Shown: positions 1-64,000 of the stretch, piece after piece
Layout of the letters: every line of letters starts with the position of its first letter
Position numbering within the stretch: the stretch's first letter is position 1
Source: Eledone cirrhosa
Taxonomy: Eukaryota
DNA: 64,000 nt
Direction of reading: 5' to 3'
NCBI GenBank assembly: GCA_964016885.1
Contig: OZ024740.1
Location: forward strand, 187,178,001-187,242,000
Notes under the pieces: model-generated
Told to the model about the DNA's origin: nothing
The model's database searches: none
Seen by the model: the letters and a program-made list of their open reading frames with translations, nothing else
Position numbers and translations under genes: made by a program

Positions 1-258
1 GGGGTTTGTGGTGGTGGGGCGGGGTGTATTTTGTTAGAGATGCCTACTGGCAAGGCGGGTCTTCTCTATTACTGAGTACCGCCAAAGGTCTCGGTCCAGT
101 GACATTGTCTTGGTGAGGTGTAAGTGTGTGAGGTTGGTGTTTATCAGCTCGTCCCAGGTTTTTCTGGGTCTGCCTATTCCGTGGCTACCGTCTATCTTTA
201 TTGCCCTGCACTTTGTTATACAGCTATCATCCTTCATGCGCATCACGTGACCATACCA
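1..258 (-). mobile_element. RTE-clade LINE 3' fragment (ORF C-terminus plus start of 3' UTR), runs off window edge
   Basis: Translates [13 protein letters not shown]...[11 protein letters not shown], near-identical to the copy at 57035-57958. Confidence 0.9.
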
Positions 259-383
259 ATACACATATATACATACAGGTACACATACATATATGTACGT
301 ATCAGTTTAGCGGACGCTTATTATAGCTATAATAAGCGTCCGCTAAACTGATACGTACATATATGTATGTGTACCTGTATGTA

Positions 384-394
<11 letters not shown>
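259..394. repeat. Perfect 136-bp palindrome with no spacer (centre 326/327)
   Basis: ...atcagtttagcggacgcttattatag|ctataataagcgtccgctaaactgat...; arms checked by eye. Confidence 0.95.
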
Positions 395-425
<31 letters not shown>

Positions 426-1834
426 TGCTACTGTACGTCTGTATACATATATGTATGTACATATACATACATACTTACATATATATATATATATATACAT
501 ATGCGTGTATATATATATGGGTGGATTCAATTATATTCAATAAATGATATCAGATTGAATCTGATTAAAATGTTATCTCTCAGAACAACCAGAAAAAATG
601 GTAATAACTCACGATCTCTTTTCATCTAATAAACAAGATTGATTGTTTTCCACATTCTTCATTCAAGATTTCAGTTAAACAATCAATCAACTCTATTCCT
701 TTAATGCTAATTGTTTGACTATTTCATTGACAAACACTCTTTGGAAGGGAATTTACTAAACCTTTACATTCTTAACACTATAATAATTGTCATTGCAAAT
801 TTAATTAAGATAACATCAGTTGGAGAAACTCGAGAAAGATCAAAGATATATTTCTTTTCCAAAATTAGCAAATATATTCTTTGGTTTCGAGGATTTATTC
901 AAGTCATGATTACCAATCAATATATTCAATGTTAGACAGAAACGAAACACATTTTGATAAGTACTTATAATTGGCATTGAATTCAGTAAACAATATGCAA
1001 AAATACCGACATTCAGAAGATATAATAAAGCATAGGTTTTATTATAAAGAATTATTCAGCTATTATTTCCCTATTTCCTTTTTCCTATTTCAACCATAAT
1101 CTTTTAAAAAGACACCTATTCATTTTTCCAATAATCAGCGTTTTTTGTGAGTTACATAATTCTAAGTAGAAAGTACTCCATTGTGATAAATATAATGAAC
1201 TCATAGTTAATCTTGAGTGAATACATAAATAAATATCTGGCTTTGCATTCATATCCAGTGAATTGTTAGAACCTTTTTCGATTGCTTGATGAACTAACTA
1301 TAGAAACTACTGTCAGAAATCAATTCTTACTTTTGTAATCTCTTTCCTTTCTTTATTAAGTGTTTCTTTCTTTATGAGTTAAATTGTTACAGTAGAAACT
1401 CAAGATGGTTTCTATCGAACAGTTAAATACTTAGAAATTTCATTGTGCATAAAGTCATCATTATCTTCATCCTCATCACTATTTAATGTCAGTTTTCCAT
1501 GCTTGCATGGGTTAGACAGGTTGTCACATTCTGAGGCTAGACAAGTCAGGTGAACACATTTTGCTCATAGATTACAATTTTAGCTGGGTTTTTAATGGCT
1601 AAATGCCCTTCTTAATACCAACAACTTCATAGTATGTACAGGGTGCTTTTTTCCTGGCACTGTCTCTACCAACAAACAAGGTGAATCAGATTATTTGGCT
1701 ATGGCATCAATATGACCACCTTACAGGGTGGGTTGCTTTTTGTCATGGCATGACATGTAAAACTAAATTTCAATAACCATTTTATTATTAGATATTGGTG
1801 GATATTATTAGATAGGTGGATATTATTAGATATT

Positions 1835-2003
1835 GGAGGGTCGGATGCCAAACTTTGACGCATGGAGTTACGGCCCTTGCCATTCTGGGTTCAAATCCCG
1901 CCGAGGTTAACTTTACCTTTCATCCTTACGTGGTCGATAAAATAAAGTACCAGTAATGTACTGGGTAATTGCTGGCCTTGTGCCAAAAGTAGAAACAATT
2001 ATT
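1835..2003 (+). mobile_element. tRNA-derived SINE (Meta/MESC-domain type), 5'-damaged
   Basis: B-box ggttcaaatccc, then gaggttaactttacctttcatccttacgtggtcgataaaataaagtacc; same family as 33250-33435. Confidence 0.8.
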
Positions 2004-3612
2004 AGATTCTACTGAAGTTGCAACAGTGTGAGGTTCTCTAGTATACATCTTTGAATTTGTCTTTTGGTCATTCATGTATTTCTACATTAGCTTGACTTCC
2101 TAAATTAAGTATTAAGACTTATGTCCTTACTAACACCAAGAGTTTCTATTTAAAGGTCTGACTTTGGGCAATATTCCTGCAACATAAACTTTAAGAACCG
2201 AAAAAATGAATAATATTTGTAATAGTGTTTTGACTTAGAGGTCCTAACATCCTACCTACTTAGCCATAGTATATAAACTAGTTAAAATTTTCTTTCCCTC
2301 AAGAGGTTAGAAATATTAAATTTCATTCATGAATAATTATCAGCAGACATATTGACTACTACAGTCACATGAATAACATGAATAACATTCCAGATAAATT
2401 TACAATAAGTACCATATCACTTAATTGTCAAAATTAATATATCTGACAGCCGAAATGAATGCTGTTCAATATTCCTGATAATAAGTTTTCTTCCAATATA
2501 CACCATGCTTCGTCGTTATCATTACTAAAATATTCCAAATGAGTTGGCCTTGTGCAAAAAGCCATGTAATTATGTTTCAGATTACAGATTGCCTTCATCA
2601 TGTAATTTGTATAACGGACACTTAAGAGGTGAATGAATATATATTAACCAAAATATTACTGATATACTGCAGCTGCTATACATGGAGGTAGTTTCGAAGA
2701 AAATTTGGTCAATGACAGTAGTGTAAGGAATTTTACAATAGTGTTTATTCTTGTTTCGTATGTCAGCATCAATACATGTTAGATTTGCATTCACCTATTT
2801 TATTTTGTTTGTTAGAACCCCTGTTCTTATTCATCATGCAATAATACTAGCAGAAAAAAAAATGTTCCCTATGTATTATGCAAACACTGTGTAGATAAAC
2901 ATGTTATGTATGAATGTTATTTTATCAATTAACCGTACAGAGGAAACATTTTTGGTGATCAATCAGCATGCCATTGGTATCAGCTGTTAGTTCTTATCTT
3001 AAAATATTATTTGCAATTTTCAGTTAATTTTATAACATAGTTTGTTATTATTATCATTATTTTGCCACCAAAATATCAAAGACGTGTTGTTAGTATATGT
3101 TGTGAAATAGATTAAAATCTTTTCCTTTCTATAAGAATTGGGACACACCTGCAACTATTTTAATATCCTTTCCAACATATTCAATGAAAATACATATAAG
3201 CACAATCAATATATACATATATATGTTTATGGGCGTGTGTGTGTGTTCTATTATTGCAAAGGTTTCACCCTTTTGGCTATATTATATATTATTTCCAAAT
3301 CAAAAAAATGCAATATTAATATATTTTTGATAATTTATTTCTAAAATTTATCTAATAAATAGAGGTCTCTGTATGTTGTTGATGAATTCTATAAAGAAAT
3401 GCTACCTTCAAGTTCTGCATGTATTTCCAAGAGGCATGATATGATTATATATACACACATATTCATGTATAAATATATACATATACACATATATGTATGT
3501 GTATATATGTATAGGTATACATACACTCAGAGACACATACACATGTATACACAACACAGCATATATGTGATAATCTGAAGTTCTTAATGTATTTATATGG
3601 CAGTTTTTTTCA

Positions 3613-3750
3613 TTTCAAACCTCGTTGCAAAATGTTCGCAATATAAATATTTTTTATATCTTTCTGTGGGCAGAAAAATATTTTCCTGCTCACAGAGGGA
3701 TATAAAAACACTCATTTATATTTTCTTGGCAGTTAGCAGCAAGGTTTAAA
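3613..3750. repeat. Imperfect hairpin, MITE-like palindrome
   Basis: ttttatatctttctgtgggcagaaaa / ttttcctgctcacagagggatataaaa core; outer aaacctcgttgc / gcagcaaggttt. Confidence 0.6.
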
Positions 3751-3788
3751 ATATAAAGTATATAGGTATATCAAGGTTATATATATAT

Positions 3789-4420
3789 ATTAGCAGTGGT
3801 ACCCGACGTTGCACGGGATAAGGTATTTTGGAACGCGGGCCGCCAACAGACCTAATATGTAAAGAAAATAAACCGAATACTCTAATGGCTGGATAATCTT
3901 TAGGATTTTCCTCGATGAAGCAGGAAAAATGCAGGTTTTCACCTAGTCTATCATAAAATAAATTGTTTTTATGTGCATAATATGACTTGAAATTTCGGGA
4001 AAATCAGCTAGACGTAACGCCTCCAAAAAGCCCTAAAAAGCTGAAAAAATGAAGTTTTTCACCTAACGCGGGCCCTAGGCCACAAAAAACTTGGATTTTC
4101 TTTGCTCACGGTATGAAGAAGAGACTGACTAATACATAGTTAACATTTCAAGGAAATCGGTCTGACATAACGCCTCCAAAAAACCCTAAAATCTTAAAAA
4201 CGCAGTTTCACACCTAATGCGTGCCCTAGGAGATCAAAAAGTTGAAGACATCTGCAGGGAAGTAAAATTGAAAAATTGAAATTCTTTTTGCTCAGAACAC
4301 TCCCTGAATCATAAGTATTACATGTGTAAAGTTTGAAAATAGTCGGTTGCGTGCTTCTCGAGTTTTAAGGATTCAAACTCACACACACACAGACAGACAT
4401 CCTCAGTTTTATATATATAT
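3789..4420 (+). mobile_element. Non-autonomous Helentron-type (HINE/DINE-like) element
   Basis: 5' tagcagtggtacccgacgttgcacggg hairpin; internal ~150-bp repeated unit (taacgcctccaaaaa..ccctaaaa twice); 3' acacacacagacagac..cagttttatatatat. Confidence 0.65.
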
Positions 4421-4519
4421 ATTTTTTTAAGGAGCAATCGACTTTTGTCAAATCGTACCGAGGAAACAGTGTTTCCGTTGGTCTTTCCAATTGCTAATAC
4501 TATCTATTGGTCGCAACTC

Positions 4520-4642
4520 CAGGTAGAAGGAGCAAGGTGAAATAAAGTGTCTTGCTCAAGGACATAACGCATCGCCTGGTCCAGGAATCGAACTCACAAC
4601 CTCACGATTGCGAAGCCAATTCTCTAACCACTCAGCCACATG
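4520..4642 (-). mobile_element. tRNA-derived SINE head plus central domain
   Basis: Reverse complement gives tggctgagtggttaga (A-box), gagttcgattcc (B-box), gtccttgagcaagacactttatttcac. Confidence 0.75.
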
Positions 4643-4722
4643 CCTTATATATATATATACACACACATATATATGCATATATATATATGTGCGTATATAT
4701 ATGTGTACATATATTTATATGC

Positions 4723-4753
<31 letters not shown>

Positions 4754-5008
4754 CATACACACACACATATATACATATATATATATATATACACATATAT
4801 ATATATGCACACACATATATATATATATATACATGCACATATATATACATATATATACACTCATATATATATATATATACATGCACATATATATACACTC
4901 ATATGTATATATATATATATATATCAAAGGCATGTATTGAGTTAGAAACTCAAAATAGTCTCTTACAATAAAATTAGCTCTAGGAAAGTGGTTTTTCCGA
5001 GCTGTATA

Positions 5009-5454
5009 ATATAACTGAACAAAAAAGAAAAACGAACACAAACATATACATATATGTGTTCAAATCGTAAGGGATCAGATTCGCTAAGGTAAAAAGAATA
5101 CTAACTATAGACAATAGGTTTGCCAGACTCAATTTAAGAATAAATCAAGAAAAATAAATACAAACCAGAATTGTAGTAACTACCAATCACCCAGACAGTT
5201 TGGATAATACTGTTTCGCAATATTAATTGTGAAGAGGAATACCAAAATTCTAGCTCATCAGTGGGCGAAGAATTATTAGTATCCTGGTCACTTCTAAGTA
5301 TAATAAAAAAATATATATAACGAAAATGGGAACAGAACTTAGTGTGTCTCACAAACTCACGCCACTAAAAATAGCAGCCGGGTTTACCGGGTTTCCGATT
5401 TGAACACATATATGTATATGTCTGTGTTCGTTTTTCTTTTCTTTTTTGTTCAGT

Positions 5455-5459
<5 letters not shown>
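5009..5459. mobile_element. Short element with ~60-bp terminal inverted repeats enclosing a hammerhead motif (probable PLE inverted pLTR derivative)
   Basis: IR 5009-5067 / 5396-5459 (1 mismatch, 5-bp indel); HHR at 5188-5267. Confidence 0.7.
5188..5267 (-). ncRNA. Type I hammerhead ribozyme motif
   Basis: cgccca-CTGATGA-gc..34 nt..gc-GAAA-cagt-attatccaa-actg-TC-tgggtg; stems I and III pair, GUC site; stem II weak beyond 2 bp. Confidence 0.7.
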
Positions 5460-5495
<36 letters not shown>

Positions 5496-5888
5496 ATATA
5501 CACATATATATATGTACATATACATATATATACATATTAGTATCTACATACATATATATAAATATTCATATCTACATACATATATATATATACATGCATA
5601 TATACATACGTATTCATAGTACATACATAATTATACATATATATAATTACACACATATTCATATATATAGCTGATTGAATATGCACTAGTGTTGTTTTTT
5701 TCCTTTCATTCTTTTTCCCACTCTTTCTCTTTTATGTCTCAATGTATCTTATGATGAAGAACTAGTCTCCAAAACGTTAAGATTCTTTTCCTATTATTTC
5801 AAGCATTAAACTAATACATTTATTCATTCTACTATGTCATTTGCTTGTTTATTTTTGTTTAGGTTTTACATATATATGTATATATATA

Positions 5889-6215
5889 TGGAGCCATATG
5901 GCTTAGTGGTTAGAGCATTGGCTTTGCAATTGAAAGGTTGTGAGTTCAATTCTCAGACCGGGTGATGTGTTGTTTCCTTGAGCAAGACTCTTTATTTCAC
6001 ATTGCTCCAGTTTACTCAGCTGTAGAAATGAGATGATAGGGATTGGGTCCCTATCATTCCACTGTAAAGTGGTGGTGGAGGTGCCACGGAAAAAAAGCAC
6101 CCAGCACTCACTTTAAATGAGGTTGGTGTTAGGAAGGGCATCCAGCTGTAGAAATCAAGCCAGTATCAGTTCCCATCCCACCCTTGCAAGCAGGGAAAAG
6201 CAGATGTAAAATGAA
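5889..6215 (+). mobile_element. tRNA-derived SINE with RTE-like 3' tail
   Basis: A-box tggcttagtggttaga, B-box gagttcaattc, tccttgagcaagac domain; tail ggttggtgttaggaagggcatccagctgtagaaa shared with the RTE 3' UTR. Confidence 0.8.
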
Positions 6216-6221
6216 AAAAAA

Positions 6222-6227
<6 letters not shown>

Positions 6228-6300
<73 letters not shown>
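6228..6300. repeat. (TG)n microsatellite
   Basis: Uninterrupted tg run. Confidence 0.95.
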
Positions 6301-6302
<2 letters not shown>

Positions 6303-6770
6303 AGATCTTTGGCAAGTATATGTTAATAACTTTGGGTAAACCCATGTTTTGTGAGGGAAATTGGTTAGACAGTCTGCATGAATACAGATCTAGTGAAGTG
6401 TAATTCTTTCTGTGTCATAGTGATAACACAAGGATTAGCTTTAGAGTTTAAATGTTAGAGTTTAATCTGTTACTTACATTATATCACAATAAGTATACAG
6501 TCCTGTGGACTGCCAAACAGGAATACTTATTGCCAAAATGGATAGAGGATCTATTTACTTTTTATATGTATATGTTTAAGTCAGGATGGATTTTGTTTGA
6601 AACTGATTAAACCATTACTCAACAGTGTACTTGAGGTAGTAGAGTATGGTTAGATTATAAAGTCAGGACCCCAACAGATAAGCTCTTACTGTTTCTATAT
6701 AATAAATTTGTATATAGAGTATTATGCAGTGTGTTAATGTATAATAAGTACACACACACATATATGTATA

Positions 6771-6861
6771 TATATGTCATCATGCTGTCATCATGTTATA
6801 TATATATGTCATCATGCTGTCATCATGTTATATATATATGTCATCAAGCTGTCATCATGTT
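6771..6861. repeat. Minisatellite, ~3 copies of tatatatgtcatcatgctgtcatcatgtta
   Basis: Seen directly. Confidence 0.8.
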
Positions 6862-9800
6862 ACAGCTATCTCAACATTTGTTTAAGAGCACTATAGTCAT
6901 CAATTCATCATCAGATCCTTAATTGCTATGAGATGGAAGAACCCTCTTCTTGTAGACTTTGTAAATAATTTATTTTTGTTTATACCTCATTTGCATAAAG
7001 TGCTGAATTGATGGGCTAGTATCAATTGACAATAGCACTAACACATCATGTTTCAGGCATGATGTGTACATTATATTTATGTATAATAAATAAACATGAT
7101 CTCATTGTGAATTATTTTATTGATGTAATGTATTACTAGTCTGACACTTAACACAGTGTACTGTGTACATTTTATCATGATACCAACACTGAGCTTGTTG
7201 TGTACTCAACTGAGTTAAGAGAATGCGCTGTAATGGGAGGTGGGCGCAGAGTGTGACAGAACAGGTACTATGGAAGTAACAATACTAACTATTAATACAT
7301 ATTTGTTGCTGAGAGAGGAGAGGGGGAATGAAAGAGAGAGAAATCAAGTGTGGAGATAAATGTAGTTAAAAGTTGCCTTGAGGAGAAGGAGTGATGGTTG
7401 TTGAGGAGGAGTATTACATCTCTTGATTGCTTCAATCACTGCATTACTAAAAATGTATTCTTTATAACATTAGTGCAAAGCCAGCAGTTTGGGGAAAGGA
7501 GAAAGTCAATTATATCGACCCCAGTGCTTAACTGGTATTTGATTTTGTCAATCCTGGAAGGAGAAAAAGCAAAGTTGACCGTGACTGGATTCTAACTGAG
7601 AACGTAGAAAATTCTAAATACCTCAAAGTATTTTGTCTGAAGCGTTACCGTTATTACCAGCTGACTGCCATATTACTAAATAATAATAATAATAATACAC
7701 TCTAACTTCACCAAAAAATAAGAATTATCAAAAGTGTTTATGCCTGATTATTTCCTTCAGGACATAACTATATCTATGTTTGTTTTTATTTACTATTTAA
7801 ATATTTTTGCTGATAAAGTAATTAAACAAAAATTCTTTTAAAATTTTTGTCATTATCTCAAAAAAGTTTTAAAAAATATTGAAGGTATATTTTTAATAGG
7901 TTCATGATTCAAAATTAATTGCTTAAAGAACAGAGTTAAAGAATAAAATAGAGAAAAAAATTATTATTTTCTTATTTGAAAATGTTTCAAATGTTAGGAA
8001 AAGTGTAATAAATACAATAATCAGGATGGTGCTTAGTTTAAATGCTATTAATAAATTAAATTTCATATATATGTGATTCAAATCTGGAGAGGAAAAAAGC
8101 AAAACAATCATGTTTTGTTGATTGCAATTTTAAATTAAAATTGGTTTCTATCACATATTACATATAATATTTATTCTACTTTTATCACATTTTCAGATCT
8201 TGTATCTTGAGAAATCACTAACTATTTATAATTTAACAAGTATGCACATGCTGATATCATGGATTGTTGTGTGTGATATGGTAAAAACAACCTGTCAAAT
8301 ATGTTTATAGGAGTTAATATTCTAATACCCCCAAAATGTGTTGTTTTATAACATTTTAAGTTCATTCCAATATTAAAAGTTCAAGTCTGTTCTAAGCCAA
8401 AGAATCATCAGGCTTACCCCCAGTTTTCTTGGCATTAAGCAACTGAGAATACATGCCTCTCCCTGGACATGACACTGATATATTCAGGTTTAACTCCCCA
8501 GGTACTGCTGGTACCCACTCTTAACTGAAAGTACAGGAGCACAACACCCAATCTGGTTCAGGGATCAAACCAACGACATTACAATTGTACATCAAACATT
8601 CTAACCATTATACCATGTGACTTCATCTTAATATGGCTGGTATTGTGAACCGGGCCGACATGTTAGAAATAGCAGATAAATCTATTTCATATTATACTTT
8701 ACTAGATTAAAAAAGGAAATATAAGATAATGGTTTCTAATTGAAGGACAAGGCCAGCAATTGGGTGCGGGATTGACCCCCAGAAGGACAAAAAGCAATGT
8801 TGACCTAGGAAGGTAAACAGCTCTAACCTCTCTGCCAATCTATAATGCAGTATGGAGTAGGTTGTTCATAAATAAGCAATGAGTTCTGATAGTATTAATT
8901 CTTTTGCTCACAGATCTGCTTGATCAGAGCCAACTTAATGCTAAAAAACAACTGTAAATAAGCCAAATTCCTAAATGATTTATAAACTTGTAAAACTGTT
9001 TAATCCCATCAACAGGGAATATTACCTGTGATATACTAGCATTCTATACAAGAGTAGATTTGTTTCTCATCTCATCTACTAAATACCATAACTCAGAGCC
9101 ATATGAAAAACAGACAATGAAGTACAATTAATGCACTGGGTTCAATTTAATCAACTTTCCTTTTCTTCCAAATTTGTTGGCCTTTTGACTAAATCAGAAA
9201 CCATTATTATTATTATTATTCCTGTTATTATCATTATCAACACTAACAGTTCATCAATTGGGTTTACTTTTTCCACAGAAATTCTCTGTGGTCACTCACT
9301 CTGCTAGAAATAGTGAGCCAATTCTCATTTAGATGCTAATAACTTGGGCTAAAATCCTGGCAACACCATCTGTTAATTCTCTTGTGCAAGCCTTCTTTTA
9401 ACTTTAGTTAGAAGTCTTGTACAGTAAAACAGTTTTCTTTTTTGTCTGCCTCAATAAGACATTGCGATTGAGATATGCTAACATACAATGCTACATGAAA
9501 ATAATTCTCTTGCATTGAAATACAATATAATTGAGTTGATGGTCAATTACAGAAAATGTCATTTACTTTGGAAAATCCGATATTGAACTAACCCTGGTAA
9601 ATAAGTCTAACTTCATAAATACACTGGTTGGTGTGAGAAAGAATATGCTTCATTTAGACATTCTATACTACCAACATTTACTGAAAGTAAATTTGAATAA
9701 TGATAAACAATAATTTCAGAGTTGTATGTGTTTGGCGGGTTGAATTGAGACTGTGTTGAAACTTAAGCAATTACAGCTTTCAATTGTCATTTTCGGCATT

Positions 9801-10344
9801 CAAAAAAACAAAAACAAAAAAATGGACAAGAGACTGTGTATACATTTATTTATTTTGTGGTATAAAGGTCATTATGGATTTCTCTACATGCAGTTGCAGT
9901 GAAACTTTATCAGTGATCAATTTGAAAACAATGCGAGAATATTTTTATACCACAAAGTAAGTGTAGTTCTTGTGTGTGTGTTTTTTAGTGGCTAAAATGA
10001 TATTTTCACATTTATTCATTTTTATTTGTATTACTTTCGTTTAATTGGGGACAGTCTTGCATATAAGAAGTGACTAAAACAGTTGGTGTGTATATATATA
10101 TATGCATATGTATATATATGTAAAAGGTAAACAGAAATAACAAAAATAACAAGACAAAAAGCACAGTACACAAAAGAAATATATTAGTTAAATGCTTGAA
10201 ATAGCAGGAAGAGAGTCATAACATTTTTGACACTAGTCCTTCATCAGAAGATAGAGTTACAAATAGAAGATAAGTAGAAAGTAAAGAGTGATATACATAC
10301 ATATGCATACATTCATATATATATATATATATACACACATATAT

Positions 10345-10436
<92 letters not shown>

Positions 10437-11865
10437 AAACCTCATGACTTTTGGATATTAGTAGTATTCTATTTCATTGAATAGAGGATGTGTATGTTGT
10501 GTAGAAAATCAAATTGAAGATAGTTTTCACAATTCAAAAAGAAAGAAACATTTAACTTCTGCAAGAAGATAATCTTGTTGAGAACAGTAGAAAAGGCTTA
10601 AGTAAAAATATGACACTGCCAGAAGAAATATAAATTGACATAGAGGAGATTCATTTTCATTACAGAGTTGTGTGCTCCAAGTAAAACTGACGAAAACACT
10701 GGAGTGATCTGAAGGATATTCAGATAACAGAACTTCAGGCCAACAATGAAAGTAGTTGTAAATAGTTTAGGTAGTTTACACTGTCATATCAAATTTAAAA
10801 TTCGATTCAACTTTAGTCTGTTATACACTACTTTAACTACAAATTATGGCCTAGGCTGATAGTTTCTCTCAGTCTCTCTCTTTTTTAATGGGCTTTAAAT
10901 TGTATGAAAGCATCAATAAAATAAATGTAAATTCAAAGTAATTCTTATTTTTAGTGAAAAGTTTTCATAATATTTTGTCAACATTCATTCATTTAGGGGG
11001 TTTTGCCTTGAAATACTTAAAGTGTTTTGAAGATGAAATTCTCATGAATGCTATAGCAAAATTATGAAGATCTATAACACTTTAGAATTTTTTTAATCAA
11101 GGGGTTTTTAAAAATCATACAAGAATCTTTCTTTTTAATTAATTGATTAATTCACAATTCATTTCAACTTGAATTTCTCAATTAGAAATATATTTGAAAA
11201 TCAACAGTGCTGTTGTTGTTTAGCCCCTGATCAACTCTGATCAAAAAGATATTGCAGCTGCCAGCATCATGTCTCTTTTGGAGCTCTCTAGATCTACATG
11301 GTATAATGCATCCATATTCTTTTCAATTGACACATTATCATTTGAGGAAATTTGACTGTTATTTCGAGCAGGTCATGCAACCATGTATAACAGTCATGGG
11401 TAAACTGCAGCCCATTTGGCTTTCTGAATGGCAGGCCTAATGAAAAGCCACATCCTATGCGACCCACTGCTTGAAAAATGTTGCCCATGCCTGATGTAGA
11501 GACTCTTTCAGTGGCTCGTTAACTAAATTATTTCTGTCCATATTTGGCAATAAAAAGAAATTTTTTAATGCCAAAATTACAATTTTAATGTTATACTTTA
11601 TTTAATCTACAAAGTAATATTTTTCTAACTTTATGAGTAAAATATAATTCCATTAAAAATACTAACACACTTCATTGTCAGACATTCTTTTTATGGTAGA
11701 TGTAACTCTTTTCAAACATTGAAAAATTATTTCCATCGGCGCATTATAAATGTGTATTGTACATTTTCTATGACTTCATAGTATAATCCCATTCAACATA
11801 CTTTTCACAAAGCAAGTATATAGATACTCTTATAGATATAAATCATATATGTAGGTCGATCTACC

Positions 11866-11900
<35 letters not shown>

Positions 11901-12382
11901 CATTATATATATATTTATGTATATATATAAAGCAATACAGATATATATTTATATATATATCATCATCAATATCATCACCATCATTTAACATCTGTTTTTC
12001 CCTGCTAACAAGGATGTATGTATGTGTATGATCGCCGCTTTATGGTGGGTAGATATGACTGACATGGAGTGTCAGTCATATCTATACAGCTTACACCTGT
12101 TTATCAATGAGACATCACAATACAACACTACAGATAAACAATACAGTAATTAGCTACACATACACACACACATATATATATATAAATATTTTTTCAACTT
12201 GCTTCACAATCATTCTCACACAACGCTTACATCTATCTGTTCTCTCCTTGTTTGAACTTTCCTAAACAAGGTCTTCTGTCCAAAATGTTGAAACCTCCTC
12301 CAGTCCTCCAAGCGGGAATCTAATATAACTGTGTGAATTTGCCCCTTGTGTTTTGTTTGTTTTATTTATTAACTATATATAT

Positions 12383-13759
<1,377 letters not shown>

Positions 13760-14744
13760 ATTTCGTATTTCTAAAGAAATAAGGTATGTTCATAAATAAA
13801 CATCTAGATAGCTATGTTTGAAGCTAAATTCTAATTCTATTCTATTATAAGTTGAGCCAACTTATAAAGCTTCATTTGCAAATGAGATTAATCAAACCAT
13901 TTACACAGGTGGAAAAACTATATATTTATATATATTATATTTATATATTCAGGTAGGTGTTGATGTACAGAATGACACATGCAAAACTTATTACTGAATT
14001 GCTGTGATTTTGTGAAAATAGATATAAAGTGCAGTTAGCAATTGTAAGCACCTCACAAATGAAAGGAGTTGGTTAGATAATCTCAAAAAATTACAATTGA
14101 AATTTTAAAGAAAATTTAATTGTCATTCATAAGAGGGAAAACTAATCTTTGCAAGCTGGCAGATGTGTTTTCCTCTTATCAAAATACTTTTTGTAATTAC
14201 ATAAATTACTATAGGACAAATCTCTTTACAACAATATTTCTACTTGTAAAAATCTATATGCCCTACTTCACTGATGAAGTAAACTAAGAACAAAGCATGT
14301 TAATAGATGGGTGTTTGCCTGCTAAAGGAGACAATATTTATTTTCCTGATTTCCTGACAAGTATGAAAACTATACTGTCTGTCAGTCTCTCGCATTCTGT
14401 TTGTGCACACGTGTGTATGTGTGTGAGTATGTGTGTGTGGAAAGGAAAAGGAGGGCCAGGTACATAGCCAAACAAACAAAAGCAAAGATTGCTATACTGA
14501 TATTATATATCATCATCATTTAACATCCATTTTACAAGCTAGCAAGATTTGGATGTGTCATTACAGACCAAGTCAAGAGTTGAATTCGATCTACTGTCTT
14601 TGGTGCATTTTATTGTGGCAGCAGCTCTAGAGTGGTTGTAATGACTTTGACACAACTGAAAAGCCCACTTAATGCTTTGTTTGGCAAGTTTTCTATGATT
14701 GGATGCCTTGCTATCACCAATGACTTTACAAAGTGTACAGGGTA

Positions 14745-14890
14745 CGAAAAGAGTTACGGCCCTTGCTATTCTGAGTTTAAATCCCGCTGAAGTTAACTTT
14801 GCCTTTCATCCTTACGGGGTCGATAAAATAAAGAACCAGTAATGTACCGGGTAATTTGCTGGCCTTGTGCCAAAAGTAGAAACAATTATA
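14745..14890 (+). mobile_element. Meta-domain SINE, 5'-truncated
   Basis: aagttaactttgcctttcatccttacggggtcgataaaataaag...ggccttgtgccaaaagtagaaacaatt. Confidence 0.8.
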
Positions 14891-15100
14891 TTATGTTACC
14901 AACAAAAAAGAAGTTACCTAATCTATTTTGATATATACAGATCCATATGTGCATGTGTATATATATATATATATATATACATACATGTGGGAGTATATAT
15001 ATATTCATACACAAACATTCATATAAACACTCACATTCAAATATCAGTAAAATGTATACCTCTATATATATATTATGATTTAATATATACAGATAATGTC

Positions 15101-15155
<55 letters not shown>

Positions 15156-15302
15156 ATATGTATACACAAACATACATCAAGACACACATCTTATTAAAAT
15201 ATCAGTAATGTATCTCTATACACATTATGTATAAATATATGCAAATAACGTGTGTGTGCAATAACGCATGTGTGTACACAAGCGAAGGCATATATATATA
15301 TA

Positions 15303-15358
<56 letters not shown>

Positions 15359-15359
15359 G

Positions 15360-15411
<52 letters not shown>

Positions 15412-15632
15412 TCGTGTGTCTCTGATTATTTGATCAGAGACACACACTGTATTTGAGGTCAAGTGATGCAATTATAAGTGATCAGCAGCCTTTAGACTCA
15501 CCTCATCAATGAAACAATTGTTAATACTGTAAATAAAACCCTTTTTGTAGAGCCAGCCATGTTATACTTCTCTCTTTCACGACATATACATATACATATA
15601 TATATATATATATACATATATACATATATACA

Positions 15633-16640
15633 TATCATCATCATCATCATCATCATCAGGTTTAGCGTCCGTGTTCCATGCTTGCATGGGTTTGGACGGG
15701 GGTTTTCCGACTTGAGGCAAGAGTGGTTGTCTTGCTCGCATAGGACTGTCTGGCGGGTTTTCTACAGTTGGATGCCCTTCCTAACAACAACCACATTTAC
15801 AGTGTGGGGCTGGGAGGTTTTTACCGTGTTGCCTATACGGCCACATTACAGCGTGGACTGTCTGGCGGGTTTTCTACAGCTGGATGCACTTCCTAACACC
15901 AACCACATTTACAGTGTGGGGCTGGGAGGTTTTTACCGTGTTGCCTACACGGCCACATTTACAGCGTGGACTGTGTGTTTTTTTTGTCGTGACACCTACA
16001 CGATCTCATTTGTTTCGGCCTGGATGTTGTGGGACCAACATAACTTTACATTGAAAGGGGCGGTGTGGATAGGGTGGAGATGGTGGGACGGGGGTGTGTT
16101 TTGATAGAGATGCCTACTGACTGTAGTAGGTTTTTACTTTGTATTTAGGTAAGGCGGGTCTTCTCTATTACTGAGTACCGCCAAAGGTCTCGGTCCAGTG
16201 ACATTGTCTTGGAGAGGTGTAAGCGTGTGAGGTTGGAATTTATCAGCTCGTCCCATGTTTTTCTGGGTCTGCCTACTCCGTGGCTACCGTCTATCTTTAT
16301 TGCCCTGCACTTTGTTATACAGCTGTCGTCTTTCATGCGCATCACGTGACCGTACCAACGTAGCCTTCTCTCGAGTAAACAACATCTGATCCCTCTTATT
16401 TCTAATTTTTTCCTTAGTTCGTTTATGCTTTGCCGTTCACGTATATTACTATTGCACATCCAGCGGAGCATGCAAGCTTCGTTCCTCTCTAGTCTGCGTA
16501 TATCCTCTGCACACAATGCCCAGGTCTCACTGCCATGCAGCATTGCTGTTCGTATGCAGGCATCGTATAACCTGCCTTTCATTTTTAGGGAGAACCCTCT
16601 AGCGGCTAATAGTGGTATAAGCTCTCTGAACTTTTTCCAT
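15633..16640 (-). mobile_element. RTE LINE, 5'-truncated, with ~113-bp tandem duplication in the 3' UTR
   Basis: [11 protein letters not shown]...LHGSETW...RLRWYGHV...EKTRLT*; (atc)n tail; ggactgtctggcggg unit occurs twice. Confidence 0.92.
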
Positions 16641-16682
16641 ATATACATATACATACATATACATATATATACATATACATAC

Positions 16683-16717
<35 letters not shown>

Positions 16718-16832
16718 TACATATACATATATATACATATACATACATATATATACATATACATATACATATATATACATATACATACATATATATACAT
16801 ATACATATATATACATATATATATATATATAA

Positions 16833-17625
16833 ATTTCGGGTGAAACTCTAGTTGCATCCAATAACATCAGAGACCTGGGAGTAATTGTGGACAACAACAT
16901 AAGCTGGGCCACTCATATAAACAGCAAAGTTGATATGGCCCGCAGAATGTGATCCTGGATTCTTAGAACTTTCCAGTCGAGAGATATCCACACTGTTGTC
17001 CTTCTCTTCTCCACTTTTGCCCGACACCACCTTGAATACTGTTGCCCACTGTGGTCACCCCACACAAAACAAAGTATCATGAAAGTTGAAGCACCCCAAA
17101 GGTCAATTACAAAAAAGATAGTTGGCATGACAGGCCTTGAATATTGGAGTCGATTAGAAAAGCTCAAACTTTATTCTCTCCAATGTCGCCGTGAGCGCTA
17201 CATTATCTGTATGATGTGGAAAATATTCCATCAGCTTTGCCCAAATGATGTTGGCATGACCTTTAGTGTACACCAAAGGCTTGGGCCCCGTGCTATCTGC
17301 TCACGACAAAAATCCCACTCGCATCACATAACAACAATACGGCACAATTATTTAAACTCAATTGGCCCTGCACCCTTTAACATTGCACCAAAACACATCA
17401 AAGCAAAGACAGACCCCTTCAAGTTCAAGAAGTCTTTGGATAAATTCCTTCAAGAAATCCCAGATAAGCCTCCTACACCCGGATATACCTCTGTAAACAA
17501 TAACTCTCTGCTCGAGTGGGCCATGGTGCCCAAACACTGATTTGTAAGACTTCACCAGGTGGTGCTATTAAGTTAGACATGGCCTGGGCCAATACTGGCC
17601 GAAACCTATGAAAATTATAAAAGTT
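16833..17625 (+). mobile_element. CR1-group LINE 3' fragment (in-frame stop)
   Basis: [51 protein letters not shown]; 3' stem-loop ggcc..ggccgaaac. Confidence 0.85.
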
Positions 17626-17853
17626 ATATACATATATATACATATATACATATAAATATACATATATATATACATATATACATATAAATATACATATATA
17701 TACATATATACATATAAATATACATATATATATACATATATGTATATATATAAAGGTTTACATATATATATATACATATATACATATATGTGTTTTGCAA
17801 CGGGTCACATTGTGGCTCAATGAAAAGTTAATAAATTAAATAATCAGAGCTAC

Positions 17854-17975
17854 ATATCATAAAACATGTCTATAGAATCACCAGATAAAATATATACCAT
17901 TTCCTCTCCCAATTAGCATAATCAAGTATATAAAAATATTTTATCTGGTGATTCTATTGACATGTTTTATGATAT
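17854..17975. repeat. 40-bp inverted repeat with 42-bp spacer; homologous to 38445-38527 (opposite strand)
   Basis: atatcataaaacatgtctatagaatcaccagataaaatat / atattttatctggtgattctattgacatgttttatgatat. Confidence 0.85.
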
Positions 17976-18088
17976 ATATACATATATATATATATATACA
18001 CATATATATACATATACATATATATACATAGATATATACATATATATATACATACATATACATATATATATATATACACATATATATA

Positions 18089-18144
<56 letters not shown>

Positions 18145-18146
18145 TA

Positions 18147-18188
<42 letters not shown>

Positions 18189-18257
18189 TATATACACATA
18201 TATATATATATATACACATATATATATATATATACACATATATTTATATATATACAT

Positions 18258-18540
18258 AGGACATCCAGTCCTAAATAAATGAGGTTGTGTAGGTGTCACG
18301 ACAAAAAAACACACAGTCCACGCTGTAATGTGGCCGTGTAGGTAACACTGTAAAAACCTCCCAGTCCACAGTGTAAATGTGGTTGGTTATAGGAAGGGCA
18401 TCCAGCCATAGAAAACCTGCCAGACAGTCCTATACGAGCAAGACAACCAATCTTGCCTCAAGTGGGAAAATTACCGTCCAAACCCATGCTAGCATGGAAG
18501 ATGGACGTTAAACGATGATGATGATGATGATGATGATGAT
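18258..18540 (+). mobile_element. RTE 3' UTR-only copy with (GAT)n tail
   Basis: Matches 58080-58354. Confidence 0.85.
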
Positions 18541-18644
18541 ATATACACATATATATATATATAAATACATATAAATATATATACAAATATATATCATCAT
18601 CATCATCATCATCATCATCATTTCATGTCCACTTTTCCCTTCTT

Positions 18645-18698
<54 letters not shown>

Positions 18699-18910
18699 TT
18701 ATATATACATACATACATATATAAATGTATATATACACATATATATATATATGTGTATATATATATACACATATATATATATATGTGTATATATATATAC
18801 ACATATATATATATACATATATATACATATATATATACATATATATACATATATTTACATATATATATATATATACATACATATATACCTTTATATATAT
18901 ATACATACAT

Positions 18911-19370
18911 ATGGTGACTGCCAACTCGTTTTCAAGTATGGCCACTACTTTATATCTATGTAGGAGAACCCCTACCGATGCGCTGAACGAGTGTGACTTT
19001 TTACTCCAGCCAGCGACTTGAAAACTCTGGTACAAACACTACACTTGTGACAATTATTGACACGTAGTGCTTGGCCCATGGTACCATGTAACGACAAGTG
19101 CAGAGAGATCTCCAGATATAAAGCAATGCCTGTCCCGTGAAGCTTTTATAGTGAGCAAAGGCACTGCACAAAGCCAGTCCCACTCTCTTAACCAAGATGA
19201 TATTTACCAAAAAGAATAACAAGTCAACATCATTGGATACCATCAGGGTTGCAGGTGTTATCTCAGAGTTTTCGTTCTCCTAGATTTGTGCCTTGACAAA
19301 GGCTAAGGGCTCATCTCTACCGGTGATTTTGGATGGCCATTGACTCTTAAGAGCTCCTTTGCCCTTTGAC
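18911..19370 (-). mobile_element. Non-autonomous RTE-derived (bipartite) retroposon
   Basis: Shares taagagtcaatggccatcc, tagcctttgtca and a 3' ggccatact..gcag block with 25925-26520. Confidence 0.55.
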
Positions 19371-19483
19371 ATATACACACATACATATTTATGATGGCTG
19401 CCCCTCGTTATCGAGTATGGCCATTGCACGAGGAGAAAAAAAAAAAAAATTGATAAATAAATAAAAAATAAAATAAAAAAAAG

Positions 19484-19524
<41 letters not shown>

Positions 19525-19704
19525 TATATACATACACACATACATACACATATACACTCAGACACACACACATACATTAGTAACAATACTAATAATAATA
19601 ATAACAACAATAATAATAACGACAACAACAATAATAATATACATATACATATATATATACACATACACGCACACACATAAGCATATGTATACACACACAC
19701 ACAC

Positions 19705-20870
19705 ACGGTAGCAACTAACAGCGCTGCGATCTAAAATGTCTTGCACAGAGTCAGCAACCAAAACATTCACTGGGAATAGTCGGCTGTGGTTGGAGTTTGT
19801 GTACTTTTGCATGTCGCATGAGCTCTCCTGCTGATTTACATTCTCTACCACATGTTTGGCAAGCATGATGAGTAGCATCTCCAACAGCAGCCTGGTAGTC
19901 AACCACTGGTCTTACTTTATGACTGCGAAGATGACTTTCGAGTCCAGCTTTGCTTAGGCAGAGTCTCGCACAGATGCTGCATGTCAGCACCATAGGAGGA
20001 CCCTCACCGTCTGGAAGTGCAACAGCAATGCCCTTCCTCACATCCCTCTTTACTTTCTCGTATGCGATTCGAGATGCCTCAAAGGCAACTTTTCCCTCAT
20101 ATACAGTCTTTCTCCATTTATTACGATCAGCAGCAATATTTTCCCATGTATCAGCAGAGATGTTAGCGTCTTTCAGAGAGGCTTTCAAGGAATCCTTACA
20201 CCTCTTTTTTGGTTTATGTGGCGGTCGCTTTCCTTTAACCAACTCTCCATAAAAGAGTTGTTTTGGTATGCTAGAATCCTTCATCCTGGCAAGGTGACCA
20301 CTCCAACGGAGTCATTGCTTAAGCACAAGAGCTTCTATACTGTCACACATAGAGCTTTCCAAAATCTCGACATCACTGATGTGGTCCCTCCAGTGAATGC
20401 CATGGATCCGTCTGAGACACATCTAATGGAAACGCTCCAATTGCTTAAGGTGGTGTCGATATGTGACCCAGGTCTCGCAGGCATAAAGAAGACAAGAGAG
20501 AACACATGCCCTGTACACCATTACCTTTGTCCTACTGCATATGTCTCGCCGACCCCAGAGCCGCCTTTCTAGCTTTCCGAAAGCATCACTTGCTTTCCTA
20601 ATCCTAAGTGAGATTTCACTGTCAAGGCTGCTGTATCGATTGACAGTGCTTCCCAGGTAGACAAACTGATCAACCACTCCAAGTCGTTTGCCATACACAT
20701 AGATGTTTGGTACAGTGTATTGCTTACCAGGGGCAGGTTGGTACATGACGAGGGTTTTCTTGAGACTGACAGTCAATGCTAGGGCAATGCAAGCATCAGA
20801 AAATGCATTCAAAATGTGCTGCATATCACTCTCTGTGTGCGCTACAAGATTGCAATCATCTGCATAGATG
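19705..20870 (-). mobile_element. Second RTE family (BovB-like), RT C-terminal half, decayed
   Basis: IYADDC, FVYLGS, LLYACETW, IPKQLFYGEL, C-terminal C2H2-like CSICARLCLSKAGLESH. Confidence 0.9.
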
Positions 20871-20954
20871 ATCTGCATAGATGATCGCAATCATCTGCAT
20901 TCGAAAAAAAAAAAAAAAAGGGACAAAAAAAAAACAAAAAAAAACTCAAAATAA

Positions 20955-21106
20955 CATATATATACATACATATATATATATATACATATACATACATATA
21001 TATATATATACATACATATCATCATTATCATCATTTTATGTCCGCTTTTCCCTGCTTACAAGGGTGGGAGATATATATATACATACATATATATACATAT
21101 ATATAC

Positions 21107-21141
<35 letters not shown>

Positions 21142-21442
21142 CATATATATACATACATATATGTATACATATATATGCATATATATATACATATATATAC
21201 ATACATATATGTATACATATATATGCATATATATATATATACATACATATATACATATATATATACATACATATATACATATATATATATACATATATAC
21301 ATATATATACATACATATATGTATACATATATATGCATATATATATATATATGTACATATACATATATATATACATATATATAGATATATATAGATATAT
21401 ATATACATATATATACATATATATACATATATATATATATAC

Positions 21443-21474
<32 letters not shown>

Positions 21475-21489
21475 GATATATATATATAC

Positions 21490-21522
<33 letters not shown>

Positions 21523-21548
21523 ATATATATATATACACATATATATAC

Positions 21549-21603
<55 letters not shown>

Positions 21604-21870
21604 TATACACACATATATATATATATACATATATATACACATATATATACATATATATACACATATATATACATATATATACATATATATATATCTATAC
21701 ATATATATACATATATATCTATACATACATATATACATATGCATATATACATTTACATATATACATTTACATATATATATGTATATATATATAAATATAT
21801 ATATATACGTATATATATATACATATATAGATAGATATACATATACATATATACATATATATATATATTA
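20955..21870. repeat. Compound (TA)/(TACA) array with a tiny RTE-tail insert at ~21018-21070
   Basis: Seen directly. Confidence 0.9.
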
Positions 21871-22331
21871 TCATCATCATCACCGTTATATATATATATA
21901 TGTATGTGTATATATAGCATGATGGATGTCTGGAGAGTAGGGAAAATCAAATTTACTAGTATTTTGATCACTGTTTGTTGTTAGCTTACAAAATAGCATG
22001 ATATACAAAGATTCCCCTCCTGCTACCATCTTTTCAGAGTTGCATCCATATAATAAACAACAAGAACTACAACAATAGCATCAGCAACAAGAGAATAAAC
22101 AACTGTGTTGTGTTGTTTTAATTACACACACTGAAGTTCATGAACAGATTGATATAGTTTCACACTGGAAATGCTACAACCATTGTTATCGGTATACAAG
22201 CAGTGTAGCAGTTTCTCCGAATAAGAACACTACACTAGAGTTGCCAAGAATGAGGAGAAGCAATCAACAGATATTGTAAACACAGAGATGTTCTAAATGA
22301 CCTTTTTTCTTTAGAGTTTTCTCTCTCTCCC

Positions 22332-22373
<42 letters not shown>

Positions 22374-22647
22374 TATACATATATATATGTATATATATAA
22401 ATACATATATATAAATACATATACATACATATAAATATATATACATATATATATACATATAGTAATAATAATAAATGTGAAGACTAAAATCCGAAGAGGG
22501 CTCGATAAGGATAAATATATATAAAAAATATATAAAGCCGTAGAGCAAATATTTATTAAAATAACAGATTATAGCTTCAGCAAAGAATCGCTGCTTTCAC
22601 CCTTAATGGGACCTGATTCTTTTTCTACATCTCATCAGATATGTGAG

Positions 22648-22704
<57 letters not shown>

Positions 22705-22941
22705 CGAAGGAAATGTGCTAAGCAACCAAATGCACAAAAGTACTCAATACTTAGGGTAGTAGAGTGGGTAATAGGAACGAGTAGGTCTCCGACGGCTGAG
22801 CTCAAGCCGTTTCGACGGCTAATTCTGGACTAATTCTGAACAATTACAGTTGATGCACCATTTGAAGCACTTGTTGCTGCAATGAGGTCCATTTCGTTTG
22901 GGTTGTATTCCAGTGTTATGGCTGTAGTATGCAGAGTGTAA

Positions 22942-23251
22942 ATAGATTTAAAGAGTCAGACTCAGTTTCGCAGCATATGTGCAGAAACTATTTGCATATT
23001 ACAATTGTTTGATATCAATCAGCCCAGGATACAATCAAGGTGACAGGGCCCGACTCTTTTCGACATCTCATGGGATGTATAAGTTTAAATGTCTTTGCAC
23101 ATATAAACTCGCATATCTGATGAGATGTAGAAAAAGAGTCAGGCCCCATCAAATTGATTGTACCCTGAGCTGATCAATATCGAAACAATTGTTATATACA
23201 AATAGTGTTTGTACATATGCTACAAAACTGACTTTGACACTTTAAATCTAT
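22942..23251. repeat. Diverged ~310-bp fold-back (spacer ~23093-23098); each arm carries an HHR copy
   Basis: Left arm reverse complement aligns to 23099-23251. Confidence 0.8.
23111..23199 (+). ncRNA. Type I hammerhead motif with long stem II
   Basis: gcatat-CTGATGA-gatg..tatc-GAAA-caattg-TT-atatac; mirror arm reads caattg-TA-atatgc, giving a perfect stem I consensus. Confidence 0.6.
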
Positions 23252-23884
23252 CTCTCTATCTACATATATATATATATATATTTATTATTATTATTATTAT
23301 TATCATAGAAATGACTTCTAGTCACGTAGAACAAATTTCTATAATAAAATAAATACACCAATACTTTACGTATTGAGTACCTTTTCTTAACTGGCGTCAG
23401 CTCTTGATATACATTGGGAATCCACCTATATATATAGAGAGAGAGAGATAGATAGTAATAATAATAAATGTGAAGGCTAAAATACAAAGAGGGCTTGATA
23501 AGGATAAATATATATCAAATATATAAGAACCCACGAGCAAATATCTATTAAAATAACAGATTAAAGTTTAAGCAAAGAATCGCTGCTTTCACACTTACCA
23601 GGATCTATATATATACATGTGTGTGTGTGTGTACGTCTGTGAGTGTGTGTATGTATATATATATATATATATATATATACATACACACACTCACAGACAG
23701 ACACACACACACACACATTTCTTGAAGGAATTGCCCAAAGACTTCTTGAATTTATGGGGTCTGTTTGTTTTAATGAGTTTTTGTGTAATGTTAAAGAGAA
23801 TGGGCCAATTGAGGTGAAATAATCGTGCTATATTGTTGTTATGAGATGTGCATTTGATTTTCGTTGTGGGCAGATAACACAGAG

Positions 23885-24848
23885 CCTAAGCCTTAGGTCT
23901 AGTTTAAAGGTGATGCCAACATCATTTGGGCAATGCAGATAATGTAGTGTTCATGGTGGTGCTGGAGAGAATAAAGTTTGAGTTTTTCTAGTCAACCCCA
24001 ATAGTCAAGGCCTGACATGCCATATATCTTTTTCGTGATTGTTGTTTTGTGTGAGGAGACCACAGTGGACAACAGTATTCAAGGTGGGGTCGGCAGAAGT
24101 GGAGAAGAGAAGGCCAATAGCGTGGATATCTCATGACTGGAAGATTCTGAGAATCCAGAAACACATTCTGCAGGCTATGTCAACTTTGCTGTATATGAGT
24201 GGCCCAGCTTATGTTGTTGTCCACAATTACTCCCAAGTCTCTGATATTGTTGGATGCCATGAGAGTTTCACCTGAAGGAAGGGAGTGTGGAAGTTTCAGG
24301 GCATCCTCTTTTCCAAAGTGGATTCAGCAGCATATTGTTCTTTTCTAATCATTGGATAACAGCGAGTAGATCGGATTGGAGGCATGTCCGGTCACCCTTG
24401 CCACTGATGACTTTCTGGAGCTTGGAATCATTTATGAAGATGCTGCTGTGCTTGATGATGTCAGTAATGTCATTAATATAGATAATGAAAAGAAGTGGGC
24501 CTACCACAGCTGACTTTGGCTGGGATTGATTTTACTCCTTCGACTACAACATGCTGGGCTCTTTTTGAAAACATTTGATCCACTGCAGCAACTTTCCAGT
24601 GTCACCTATGTTGGATAGTTTTCTCTGTAGAAAGTTGTGATCAACCCTGTCAAAGGCCTTGCTGAAATCAAGGTAGATGACATCAGTGATGGAGCCCTCT
24701 CCCAAAGCTCTCAAAATGTCATCAAAGTGATGCAGTAGCTGCATTAGGCAATCCATTCCATTAGGCAATCCCTTCCATGTTGGTTGGAGTTCAGCGTAGA
24801 TTGTTGCTTTCAAGAAAAAGTGAGTTACTCGTGATCTCGCCAACCTCT

Positions 24849-24850
<2 letters not shown>
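23885..24850 (-). mobile_element. Decayed CR1-group LINE RT fragment
   Basis: DVIYLDFSKAFDRVDH..LLQWIK; homologous to 16833-17290. Confidence 0.85.
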
Positions 24851-24885
<35 letters not shown>

Positions 24886-24934
24886 CGGCGATGAATTTGT
24901 TTTGCAAGGTTTTTTATATGAAATCGTGTGTTGA

Positions 24935-25230
24935 AACAAATATTGTTATACTTGGGGAGGGTCATATTGTTGTAATAATATTGCCAGAAATAATAACAGA
25001 ACACACTAACTGTTTGGTTGGTTTTCGCTTCTGTATCTTTTATATCTCCACTGTTAATTCATTCGGTCCTCAATGTTTACCATTGACTGACCAACGGTCA
25101 AAAATACAGATATAATATAGATATAAACACATATATATAATCTAACAAAGTTCTTTCGTTGCCCATCTGCAACATCATCAGTGGTACTGTTATCTTCCTC
25201 CTGTTGTATTGTATATCTACGCCATTTTTA
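24935..25230 (-). mobile_element. ~290-bp dispersed repeat with HHR-like motif (copies at ~30500-30805 and ~49100-49388)
   Basis: Shared gatataaaagatacagaagcgaaaac..aaacagtga and ccaCTGAtgatgttgcagatgggcaacGAAAgaac blocks. Confidence 0.75.
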
Positions 25231-25449
25231 TTTTATCTGTTTATTTATTTATTTATATTTCAGTATAGTCAGTATTGTTTGTTTGGGTGTTATTGTTATT
25301 CCATTCATTTTTTTCTATTTAGTTTGCCTCTCTGATTTCTAAGCTCTATTTCACTTGCCTCTCTGATTTGCCTATCTGCTGGGTCATTTCTATGTTTAGA
25401 TATTATTTTAATTTCTATGTTGTCTATGTTACCGTCATGTTGTTGTCTG

Positions 25450-25680
25450 GAAAATATCTATGCAGAACTAATGAAAAATCTGCAGATACTCCACCCTGAC
25501 TATACCTTCAGATTTATGCCTGTGATTATTGGGGTACTGGGATATGTTAGTAACTGCCTCAATACAAATCTTGAGAAGCTGGGCTTCACAGAAACAGAAA
25601 GACTAGTTAGGAAATTACAAGTACAATCCATTAATGGAACAGTAAAAATATGTAAAACATTCCAAAAATTCAGCATCTAA
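25450..25680 (+). mobile_element. C-terminus of a restriction-like-endonuclease LINE (R4/Dong-like)
   Basis: ENIYAELMKNLQIL...FMPVIIGVLGYV..LEKLG resembles the post-PD(D/E)xK 'KY.EL...PIVIGALG' segment. Confidence 0.65.
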
Positions 25681-25924
25681 TAACTGCATATACATATGTA
25701 CAGATACAAAGCATATGCACATGCACACATACAACTCAAAACATACACATCCACACATACAATAACATCCATACCTGCACACACATGCATGCATGCAGTC
25801 ATATCTACTTAGTTGATGTGTAAATTCCAATGAGAGTATGTTGTATCTATGTTAGAAACCGACACTCTCTATTGGCAAAATTTGTGAAATTATAAAACCA
25901 GAACATACATATATACATACATAC

Positions 25925-26520
25925 ATGATTCTGCCCCCTCATTATCGAGTATGGCCATTGCACGATATGCCATTATTAATTAATTCTATCATGCAATGCC
26001 TGTGTGTGAAGATATTTTTTAAAGTGAGGAAAGACTGTGCACTGAGCCAATCCTACTGTCTGAGCGACAGTAGCTATAACCTGAAAAGAAGAAAAGATCA
26101 ACATCGTCGGTAACTACTGAGCCGCAGGTTTTATATCGGAGTTAACCCAGTTTCCTGAGTTGCCTTCTCCTTGAAGAATACTCTGACAAAGGCTAGGGGT
26201 TCTTCAGTCCCAGTGGTTTAACCACGCGATCGGATGTCCAGCCCGACTATTTCTATGTCCCCGAGCATATACATACACATATACATATACATACATATGT
26301 ACATGTGTATATACATATGTACACACTTTTGGATGGCCGTTGACTCTTATGAGTTCTTCCACCCTTTGTCAAGTTTTGTTTTTTTGTCCTGCAAGATATC
26401 CAAAATCACCCTCCACACCAAGTAAACTTGGTGGGGTTGCCGGTTTAGTCGCCGACAACCCGACCACGCGACAGGTTGTACTGGGTTACATGTTACCAGT
26501 AGCGCTCAAGAGTGACCCGA
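25925..26520 (-). mobile_element. Non-autonomous RTE-derived retroposon with hairpin-rich 5' end
   Basis: Blocks shared with 18911-19435; tail tcgtgcaatggccatactcgataa. Confidence 0.55.
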
Positions 26521-26550
26521 CATACATGCATACATACATATATACATATT

Positions 26551-26581
<31 letters not shown>

Positions 26582-27992
26582 ATACTTACAAATGCTTGTG
26601 TAAACAACAGCTTTTCATTGAAATGTATTATTAAATACACAACTATTCTTTTATTCTTTTACTGGTTTCAGTCATTAGACAGTGGCAATGCTGGGGCATT
26701 GTCATGACAATGCTGAAGTTCTAACTTGTTTTTTTTTAATTATTAATCCTTTAGAATTTGTCTCAATGAAATGGTAGTTGACAGCATGAGTTACTGTTGT
26801 TGTTTAATAGTGGACAAGCCTCATGGGGGTTTATGTTATATTAATGATGTCATTATTGCTGAATTCTTTACCATTTAACTTTCCATAATTTTGGAGTGGT
26901 TTCTCTGTTCAATACAAGGGTGTCTAATATGTGCATGTTAATATTTACATTGTGTTGTCTTATTTCTATTCATGCCATTATTAATCTTCACATTTTAGGG
27001 AAACTCTATAAAGGATATTTGGTTGTGTAGTTAATTAATATTTTTCTATCTAGTGTTGGTAATTACTCAATTGTGAAGGAGATGTGGAAACACTGTTTTA
27101 TTCAATAAGACAAACATGAACAAGCAGTGTTTTTGTTGTAGGAATTATGCTTGTTGTTGTTTAGCTCAAGGTCTGACTTTATTGAGCAGACTCATGAATC
27201 AAAAGCATTCTAGTCATGACCAGTTGGTCCTTCTGTTTCCAGGCTTATTTTATCTCAAATTATATTGTATCATGTACACACTCACTATCACTATATTTCA
27301 GATAGTATATTGAGGGATTTTCTTGCTATTTCCAGCACATCCAGCACATCAAATGCCTACACTTTGGTTACTAAGGTGTATGGTTGTAATAACATCTTAA
27401 CCTATAACTTTATTGTCTATCAACTTATCTTACATGTTAAAATGCACAAGTATTGCACAGCAAAGCTATTGTCATCAGCCGCATTATGTTGCATTAGTTT
27501 TCTCTGCTAGCAAGGGTTTGACAGGTTGTCAAAGAGCAAGTCAGTACACAATTGGAACTAGTCACCTATTAGATTGGCTCTGAACCCATTTTCATCCATT
27601 CCTGCATTCTACTGAGTGAATTCTATCATGGCACTAGCACTAGGAAAGTTGTAATACCTTTGACATAGCCTAAGTGTTCACTAGAGACTTTGTTTAGCAG
27701 GTTTTCTATGGCTGGATTCCCATCTAAATACCAAGCATTTTACAGAGGTATTAGGCCTATAAACATCCTATCCATTCTTCCTTCAGCTTTCAGAGAATCC
27801 TCCACTACTGATGTTTATGTCACCTTGGTAACAAAGGTTGAGAAGAACTTCTAACAAACCTCACAGACAGATCCATGCGTGTTCTTAGTGCTTATTCTTT
27901 ACATTTACCATATACAAAGTCTAAATACCATTACATCTCTTGGGCTTCCATAAATTACACTGTGCACATTATGGAATTTCTGCCCACATCTT

Positions 27993-28019
<27 letters not shown>

Positions 28020-28023
<4 letters not shown>

Positions 28024-28773
28024 AATTTAACAATGAAAATAATTGTTTCTACATTTGGCACAAGGCCAGCAATTATCCCAGAGTATTATTACTGCTTTAT
28101 TTTATCGACCATGTAGGGACACAAGCCAAAGTTAACCTCGGCGTGATTTGAACTCAAACCATAAAGGGCCATAACTCTTTGCTGTAAAGCATGGCGTCAG
28201 ACCCTCTACCGATACTGCCAATCCACTGCCCTGAAAAGAATAACAACAAAGTCGAGTTATTTTACCTATTAATATCATTGTTTTACAATCGTTTCGGAGG
28301 GTTGATCATATTGACGTATTGACTGATCTATAGCAGTTATATAACTGTATACTATCAGACTTCATATATAGGTTCAATCAGACGTCTTCTTCTCATTTCC
28401 GAAGAAGACAGTCTGATTGAACCTATATATGAAGTCTGATAGTATACAGTTATATAACTGGTATAGATCAGTCATTATGCCAATATGATCACCCCCCCCC
28501 CCTCCAAAACGACTGTAAAACAATGAAATGAATAGGTGTAATAATTCGACTTTGTTGTTATTATTGTCATTGGATTGGCAGTATCGGTAGAGTGTCGGAC
28601 GCCATGCTTTCCAGCATAGTTACGTCCCTTTATGATCTGAGTTCAAATCCCGCCGAGGTTGACTTTGCCTTTCATCCTTACGGAGTCGATAAAATAAAGT
28701 ACCAGTAATACACTGAGTAATTGCTAGCCTTGTGCCTAAAGTAGAAACAATTATTTTCATTGTTAAATTAATA
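28020..28773. repeat. ~750-bp inverted duplication (8-bp spacer 28393-28400) with a Meta-type SINE in each arm
   Basis: Outer tattaatttaacaatgaaaataattgtttctac mirrored at 28741-28773; inner gtcttcttc / gaagaagac. Confidence 0.9.
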
Positions 28774-28825
28774 TACACATATACACATGCAAATTATATA
28801 TCACACCACAAGTGCACATATGTAG

Positions 28826-28861
<36 letters not shown>

Positions 28862-29510
28862 GGTTAGTAAGAGTGGGTATATCTTATACATCCTCAAACA
28901 AATATGCATACTTTAAATATAGAAACTTTTATACTGGGATATATTCATCTGGTAAATACAATGCATAAACATATATAATCATTTTCTTAATCTCATTGTA
29001 AAATCTTCAAGATCAGAATCCTCCCACCCATCTCTAGATATATCTGAGTGGTCATGTATATTATTATATTGTATATTATCATACAGAATTAAATACACAG
29101 GAATTATGCTTCCAGCAATTACAATCACTAGAACTTTTTCCAATGGTATGTTAATATATCTTCAAATCTTTTGAATAAAAATCTTCATGAAGGGCGAAGC
29201 AAAACGAACTGTTTTGCTTATGTGTGCACCAAATGAACTGAACTAAACAAAGATTGATTCTATCTCTCTCTGTTGCTCTTACGCACTCTTTCTCTCTCTC
29301 TCTCTACACACACACTATATAAACATACATATATATATATATATATTAATAAAAGGAATTCCAACTTTGTCTGATTTACTCGTTTTATTTACAATCCTCT
29401 AAAATTTATAATGGTATTAGAATGAAATAGTATGGTAGAATATTAAATGTTAAGTGTTAATTGAACAACTACTTTCATGGTTTCACAATCTTCAGGTTCA
29501 TAATATGTGG

Positions 29511-29584
29511 TGACAGTCAATTTTGCAATTTTCAACTGTCAAATTTGCAATTTTCACAGTTGAAAATTGCAAACTTGACTGTCA
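29511..29584. repeat. Hairpin with ~29-bp arms
   Basis: tgacagtcaattttgcaattttcaactgt / acagttgaaaattgcaaacttgactgtca. Confidence 0.8.
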
Positions 29585-29704
29585 ATCATATGATTCCAGT
29601 TCCTCAGTGAAATAACAATCCAACCAGGAACTGGGCATATCAGAGTATTGACAAAATTATACACCTCAACAACATATGTACTTGTCTATACAACACTAAT
29701 ACGG

Positions 29705-29759
29705 ACTGCCTGAAGAGGTCACAACCAAAGATGGCTGTCACCGAAATATATATAGCAGT
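29705..29759 (+). ncRNA. Minimal type I hammerhead motif (PLE pLTR type)
   Basis: actgc-CTGAAGA-ggtcacaacca aaga tggctgtcacc-GAAA-tatata-TA-gcagt; self-complementary stem III; aataaa follows. Confidence 0.75.
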
Positions 29760-29901
29760 AATAAACGAAGCTAAATTTTAAACATTTGACTTTTATTTTA
29801 CTTTATTTTACATTACTCCGGAGTAACCAAACCAACCTGCGCACTTCATCGAGTGCTCCAGCCTGCATACTAAGGTGTTGGTATACAACCAACATATACT
29901 C

Positions 29902-29989
<88 letters not shown>

Positions 29990-29991
<2 letters not shown>

Positions 29992-30356
29992 AGTAGGCAC
30001 CTCTTAACAAAAATACACCTCCGTCCCATTACCCCCACCCCATCCACACCACCCCTTTCGATGTAAAATTATGTTGGTAACACAACATCCAGTCCGAAAT
30101 AAATGAGGTCGTGTAGGTGTCACAACAAAAAAACACACAGTCCACGCTGTAATGTGGCCGTGTAGGTAACACAGTAAAAACCTCCCAGTCCACACTGTAA
30201 ACGTGGTTGGTGTTAGGAAGGGCATCCAGTCGTAGAAAAACCCGCCAGACAGTACTATATGAGCAAGACAACCAATCTTGGCTCAAGTGGGAAAATTCCC
30301 GTCCAAACCCATGCGAGCGTGGAAGATGGACGTTCAACGATGATGATGATGATGAT
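29990..30356 (+). mobile_element. RTE 3' UTR-only copy with (GAT)n tail
   Basis: Matches 57983-58354. Confidence 0.85.
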
Positions 30357-30841
30357 ATTAGTTTTAATATAGATGAGATTCTACAGGACTAGAACTGTTT
30401 CATTCTTTAGAAATCAAACATACATACATACATACATACATATCCAGGGAGTGCAACGCAAAGTTACTGTAGTTTCACCCGGGTGAATGTATACATGAAT
30501 AAATAAATTAAATAAAAATTGTGTAGAATTTAAAATACAATGGGAGGAAACATAATAGTACCACTGATTATGTCCCAGATGTATAACGAAAGAACTTTGA
30601 TAAAAATATATATCTACATATATATATATATTTTTATCTGTATTTTAACCGTTGGTCAATCAATGATAAACATTGTTTGCCAAATAAATTAACTATGGAG
30701 ATATAAAAGATACAGAAGCGAAAAACAAACGGAACCAAACAGTGAATTTGTTCTGTTATTATTTATGACAATATTATAACAATATGACCATCCCCAAGTA
30801 TAACAATATATATACATAGATGTATATATATTTTTTACATA

Positions 30842-30913
<72 letters not shown>

Positions 30914-30919
30914 ATATTC

Positions 30920-31210
30920 CCCCACACCCTCCCACTGAAAAGTGGTTGTGGAGGTGCCACAGCAAAAAAGCACCCAGCCCACACTGTAAAGTTGACGTGT
31001 AGGCACCACGCAAAAAAGCACCCAGCACTCACTGTAAATGAGGTTGGTGTTAGGAAGGGCATCCAGCTGTAGAAATCAAGCCAAAATCAGTTCCCATGTG
31101 AGCAAGACAACGTAAGCCGACCAGACACTGCCCACAACAGGACAACCCGTCTAACCCATGCTAGCGTGGAAGAACGGACGTAAAACGCTGATGATGATGA
31201 TGATGATGAT
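30920..31210 (+). mobile_element. 3' end of a related RTE/SINE-tail family with (GAT)n tail
   Basis: aaaagcacccagcactcactgtaaatgaggttggtgttaggaagggcatcc, as at 6095-6150. Confidence 0.75.
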
Positions 31211-31280
31211 ATATATATATATAGATATATACATATATATATAATATATAAGAACAAAAGATGGTTAAAAGAGTTCCATG

Positions 31281-31351
31281 TATTTTATTATGCGCATTTC
31301 AAAAACAAATATCATCATGCAATAATATTTGTGTTTTCATCAGATAAAATA
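31281..31351 (-). ncRNA. Hammerhead motif (mirror copy)
   Basis: Reverse complement of 31470-31540. Confidence 0.75.
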
Positions 31352-31469
31352 GGAAGACATGATATGAAGGTTAAAAAACACTTGTGGATAGAGCAGTTTT
31401 AAATCAACATATGTTGATTTAAAACTGCACTATCCACAAGTGTTTTTTAACCTTCATATCATGTCTTCC

Positions 31470-31540
31470 TATTTTATCTGATGAAAACACAAATATTATT
31501 GCATGATGATATTTGTTTTTGAAATGCGCATAATAAAATA
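31470..31540 (+). ncRNA. Type I hammerhead motif
   Basis: tattttat-CTGATGA-16-bp stem II (gcat loop)-GAAA-tgcgca-TA-ataaaata. Confidence 0.75.
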
Positions 31541-31714
31541 CATGGAACTCTTTTAACCATCTTTTGTTCTTATATATTATGTATACTCCAGTCCTACAAA
31601 CTGTAGAGTGCTTCTTATCCGATATCTGCATTGCTTTATTGTACTACAATAAAACTCACCTCCTTTATATATACATATATAGATAGATAGATATAAACAT
31701 ATATATATATATAC

Positions 31715-31749
<35 letters not shown>

Positions 31750-32053
31750 AGTATGTATACGTACATACATATATGTATACAGACGTACAGTAGTATGTAT
31801 ATATATATATATATACATGCACACATATATATATGTACGTATGGATTCACCGAACATTTATTATAATGCTCGGTGTGTTTGTAAACAAACATCCCGTATT
31901 AAGCCGTAGTGTCTAGCAACCATCGTTGCTCGTTTGTTCAACACTGACAAAGGAACCCTGTACTAGTTTCAAACTTATTAGCTATCGTCAGCAACTACGG
32001 CTTCTTCCTCATAATCGTCTCTTTCTCCCTGTTTTCATATATACTGTATATAT

Positions 32054-35000
32054 ATAAGAAAAAGGGATATTCTATTCGTTGGTAATTCAACAAATATAAA
32101 TGTTTATAACTGATTCAAAGCACTAAACAAGCTTTGTGGAGTATAATATTCAATGATATTAAATAAATAGAAACTATATTTATAAAACCATATTTATTCT
32201 ATTATATATATTTCAAGGGTACCAAAACTTTGGTACGTTCTCATTAGATAAAATACAAAGTTTGTTTTATAAATATTGACATAACCAGGAAAGATTAACT
32301 TAACGGTTCAAGTTTTTCCTGGATAGTGAAGGAAATAAGGGAAAGAGAAGAAAAGTAAAATATTTCAAATTATTAAGATGAGTATGCAAATGAGTTTGAG
32401 GTATAGGGCTGACAAAAACGTTATTTTTAGACGCTATGTAGATTTAAATAATTAGGATATATGTATGTGTAGTAAGAAGAAAAAGAAAGAAAGAAGAGCT
32501 TGTATTTACGTTAATTTAAAAAGAATTAACAATTTGTAGGAATGGTGGGATATGATCCCACAATCTTATTACATTACAACAGGTTGTAAGTATATAAATA
32601 TCTATATAGATTAATAATTGTGCATGTATAAATATTATTGGTGATTTTATAAAAATAGAAATAAAACACAATTATTAGTTATTTACATTTCTCATATAAG
32701 TTACGAAGGTGTTGATTTTGCATTTACATTAAAAAAACACGTAGTTCAAGTTGTAAGAGGAGAACAATTTGTAGATTCAAATATTTTGTTTCAACATTGA
32801 AAATGTTTCCAGTATATTGTTAATTTAGCGAAGTTATATAGTTTATCATACATATAATGTTTATGTTTGCTCAATTGAAAAGGAAAAGATAACTCCAATC
32901 TTGTTTGCTCACCATTAAATTTGAGGAATGATTTTACTCAGAAAATATATAGAGAAAATTATATATTATTTTGTGTGAGATAATTTTTTTCAAGGATGAG
33001 AGTTTCAATTATATATTTTATTAGTCGAAAGATGTGTGAAAGTTTGAAGATCAAAGAAGAGGGGAAAAGTATTGTGCATTTCGAAGAACTATCGCAAACA
33101 GGATAACATTCAGAATGTCAGTTAAAGATTATCAATCTACATCTAAAAAGACAGATTTAGAGGAGTATCATTTAGAAAATAATGTCAAATGGTAAAAATA
33201 TTAAAATTAAGAAGGAAGATCATTTTTAAAGAAATACTCAGTAAATAATTGTTTCTACTTTAGGCACAAGGCCACCAATTACCCAGTGCATTACTGGTAC
33301 TTTATTTTATCGACCCCGTAAGGATGAAAGGCAAAGTCAACCTCGGCGGGATTTGAACTCAGATCGTAAAGGGACGTAACTATGCTGGAAAGCATGGCGT
33401 CCGACCCTCTACCGATACTGCCAATCCACTGCCATAAATACTCAGTAAATAATAGGATCATTTTAAATGTGTATAAGATATAGTCAAGTGTAATGAATAT
33501 CATAAATTAAAAATACTTCTGAAAGTGGAATTTTAGGGATGTCTGCAACTAGAAAATAATTCTGTTTTAAGATTAATAGAATTTTGACAATTATATAAAA
33601 ACATTTCTATAAAAATTTGACAGTTATATAAAAAAGTGACAGAATCTTGAGAAAGCCATATTTCCGTATGCAGGTGCGTTCGAAATCGTTCTCCAAGATA
33701 TTGAATAGTCTATATTGTTGTCTTTTAAATTCCAAATTAAATGTGGAAGTGAAATGGAAGATTTTTTTATCGGACCTATTAAATATATGTTTATGGTTGT
33801 ACCAGCGTTCTTTGAATTTTGTAGGAGTGGCACCAATATAATTAAATAGTTTGTCTCTAGTTTTAACTGTGCATTTATAAATTACGTTTTTGTCTAAGCA
33901 ATTATTTTGTAAAGGGCAGTTTGATTTAATTCTACAGTTACATTTTCTGGAGTTGTTGTTATTAGGAACGCTACTATTATTATGAATATTGTTGTTAGAA
34001 ATATTATTATTGCTATCTTGGTTTGTTTGGTTAGGGTTTAAATTTAAGTTTCTATTATTAATTCTATTTATATTTTGTGCTGTATTCATAGTAGTAGAGT
34101 AGGATAGTTTTATAGTGTGTCTGTTAAAAATAGATCGGTATCTGTGGGCTTTAGGGAAACACTTATCTAGTGCTTAAAAAAATAGCTTTGCTAAAGGTGT
34201 CTTAACGCCTAATGAGAATGGGGGAGATTACCAAATAATATTTCTAGTTCTAGTTTTTTTGTTTGGTTTAATATTTAAGTTGAATTGTTTCTTGTTATTA
34301 TAATGAATTCTAGGATGATTTGTCATGTTATTGTTATCTATGTATTTAATTTTATTCGAGTATCCTGCTCTATGTAAAGCCTCATTGTAATATTCTGTCT
34401 TATCATGAAGAATATTTTTATTAGCAGTGATGCGTCCATTGCTGGACGCTATTGGCAGTAGTGTTTTTTTTATATTTCTAGGTTGATTAGAATTGAAACT
34501 TACGTAATTTAGATTTTCGTTAATTTTATGAGCTAAGGTTTAAGGTTACATCTAAGAAGTTAACGATTTTTCAATTATTCTCGATTTCTAAATTAAGGTT
34601 GTAGTTGTTGAAAAATTGTATTATGGATTTCTTTTTCCTATTAATTTCACTATTACTATGGTTTTTAATTAAAAGTAACATATCGTCGCGATATAAATCT
34701 CCGGTCATCTCTGGCATTTTTCTATGCAGTACATTATTAATAAATAATCCAACGAAGTCCATTACTTGCGCCGAGTCAGATGATCCCATAGTGATATGAA
34801 AATTGTTTTTTCTGTCGGCTCTTGTCCAGAGATGATTATTAAATTATATTAGAGTTTTACATGCTGTTAGAATTATATTCATTTCTTCACTAGATAGGTC
34901 AGTATGTTTAGAAGCATTGATAAGTGCCTTATTAAGTAAGCTAGGGGTAATAGAGGAGTAGTAAATTGCAATATCCATTTGAATGAATTTTTTCTTATGT

Positions 35001-35999
35001 TTTAATTTTATGTTATTAAACCAATCTATAACTTCATTAGTACCGTTTCATAGTTTAAAGTGTGATTTTTCTTTAAGTAGTGGTATAATTCTACCTAGTG
35101 TATGCCTGCTAATTATGCTTAAGTCAGATTTAGATGGTGCGATGAGTCTGACTGGTAGTTCAATTTCAAAATCTTTTGTGGTCCTTCAAGTTAATCTTCG
35201 GTTTTTTAGGCATAAAGGATTCAGTCCTACTTTGAATGCCTAATTTATAAATAATTTCCGAAGCTTCCTATTTAAGGTTGAAAGATCTTCATTTGATGTC
35301 ATTTTGTAGTTATTCCTGAGTTCTTTCAGTATAAAGTTATTATATTCGTCCTTTTCCATACCATATAAATTATTTGTTTTGTCAGATTTTACCAGGATCT
35401 TCTTTGTTTTTTCTAGATTGTCTATTTTATTCTTGGGGCCTTTAAGGTACTCCTGGCCGATATATTGGTTTCTTTTAAATTTAGTGTTTTGTATAATAGA
35501 GATTACTTCATTTTCAAATTCAACTAGTAGTTTGTTGCTGGGTGGATTCTTCTTAGATTGAGAGGCTAGGATCAAAGTTGTAACAGGATTTATTTATTTT
35601 GTCTTCCGAATTTTAATCAAAATGGAAAGCACGTCATCTAAATATTTGTATAAAGGAATCAGATTTTTGTATGAGTTGTTTTAGATATTCCTTATTTTTA
35701 GGTAATGGTACATCATTTAGAGAAGAAGAAATCCTAAAGAATTCCATTATTTTTTGCAATCAGTTATAGTTTAAAGTGCTCAACATTAAAGGAGCTATTT
35801 ATAAGCAAAGGGGATATTCTATTTGTTGGTAATTCAACAAATATAAATGTTTATAACTGATTCAAAGCACTCAACCAGTTTTCTGGAGCATAATATTAAA
35901 TGTTATTAAATCTATAGAAAACTATATTTCTAAAACCATATTTATTCTATTATATATATTCAAGGGTGCCAAAACTTTGATACGCTCTCATCATATAAT
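32054..35999 (-). mobile_element. Essentially full-length decayed Penelope-like element flanked by ~200-bp direct pLTRs (32054-32254, 35801-35999); Hydra-clade-like
   Basis: ORF ~35747 to ~33520 with stops and frameshifts: ITMGSSDSA, LYRDD, CNCRIKSNCPL, VIY..YIG (GIY-YIG), KTELFSSCRH; each pLTR has a mutated HHR. Confidence 0.85.
33250..33435 (-). mobile_element. Full-length Meta-domain tRNA SINE with ~18-bp TSD, inserted in the PLE 3' region
   Basis: TSD aaatactcagtaaataat at 33232-33249 and 33436-33453; A-box tggcagtatcgg, B-box gagttcaaatcc. Confidence 0.9.
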
Positions 36000-38281
<2,282 letters not shown>

Positions 38282-38524
38282 TTTTAAGTTTAAACCTAAT
38301 TCTGCTTAGTTGACTGTATCTAGGTGATTACGTTGTCGAAATATTCGATAAATATTCCACTACGGCCGACGCGAAGCGCTAGTTTGGGTTATTTGTTGGA
38401 GATTCCTTCATAGAAGCCTCATTCGTATAGCCTGGTCTATTCGATTTTTTATATAGTTAATTATGCTAATTGGGAGAGGAAATAGTATATATTTTATCTT
38501 GTGATTCTATAGACATGTTTTATG

Positions 38525-39461
<937 letters not shown>

Positions 39462-40071
39462 AAAGAAAAAGGGATGAAATCGAAAATGCAACTGAAGTCT
39501 TATTTTTTTTAAAATATATATATTTATTTGGTTCCTTTACCGGTTTCGCAGTTCTTCTGCTTTTCAAAAGGTGAGTTGAGATGGAGGGTCTGTGGTTTTT
39601 CTCACACCCTGGTTGGTCTCTAAATGTTACTTGTTTTATATGGAAAAAGTGGCTCGAAAAACCAGGTTTTTCGAGAAGTAATTTTATTGGTTTGTCAATA
39701 ATTATAATAAATTTCGCGCCAGTTCGCTTTACAATAGTTCTTCAAATAAGAGAGGGGGGGTTTGTCACAGGTTGTTTTTTTCATATATGAGTGTTTGAAT
39801 TTCTTTTTACTTGAAAAAATGAGGCTCACGAAGGCTTTTTTTTGGTTGGTTATAAATGAAATTTGGCTCTCACGTGAACAAGTTTTCATTACATTTTTGC
39901 GCCCTTATTTGGAAAACTATTCTGTAGTCTTTATAGAGAATGTTATGACAATGGAGAGATAGTGGTCAAGGGAAAAGGGATTGGGAGAAATGTTCTCGTT
40001 CAGTGAATATGGCCAGCTGTCAGAGTTCAGATTTTCTATTGAGACTGAAGATATGTGTTTATTTGTGTGCT

Positions 40072-40104
<33 letters not shown>

Positions 40105-42142
40105 ATGTGTGTATTGGAAGATGATTCTATTAGTAGAGATGGGGGAGGGAGTTGTGTATGTGTGTATATGGGTGTTATGTGTGTGTGTGCGAGTATGTTA
40201 GATAGAGAGAATATATATTTTTTTTGTGTGTGTATATATATATGTGTGTAGGAAAGTGGTTCTGTTAGTAGAAATGGGGAGGGTGTTGTAGGTGTGGGGG
40301 TTTTTATGTGTGTGTATGGGTGTTATGTGTGTGGGAGTATGGTTAGCATGTTAAGATGAAGAGAATATATATATATATATATATTGTGTGTGTGTATGTG
40401 TGTGTGTAGGAAAATGATTCCTTTAGTAGGAATATTTTTGAATGAACATATTTTCCTGACTTTTTCGTGTTTGCTGTTGTATTGCCAGTTTAAGGTTTAT
40501 TTAGTTCGGGTTTTTATTTTCTAAAGTAGGTGTTATGTGTGTGTATGTCATATTGTGGTGTTGACATAATGTATATTAAACCTTATTTAATGTTGGTCTA
40601 TATTTTTGAATAAACATATTTTCCTTATTTATTCGCATTTGTTCTGTTGTATTGTTAGCGCAAAGGTAAAATGGGAAGACTTGGAATTTGGGTGTCTTAT
40701 TACTTGCGCAAATGTCTAGATGTGCACTTAGTGGTATTTGTCTCGTGGTTGGATCTCGTAATTGTTGGCGATGAACTGTCATTCTGTTTCTGAGTGTGAG
40801 TTTAGTTTTTCCTATATAATCTTCATTGCATCCTTTACATTTAATGGCATAAATTAGATTTTTTGATGAGCAAGTGAAGTGATTTTTTACAGTAAAATTT
40901 TGTCCAGATTTAAATGTATACGTGTTGCCTTCAATGAGGTGAGTGCAGGTTCCACAATTAGAGCGACCACATTTTTTGATACTTGGTTGTGGGTTTGTGG
41001 TAGGTAATTTGGCATTGGTGAGTAATGTTTTCAGTGATTTTGGTTGTCTTTTGCTTTTGATTATTTTGTGTGTTTCAAGGGCTTTTTTCATTCTTGGGTT
41101 TTGTTTTAGTAGTGGGATGTTATTGTGAATAGTGTTGTAAGCTTCCGCATTTCTTGGGTTGTGTGTTGAGATATATGATAGAATATTGGACGTACCTTGA
41201 ATTTGTTTCTGTTTCCGTAATTCATCAATGCCTATTGCTTTAGCCCTTTCTATTCCATTATTTATTAGTAATAGTGGGTACTCTCTCTCAAGTAGAATTT
41301 CCTTTAATTCTTGAAGTCTTTTATTTCGCGTTTCATAATTGGAGACAATTGTGCAAATTCTTCTTGCTAGGTTAAAAGGAATGTTCGTCTTCGTGTGCTT
41401 TGGATGGTTGGAGGTGAATAGCAGATATTGTTTGGAATCTGTTGGTTTGTAGTGTATGTCAGTTTCGATATTTGTGTTTTTTTTGTGATTAAGATGTCCA
41501 GAAATGGGAGTTGATATTGGCTGTATTCCATTGTGAATTGGATGTGGTTATTGATGCCGTTTATTAAGTTTTTGAAATCCTTCAGTTGGTCGAGTGTGTG
41601 GGACCAAAGAATGAGGCAATCATCCAAGTAGCGTTTCCAATTCTCTGATAAATATTTGTGGAAGTTCAATCCGTATTTTGATTTGGACTGTTCATATATC
41701 TGGACTTCTAAGTATGCCATGACTAAGTTGGCATAAGTTGGAGCGGCTTTTGTGCCCATCGCAGTCCCCGATATTTGCTTGTAAGTATTGCCATCGAAAT
41801 CAAAAAAGTTGTTCTGTAGGATGAATTTTAATCCCTCGGTGATGAAGCTTTTTTCTATTCTGTCAGGTATCTCATTGGGATATTTCTCTAGCCAGAATCC
41901 TATTGCTTCTAGTCCGTATTGGTGTGGGATCGTTGTGTAGAGATTCACTACATCGAAAGACACAATAATAGTGTCGTTGTTGACATGTTTGGGGAGGTGG
42001 TTTAAGAGGTCCAGATCGTCTCTTACAAGGCTTGGTATGTGTTTCAGTATTGGTTTCAGTAGTATGTCTATAAAGTTGCTCAATCTGTGTGTTTCACATT
42101 GTGGGCCCGCTACAATTGGTCTTAATTTAAGGTCTGTGGGGT
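39462..42142 (-). mobile_element. Penelope-like element (Neptune-like), 5'-truncated: RT plus GIY-YIG, long 3' UTR and pLTR
   Basis: LRPIVAG, SFDVVNLYT, GTAMGT, RYLDD, CGRSNCGTC linker, LIY..YIG; a single frameshift at the T-run 41477-41484 joins ORFs 41367-42083 and 40576-41091. Confidence 0.92.
39534..39571 (-). ncRNA. Minimal hammerhead with U3-A8 core
   Basis: cctt-TTGAAAA-gcag aagaa ctgc-GAAA-ccgg-TA-aagg. Confidence 0.65.
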
Positions 42143-44004
42143 ATTCTTTTACTCTTTTACTCTTTTACCTGTTTCAGCCATCCGGCTGAGGCCATGCTGG
42201 GGCACCGCCCTTGTTGCTACACATTTTATCTCCAACCTGTATAGGTTGGCCACTGGTGTAGGAGGGAGTTTGTTGCTGCTGCCCTTAGGTTTCCCTCGTG
42301 TCTTGCTGTGGGCTCATCCGGGATCCTGGATAACAAGGTGTCGAGATGTTTCTTAAAGACATCCACCTCCACGTCATGCAAGTCTCGCAGATGCCTCGGA
42401 AGCCTGTTGAAGAGTTGAGGGCCCTTGAATCCCAGGCTATTGCAATACCTGCTCCTTATTCTAGATGTGGAAGACGGGACCTTTGGCACCACACAGTGAC
42501 GTCCTGTTCGACGGTTGGTCCAGCTCCCAATGCCAAAGTTTGGTGCTAGTCCCTCCAGGATTTTCCACATGTAGATCACTGCGTATCTCTCCCGTCTTCG
42601 CTCCAAGGAGTAGAGGTTCAGTTCCTTCAGCCTCTCCCAGTAGCTTGTCTCCCTCATCTTGGCAATCCTCTTGGTGTAGCTTCGCTGGATTGCCTCAAGC
42701 TCTGTGGTTAGTTTGACACGATGGGGTGACCACAGCTGGGAGCAGTAGTCCAGGCGGCTTAGGACAAAAGTCCTCCACAGTGTCAACATGGTGTCTCGAT
42801 CTCTTGTAAGGAATGTCCTCAAGATCCAGCCAGCGAATCGTCTACATGCTGTCACCACCTTCATGATGTGTGAAGAAAAAGATGCATCATCGCTCATGTC
42901 TATGCCCAGGTCTCGTATCGATTTTGACACGGGGATATCGGTCCCTCCTGGTCCTGTGTAGCTGTGTTCCGCTATATTTGTGTTTGTGTTTGCAGGTTTG
43001 TATTGTAGGGCTTGGAATTTGCCAGCATTAAACTGCATGTTGTTTTCTTCCGCCCATCTGTATATGGCATCCAGATCCTGCTGTAAGAGGGCAGCGTCAG
43101 CCGGGTTTTTGATTGCCTGTGCTACCTTAGTGTCATCAGCATAGCTAGTGAGGGATGTTGTTGCATGCACCACAGAGGGCATGTCCGAGAGAGCCACCAA
43201 AAACAGTAGTGGTCCCAGGACTGTCCCCTGAGGCACCCCACTTGTTATCGCTGTTTCCCTCGAGAGGGCCCCATTTGCTGCGACTGCCTGGCTTCTGTCC
43301 CTTAGGAAGCCATGCAGCCACTCACCTACTTTTCCAGTTATGCCGAGTCCGTGTAGTTTGTGACATATCATTCCGTGGTCGACCTTGTCAAAGGCCTTCG
43401 CAAAGTCAAGATATATCACGTCTACATGTGAGCTGTCTAGTAGTTGTCTCAGTACCCAGTCGTAGTGATGTAGCAGCTGTGTAAGGCAGCTTCTTCCTGG
43501 GCGGAAGCCATGTTGCGTGCTAGTCAGGCGGTCATTTTCTTCGAGGAAAGTGATTAGTTTCTTTCTGACGACTCGCTCCATGACCTTACTGATATGCGAC
43601 GTCAGGGAGACTGGCCTATAGTTCTTGGCCTCCGCTCTACTACCTCCTTTATGGATAGGGCATATTGTGCCTTCTTTAAGCTCCCTGGGTAGTACACCGC
43701 TAGCCAAGGAGCTTCTGAAGAGCATCTTCAGTGGAGTTGCTAAGGCCTGCTTACATATTTTTAGGAGAACTGCTGGGAATCTATCAGGTCCAGCAGCCGA
43801 GTCTGTTTTAATTTCATCAATGGGGTACACCACATCCTCCTCCGTTATGTCTATGTGGTTGATGGTTGCCATTTCTTGATGTAGTGTTGTGGCATCAAAG
43901 AACTCCTCTGGCTTCGTTATTTGCATGTGCCTCAGTGGACATGTGAAGACACTTTTGTACTGTTCGTTCAGTATTTCACATATCTCTTGGGGATTTGCGA
44001 TTTT
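42143..44004 (-). mobile_element. Young 5'-truncated CR1-group LINE with 3' stem-loop and (GTAAAAGA)n tail
   Basis: Open RT ORF; 3' ggcggtgccccagcatggcctcagccggatggctgaaacaggtaaaagagtaaaagagtaaaaga. Confidence 0.92.
42226..43926 (-). CDS. Non-LTR reverse transcriptase ORF (566 aa, lacks the endonuclease)
   Basis: [47 protein letters not shown]. Confidence 0.9.
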
Positions 44005-44439
<435 letters not shown>

Positions 44440-44575
44440 TAGTATTAATTGTACTATTTATGGTTATGAAAATACAAAAGACTTTAGCAGTTATATGTAT
44501 TTTTTATACAAACCCTAAATAGTGGTAGGCAGTAATGTATTACAAGCTTATTACCAGTAAGTTTAGTAGCTCAAT

Positions 44576-44610
<35 letters not shown>

Positions 44611-44993
44611 AGTTATATATTAATATATATGATAAACACAAAACGTGTTTGTATTGTAACAGACAAAGTTAGCTAGCATGAAATAAACTAATTAAAGTGA
44701 ATACAATTTGTCTCTCTCGATATAAGTCAATAAAGACAAGCTTATATTGGCAAAAGCCGTGATTCCTGGACAAATTTAAATTTCAAAATCCAAACCCGCT
44801 CCGTAGATGAATTTGAACTTGGAAACGCAAATATGTTTCGCAACAATGGTACATGAATTGAAAAATAAAGAGAATCGAATTGTATACATATATATATGTA
44901 TACATATATATATATATATACATATATATACACATATATATATATATATATATACATATATATACACATATACATATATATATACATATATAT

Positions 44994-45041
<48 letters not shown>

Positions 45042-45759
45042 TTAGGTTTGTTGGTTCACCACTGGATAGAACTGTTCATTCCGTATAGTCAACCTTAATG
45101 TAATATTAGGGAGCGCACTCAACGTAATACAACTCACCCGACTTTGTTTGTGTTGTTGGTGGTGCGAGTACGGAGTTAATTATTTTCAGGCACAATATTC
45201 ATGAGTACATCAATATTTTTCAACTGCAGAATAACATAACAAATATATACCAAGAGGTTTTTTTTTAAGGTTACCCACAGCTCTCTTCCAAACACATGTC
45301 CTGTCCAATAATACATTACAAGTTTAGTGCTGGCATCAATATTTAGGGTCGTAGACTGCATCAATGAGAAACTTTTGATATTAAAACAAAAATTTCAGAA
45401 TCACTTTTATATTCACTTTTCTATGCTAGCATGGGTTGAGTGACACTTTCTGAGGTAGTTCTTCTATGGTCTATGGCCAGATACTCTGCTTAGCCCCAAC
45501 CCATACATTATGTTTTAATGAAACTGTTGGATATAAACAAACATCACCATTTGTTATAAACGGTGTTGATATCAAGATGCATAACAATTGTAGTTACTAC
45601 GAAGATAGTCATATGTGAGATATACATGAGTATAGAGAGTGTAGTACTGCAATTTGTTTCCTCCATATGTTAATTATGTTTTGGTGCTGTTAAAGAAGTT
45701 TTCAATATGAAAATGTTATTGAAGTTTCAGTTCATAAAAACAGTATGATTCTGGCATAT

Positions 45760-46340
45760 GGGTATCTAGTTGCATGTTGACACCCGTGCACATAGTGAAG
45801 AGTGTGTCAGCTGCAGAGATGTGTGCATTGGTCACAAGTGAGAATAATATAGTCATTAATTTGGAGCACCGAGATAGTAAAAGACAATACTGAACCCCGA
45901 AGCACACCACATTTTACAGAATATTGGATGAAGTGAGCCTTGATGACACGCATGACAATGAAGCAATCCAACAAGAATTCTCTGATCTGAGAGGTGAGAT
46001 ACAAGGGAACCCCATAGGCAAGTAATTTACCAAGGATGTTCTCATGCTAAATTTGAACAACAGCTTTGTTAATGTTAAAGATAACATTAATTTTACTATA
46101 GTTCTCAAAAGTGAGCAGCTACTGGTGTATAAGAAAGAATCTCTGGTAGATTTAGCTTTAAGGAGACTTTACTGTACATTGCTGGGGAGGGAAGGAGATT
46201 GAAGTTGATAAAGGAGGATATGTTGGTTAGTCTCATGTCAGTGCAGACTGAGCAGACTTATGATGAAAGGCATTCGAGCTGTGACAATGCCATCTGTACA
46301 ATGTCAAAAGTACTTAAACTACAACAATTACCATCACTGA
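45760..46340 (-). pseudogene. Highly decayed LINE RT fragment (L2/CR1/Jockey-like)
   Basis: YSVKCGVLRGSVLS...QINDY resembles the GVPQGSVL.P.LF..IND motif. Confidence 0.6.
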
Positions 46341-48722
46341 TATTTTTGTATATTGTAAAGCGAAATTTGAAAGCTTTTAAAAACATTTTGTTACCATTGT
46401 AGTGGCTGAGATGGTCGCTTGGTAGCTAGCAGTTGCCTCCCCTTAACAACCCTTCAGGGAAGGGAGGCAAAAATACACCCGGACACAGCCACAGGTTCAC
46501 ACACTCTTTTTGGACCACGGACATGAACAGACGTGGAAAGACCCGCTCCTCAAAATATTGACGTTGTAGGAAATTTACTAAATTATTGCATTAAATAAAA
46601 TGATTGTTAGACTTGATTGTGCATTTATTTATTCGACAAAGAGAAACATCACTTTTCTTTACCATACTTTTAATGAAATACGCTGACTATAATTTTTCAA
46701 TTTTGAAAATAATGAATAATTTGGAGGAGTTTAATATTATTTAACTTTTCATTAATAAGCTCCAACCCATACAAGCATGAAAATGGGTATAGAAATGATG
46801 GTGATGATGATGAAGCTCATGTTTTGAACATTATTTAACAAAGGTTCTTACATAAAATTATGATGGAAAATTTAAATATATATATGAAAAAGATTCCAGG
46901 GGCAGTTTCTAGTGATTTGATATCCAAAAGGTTAATATTATTTCTAGCAGGTATAAAATGACCATATTGAGGCTTCTTTCATTGGCTCATTTTTGAAATG
47001 TTGCTAGTCTGAATTGTAGATTGGTGTAAACAAAAAAAAAAGAAGAAAAAAAGCAATATATAACTTACTCAAATAAAAACAAACTTTTAGAGGAATTCTC
47101 ACTACATCAAGAGAAGATCAACAAGATTAATAACATATTCAAGAATAGAGATGATAGATTCTAGTAAATCAATACATTTCATACAATCTTCAAATATAGT
47201 GAACACTCTCATTTACAAATGGGTCAACACTTCTATGTTATGGCTCACTCTCTCAAATGTAATAGTAAGAAAACAAACTGAATTACATTTTGTACATTCC
47301 AACAGAGAAAGAGATAGAAAGCAATTTGCTACATTTTAAAGTACAAAAATAAAAGAAGAAAAAACAAAACAAAAAAGAAAAAAAGAAACAGTAAGTGCTG
47401 ACCTTGTCTAGAGAATATAAAGATATTGAAATAGAAGGATATAATTTCATGATATTCTAACAGAACAGGTAAAATAAAAACCAAGGCAAAACAACAGGTA
47501 AATAAAAACCCAAACCAATGAGCTATGGGTCCTTCTGATGATTCTCTGATTATGAACAGAACATATATGTGTGTGACCATGTGTGTGTGTAGGCATGTGT
47601 GTATATATTTTGATTTATTAAATTAATGACTATTACAATACAGGTTCTGTTTCCTTCTATAAGAATTTGTCTGAGAGACAAATGAAAGTATATCCCCTCT
47701 ATTTCATGTGTTCAGTGTTTTGCCTTAAACTGTAGTTCCTTCTATTTCAAACAGAAATATTAACAATTATATATCATCATCATCCTTTTATTTTACATGT
47801 TTCAGCCACTTGTGTTCGCAATCCTATTCTATACAGTTACATTGTACAATGTGTCTTATTTCTTAAAGATGCTAGTCTGTGATTTGAGGAATATTTGGTA
47901 GCTCTTTCAAGCAGGATGAACAACCAAATAAGGTTGGGTTGTGATGCATATGACATTGATCACCCAAGTGGATAACAGGTTAACTCATTGTATATATTAT
48001 TTCAGGTGGTCTCACAGCACAACTTGTCATGTTATTGACCTTAAAAAATGTTTCATGTCTGAGGATGCCAATGCTGTCAGCTAGTCCAGATTAAATTTAT
48101 CATTCTATCTCCTACCATATAAATTCTTTTCATCTGCGCTTTTGTTCCAAACATAATTTTTTTTTTCTCTCTTTATATATATATATATATTTCTGTATAT
48201 TATTTATCATTGTTGTTGTTGTAATGGTGATGGTAGTACATTTTTGTTTGTGTGTGACTGAGTGTGTGTGTCTGTATTGCTTGTAATATATGTATCAATT
48301 ATATATAAATGGGTATCTTCTATTGTAATTTCCCACTTCGCTTACATTAATCATATTGCCTGAAATCAAAAAACATATTGCAAAATCATATTTGTGTAGT
48401 CAATGGATTTTCTTTGTACAAAGAACATAGTTTTTGCAGCTGAATTCATACATAAAATACACAGACAGATACACAGACAGACAAACTAATATGAGCATTT
48501 ATCATGGATGTTGATTTGGTCTGTTACAAGATCATACTGAACCTATATATATTCAACATTCTATGTTTCCTCTTAGTCTTTTCCTAGTATCAATTGGCCA
48601 AGGTGGAGCACCTCATTTAAGGGATTTAGTTAATTATACATTCTGAATGTAAAGGGCATAACCAGTCAGAGCAAAATAGCCCAAGATACTTGCTGTCCTA
48701 TACACCTATTTTCCATCCTTTG

Positions 48723-48791
<69 letters not shown>

Positions 48792-48920
48792 TAGATAAGG
48801 GAGTAAGGTTCTATAGAAAACAGAGGTTACAGAGAAAAAGTAGGAAAATATATTTAAACAATCTGAAAAAAAGAAAAATAGATTCTTTAAATATATTTTC
48901 CTTGCTGTTTCCATTCCTTC

Positions 48921-48973
<53 letters not shown>

Positions 48974-48976
48974 TAA

Positions 48977-49007
<31 letters not shown>

Positions 49008-49399
49008 TAATTTGTATATATTAACATATATATATATTTTATGATATATATATATATATATTTAATCTGTTATTTTAATAAATATATATATATATATATG
49101 TTTGAAAAGATGGCGTAGATACAACAGGAGGAACATAATAACACCACTGACAATGTTCCAGATGTGCAACGAAAGAACATTGTTAGACTATATATATATG
49201 TGTTTGTGTATATATTATATCTGTATTTTTGCCCGTCGGTCAGTCAATGGTAAACAATGAGGACCGAATGAATTAATGATATAAAAGATACAGAAGCGAA
49301 AACCAACCAAACAGTGAGTGTGTTCTGTTATTAATTCTGGCAATATTATTACAACAATATGACCCCCCCCCCCCCCCAAGTATAACTATATGTATGTAT

Positions 49400-49657
49400 T
49401 GTTTCCTTGAGCAAGACACTTTATTTCACATTGCTCCAGTTTACTCACCTGTAGAAATGAGATGATAGGACTGGGGTCCCCATCATTTTCCACTGTAAAG
49501 TGGGTAGGCGCCACGGAAAAAAAAGCACCCAGCACTCACTGTAAATGAGGTTGGTGTTAGGAAGGGCATCCAGCTGTAGAAATCAAGCCAGAATCAGTTC
49601 TCGTCCCACCCTTGCAAGCAGCGAAAAGCGGACATAAAATGATGATGATGATGATGA
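49400..49657 (+). mobile_element. 5'-truncated copy of the 5889-6215 SINE with (GAT)n tail
   Basis: Near-colinear with 5970-6215. Confidence 0.8.
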
Positions 49658-49769
49658 TATATATATTACTGCATCCTTGAAAAGGCCTGCTGAGCACACA
49701 AGCCAAAACCGCACCAAGGTCACAAGCTTTTACATATCCCTATGAATAGAAATATATATATATTTGCGA

Positions 49770-50092
49770 GTAGGCACAACGCCAGCAATTACCCAGTACT
49801 TTACTGGTACTTTATTTTATCGACCCCAAAAGGATGAAAGGCAAAGTTAACCCCGGCAGGATTTGAACTCAGTCCGTAAAGGAGCGTAACTATGCTGGAA
49901 AGCATGGCGTCCGACTCTCTACTGATACTGCCAATCCACCGCTTCTCCTTTAGGCACAAGGACAACAATCACCCCCAGTGCATTACTAGTGCTTTATTTT
50001 ATCGACCCCGTAAGTATGAAAGGCAAAGCTAACTTCGGCAGGATTTGAACTCAGAATGTAAAAGGCCATAAAATCTATGCTACAAAGCATAT
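49770..50092 (-). mobile_element. Two tandem Meta-domain SINE copies
   Basis: Both match 33250-33435. Confidence 0.8.
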
Positions 50093-50140
50093 TCATTATT
50101 ATTATTATTATTACTATTAAAATAAAGTACCAGTAAAGTA

Positions 50141-50375
50141 CTTGGTTAACTTAACTATGTATGTAAATATAAGTATGCAAAACTCTAGAATATCAGGACT
50201 TGCCCTTAATAGTAATAATAATAATTATTTCTACTTTAGGCACAAGGCTGGGTAATTGCTGGCCTTGTGCCTAAAGTAGAAATAATTATTATTATTACTA
50301 TTAAGGGCAAGTCATTGTCCTGATACTCTAGAGTTTTGCATACATATATTTACATACATAGTTAAGTTAACCAAG
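50141..50375. repeat. ~110-bp-arm inverted duplication centred on a SINE 3' end (13-bp spacer)
   Basis: cttggttaacttaactatgt...cacaaggc / gccttgtg...acatagttaagttaaccaag; 6-bp indel. Confidence 0.9.
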
Positions 50376-51319
50376 ATGTCTTTCTCAAATCAAATCCTAT
50401 CAATAACCTTGTACACTGATACACAAGCACAGATGGAAACAAACCAATCCACTATAATGTATGTATATAGAATATGGTGTACATATATAGAAACAGAGTG
50501 CATATTTGAAATAACATCTGTTTATATGATTGAGAGGTAACTCAAGTATCTGCTGTTTCACTTTACAACATTGTTATGATGCACTCATATATTATTATCA
50601 CATTCTTCTTTGTATATATGTGCATGTATGTATACTCCAGCATACTGTAGTAATAAGAAGCAGTAAGGTGAAATCCTATTGGGTTTAGAGTTTGGAGAAT
50701 AATTATATTGGTGTTGCGAATAGCCTAAGGTTATGCATGGATGTAGGCAGAATGCTAGAAAAATAATTGAAGTATATACTGATTAAAACATATAGATATA
50801 CTAATCATAACATCATAAATATATTGATGATGCTGGTTAGTACTCCACCACCTTCACCTCATTCTTAGCCATGATTTTGTAGATCTATGATCAAAAATAT
50901 TCCAGCCATGACATTCCAATTATATAACAAGGACAATGTTGTCCAAGGTTTTCGACCTTTTTTAAGATGATCTCAATGGGATTGAGGAAAATTAGGTGGC
51001 TATTTCTAGCAGGTTGAGAAATCACATTGATATTAATGTGAAAGAAGGAAAAAATGGATCTTCATCAATTTTGACAATGAGGAACATTACCATTTTTCAA
51101 CCAATGAAATGGGCTATGCACTATATTACAGTGAAAGTGGTTGAGTATTCCCCAGGCATATGTAAGTTTAATGTATTTCTTAAGTAAAATAAATATGACA
51201 GAATGACAAGGTTAGCCTCTTTGAATTACAAGTACAATCCATCCAATCGACTTTGACAAAGTTTCCATTGACCCAACTCCACTTAAATAGCTTGGGTCAA
51301 ACTGATGCTACATTAAACT

Positions 51320-51830
51320 ATTTATTTATTTAATCAGTCTGTATTGAGCTATAATCCATGGCTTACTAGAGGAGGTATCTAGTACTTATTACAGTTCCGA
51401 AAAATAACACAAGATATACAGAGATAAGTGAATATAAATATTTTTAAAAAATATAATTAAATATAAAATTAAATAGGGCAGGCCAAGGGGGGGGGGGGGA
51501 TAAGCATGAAAATAAGATAAGGAAATAGAAAGATAAAATGGCAAGCAAGGGAAGCTATAAAGCAGCTAGGTAGTGCTGTGGTTGAATGTTTTAGTAACCT
51601 CCATGTACTCAAATATTTTCTTTATAGTTGGTAGATCTTTTACAATATATTTTATCTCTAATTTTTGTGGGTTTTTAATGATTGACTTCAAGATGTCCTC
51701 TCTCATAGAATGATAGTTTTTACATTGAAACAAATAGTGCCAAAGAGTTTCTGAGAAGACACCACATGAATATTGAGGTGATTATCTATGACCGGTTCAT
51801 GATAAAATGTAATTCAATGGTATATATCCA
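51320..51830 (-). mobile_element. Decayed LINE 3' end with CCHC-like knuckle and (TAAA)n tail
   Basis: SPQYSCGVFSETLWHYLFQCKNY on the minus strand; tail ttaaataaataaata. Confidence 0.55.
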
Positions 51831-52374
51831 CTTCAAAGCCTACAAAGTCTCTGTTTTATTAACATTGCTCAGTATGTGATATGTTTTAAATGTTGTCAGA
51901 TCTGGTTGAGAAATTGGAGGATTGAAACACATTCAATAGTTGTATTGAATCCAGAACCACATGATTATAAAGCACGTTTCATAAACATCTATTCTGGTGA
52001 TTTCCTGTTCTTCAGCAATTGGAAAATTCATAAGATACACAGCTAGGTGAGGAGTGGGATATCAAATTCTCACATTGATAGTATTTATATAACTAGCCTA
52101 ATACTTGAAACACTCATCTATTTGCAGATTCATCTAAACTAAACTAGCACAAATATACATATATTATATATATATATATATATTATATATTATATATATA
52201 TATATATATTTAGTTATTGCTCGCACCAACCTGAGGTATATGATTTTTAATGCGAGGAAATACCAATGATGGTTGGAAAATCACTGACGAAGGACTATTT
52301 TTATCATATGTAACCCATGTGCAACCACGCAGTATTCTTCTTTCTTCTCATGTTTGTATATATATATATATATA

Positions 52375-52560
52375 TAATCATTTTATGTCCATTTTTCTAT
52401 GCTAGCTTGGGTTAGGCTAGTTGTCCTGTTGTGGGCAATTCCAGGTCAGGTGACCATGTCTTACTGATACAGAACTGATTTTGGCTTGGTTCATACAGCT
52501 GGATGCCCTGCCTAATGCCAACCTCATTTACAGTGTGGACTGGGTGCATTTTGTCGTGAC
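52375..52560 (-). mobile_element. RTE/SINE-tail fragment
   Basis: cagctggatgccctgcctaatgccaacctcatttacagtg. Confidence 0.65.
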
Positions 52561-52571
52561 ATGTATATATG

Positions 52572-52624
<53 letters not shown>

Positions 52625-52647
52625 GTATATATATATATATGTATATA

Positions 52648-52730
<83 letters not shown>

Positions 52731-53914
52731 ATATTTCCATTTGGCAAATATGATTATTGCATTCTAAACCAAATATATCATTACAAATTCATATCTTTTC
52801 CTGTACTGAAAGAAATTTTGGTTTTAATTATAATGATTCACTATTCGGCGGGATCTAACAATAGGGCCTATGGAGTATCCAGGAGTCAGTAAAATCTGTT
52901 TTATTCAGAAGATACTGTGATGGGCAATTTCAATCATGTCACTGCTTATTACTGGTTCATAGTGCAGGCAATGAATTGGCAGAGTTGTTAAAATTTCAGA
53001 TAGAGTACTTTGTAGTATTCATTCCAATCGGGTCTGCTAAAAAAAAGTACCAGTCTAATATCAGGTTTTGTTCTTCCTCTATATCTCCTTCTCATCTTCT
53101 ATCCTTCTCAGAAGGAAATCTGTCGTATTCAGGCATGGAGAAAAGATAGGCTACATCAGGTTTAAAGGGGCCCTAAAAAAATCTTGTGTCAATACGGTGC
53201 CCCAATGACTCATGCAAAATTACAGATCCGTACCATACCATTCCATCTTTGTTTAATTATGTTCAAGGTCACCATGTTGTAGAAGATATGTTTTGAATTA
53301 AATAAATTGCAAGGTAAAATATCCTGGTGTGAATTCACATTTGCACATCAAAAATGTAGTTTTCTATTTTCCTACATGTATAAACATTGTTACATAAACA
53401 CATATACTTATACAAGCAGAAAACCAACTACAAGTCGGTATTTCTACTCTGTCTGTCTGCCTGTCTGTCTGTCTGTGTCTGTGTGTGTGTGTGTGTGTGT
53501 GTTTCTTCTTAATGTCAGATTAATGAAACAGATTGTTCTAGTCATGAATAGTAGTGGTGGATTTAAAGATGCACTGAGTTGAAGATAAATACTTTCATCC
53601 ACCATTCGCTAGTTTTTGATGGTAAACCTATCCCATCATCCGATGCAACGCCACCACCACCTGTCTTTTTGTAAGGACATAGATCACATGATTAAAGGAA
53701 GATAAATAAAAGTTGTTATTATATCCACTATCTAAATATTATATTAACTCAGCTATTATGCTTTGACTTACAAATGTTTGATCTTATACTGTATATTGGA
53801 GTCATAGGGGCATGGTAGTGGTATATGGCATTTCTTAAGCATTTTATGCCTGCTGGTGCCTAACCCTCTCCAGAGAAGGATAGAAAATGAGAAAGATATG
53901 TAGAAAATAAATAA

Positions 53915-54065
53915 AACCCAGTACCTGACTGGTACATGTTTATCGACTTCGAAAGGAGGAAAAGCAAAGTTGACCTCGGTGCGATTTAAACTCAGACAGC
54001 AGAGAGCCAAAACAAATACAGCAAAGCATTCTATCAGATATTCTAATAGCTCTGCTAATTCGCCG
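53915..54065 (-). mobile_element. Old Meta-domain SINE
   Basis: tatcgacttcgaaaggaggaaaagcaaagttgacctcgg. Confidence 0.65.
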
Positions 54066-54094
54066 TCTTATACAGTATACTTCTATTACATATA

Positions 54095-54324
54095 TTAGCC
54101 CTTTCATTAACATATCTCTAATGAAAGGCACTGACTATGTGTTTCAAATAATTTTGAAAATAATCAAGAATTTGGAGTATTTGGCAAAAATAACTTTCTC
54201 ATTATTAACAAAGGTTCTTATATAAAAAACTATGATAGAAGATTTTCAAAATAAATATAAACATTTAAAATGAACAGTTGTATGAACTAGGAACAATCTT
54301 GGTGGTTTAGTATCAAAAGCGTTA
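54095..54324. mobile_element. Putative piggyBac-type MITE (second copy ~46380-46935)
   Basis: ttagccctttc...aaaagcgttaa ends; internal blocks shared with 46690-46935, which ends aaaaggttaa. Confidence 0.45.
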
Positions 54325-55281
54325 ATGTATCTTGTGAGGTTTATTGAACACTCTGTTTGTTCTGATGACAAGTATTTCATTAGATGCGATTGAGGGAGGA
54401 GCCTGCTTTTGAAATTATCCTGTACATGGCTGAGCATACCATAGACATGTGTAACCTTATCATATTTCTTAGGGGGATTAAGCATGTCAGTGGGGGTTAT
54501 GGCAGATTAAACTCATTTTTGGCAGCTAAATGGACTGGAATAATGTAAAATAAGATATCTTACTCAAGGACACAATGTGCCACAAATTATTGAACTCACA
54601 AACTTATGATCATGAGCTGAATACCATAACCACTAAGCCACATTGTTTGTTATATATAAATTTAAGAACAGTCCTTGAAAATATATGAACAGAATCAAAC
54701 CAAACAGCCAAACAACCAATCAGTTTCTCTAATGTCTTATTTTCTCTTGGCCATGTCTAGTGACATACTAATAACAGCATATAGAAGATGTTCTCATGGT
54801 AATTACTATTTTGTTTTGTTTCATTAAATTTTGGGATTTCTAATAAAGGAAGAATAAAAGAAGAGCAGAGATATTTGCTTCCAGCTGAGAGTCATGCATA
54901 CAAAACTATTGGTAGCTGAAATGTCCAACAACTATAGAAGAAAATAAGCACACACCTACAAACATATTTAATCATCACTTTTACATCCACTTTTCCATGC
55001 TGGTATGAGTTAGACAAAATATCAGACAATATCTTCATTATCTATTGCCTGTGTGTATGTTATATTTATTATATATGTGTTTAGTTTCAGTTGAATAATA
55101 TATACATATATCATCATCCTCATTGTTATATCCACTTTTCCATGGTTGCATGGGTTGGATGGACCCACTTCAGCACAGCATCTCTCCACTTACCTCATTC
55201 TTTTGTCATCTCTTCTGTGACTCTCAGTGAAATGAGATCAGCTCTCATCCACTCTGCCCATATATATACATATATATAAGA

Positions 55282-55469
55282 AAAAGAAATTGAAAATGCC
55301 ACGGGTGTCTTAAGATTTTTTATTTATTTCTTTTACTGATTTCACAGTTCTTATGATTTTCAAAAGTAAAATTGAGATGGAGGGTTTATGTTTCTGTTGT
55401 AGTTTGGCTCGAAACAAGTAAATAAATAAATATTCTTAAAAGATTCCAGTTGCATTTTCAATTTCTTTT
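55282..55469. mobile_element. Solo inverted pLTR of the 39462 PLE family with decayed U3-A8 HHR (55330-55367, minus)
   Basis: Aligns to 39462-39600; IR aaaagaaattgaaaatgc / gcattttcaatttctttt. Confidence 0.7.
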
Positions 55470-55542
55470 CATTATACTTTCACCCATGTAAGACATCTCA
55501 TATTGTTCTTTTTTTTTTCTTTTTTTTTTAAACCCTCATTTT

Positions 55543-55593
<51 letters not shown>

Positions 55594-56139
55594 TCATTAT
55601 CAAATCAAGCCAGGTGACTATGTCTTGCTGATACAGAACTGTTTCTGACTTGGTTTCTATGGCTGGATGCTCTTCCTAGCGCCAAGCACTATTACAGTGT
55701 GGACTGTGTACTGGGTGCATTTTGTTGTGACACCTCGGTGACCACTTTATATATATATATATATACACACTGAAATGTTAATATGTATAAAGATCGTTAG
55801 TTATTTTTTATTTGTTTGCTGATCCTTTTATGTTGGAGACCTACTGAACAGAGAAAGACTATTGATGTGACATACAACAGCCATGATGGTATTTAGAATT
55901 TTCGACGGCGTCGCAAATCAATTATTTGTAATTATGACGCATGTAGAACTATTTACAGAATGACTATTGAGAGACAATGAACAAAGATGTACCCTTTGTG
56001 TACACACAACACCAGTTGAAAGAGTACTTGATGTTTTATGGCCAATAATAATGTGCAAACTACCGAAGCTGTTGGATTCTGTTTGATTGGATTAGCTATT
56101 AATATTAAGTGTATCAGAGAAACTTTACAATGTAGTTGT

Positions 56140-56316
56140 GGTAACAATGGTGATGGTGGTGGTAGTAGTAGTAGCAGTAAAAGTGACGTTGGTGGTGGTG
56201 GTGGTGGAAGTAGTAGTAGCTTGATGGTGATGGTGGTAGTTGTGGTAGGGGTGGTAGAGGTGGTGGCAGTGGCCGTGGTGATGATAGTAGTAGTGGTTGT
56301 GGTAGTAGTAGTATAG
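56140..56316. repeat. (GGT)/(AGT) compound microsatellite
   Basis: Seen directly. Confidence 0.85.
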
Positions 56317-56591
56317 TGATCATGATGAACTGGCTTAACAAACTGTTCATAAACTGCTGATATCCATTCTTATTTTTTGATGATATGGCCAAGAAGGACT
56401 GGGCATAGTAGTTAGTCAGGAGGGCTGCCCAAGTCAAATTTTATTCTTAAATGTGTCGGAAGACCACATATCATTCATAGATTTCATTTTTGGCATGGGT
56501 TCTATGACTGGATGCTCTTCCTAACATCAATCAAATTTACATTATTAACTGAATACATGACACCAGCTGCATTTTATCATGGCACCATATA

Positions 56592-56802
56592 TTGGATTGG
56601 CAGTATCGGTAGTGTGTCAAACAACATGCTTTGTGGCATAGAGTTACAGCCCTTTAAATTGTGTTCAAATCTAACTGAAGTCAGATTTGCCTTTTATCCT
56701 TAAGGGGTCAATAAAATAAAGTACCAGTAATGAATGGGGTCGATTTAATCAACTTACCTTTTCCCCAAAATTGTTGGCCATGTGCCTAAATCAGAAACCA
56801 AT
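56592..56802 (+). mobile_element. Meta-domain tRNA SINE (older subfamily)
   Basis: tggattggcagtatcggtag...gttcaaatc...tttgccttttatccttaaggggtcaataaaataaagtacc. Confidence 0.75.
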
Positions 56803-56934
56803 ATTATTATTATGATCCATACACATAACATGTATTGCACTACATTAAGTTTCAACACAGCACAATACATGTTACATGTATGAATCATAACAATTATAAA
56901 AATAGTGCTCTTTACATATTCCTTCCCATGGACA

Positions 56935-56968
<34 letters not shown>

Positions 56969-56984
56969 ATATATATATATATAT

Positions 56985-58352
56985 GCCCATGGGAACTCCT
57001 ATACGCAGACGACCTGACACTCATAGCGGAATCAATGGCCGAGCTAGAGAAGAAATTCCAAACATGGAAGCACGGCCTAGAGTCAAAAGGACTTAAAATT
57101 AACCTGGCTAAGACCAAAGTACTAGTTTGTAGGAAAGAAAACAAGGCGGCGGTCCCTTCTGGGAAATGGTCGTGCTCGGTGTGTAGGAAAGGCGTAGGTA
57201 GAAACTCCATTTTATGTCCTAAATGCAAAGTATGGGTGCATAAAAGATGTAGTGGGATCACAGGTAAGCTAACTAAGAACATAGATTTTACATGTGGCCG
57301 GTGTTCTGGTGCAATAAGTAGCAGCAAGTGCCCACAAAATACTAGCTCTTCCAATTGCGCAGAGGGTTCTATAGAAATAGTGGACAGCTTCCGTTACCTG
57401 GGCGATAAAATCAGCAGTGGGGGAGGGTGCTCTGAAAGTACTGTAGCTAGAGTCAGAACTGGTTGGAAAAAGTTCAGAGAGCTTATACCACTATTAGCTG
57501 CTAAAGGGTTCTCCCTAAAAATGAAAGGCAGGTTGTACGATGCCTGCATACGAACAGCAATGCTGCATGGCAGTGAGACCTGGGCATTGTGTGCAGAGGA
57601 TATACGCAGACTAGAGAGGAACGAAGCTTGCATGCTCCGCTGGATGTGTAACAGTAATATACGTGAACGGCAAAGCATAAACGAACTAAGGAAAAAATTA
57701 GAGATAAGAGGGATCAGATGTTGTTTACTCGAGAGAAGGCTACGTTGGTATGGACACGTGATGCGCATGAAAGTCGATAGCTGTATAACAAAGTGCAGGG
57801 CAATAAAGATAGACGGTAGTCACGGAATAGGCAGACCTAGAAAAACCTGGGACGAGCTGATAAACTCCGACATCACACACTTACACCTCTCCAAGACAAT
57901 GTCACTGGACCGAGACCTTTGGCGGTACTCAGTAACAGAGAAGACCCGCCTTACCTAAATATATAGTAAAACCTACTCCAGCCAGTAGGCATCTCTAACA
58001 AAATACACCCCGTCCCACCACCCCCACCCCCACCCCATCCACACCACCCCGTTCTATGTAAAGTTATGTTGGTGCCGCGCCATCCAGGCCGAAACAAATG
58101 AGATCGTGTAGGTGTCACGACAAAAAAACACACAGTCCACGCTGTAATGTGGCCGTGTAGGCAACACGGTAAAAACCTCCCAGACCCACACTGTAAATGT
58201 GGTTGGTGTTAGGAAGGGCATCCAACTGTAGAAAACCTGCCAGACAGTCCTATGCGAGAAAGACAATCACTCTTGCCTCAAGTGGGACTACCCCCGTCCA
58301 AACCCATGCAAGCGTGGAACACGGACGTTAAACGTTGATGATGATGATGATG

Positions 58353-58354
<2 letters not shown>
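56985..58354 (+). mobile_element. RTE LINE, longest copy, 5'-truncated at PWELLYADDL, with (GAT)n tail and (TA)n flanks
   Basis: Open ORF to 57958; 3' UTR matches the other copies. Confidence 0.93.
57035..57958 (+). CDS. RTE RT C-terminal ORF containing a PHD-like Cys/His insertion
   Basis: GLKINLAKTK, CSVC..CPKCKVWVHKRC..CGRC, FRYLG, LHGSETW. Confidence 0.85.
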   Translation: MAELEKKFQTWKHGLESKGLKINLAKTKVLVCRKENKAAVPSGKWSCSVCRKGVGRNSILCPKCKVWVHKRCSGITGKLTKNIDFTCGRCSGAISSSKCPQNTSSSNCAEGSIEIVDSFRYLGDKISSGGGCSESTVARVRTGWKKFRELIPLLAAKGFSLKMKGRLYDACIRTAMLHGSETWALCAEDIRRLERNEACMLRWMCNSNIRERQSINELRKKLEIRGIRCCLLERRLRWYGHVMRMKVDSCITKCRAIKIDGSHGIGRPRKTWDELINSDITHLHLSKTMSLDRDLWRYSVTEKTRLT

Positions 58355-58405
<51 letters not shown>

Positions 58406-58424
58406 TCTAAAGTCTGTCTTGAGC

Positions 58425-58690
58425 CCAGAGGCTCATTAGGCTGGTGCTTATCCAGGTTCCCATGACATTAAGTAACTGAGAGTAAATGACTTCCCCTAAA
58501 CAGGACACCATTCCATTGCAGGGTTAAACTCTCAGCTATTGTTGGTACTCATTTTCAGCTGAGTATATTGGAGTAAGTTGAAATTAAGTGTTTTGCTCAA
58601 GAACACAACACACAACTCAGTCCAATAATTGAACGCACAGCATTATGATCCTAAGTCCAACAACCTTTTCTCTAGACCATGTGCCTCCAC
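58425..58690 (-). mobile_element. Old tRNA-derived SINE (related copies ~8420-8620, ~54490-54640)
   Basis: tactcattttcagctgagt..aagtgttttgctcaagaacacaac. Confidence 0.6.
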
Positions 58691-58696
58691 TTAGTA

Positions 58697-58738
<42 letters not shown>

Positions 58739-60061
58739 AAATTTATAAAATAATATAACCAGAACATCTGGTCATCTGGTTCCTCAGGCCTCATGGCAAC
58801 AGGCCACAGAGGAACATGCATAGATGCATACATACATATATGTCACCATACAACTTATAGATACGACTGTTTTATAACATCATCATCATCATTATTATGA
58901 CCCAAGTTTGAGAACAAAGATCAGGAAGGAGGTGGTTTACGTCTATTGCAACCTATATATTATCTATATATATAAATACAAGTTGAATATCAGATAAAGA
59001 TTAAGATATTTTACTTTGAAAATACCTTACAATTGACTGTACTGTGTCTTCAAACAGAATTGTAATTAATAATAACAAAGGATAATTTCCTTCATACTAA
59101 TTTATGTATACATGTACAATAAACAGGACAGTATTATTATTCTTTGTTGAATGAACCTCTAAGTAACAATCACCTGCATTGACAGATACACTATGTAATG
59201 CTTGTCTCCAAATGAAAAGCATTGTTGCTGTTGCCTAGAGATACACTGTTATTCCTAGTTGGAATCATTCCATAAAAGTCAGTATTTGCTCTAGGAAAGT
59301 CACAAACACCACAACTTCCGTTTGCTAACATACTACTAACAATATGATGCACTTTTCATTTCATTTTTTCTTATTTTATTTCATTGTTACTGGATATTTA
59401 GACAGTTAGTGAGTGTTTTCAAGTATTTATGCTGATCTAGACATACCTGTTTATATTTGCACCTGTTCACATCTGTCTTTCCAGAAGATTTTAAATACAA
59501 TTCCACATTTTACCAAGTGCAATTCCACATTTTACCAAGTGCATTTTATTGTGGAACGAGCACTAGAAAGGTTGTCATGTTTTTGATACAACTAGAGAGT
59601 CCTTCCAACCCTTTGTTTTGCAAGTTTTCTCTAGGTGGATGCCCTTTACAGGTTGAACTGGGTGCATTTATCATGTAGATCAGCAACACTATAGAGGTTC
59701 TTGCTCCCTTGACACAACTGAAGGGTCTCAACTCTTTTAGGCATGGTTTCTAGAGCGTGTTGTCCTTCCTGTCACCAACCACCTTACAGAGTGTATCAGG
59801 CACATTTACATGGCACCATCACTAGAGAGGTTGTTAGTCCTAGTCCCAACTTTCTGTTCTATGATGAGGGGCAATAAGGAAGGGAGATAAGTATGAAGTT
59901 ATAATTGTATCAGGTGATTTGACACAGTGGTGATTAAGGGGAAAGGTTGATTGAAAGGGTGAGTGATAGTATACTGTATTGATTAAAAATTATCTTTAGT
60001 CAAAATCAAACTCCCACTTGCTATATTGCAAACATCTGCACTACAGCCAAACCACAGTGTC

Positions 60062-60094
<33 letters not shown>

Positions 60095-60139
60095 TATATT
60101 TATATATATATATATATATGTATATATATAGAGAGAGAG

Positions 60140-62045
60140 AGAAAATTGAGGTTGGTAATGGCACATGGAATATATAAGAGACAGAATACTTTTTTGTGAA
60201 AAAACATATAATTTTATAAGGTAAGGAAATAATAAAGGGTATAAAAAATGACCGGTTTCGATGGGTCTGCAAAAGCCATCTTTTCAAATGTTGATTAATA
60301 TTAAGAAAAATTAATAATAAGAAGAGTTAAAATTTGAGATTTGAAAATTCAAGTATAAAATTCATTGTGGGATTTCACAGTAGTTTTCATCTTGATAGCA
60401 GCTCATTTAGCAGCTCGTTGACTGCTGGGTCCCTTTCTGGTAGTGAATGAGAAGAGTTATTTGGGGTGTGGGATATATTATAAAGGTCAAATTTAGCAAT
60501 GGCCAGATGGCCAGCTGCTGGTCAGTGAGGGGGTGGAAGCAATATACATACATATATCTCCTGTGGTAGGTAGGAGAGGGGAGATTGATAGAAAGGGATT
60601 TAGTGCACTTACACCTATATATACACACATACCTTCATCCACACATACATACATATACACATATATACACATATATATATATATATATCCATACATATAC
60701 ACACGTACATACACACACACATACATATATATACACACACACACACATACACACACACATATATGCACATACACACACATATATATATATATACACACAC
60801 ACACATATATATACATACACATACATCCAGATACACACATACACACACACACACACACATATATATATACACATATGCATACATCCAGATACACACATAC
60901 ATACACACGCACACACAATACATACATCCACATGCACACACACACACACACACATACACACACATATATACACATACATACACCCACACACAGAGAAATG
61001 GCCTCCAAATATATATATATACATACATACACATATATTTTTTCCATAATATAAGAAGTTAGGACAGTGAAATTAAAATACAAGTCATTCTGATCACATT
61101 GAGTTCTTCATGTAGATTGAGCCCCGCAACCGACAGTGGTGAATTCTGTGTGCGCATATATATATAGATATATGTGTGTGCAGGTGCAGGGTTTAACATG
61201 GATGTGTTGGTCACACAAAGGCATGGTCTGTCAACAAATAAACCTGATTCTACAGAATTGGTCTCTGGTCTTTAATAGTAGTGATAAATATATACATGCA
61301 CACCTACAAACACATATCTGTCACTCCGTGCGTATGTGTGTTTATATTTTATGACAATTCTATTGGGGTGATAACACGTTTAGTTTTGGTTTGAATTTGT
61401 TAAGGAATAGATTTTCTTTGTTTATTCTTTGTTGCTGTGTGAACGAATCTGAGCACTTGTAGAAGGGGAAGATTTTAAAGTTGGGTAGTGTCATTCCTGC
61501 GCAGTTCGCAATATGGCTGCTCAAGGGCATTTTTCTTGTGCTAGCGTCCCGGATTTGTTGGCGGTGGATGGTCATTCTTTTGCGTAATGAGGTGCCTGTC
61601 TGTCCTATGTAGTTGTGTTTGCACCCACCGCAAGTTATTGCGTAAATCAAGTTCTCCGAGTTGCAGGTGAAATTGTTTTTTACTGTAAATGTTTGGCCAT
61701 CTTTAAATGTAAATTTTTGTCCTTCAGTGAGGTAGAGGCACGTTCCACAGTTTGTTCTACCACATTTGGTAACTGTAGGGTTGAGGATTGGTTTGGGTAT
61801 ATTTGGTCCAGTGAGAATGCATTTTAGTGATTTGGGTTGTCTTTTACTTTTAAGGATCTTGTGTGTTTCAAGAATAGACTTCATTTTTACATCTTTAAGT
61901 AGGATGGGGAGGTTTTTGTGTAGGTGATCAAACATTTTGGTATTTCTGGGGTTGAAAGTGGATACATATGGCAGGGTGTTGAGTGTGGTTTTCTGTTTTG
62001 GATTGTTAAGTTGATGGGGATTTAGGTGTTTTGCCCTGTCTATTC

Positions 62046-62050
<5 letters not shown>
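60140..62050 (-). mobile_element. Second Neptune-like PLE 3' part: GIY-YIG ORF (61360-62050), 3' UTR and pLTR with U3-A8 HHR (60246-60291)
   Basis: [31 protein letters not shown], similar to 40576-41091. Confidence 0.85.
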
Positions 62051-62093
<43 letters not shown>

Positions 62094-62120
62094 CCATATA
62101 TATATATATGTGCATATTTA

Positions 62121-62153
<33 letters not shown>

Positions 62154-64000
62154 GTCTGTGTATATATATATACATACATACATATATATATATATGCAAA
62201 TGGCAAACACAAATAACAAAGCAAACGACACACTACCATGAAGAAATATATTATATATATATATAAGCACAGTAGTATTAGCACTGATATAGTGTAAATT
62301 GTAATAGCATTGTAATGGAATTATATACGATATGTTTATGTATAATAAACATCCATTTAGCCTTGCTATGAGATTTCTTTTAATAAGCTTTGATCATGTC
62401 ACCGCTATCTCAGTAACAAAGAAAGAGAACATGATGGCATTGTTTCTGAGCTATTACCCAGCTTTGGAGGAGCTTACTCCCCTGCTGCTGAGGCAAAAAT
62501 AAGATGAAGTTAATATTTTATAGTTTTTTTGCTTATGAACCTATACATACACAAATAATGTGTGTCTATGAGGGTCGGTTTATAGGATATCTCTTTATAT
62601 TAGCAATGATTAAAGCAAGCAGCAGCATTTGTTTAAGTCTAGCATAAGCAATACTTCCCAGAGTGTAGCAGTTAAAGAAAGATGTAACAGTTAGAAGAAC
62701 ATAATACAATTTTTTAAATTTTATTAAAAGATATCGTATCTGTCAGAGTCCCAGAATTTTTTTCACAAAACCCACTTTAGGATCACTCATCCAGGGTAGT
62801 AGTGTTTTATTTCTTTTCAATCCATCACTATTCTCTAAATTTAAAAAGCAAATATAGAAGTTAGAAAAATCTTCATTAAAGGATGGTCTCCTATGAATGA
62901 ACATCATCTAACTGATATTACTTTATTTCAGAGTATTAAATTGGTTGGATTAACTTATGACAATGTAAATTACCTTTGTAACTTTTGGATTCAACAAACG
63001 TGGCATGTGTTTTTTCTTAACAAAAAACGAAAACAAAAAAACAAAAAACAGAAGAATGATCTTAAGTCAATCATCATGAGTTCAATATAAAATACACTTA
63101 TTTTAATCCCAGCAGAAGGATTAAAGGTTAAGATGACATGGTTGGAATTTGATATAATAACTGTGAGATAGCAAAATTGCTGCCATAAATTCTGTTCTGG
63201 CATGTTATTTGAGCATTAACTATCCCAACAGATTTATTGATGTTGTTGCTGTTAGTATCATTATTATTGTTATTAGAAACAATTATTATTGTAATTTGTA
63301 TTTTTTTTTCAATTGAAACATTTCCTGAGCTGACTTTATCTTCTCTTTGCTGCTTATAGTGAAAATGTTGAATTCAATCAATTTTTATATGCACGTGTGT
63401 GTGTGCAAATGTGTGTATGTACGTTCACATGTGTATGAGTGTAATGGTATAAAATTGATTATCCTCAGTTTTTAAACACCCTTATTTAGTATGCTTTGAA
63501 CAAATTAGAAAGGATACCATTGTGATACACAAGAAACTGGCTTTAAAACAACAAGAAGATGTTATTGTGATAGAATCCAATTCAGACAAGTCACATAAGA
63601 ATGGAGTATTTCTTGCTATCATCATTATCATTGAATTTACATTTTATTTTCCCAATGCAATTAATTCTGATGTTTCATGCATTATTTGTCTTACTGAGTT
63701 ACATAATTGAAAGAAAAAAGAACCAGCATTTAATCAAAATTCAAACAAAGATTTTTAACATAGGCACAAAGCCATACGTTCTAAGGAAATTAACAGTTGA
63801 TTTTATCAAATACAATATTTCATTGTCACTTATTTCAGAAATCCCCCACCACCAGAATGATGTCAGGTAAATATCAACCAAAGCAGGGTTCTGACTGAGA
63901 ATGTAAAGAAACTATTAAATACTGCAATGTATTTCTACCAACAATCTACCAATCCACCATCACAAAGATTTAAAAGATATAAGAAAGCTTCTACTCATTT

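What the first reader, a model, noticed from the sequence alone, without database searches (positions are those of the whole stretch)
60246..60291. Independent U3-A8 hammerhead downstream of the second GIY-YIG PLE
Seen: minus strand acat-UUGAAAA-gaugg-11 nt-ccauc-GAAA-ccgg-UC-attt, about 1.1 kb past the GIY-YIG stop, a position equivalent to 39534. Stem II differs completely in sequence but still pairs (5 bp), the ACCGGU palindrome is kept, and the site is GUC rather than GUA. Stem I is partly broken in this copy. Inference: structure has been conserved across diverged subfamilies.
Basis: partly seen in the sequence, partly recalled or inferred. Interest (0 to 1): 0.75.

Follow-up and report, generated by a model that had tools for sequence, protein, structure and literature searches.

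The report
Penelope hammerhead with cut-site footprints
This is a real, already described type of tiny hammerhead RNA motif at the end of a young jumping-gene family with about 2,000 copies; many short genomic copies and one tandem array begin at the bond it is predicted to cut, which likely records occasional self-cutting in living cells, although a transcription start at the same base is not excluded and no cutting was measured.

Summary
The motif is exactly as described (minus strand 60291-60246) and far beyond chance: 2,054 genomic copies against 0 in the control. It lies in the terminal repeat of a young Neptune-type Penelope-like element (family B), 54% identical in the endonuclease region to the element carrying the 39567 motif. 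U3-A8 minimal hammerheads, palindromic helix III and a 2-bp helix I are already published for Penelope-like elements. The short stem I is the family norm and recurs in two other families. A competing 11-bp hairpin is predicted to mask the core. Yet RNA 5' ends seem to exist at the cut site: in 38 of 50 small fold-back insertions the longer arm starts at -1 to +8 (9 expected), and a two-armed array of identical 455-nt units is joined at the cut. A simple start count showed no excess, and the site is also an initiator-like TCATTT. The scan noted U3-A8 cores, cut-site footprints and the family's -1 frameshift site before on other DNA.

The parts
60250..60287 (-). Minimal type I hammerhead core, U3 to C17: UUGAAAA, 5-bp stem II with 11-nt loop, GAAA, ACCGGU palindrome, GUC triplet; predicted cut between 60250 and 60249
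60245..60292 (-). Stem I arms (60292-60288 and 60249-60245): U-A, A-U, C.U mismatch, A-U, A-U; family norm
60251..60256 (-). ACCGGU palindrome, predicted intermolecular helix III of a double hammerhead
   Evidence: dimer model from PMC4209133
60243..60284 (-). Predicted competing 11-bp hairpin (60284-60274 with 60253-60243) that covers A6-A9, the 5' strand of stem II and the cut site; family B only; not more stable than shuffles (z -1.0)
60245..60251 (-). TCATTT across the cut: also fits an initiator-type start motif (consensus recalled, not from a call)
   Evidence: sequence
60214..60279 (-). 21-codon short ORF opening at an AUG in stem II; stops before ORF1 of full-length copies
60138..61359 (-). 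3' untranslated part / pseudo-LTR of family B, with internal (TG/TA)n tract; ends at the short one of two fixed 3' ends (+110 after the cut)
61360..62051 (-). Open 3' remnant of the RT-GIY-YIG ORF (C-X4-C-X2-C linker, GIY-YIG with two Cys and two His); copy is 5'-truncated at about 62051
   Evidence: no Pfam GIY-YIG hit for this frame, 54% identical to the family A frame that has one
60062..60137 (.). (TC)n(TA)n flank at the 3' end; a (TA)n tract also flanks the 5' end (62052-62200)
39538..39567 (-). Family A U3-A8 hammerhead (4-bp stems I and II, GUA) used for comparison

Best explanation
The motif is a minimal U3-A8 type I hammerhead in the terminal repeat of a young Neptune-type Penelope-like retrotransposon, predicted to cut only as a dimer and likely held mostly off, with a small share of element RNAs likely cut after GUC in living cells. 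Shown: the motif, its copy number, its place in the terminal repeat, two fixed 3' ends 110 and 152 nt past the cut (so the usual template still spans the intact motif), and a pile-up of copy 5' ends just after the cut. Inferred: reverse transcription starts internally at those two sites; on an uncut RNA it copies through the motif, on a cut RNA it runs off at the new 5' end and leaves a small two-armed insertion; a cut RNA with a 5'-OH can be closed to a circle and copied round, giving the 455-nt array. Inferred from folding only: the weak stem I and the competing hairpin keep cutting rare, and protein binding may be needed, as reported for the anole element.
For: 2,054 copies, control 0; linked to the ORF. 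All core positions of the published descriptor present, 3-8 pair and 15.1-16.1 pair kept (PMC4209133). 3' ends: 12 of 31 at +110 to +113, 18 of 31 at +150 to +152, 1 reads on; 52 of 55 fold-backs pair one short with one long end, 3 unresolved, as in PMC11167929. Fold-back insertions: 80 in the genome, 50 listed and all 50 read; the longer arm starts at -1 to +8 in 38, at +15 in 1, at -2 to -6 in none, at -7 to -54 in 11; a null matched for arm offset and microhomology expects 9.0 and 13.3. Symmetric length (spacer 38) in 6 of 50, plus 5 more loci picked. L417: 13 junctions, 11 of 11 whole units identical at 455 nt, joining +455 to 0 (one base ambiguous), no added bases, no GT/AG, arms ending at +152 and +113 in (TA)n. 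In family A, 2 of 9 unselected starts between -36 and +13 fall exactly at the cut.
Against: A plain count of copies starting at the cut gave 58 hits against 39 in a control window 16 nt downstream, about 28 vs about 30 events after removing duplicates by hand: no excess. Only 8 of the 50 longer arms start at exactly 0; 20 start at +5 to +7, where a TATA palindrome and the base of the competing hairpin lie. The cut site is also an initiator-like TCATTT, and family B shows no other clear start pile-up in 30 loci. The active dimer is predicted at -7.9 kcal/mol against -24.1 for the best fold, with helix III probability about 0.01, against 0.9-1.0 in families A, B' and D. The array is one event found with a pattern that selects junctions at this site. 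None of 30 ORF1-bearing loci starts at the cut. Published in vitro activity of such motifs is low (PMC4209133).
Confidence: 0.6

Rival explanations
1. The RNA 5' ends at this base come from a transcription start, not from cutting. The family B motif is a weak or dead hammerhead whose cut site doubles as an initiator.
For: TCATTT with the A at position 0 fits the recalled initiator consensus; D. virilis Penelope has an internal TATA-less promoter with Inr and DPE (PMC2377424, passages). Family A shows that a fixed 5' end leaves a pile-up: 27 of 69 fragments start 61-80 nt before its cut. No comparable upstream pile-up in family B. Active fold disfavoured.
Against: A capped end is not a ready ligase substrate, yet L417 has 13 identical seamless junctions on both arms. 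Short copies starting here are only a few percent of family B (about 60 fold-backs against 2,054 motif copies), far below the family A pile-up. Two family A starts fall at a cut site without TCATTT. No extra G was seen before starts at 0, but family A shows none either.
Confidence: 0.2
2. The pile-up reflects reverse transcriptase stalling at structure (the competing hairpin or the G-C rich palindrome) on uncut RNA; the hammerhead is inactive in this family.
For: The predicted hairpin ends at +6 and its first G-C pair is at -1, matching the peaks at +5 to +7 and 0. Most copies span the intact motif. In vitro the anole element does not need cutting (PMC11167929).
Against: The hairpin is weak (-9 kcal/mol, z -1.0), over 2,000 copies read through it, and stalling does not readily give 13 identical junctions without added bases.
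Confidence: 0.15
3. The motif is kept for something other than cutting, such as RNA dimerisation through ACCGGU or control of translation at the stem II AUG.
For: AUG in stem II in B and sister families with core spacers of 15, 18 and 21 nt, all multiples of three; the anole ORF starts at stem II (PMC11167929).
Against: The short ORF stops after 21 codons and no splice joint was seen; families A and D do not share that frame; catalytic positions are kept across families.
Confidence: 0.05

Closest known systems
Minimal hammerheads (min-HHR) of metazoan Penelope-like elements, including the U3-A8 variant of Schistosoma mansoni Cercyon (Cervera and de la Pena 2014, PMC4209133; parts 1-2 of 4 read, 2 of 3 supplementary files searched)
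   Same: Type I topology in the terminal repeat, U3-A8 core (about 1,300 hits there), G10.1-C11.1, palindromic helix III needing a dimer, several families per genome, inverted pairs.
   Different: No extra base between A9 and G10.1; 6-nt ACCGGU palindrome; competing hairpin; here genomic 5' ends pile up at the cut, whereas that paper states there was no in vivo evidence.
Drosophila virilis Penelope hammerhead (same paper)
   Same: 2-bp helix I, palindromic insertion in helix III, little variation in a young family.
   Different: There an intron end reshapes helix I; no splice acceptor or spliced joint was seen here; core there is not described as U3-A8.
Anolis Poseidon element PAc (Frangieh et al. 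2024, PMC11167929; parts 1-2 of 4 read)
   Same: Two internal RT start sites giving a tail; uncut RNA is the main template; AUG at the start of stem II.
   Different: C3-G8 core and single ORF starting at that AUG; authors found no RNA-seq reads ending at the cut; cutting needed protein. Family B has a Cys linker and two ORFs.
Neptune/Nematis EN+ Penelope-like elements (Craig et al. 2021, PMC8557442; passages)
   Same: C-terminal GIY-YIG, CX2-5CxxC linker, (TA)n targets, partial tandems, inverted 5' arms, tail.
   Different: Described as single-ORF; family B has ORF1 overlapping the RT-EN ORF in the -1 frame. The Fig. 1 legend mentions an ORF1 frameshift for some PLE types; I could not see which.
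Animal non-LTR retrozymes (PMC7229834, passages; bioRxiv 10.64898/2026.07.22.740005, passages)
   Same: Tandem arrays thought to be copied from RNA circles closed by RtcB after hammerhead cutting.
   Different: The 455-nt unit of L417 holds no hammerhead: only its junction lies at the cut, its other end lies inside ORF1.

Membership tests
Minimal type I hammerhead of PLEs | Core YUGANRA ... GAAA ... UH with a 3-8 pair | tested here: met
   UUGAAAA, GAAA, UC; U3-A8
Minimal type I hammerhead of PLEs | Helix II with G10.1-C11.1 | tested here: met
   GAUGG/CCAUC; different paired sequences in families A, B', D
Minimal type I hammerhead of PLEs | Palindromic, dimer-forming helix III | tested here: inconclusive
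   ACCGGU present; predicted pairing about 0.01 in B because of a competing hairpin, 0.9-1.0 in A, B', D
Minimal type I hammerhead of PLEs | Helix I (3-5 bp usual, 2 bp in D. virilis) | tested here: inconclusive
   2 bp, C.U mismatch, 2 bp in the family norm
Minimal type I hammerhead of PLEs | Located in the pLTR of a PLE | tested here: met
Minimal type I hammerhead of PLEs | Self-cleavage after NUH | not testable with these tools
   only indirect genomic footprints
Neptune/Nematis EN+ PLE | RT with C-terminal GIY-YIG, CX2-5CxxC linker, CCHH | tested here: met
   RVT_1 hit; CGRTNCGTC linker and two Cys, two His in the nuclease; relatives carry PF01541
Neptune/Nematis EN+ PLE | pLTRs, inverted arms, tail, (TA)n targets | tested here: met
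Neptune/Nematis EN+ PLE | Single ORF | tested here: not met
   ORF1 of 421 aa overlaps a 770-codon -1 frame
Neptune/Nematis EN+ PLE | Placement in the clade by an RT tree | not tested
   no named reference sequences were on hand

The most novel reading that the evidence does not exclude
Even the weakest-looking Penelope hammerhead (U3-A8 core, 2-bp stem I, masked by a hairpin) cuts in the germ line, and its 5'-OH product can be closed into an RNA circle that the element's reverse transcriptase copies by rolling circle from both internal start sites, leaving a hammerhead-free tandem array as a fossil of cutting, ligation and circle copying.
Probability: 0.45. Interest if true: 0.65.

Novelty: new member of a known kind. 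Interest (0 to 1): 0.42.

Why it matters
The motif itself adds one more family to a published class. What gives it some value is the open question whether Penelope hammerheads cut in cells: the papers read here report low in vitro activity, no in vivo evidence and an unclear function. Family B offers a direct test: a young, near-identical family with intact copies, a statistical boundary of copy 5' ends at the predicted bond, and one array whose junction sits at that bond. If cutting is confirmed, a 2-bp stem I and a masking hairpin do not mean a dead ribozyme, and the circle route proposed for Penelope elements gains a genomic example.

Tried and rejected
Stem I restored in the consensus: rejected. 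Rfam: the whole-window list was cut at 150 of 340 rows, none of them a hammerhead; the local search found none. Plain count of starts at the cut against a downstream control: no excess. Starts of ORF1-bearing copies: none of 30 at the cut. Intron reshaping the motif or joining the stem II AUG to ORF1: no in-frame acceptor, no GT-AG joint. Sequencing runs: no RNA holder listed; the laid runs are contigs of unrecorded type and cannot show ends or levels. C3-G8 pattern with the same palindrome: 113 vs 162 control, though a small family is visible. One search was a loose pattern without value. The family D print-out and 18 of 30 family A junction rows failed through my own anchors. Lunse et al. 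(PMC5785218) and Arkhipova et al. 2017 (PMC5850863) are not held; I saw only their citation, so they may already describe U3-A8 or short stem I variants, and ORF1 frameshifts. One supplementary file of PMC4209133 could not be searched. Searches for a published frameshift in EN+ PLEs found only the figure legend of PMC8557442.

Full report
Observation. A descriptor for a hammerhead core with a Watson-Crick 3-8 pair, stem II of at least 4 bp and a palindromic helix III finds two sites in the window, 60287-60250 and 39567-39538; 1 of 200 shuffles had one hit, none had two. In the window's own 3.0-Gb genome the general pattern has 19,526 matches against 13 for the reversed control, and the pattern of this motif 2,054 against 0. 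I call the 39567 type family A and this one family B. Rfam has no matching model.

Context. The window copy is a 5'-truncated element from about 62051 to 60138 between (TA)n tracts. Its open frame ends at 61360 and is 54% identical to the family A endonuclease frame, which matches Pfam GIY-YIG. All 30 family B loci taken from the top of the list share the untranslated part with the window; 14 of 30 hold a GIY-YIG region at least 90% identical within the 1.5 kb fetched. Of 11 larger family B stretches chosen for paired motifs, five show motif-ORFs-motif units of 4.7-4.9 kb. At least a dozen copies encode an identical 421-aa ORF1, so the family is young. The Cys linker, the nuclease motifs and the (TA)n targets fit Neptune/Nematis as defined in PMC8557442; no tree was built.

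It does not: 30 of 30 loci have AUUU, 7 of 2,054 have AUG. Across families (distinct contexts): B has U-A and A-U in 37 of 37, then C.U in 30 (the 7 C-G rows are the ones selected), then two A-U pairs; D has U-A 22 of 24, A-U 21 of 24, C.A 23 of 24; B' has U-A 20 of 23, A-U 21 of 23, C.A 18 of 23; A has U-A 51, U-A 50, C-G 48 of 52. So a 2-bp inner helix is the norm in three families, the second pair changes on both sides against family A, and stem II, N7 and H17 vary while the core stays. These counts are copies of few families, not independent events. Folding sets B apart: an 11-bp hairpin pairs A6-A9 and the stem II 5' strand with the cut site and the U-rich 3' arm; the active dimer is -7.9 against -24.1 kcal/mol, and helix III forms with probability about 0.01 against 0.89-0.99 in the other families. 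The hairpin is not more stable than shuffles (z -1.0).

Ends of copies. The 3' ends fall at two fixed places, 110-113 nt (12 of 31) and 150-152 nt (18 of 31) after the cut, and 52 of 55 fold-back insertions pair one of each. This is the tail that PMC11167929 traced to two internal RT start sites, and it means the usual template spans an uncut or re-joined motif. If some RNAs are cut, RT should run off at the cut. A plain test did not show this: 58 hits starting at the cut against 39 in a window 16 nt downstream, about 28 against about 30 events by hand count. A search for small fold-backs with both arms reaching +20 and up to 99 nt between them found 80; the 50 listed were all read. The longer arm starts at -1 to +8 in 38, at +15 in 1, nowhere between -2 and -6, and at -7 to -54 in 11. 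A null of uniform break points matched for arm offset and microhomology expects 9.0 in -1 to +8 and 13.3 at or after -1. The two tests agree in that the pile-up is a zone of about ten bases after the cut and not a single base: 8 of 50 at 0, 20 of 50 at +5 to +7. One locus (L417) is a two-armed array in (TA)n with 13 junctions and 11 of 11 whole units identical at 455 nt; each joins +455, inside ORF1, to position 0 (one base ambiguous) with no added bases and no splice signals, and the arms end at +152 and +113. The junction occurs at no other place in the list. In family A, among fragments already held, 2 of 9 starts between -36 and +13 are exactly at the cut, and 27 of 69 start 61-80 nt upstream, probably a transcription start.

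Reading. Best explanation (0.6): a dimer-type ribozyme that is mostly off and cuts a minority of RNAs; cut RNAs give short run-off insertions and, once, a circle. RtcB closes hammerhead products in vitro (PMC7229834, passages). Rivals: a transcription start at the same base, since TCATTT fits the recalled initiator consensus (0.2); RT stalling at the hairpin (0.15); a non-catalytic role (0.05). No RNA run was listed, so end chemistry is untested, and the replication in families A and D is still open.

Known and new. PMC4209133 already reports U3-A8 minimal hammerheads in Schistosoma PLEs, a 2-bp helix I in D. virilis, palindromic helix III, low in vitro activity and no in vivo evidence; PMC8557442 calls the function unclear; PMC11167929 found protein-assisted cutting and no reads ending at the site. 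The motif is therefore a new member of a known kind. Earlier notes of this scan report U3-A8 motifs in this genome and cut-site footprints here and in other genomes, some judged weak; these are unchecked and not independent support.

Side result. Full-length family B copies carry ORF1 overlapping the RT-nuclease frame at -1 with U UUU UUA in the slippage phase (35 of 36 junction rows, a few loci counted twice). Family A has the same heptamer in all 12 of 30 rows that my anchor placed at the junction, with no ATG before the conserved start of the enzyme. Nine loci from public contigs have it too, among them 6 of the 11 loci at least 37% identical whose start was covered, four of those six from one metagenome. 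Many database relatives begin with a Met at about the place of the family B ATG, so a separate start is possible. The scan had noted this frameshift site before; it lies outside the truncated window copy.

Noticed in passing
L065:4513-4600 minus (G000:C1, full-length family B); L271; L179, L180, L183-L186, L189, L238, L248: ORF1 overlaps the RT-GIY-YIG ORF in the -1 frame with U UUU UUA in phase, in families A, B and nine public contigs; likely programmed frameshift, noted before by the scan.
   Followed up: yes
L417 (G000:C4:321065800-321071600): Two-armed array of identical 455-nt units without a hammerhead, joined at the predicted cut site.
   Followed up: yes
window 39606; L002, L003, L016, L019, L026, L029: Many family A copies start about 68 nt before the cut, probably at a transcription start.
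   Followed up: partly
L299-L328, L329-L354: Further U3-A8/ACCGGU families (D with N7=U and an extra U after A9; B' and B'' related to B), all with AU-type short stem I.
   Followed up: partly
L142-L171: Small family with a C3-G8 core, the same ACCGGU palindrome and GUC, and two extra bases before C3; little link to a PLE ORF seen (1 of 30).
   Followed up: no
L357, L363, L367, L369, L364, L370: Small duplications (CAT) and deletions whose edge lies at the cut site in several family B copies.
   Followed up: no
window 42226-44457 minus: A 743-codon RT frame of a different (LINE-like) element abuts the truncated 5' end of the family A copy.
   Followed up: no
window 56906-57958 plus: Frame with RT remnant and PHD-finger matches, probably another retroelement fragment.
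   Followed up: no
L061-L063, L109: A C-tract just after the slippery site varies in length between copies and in some joins or breaks the frames; may be mutation or assembly error.
   Followed up: partly
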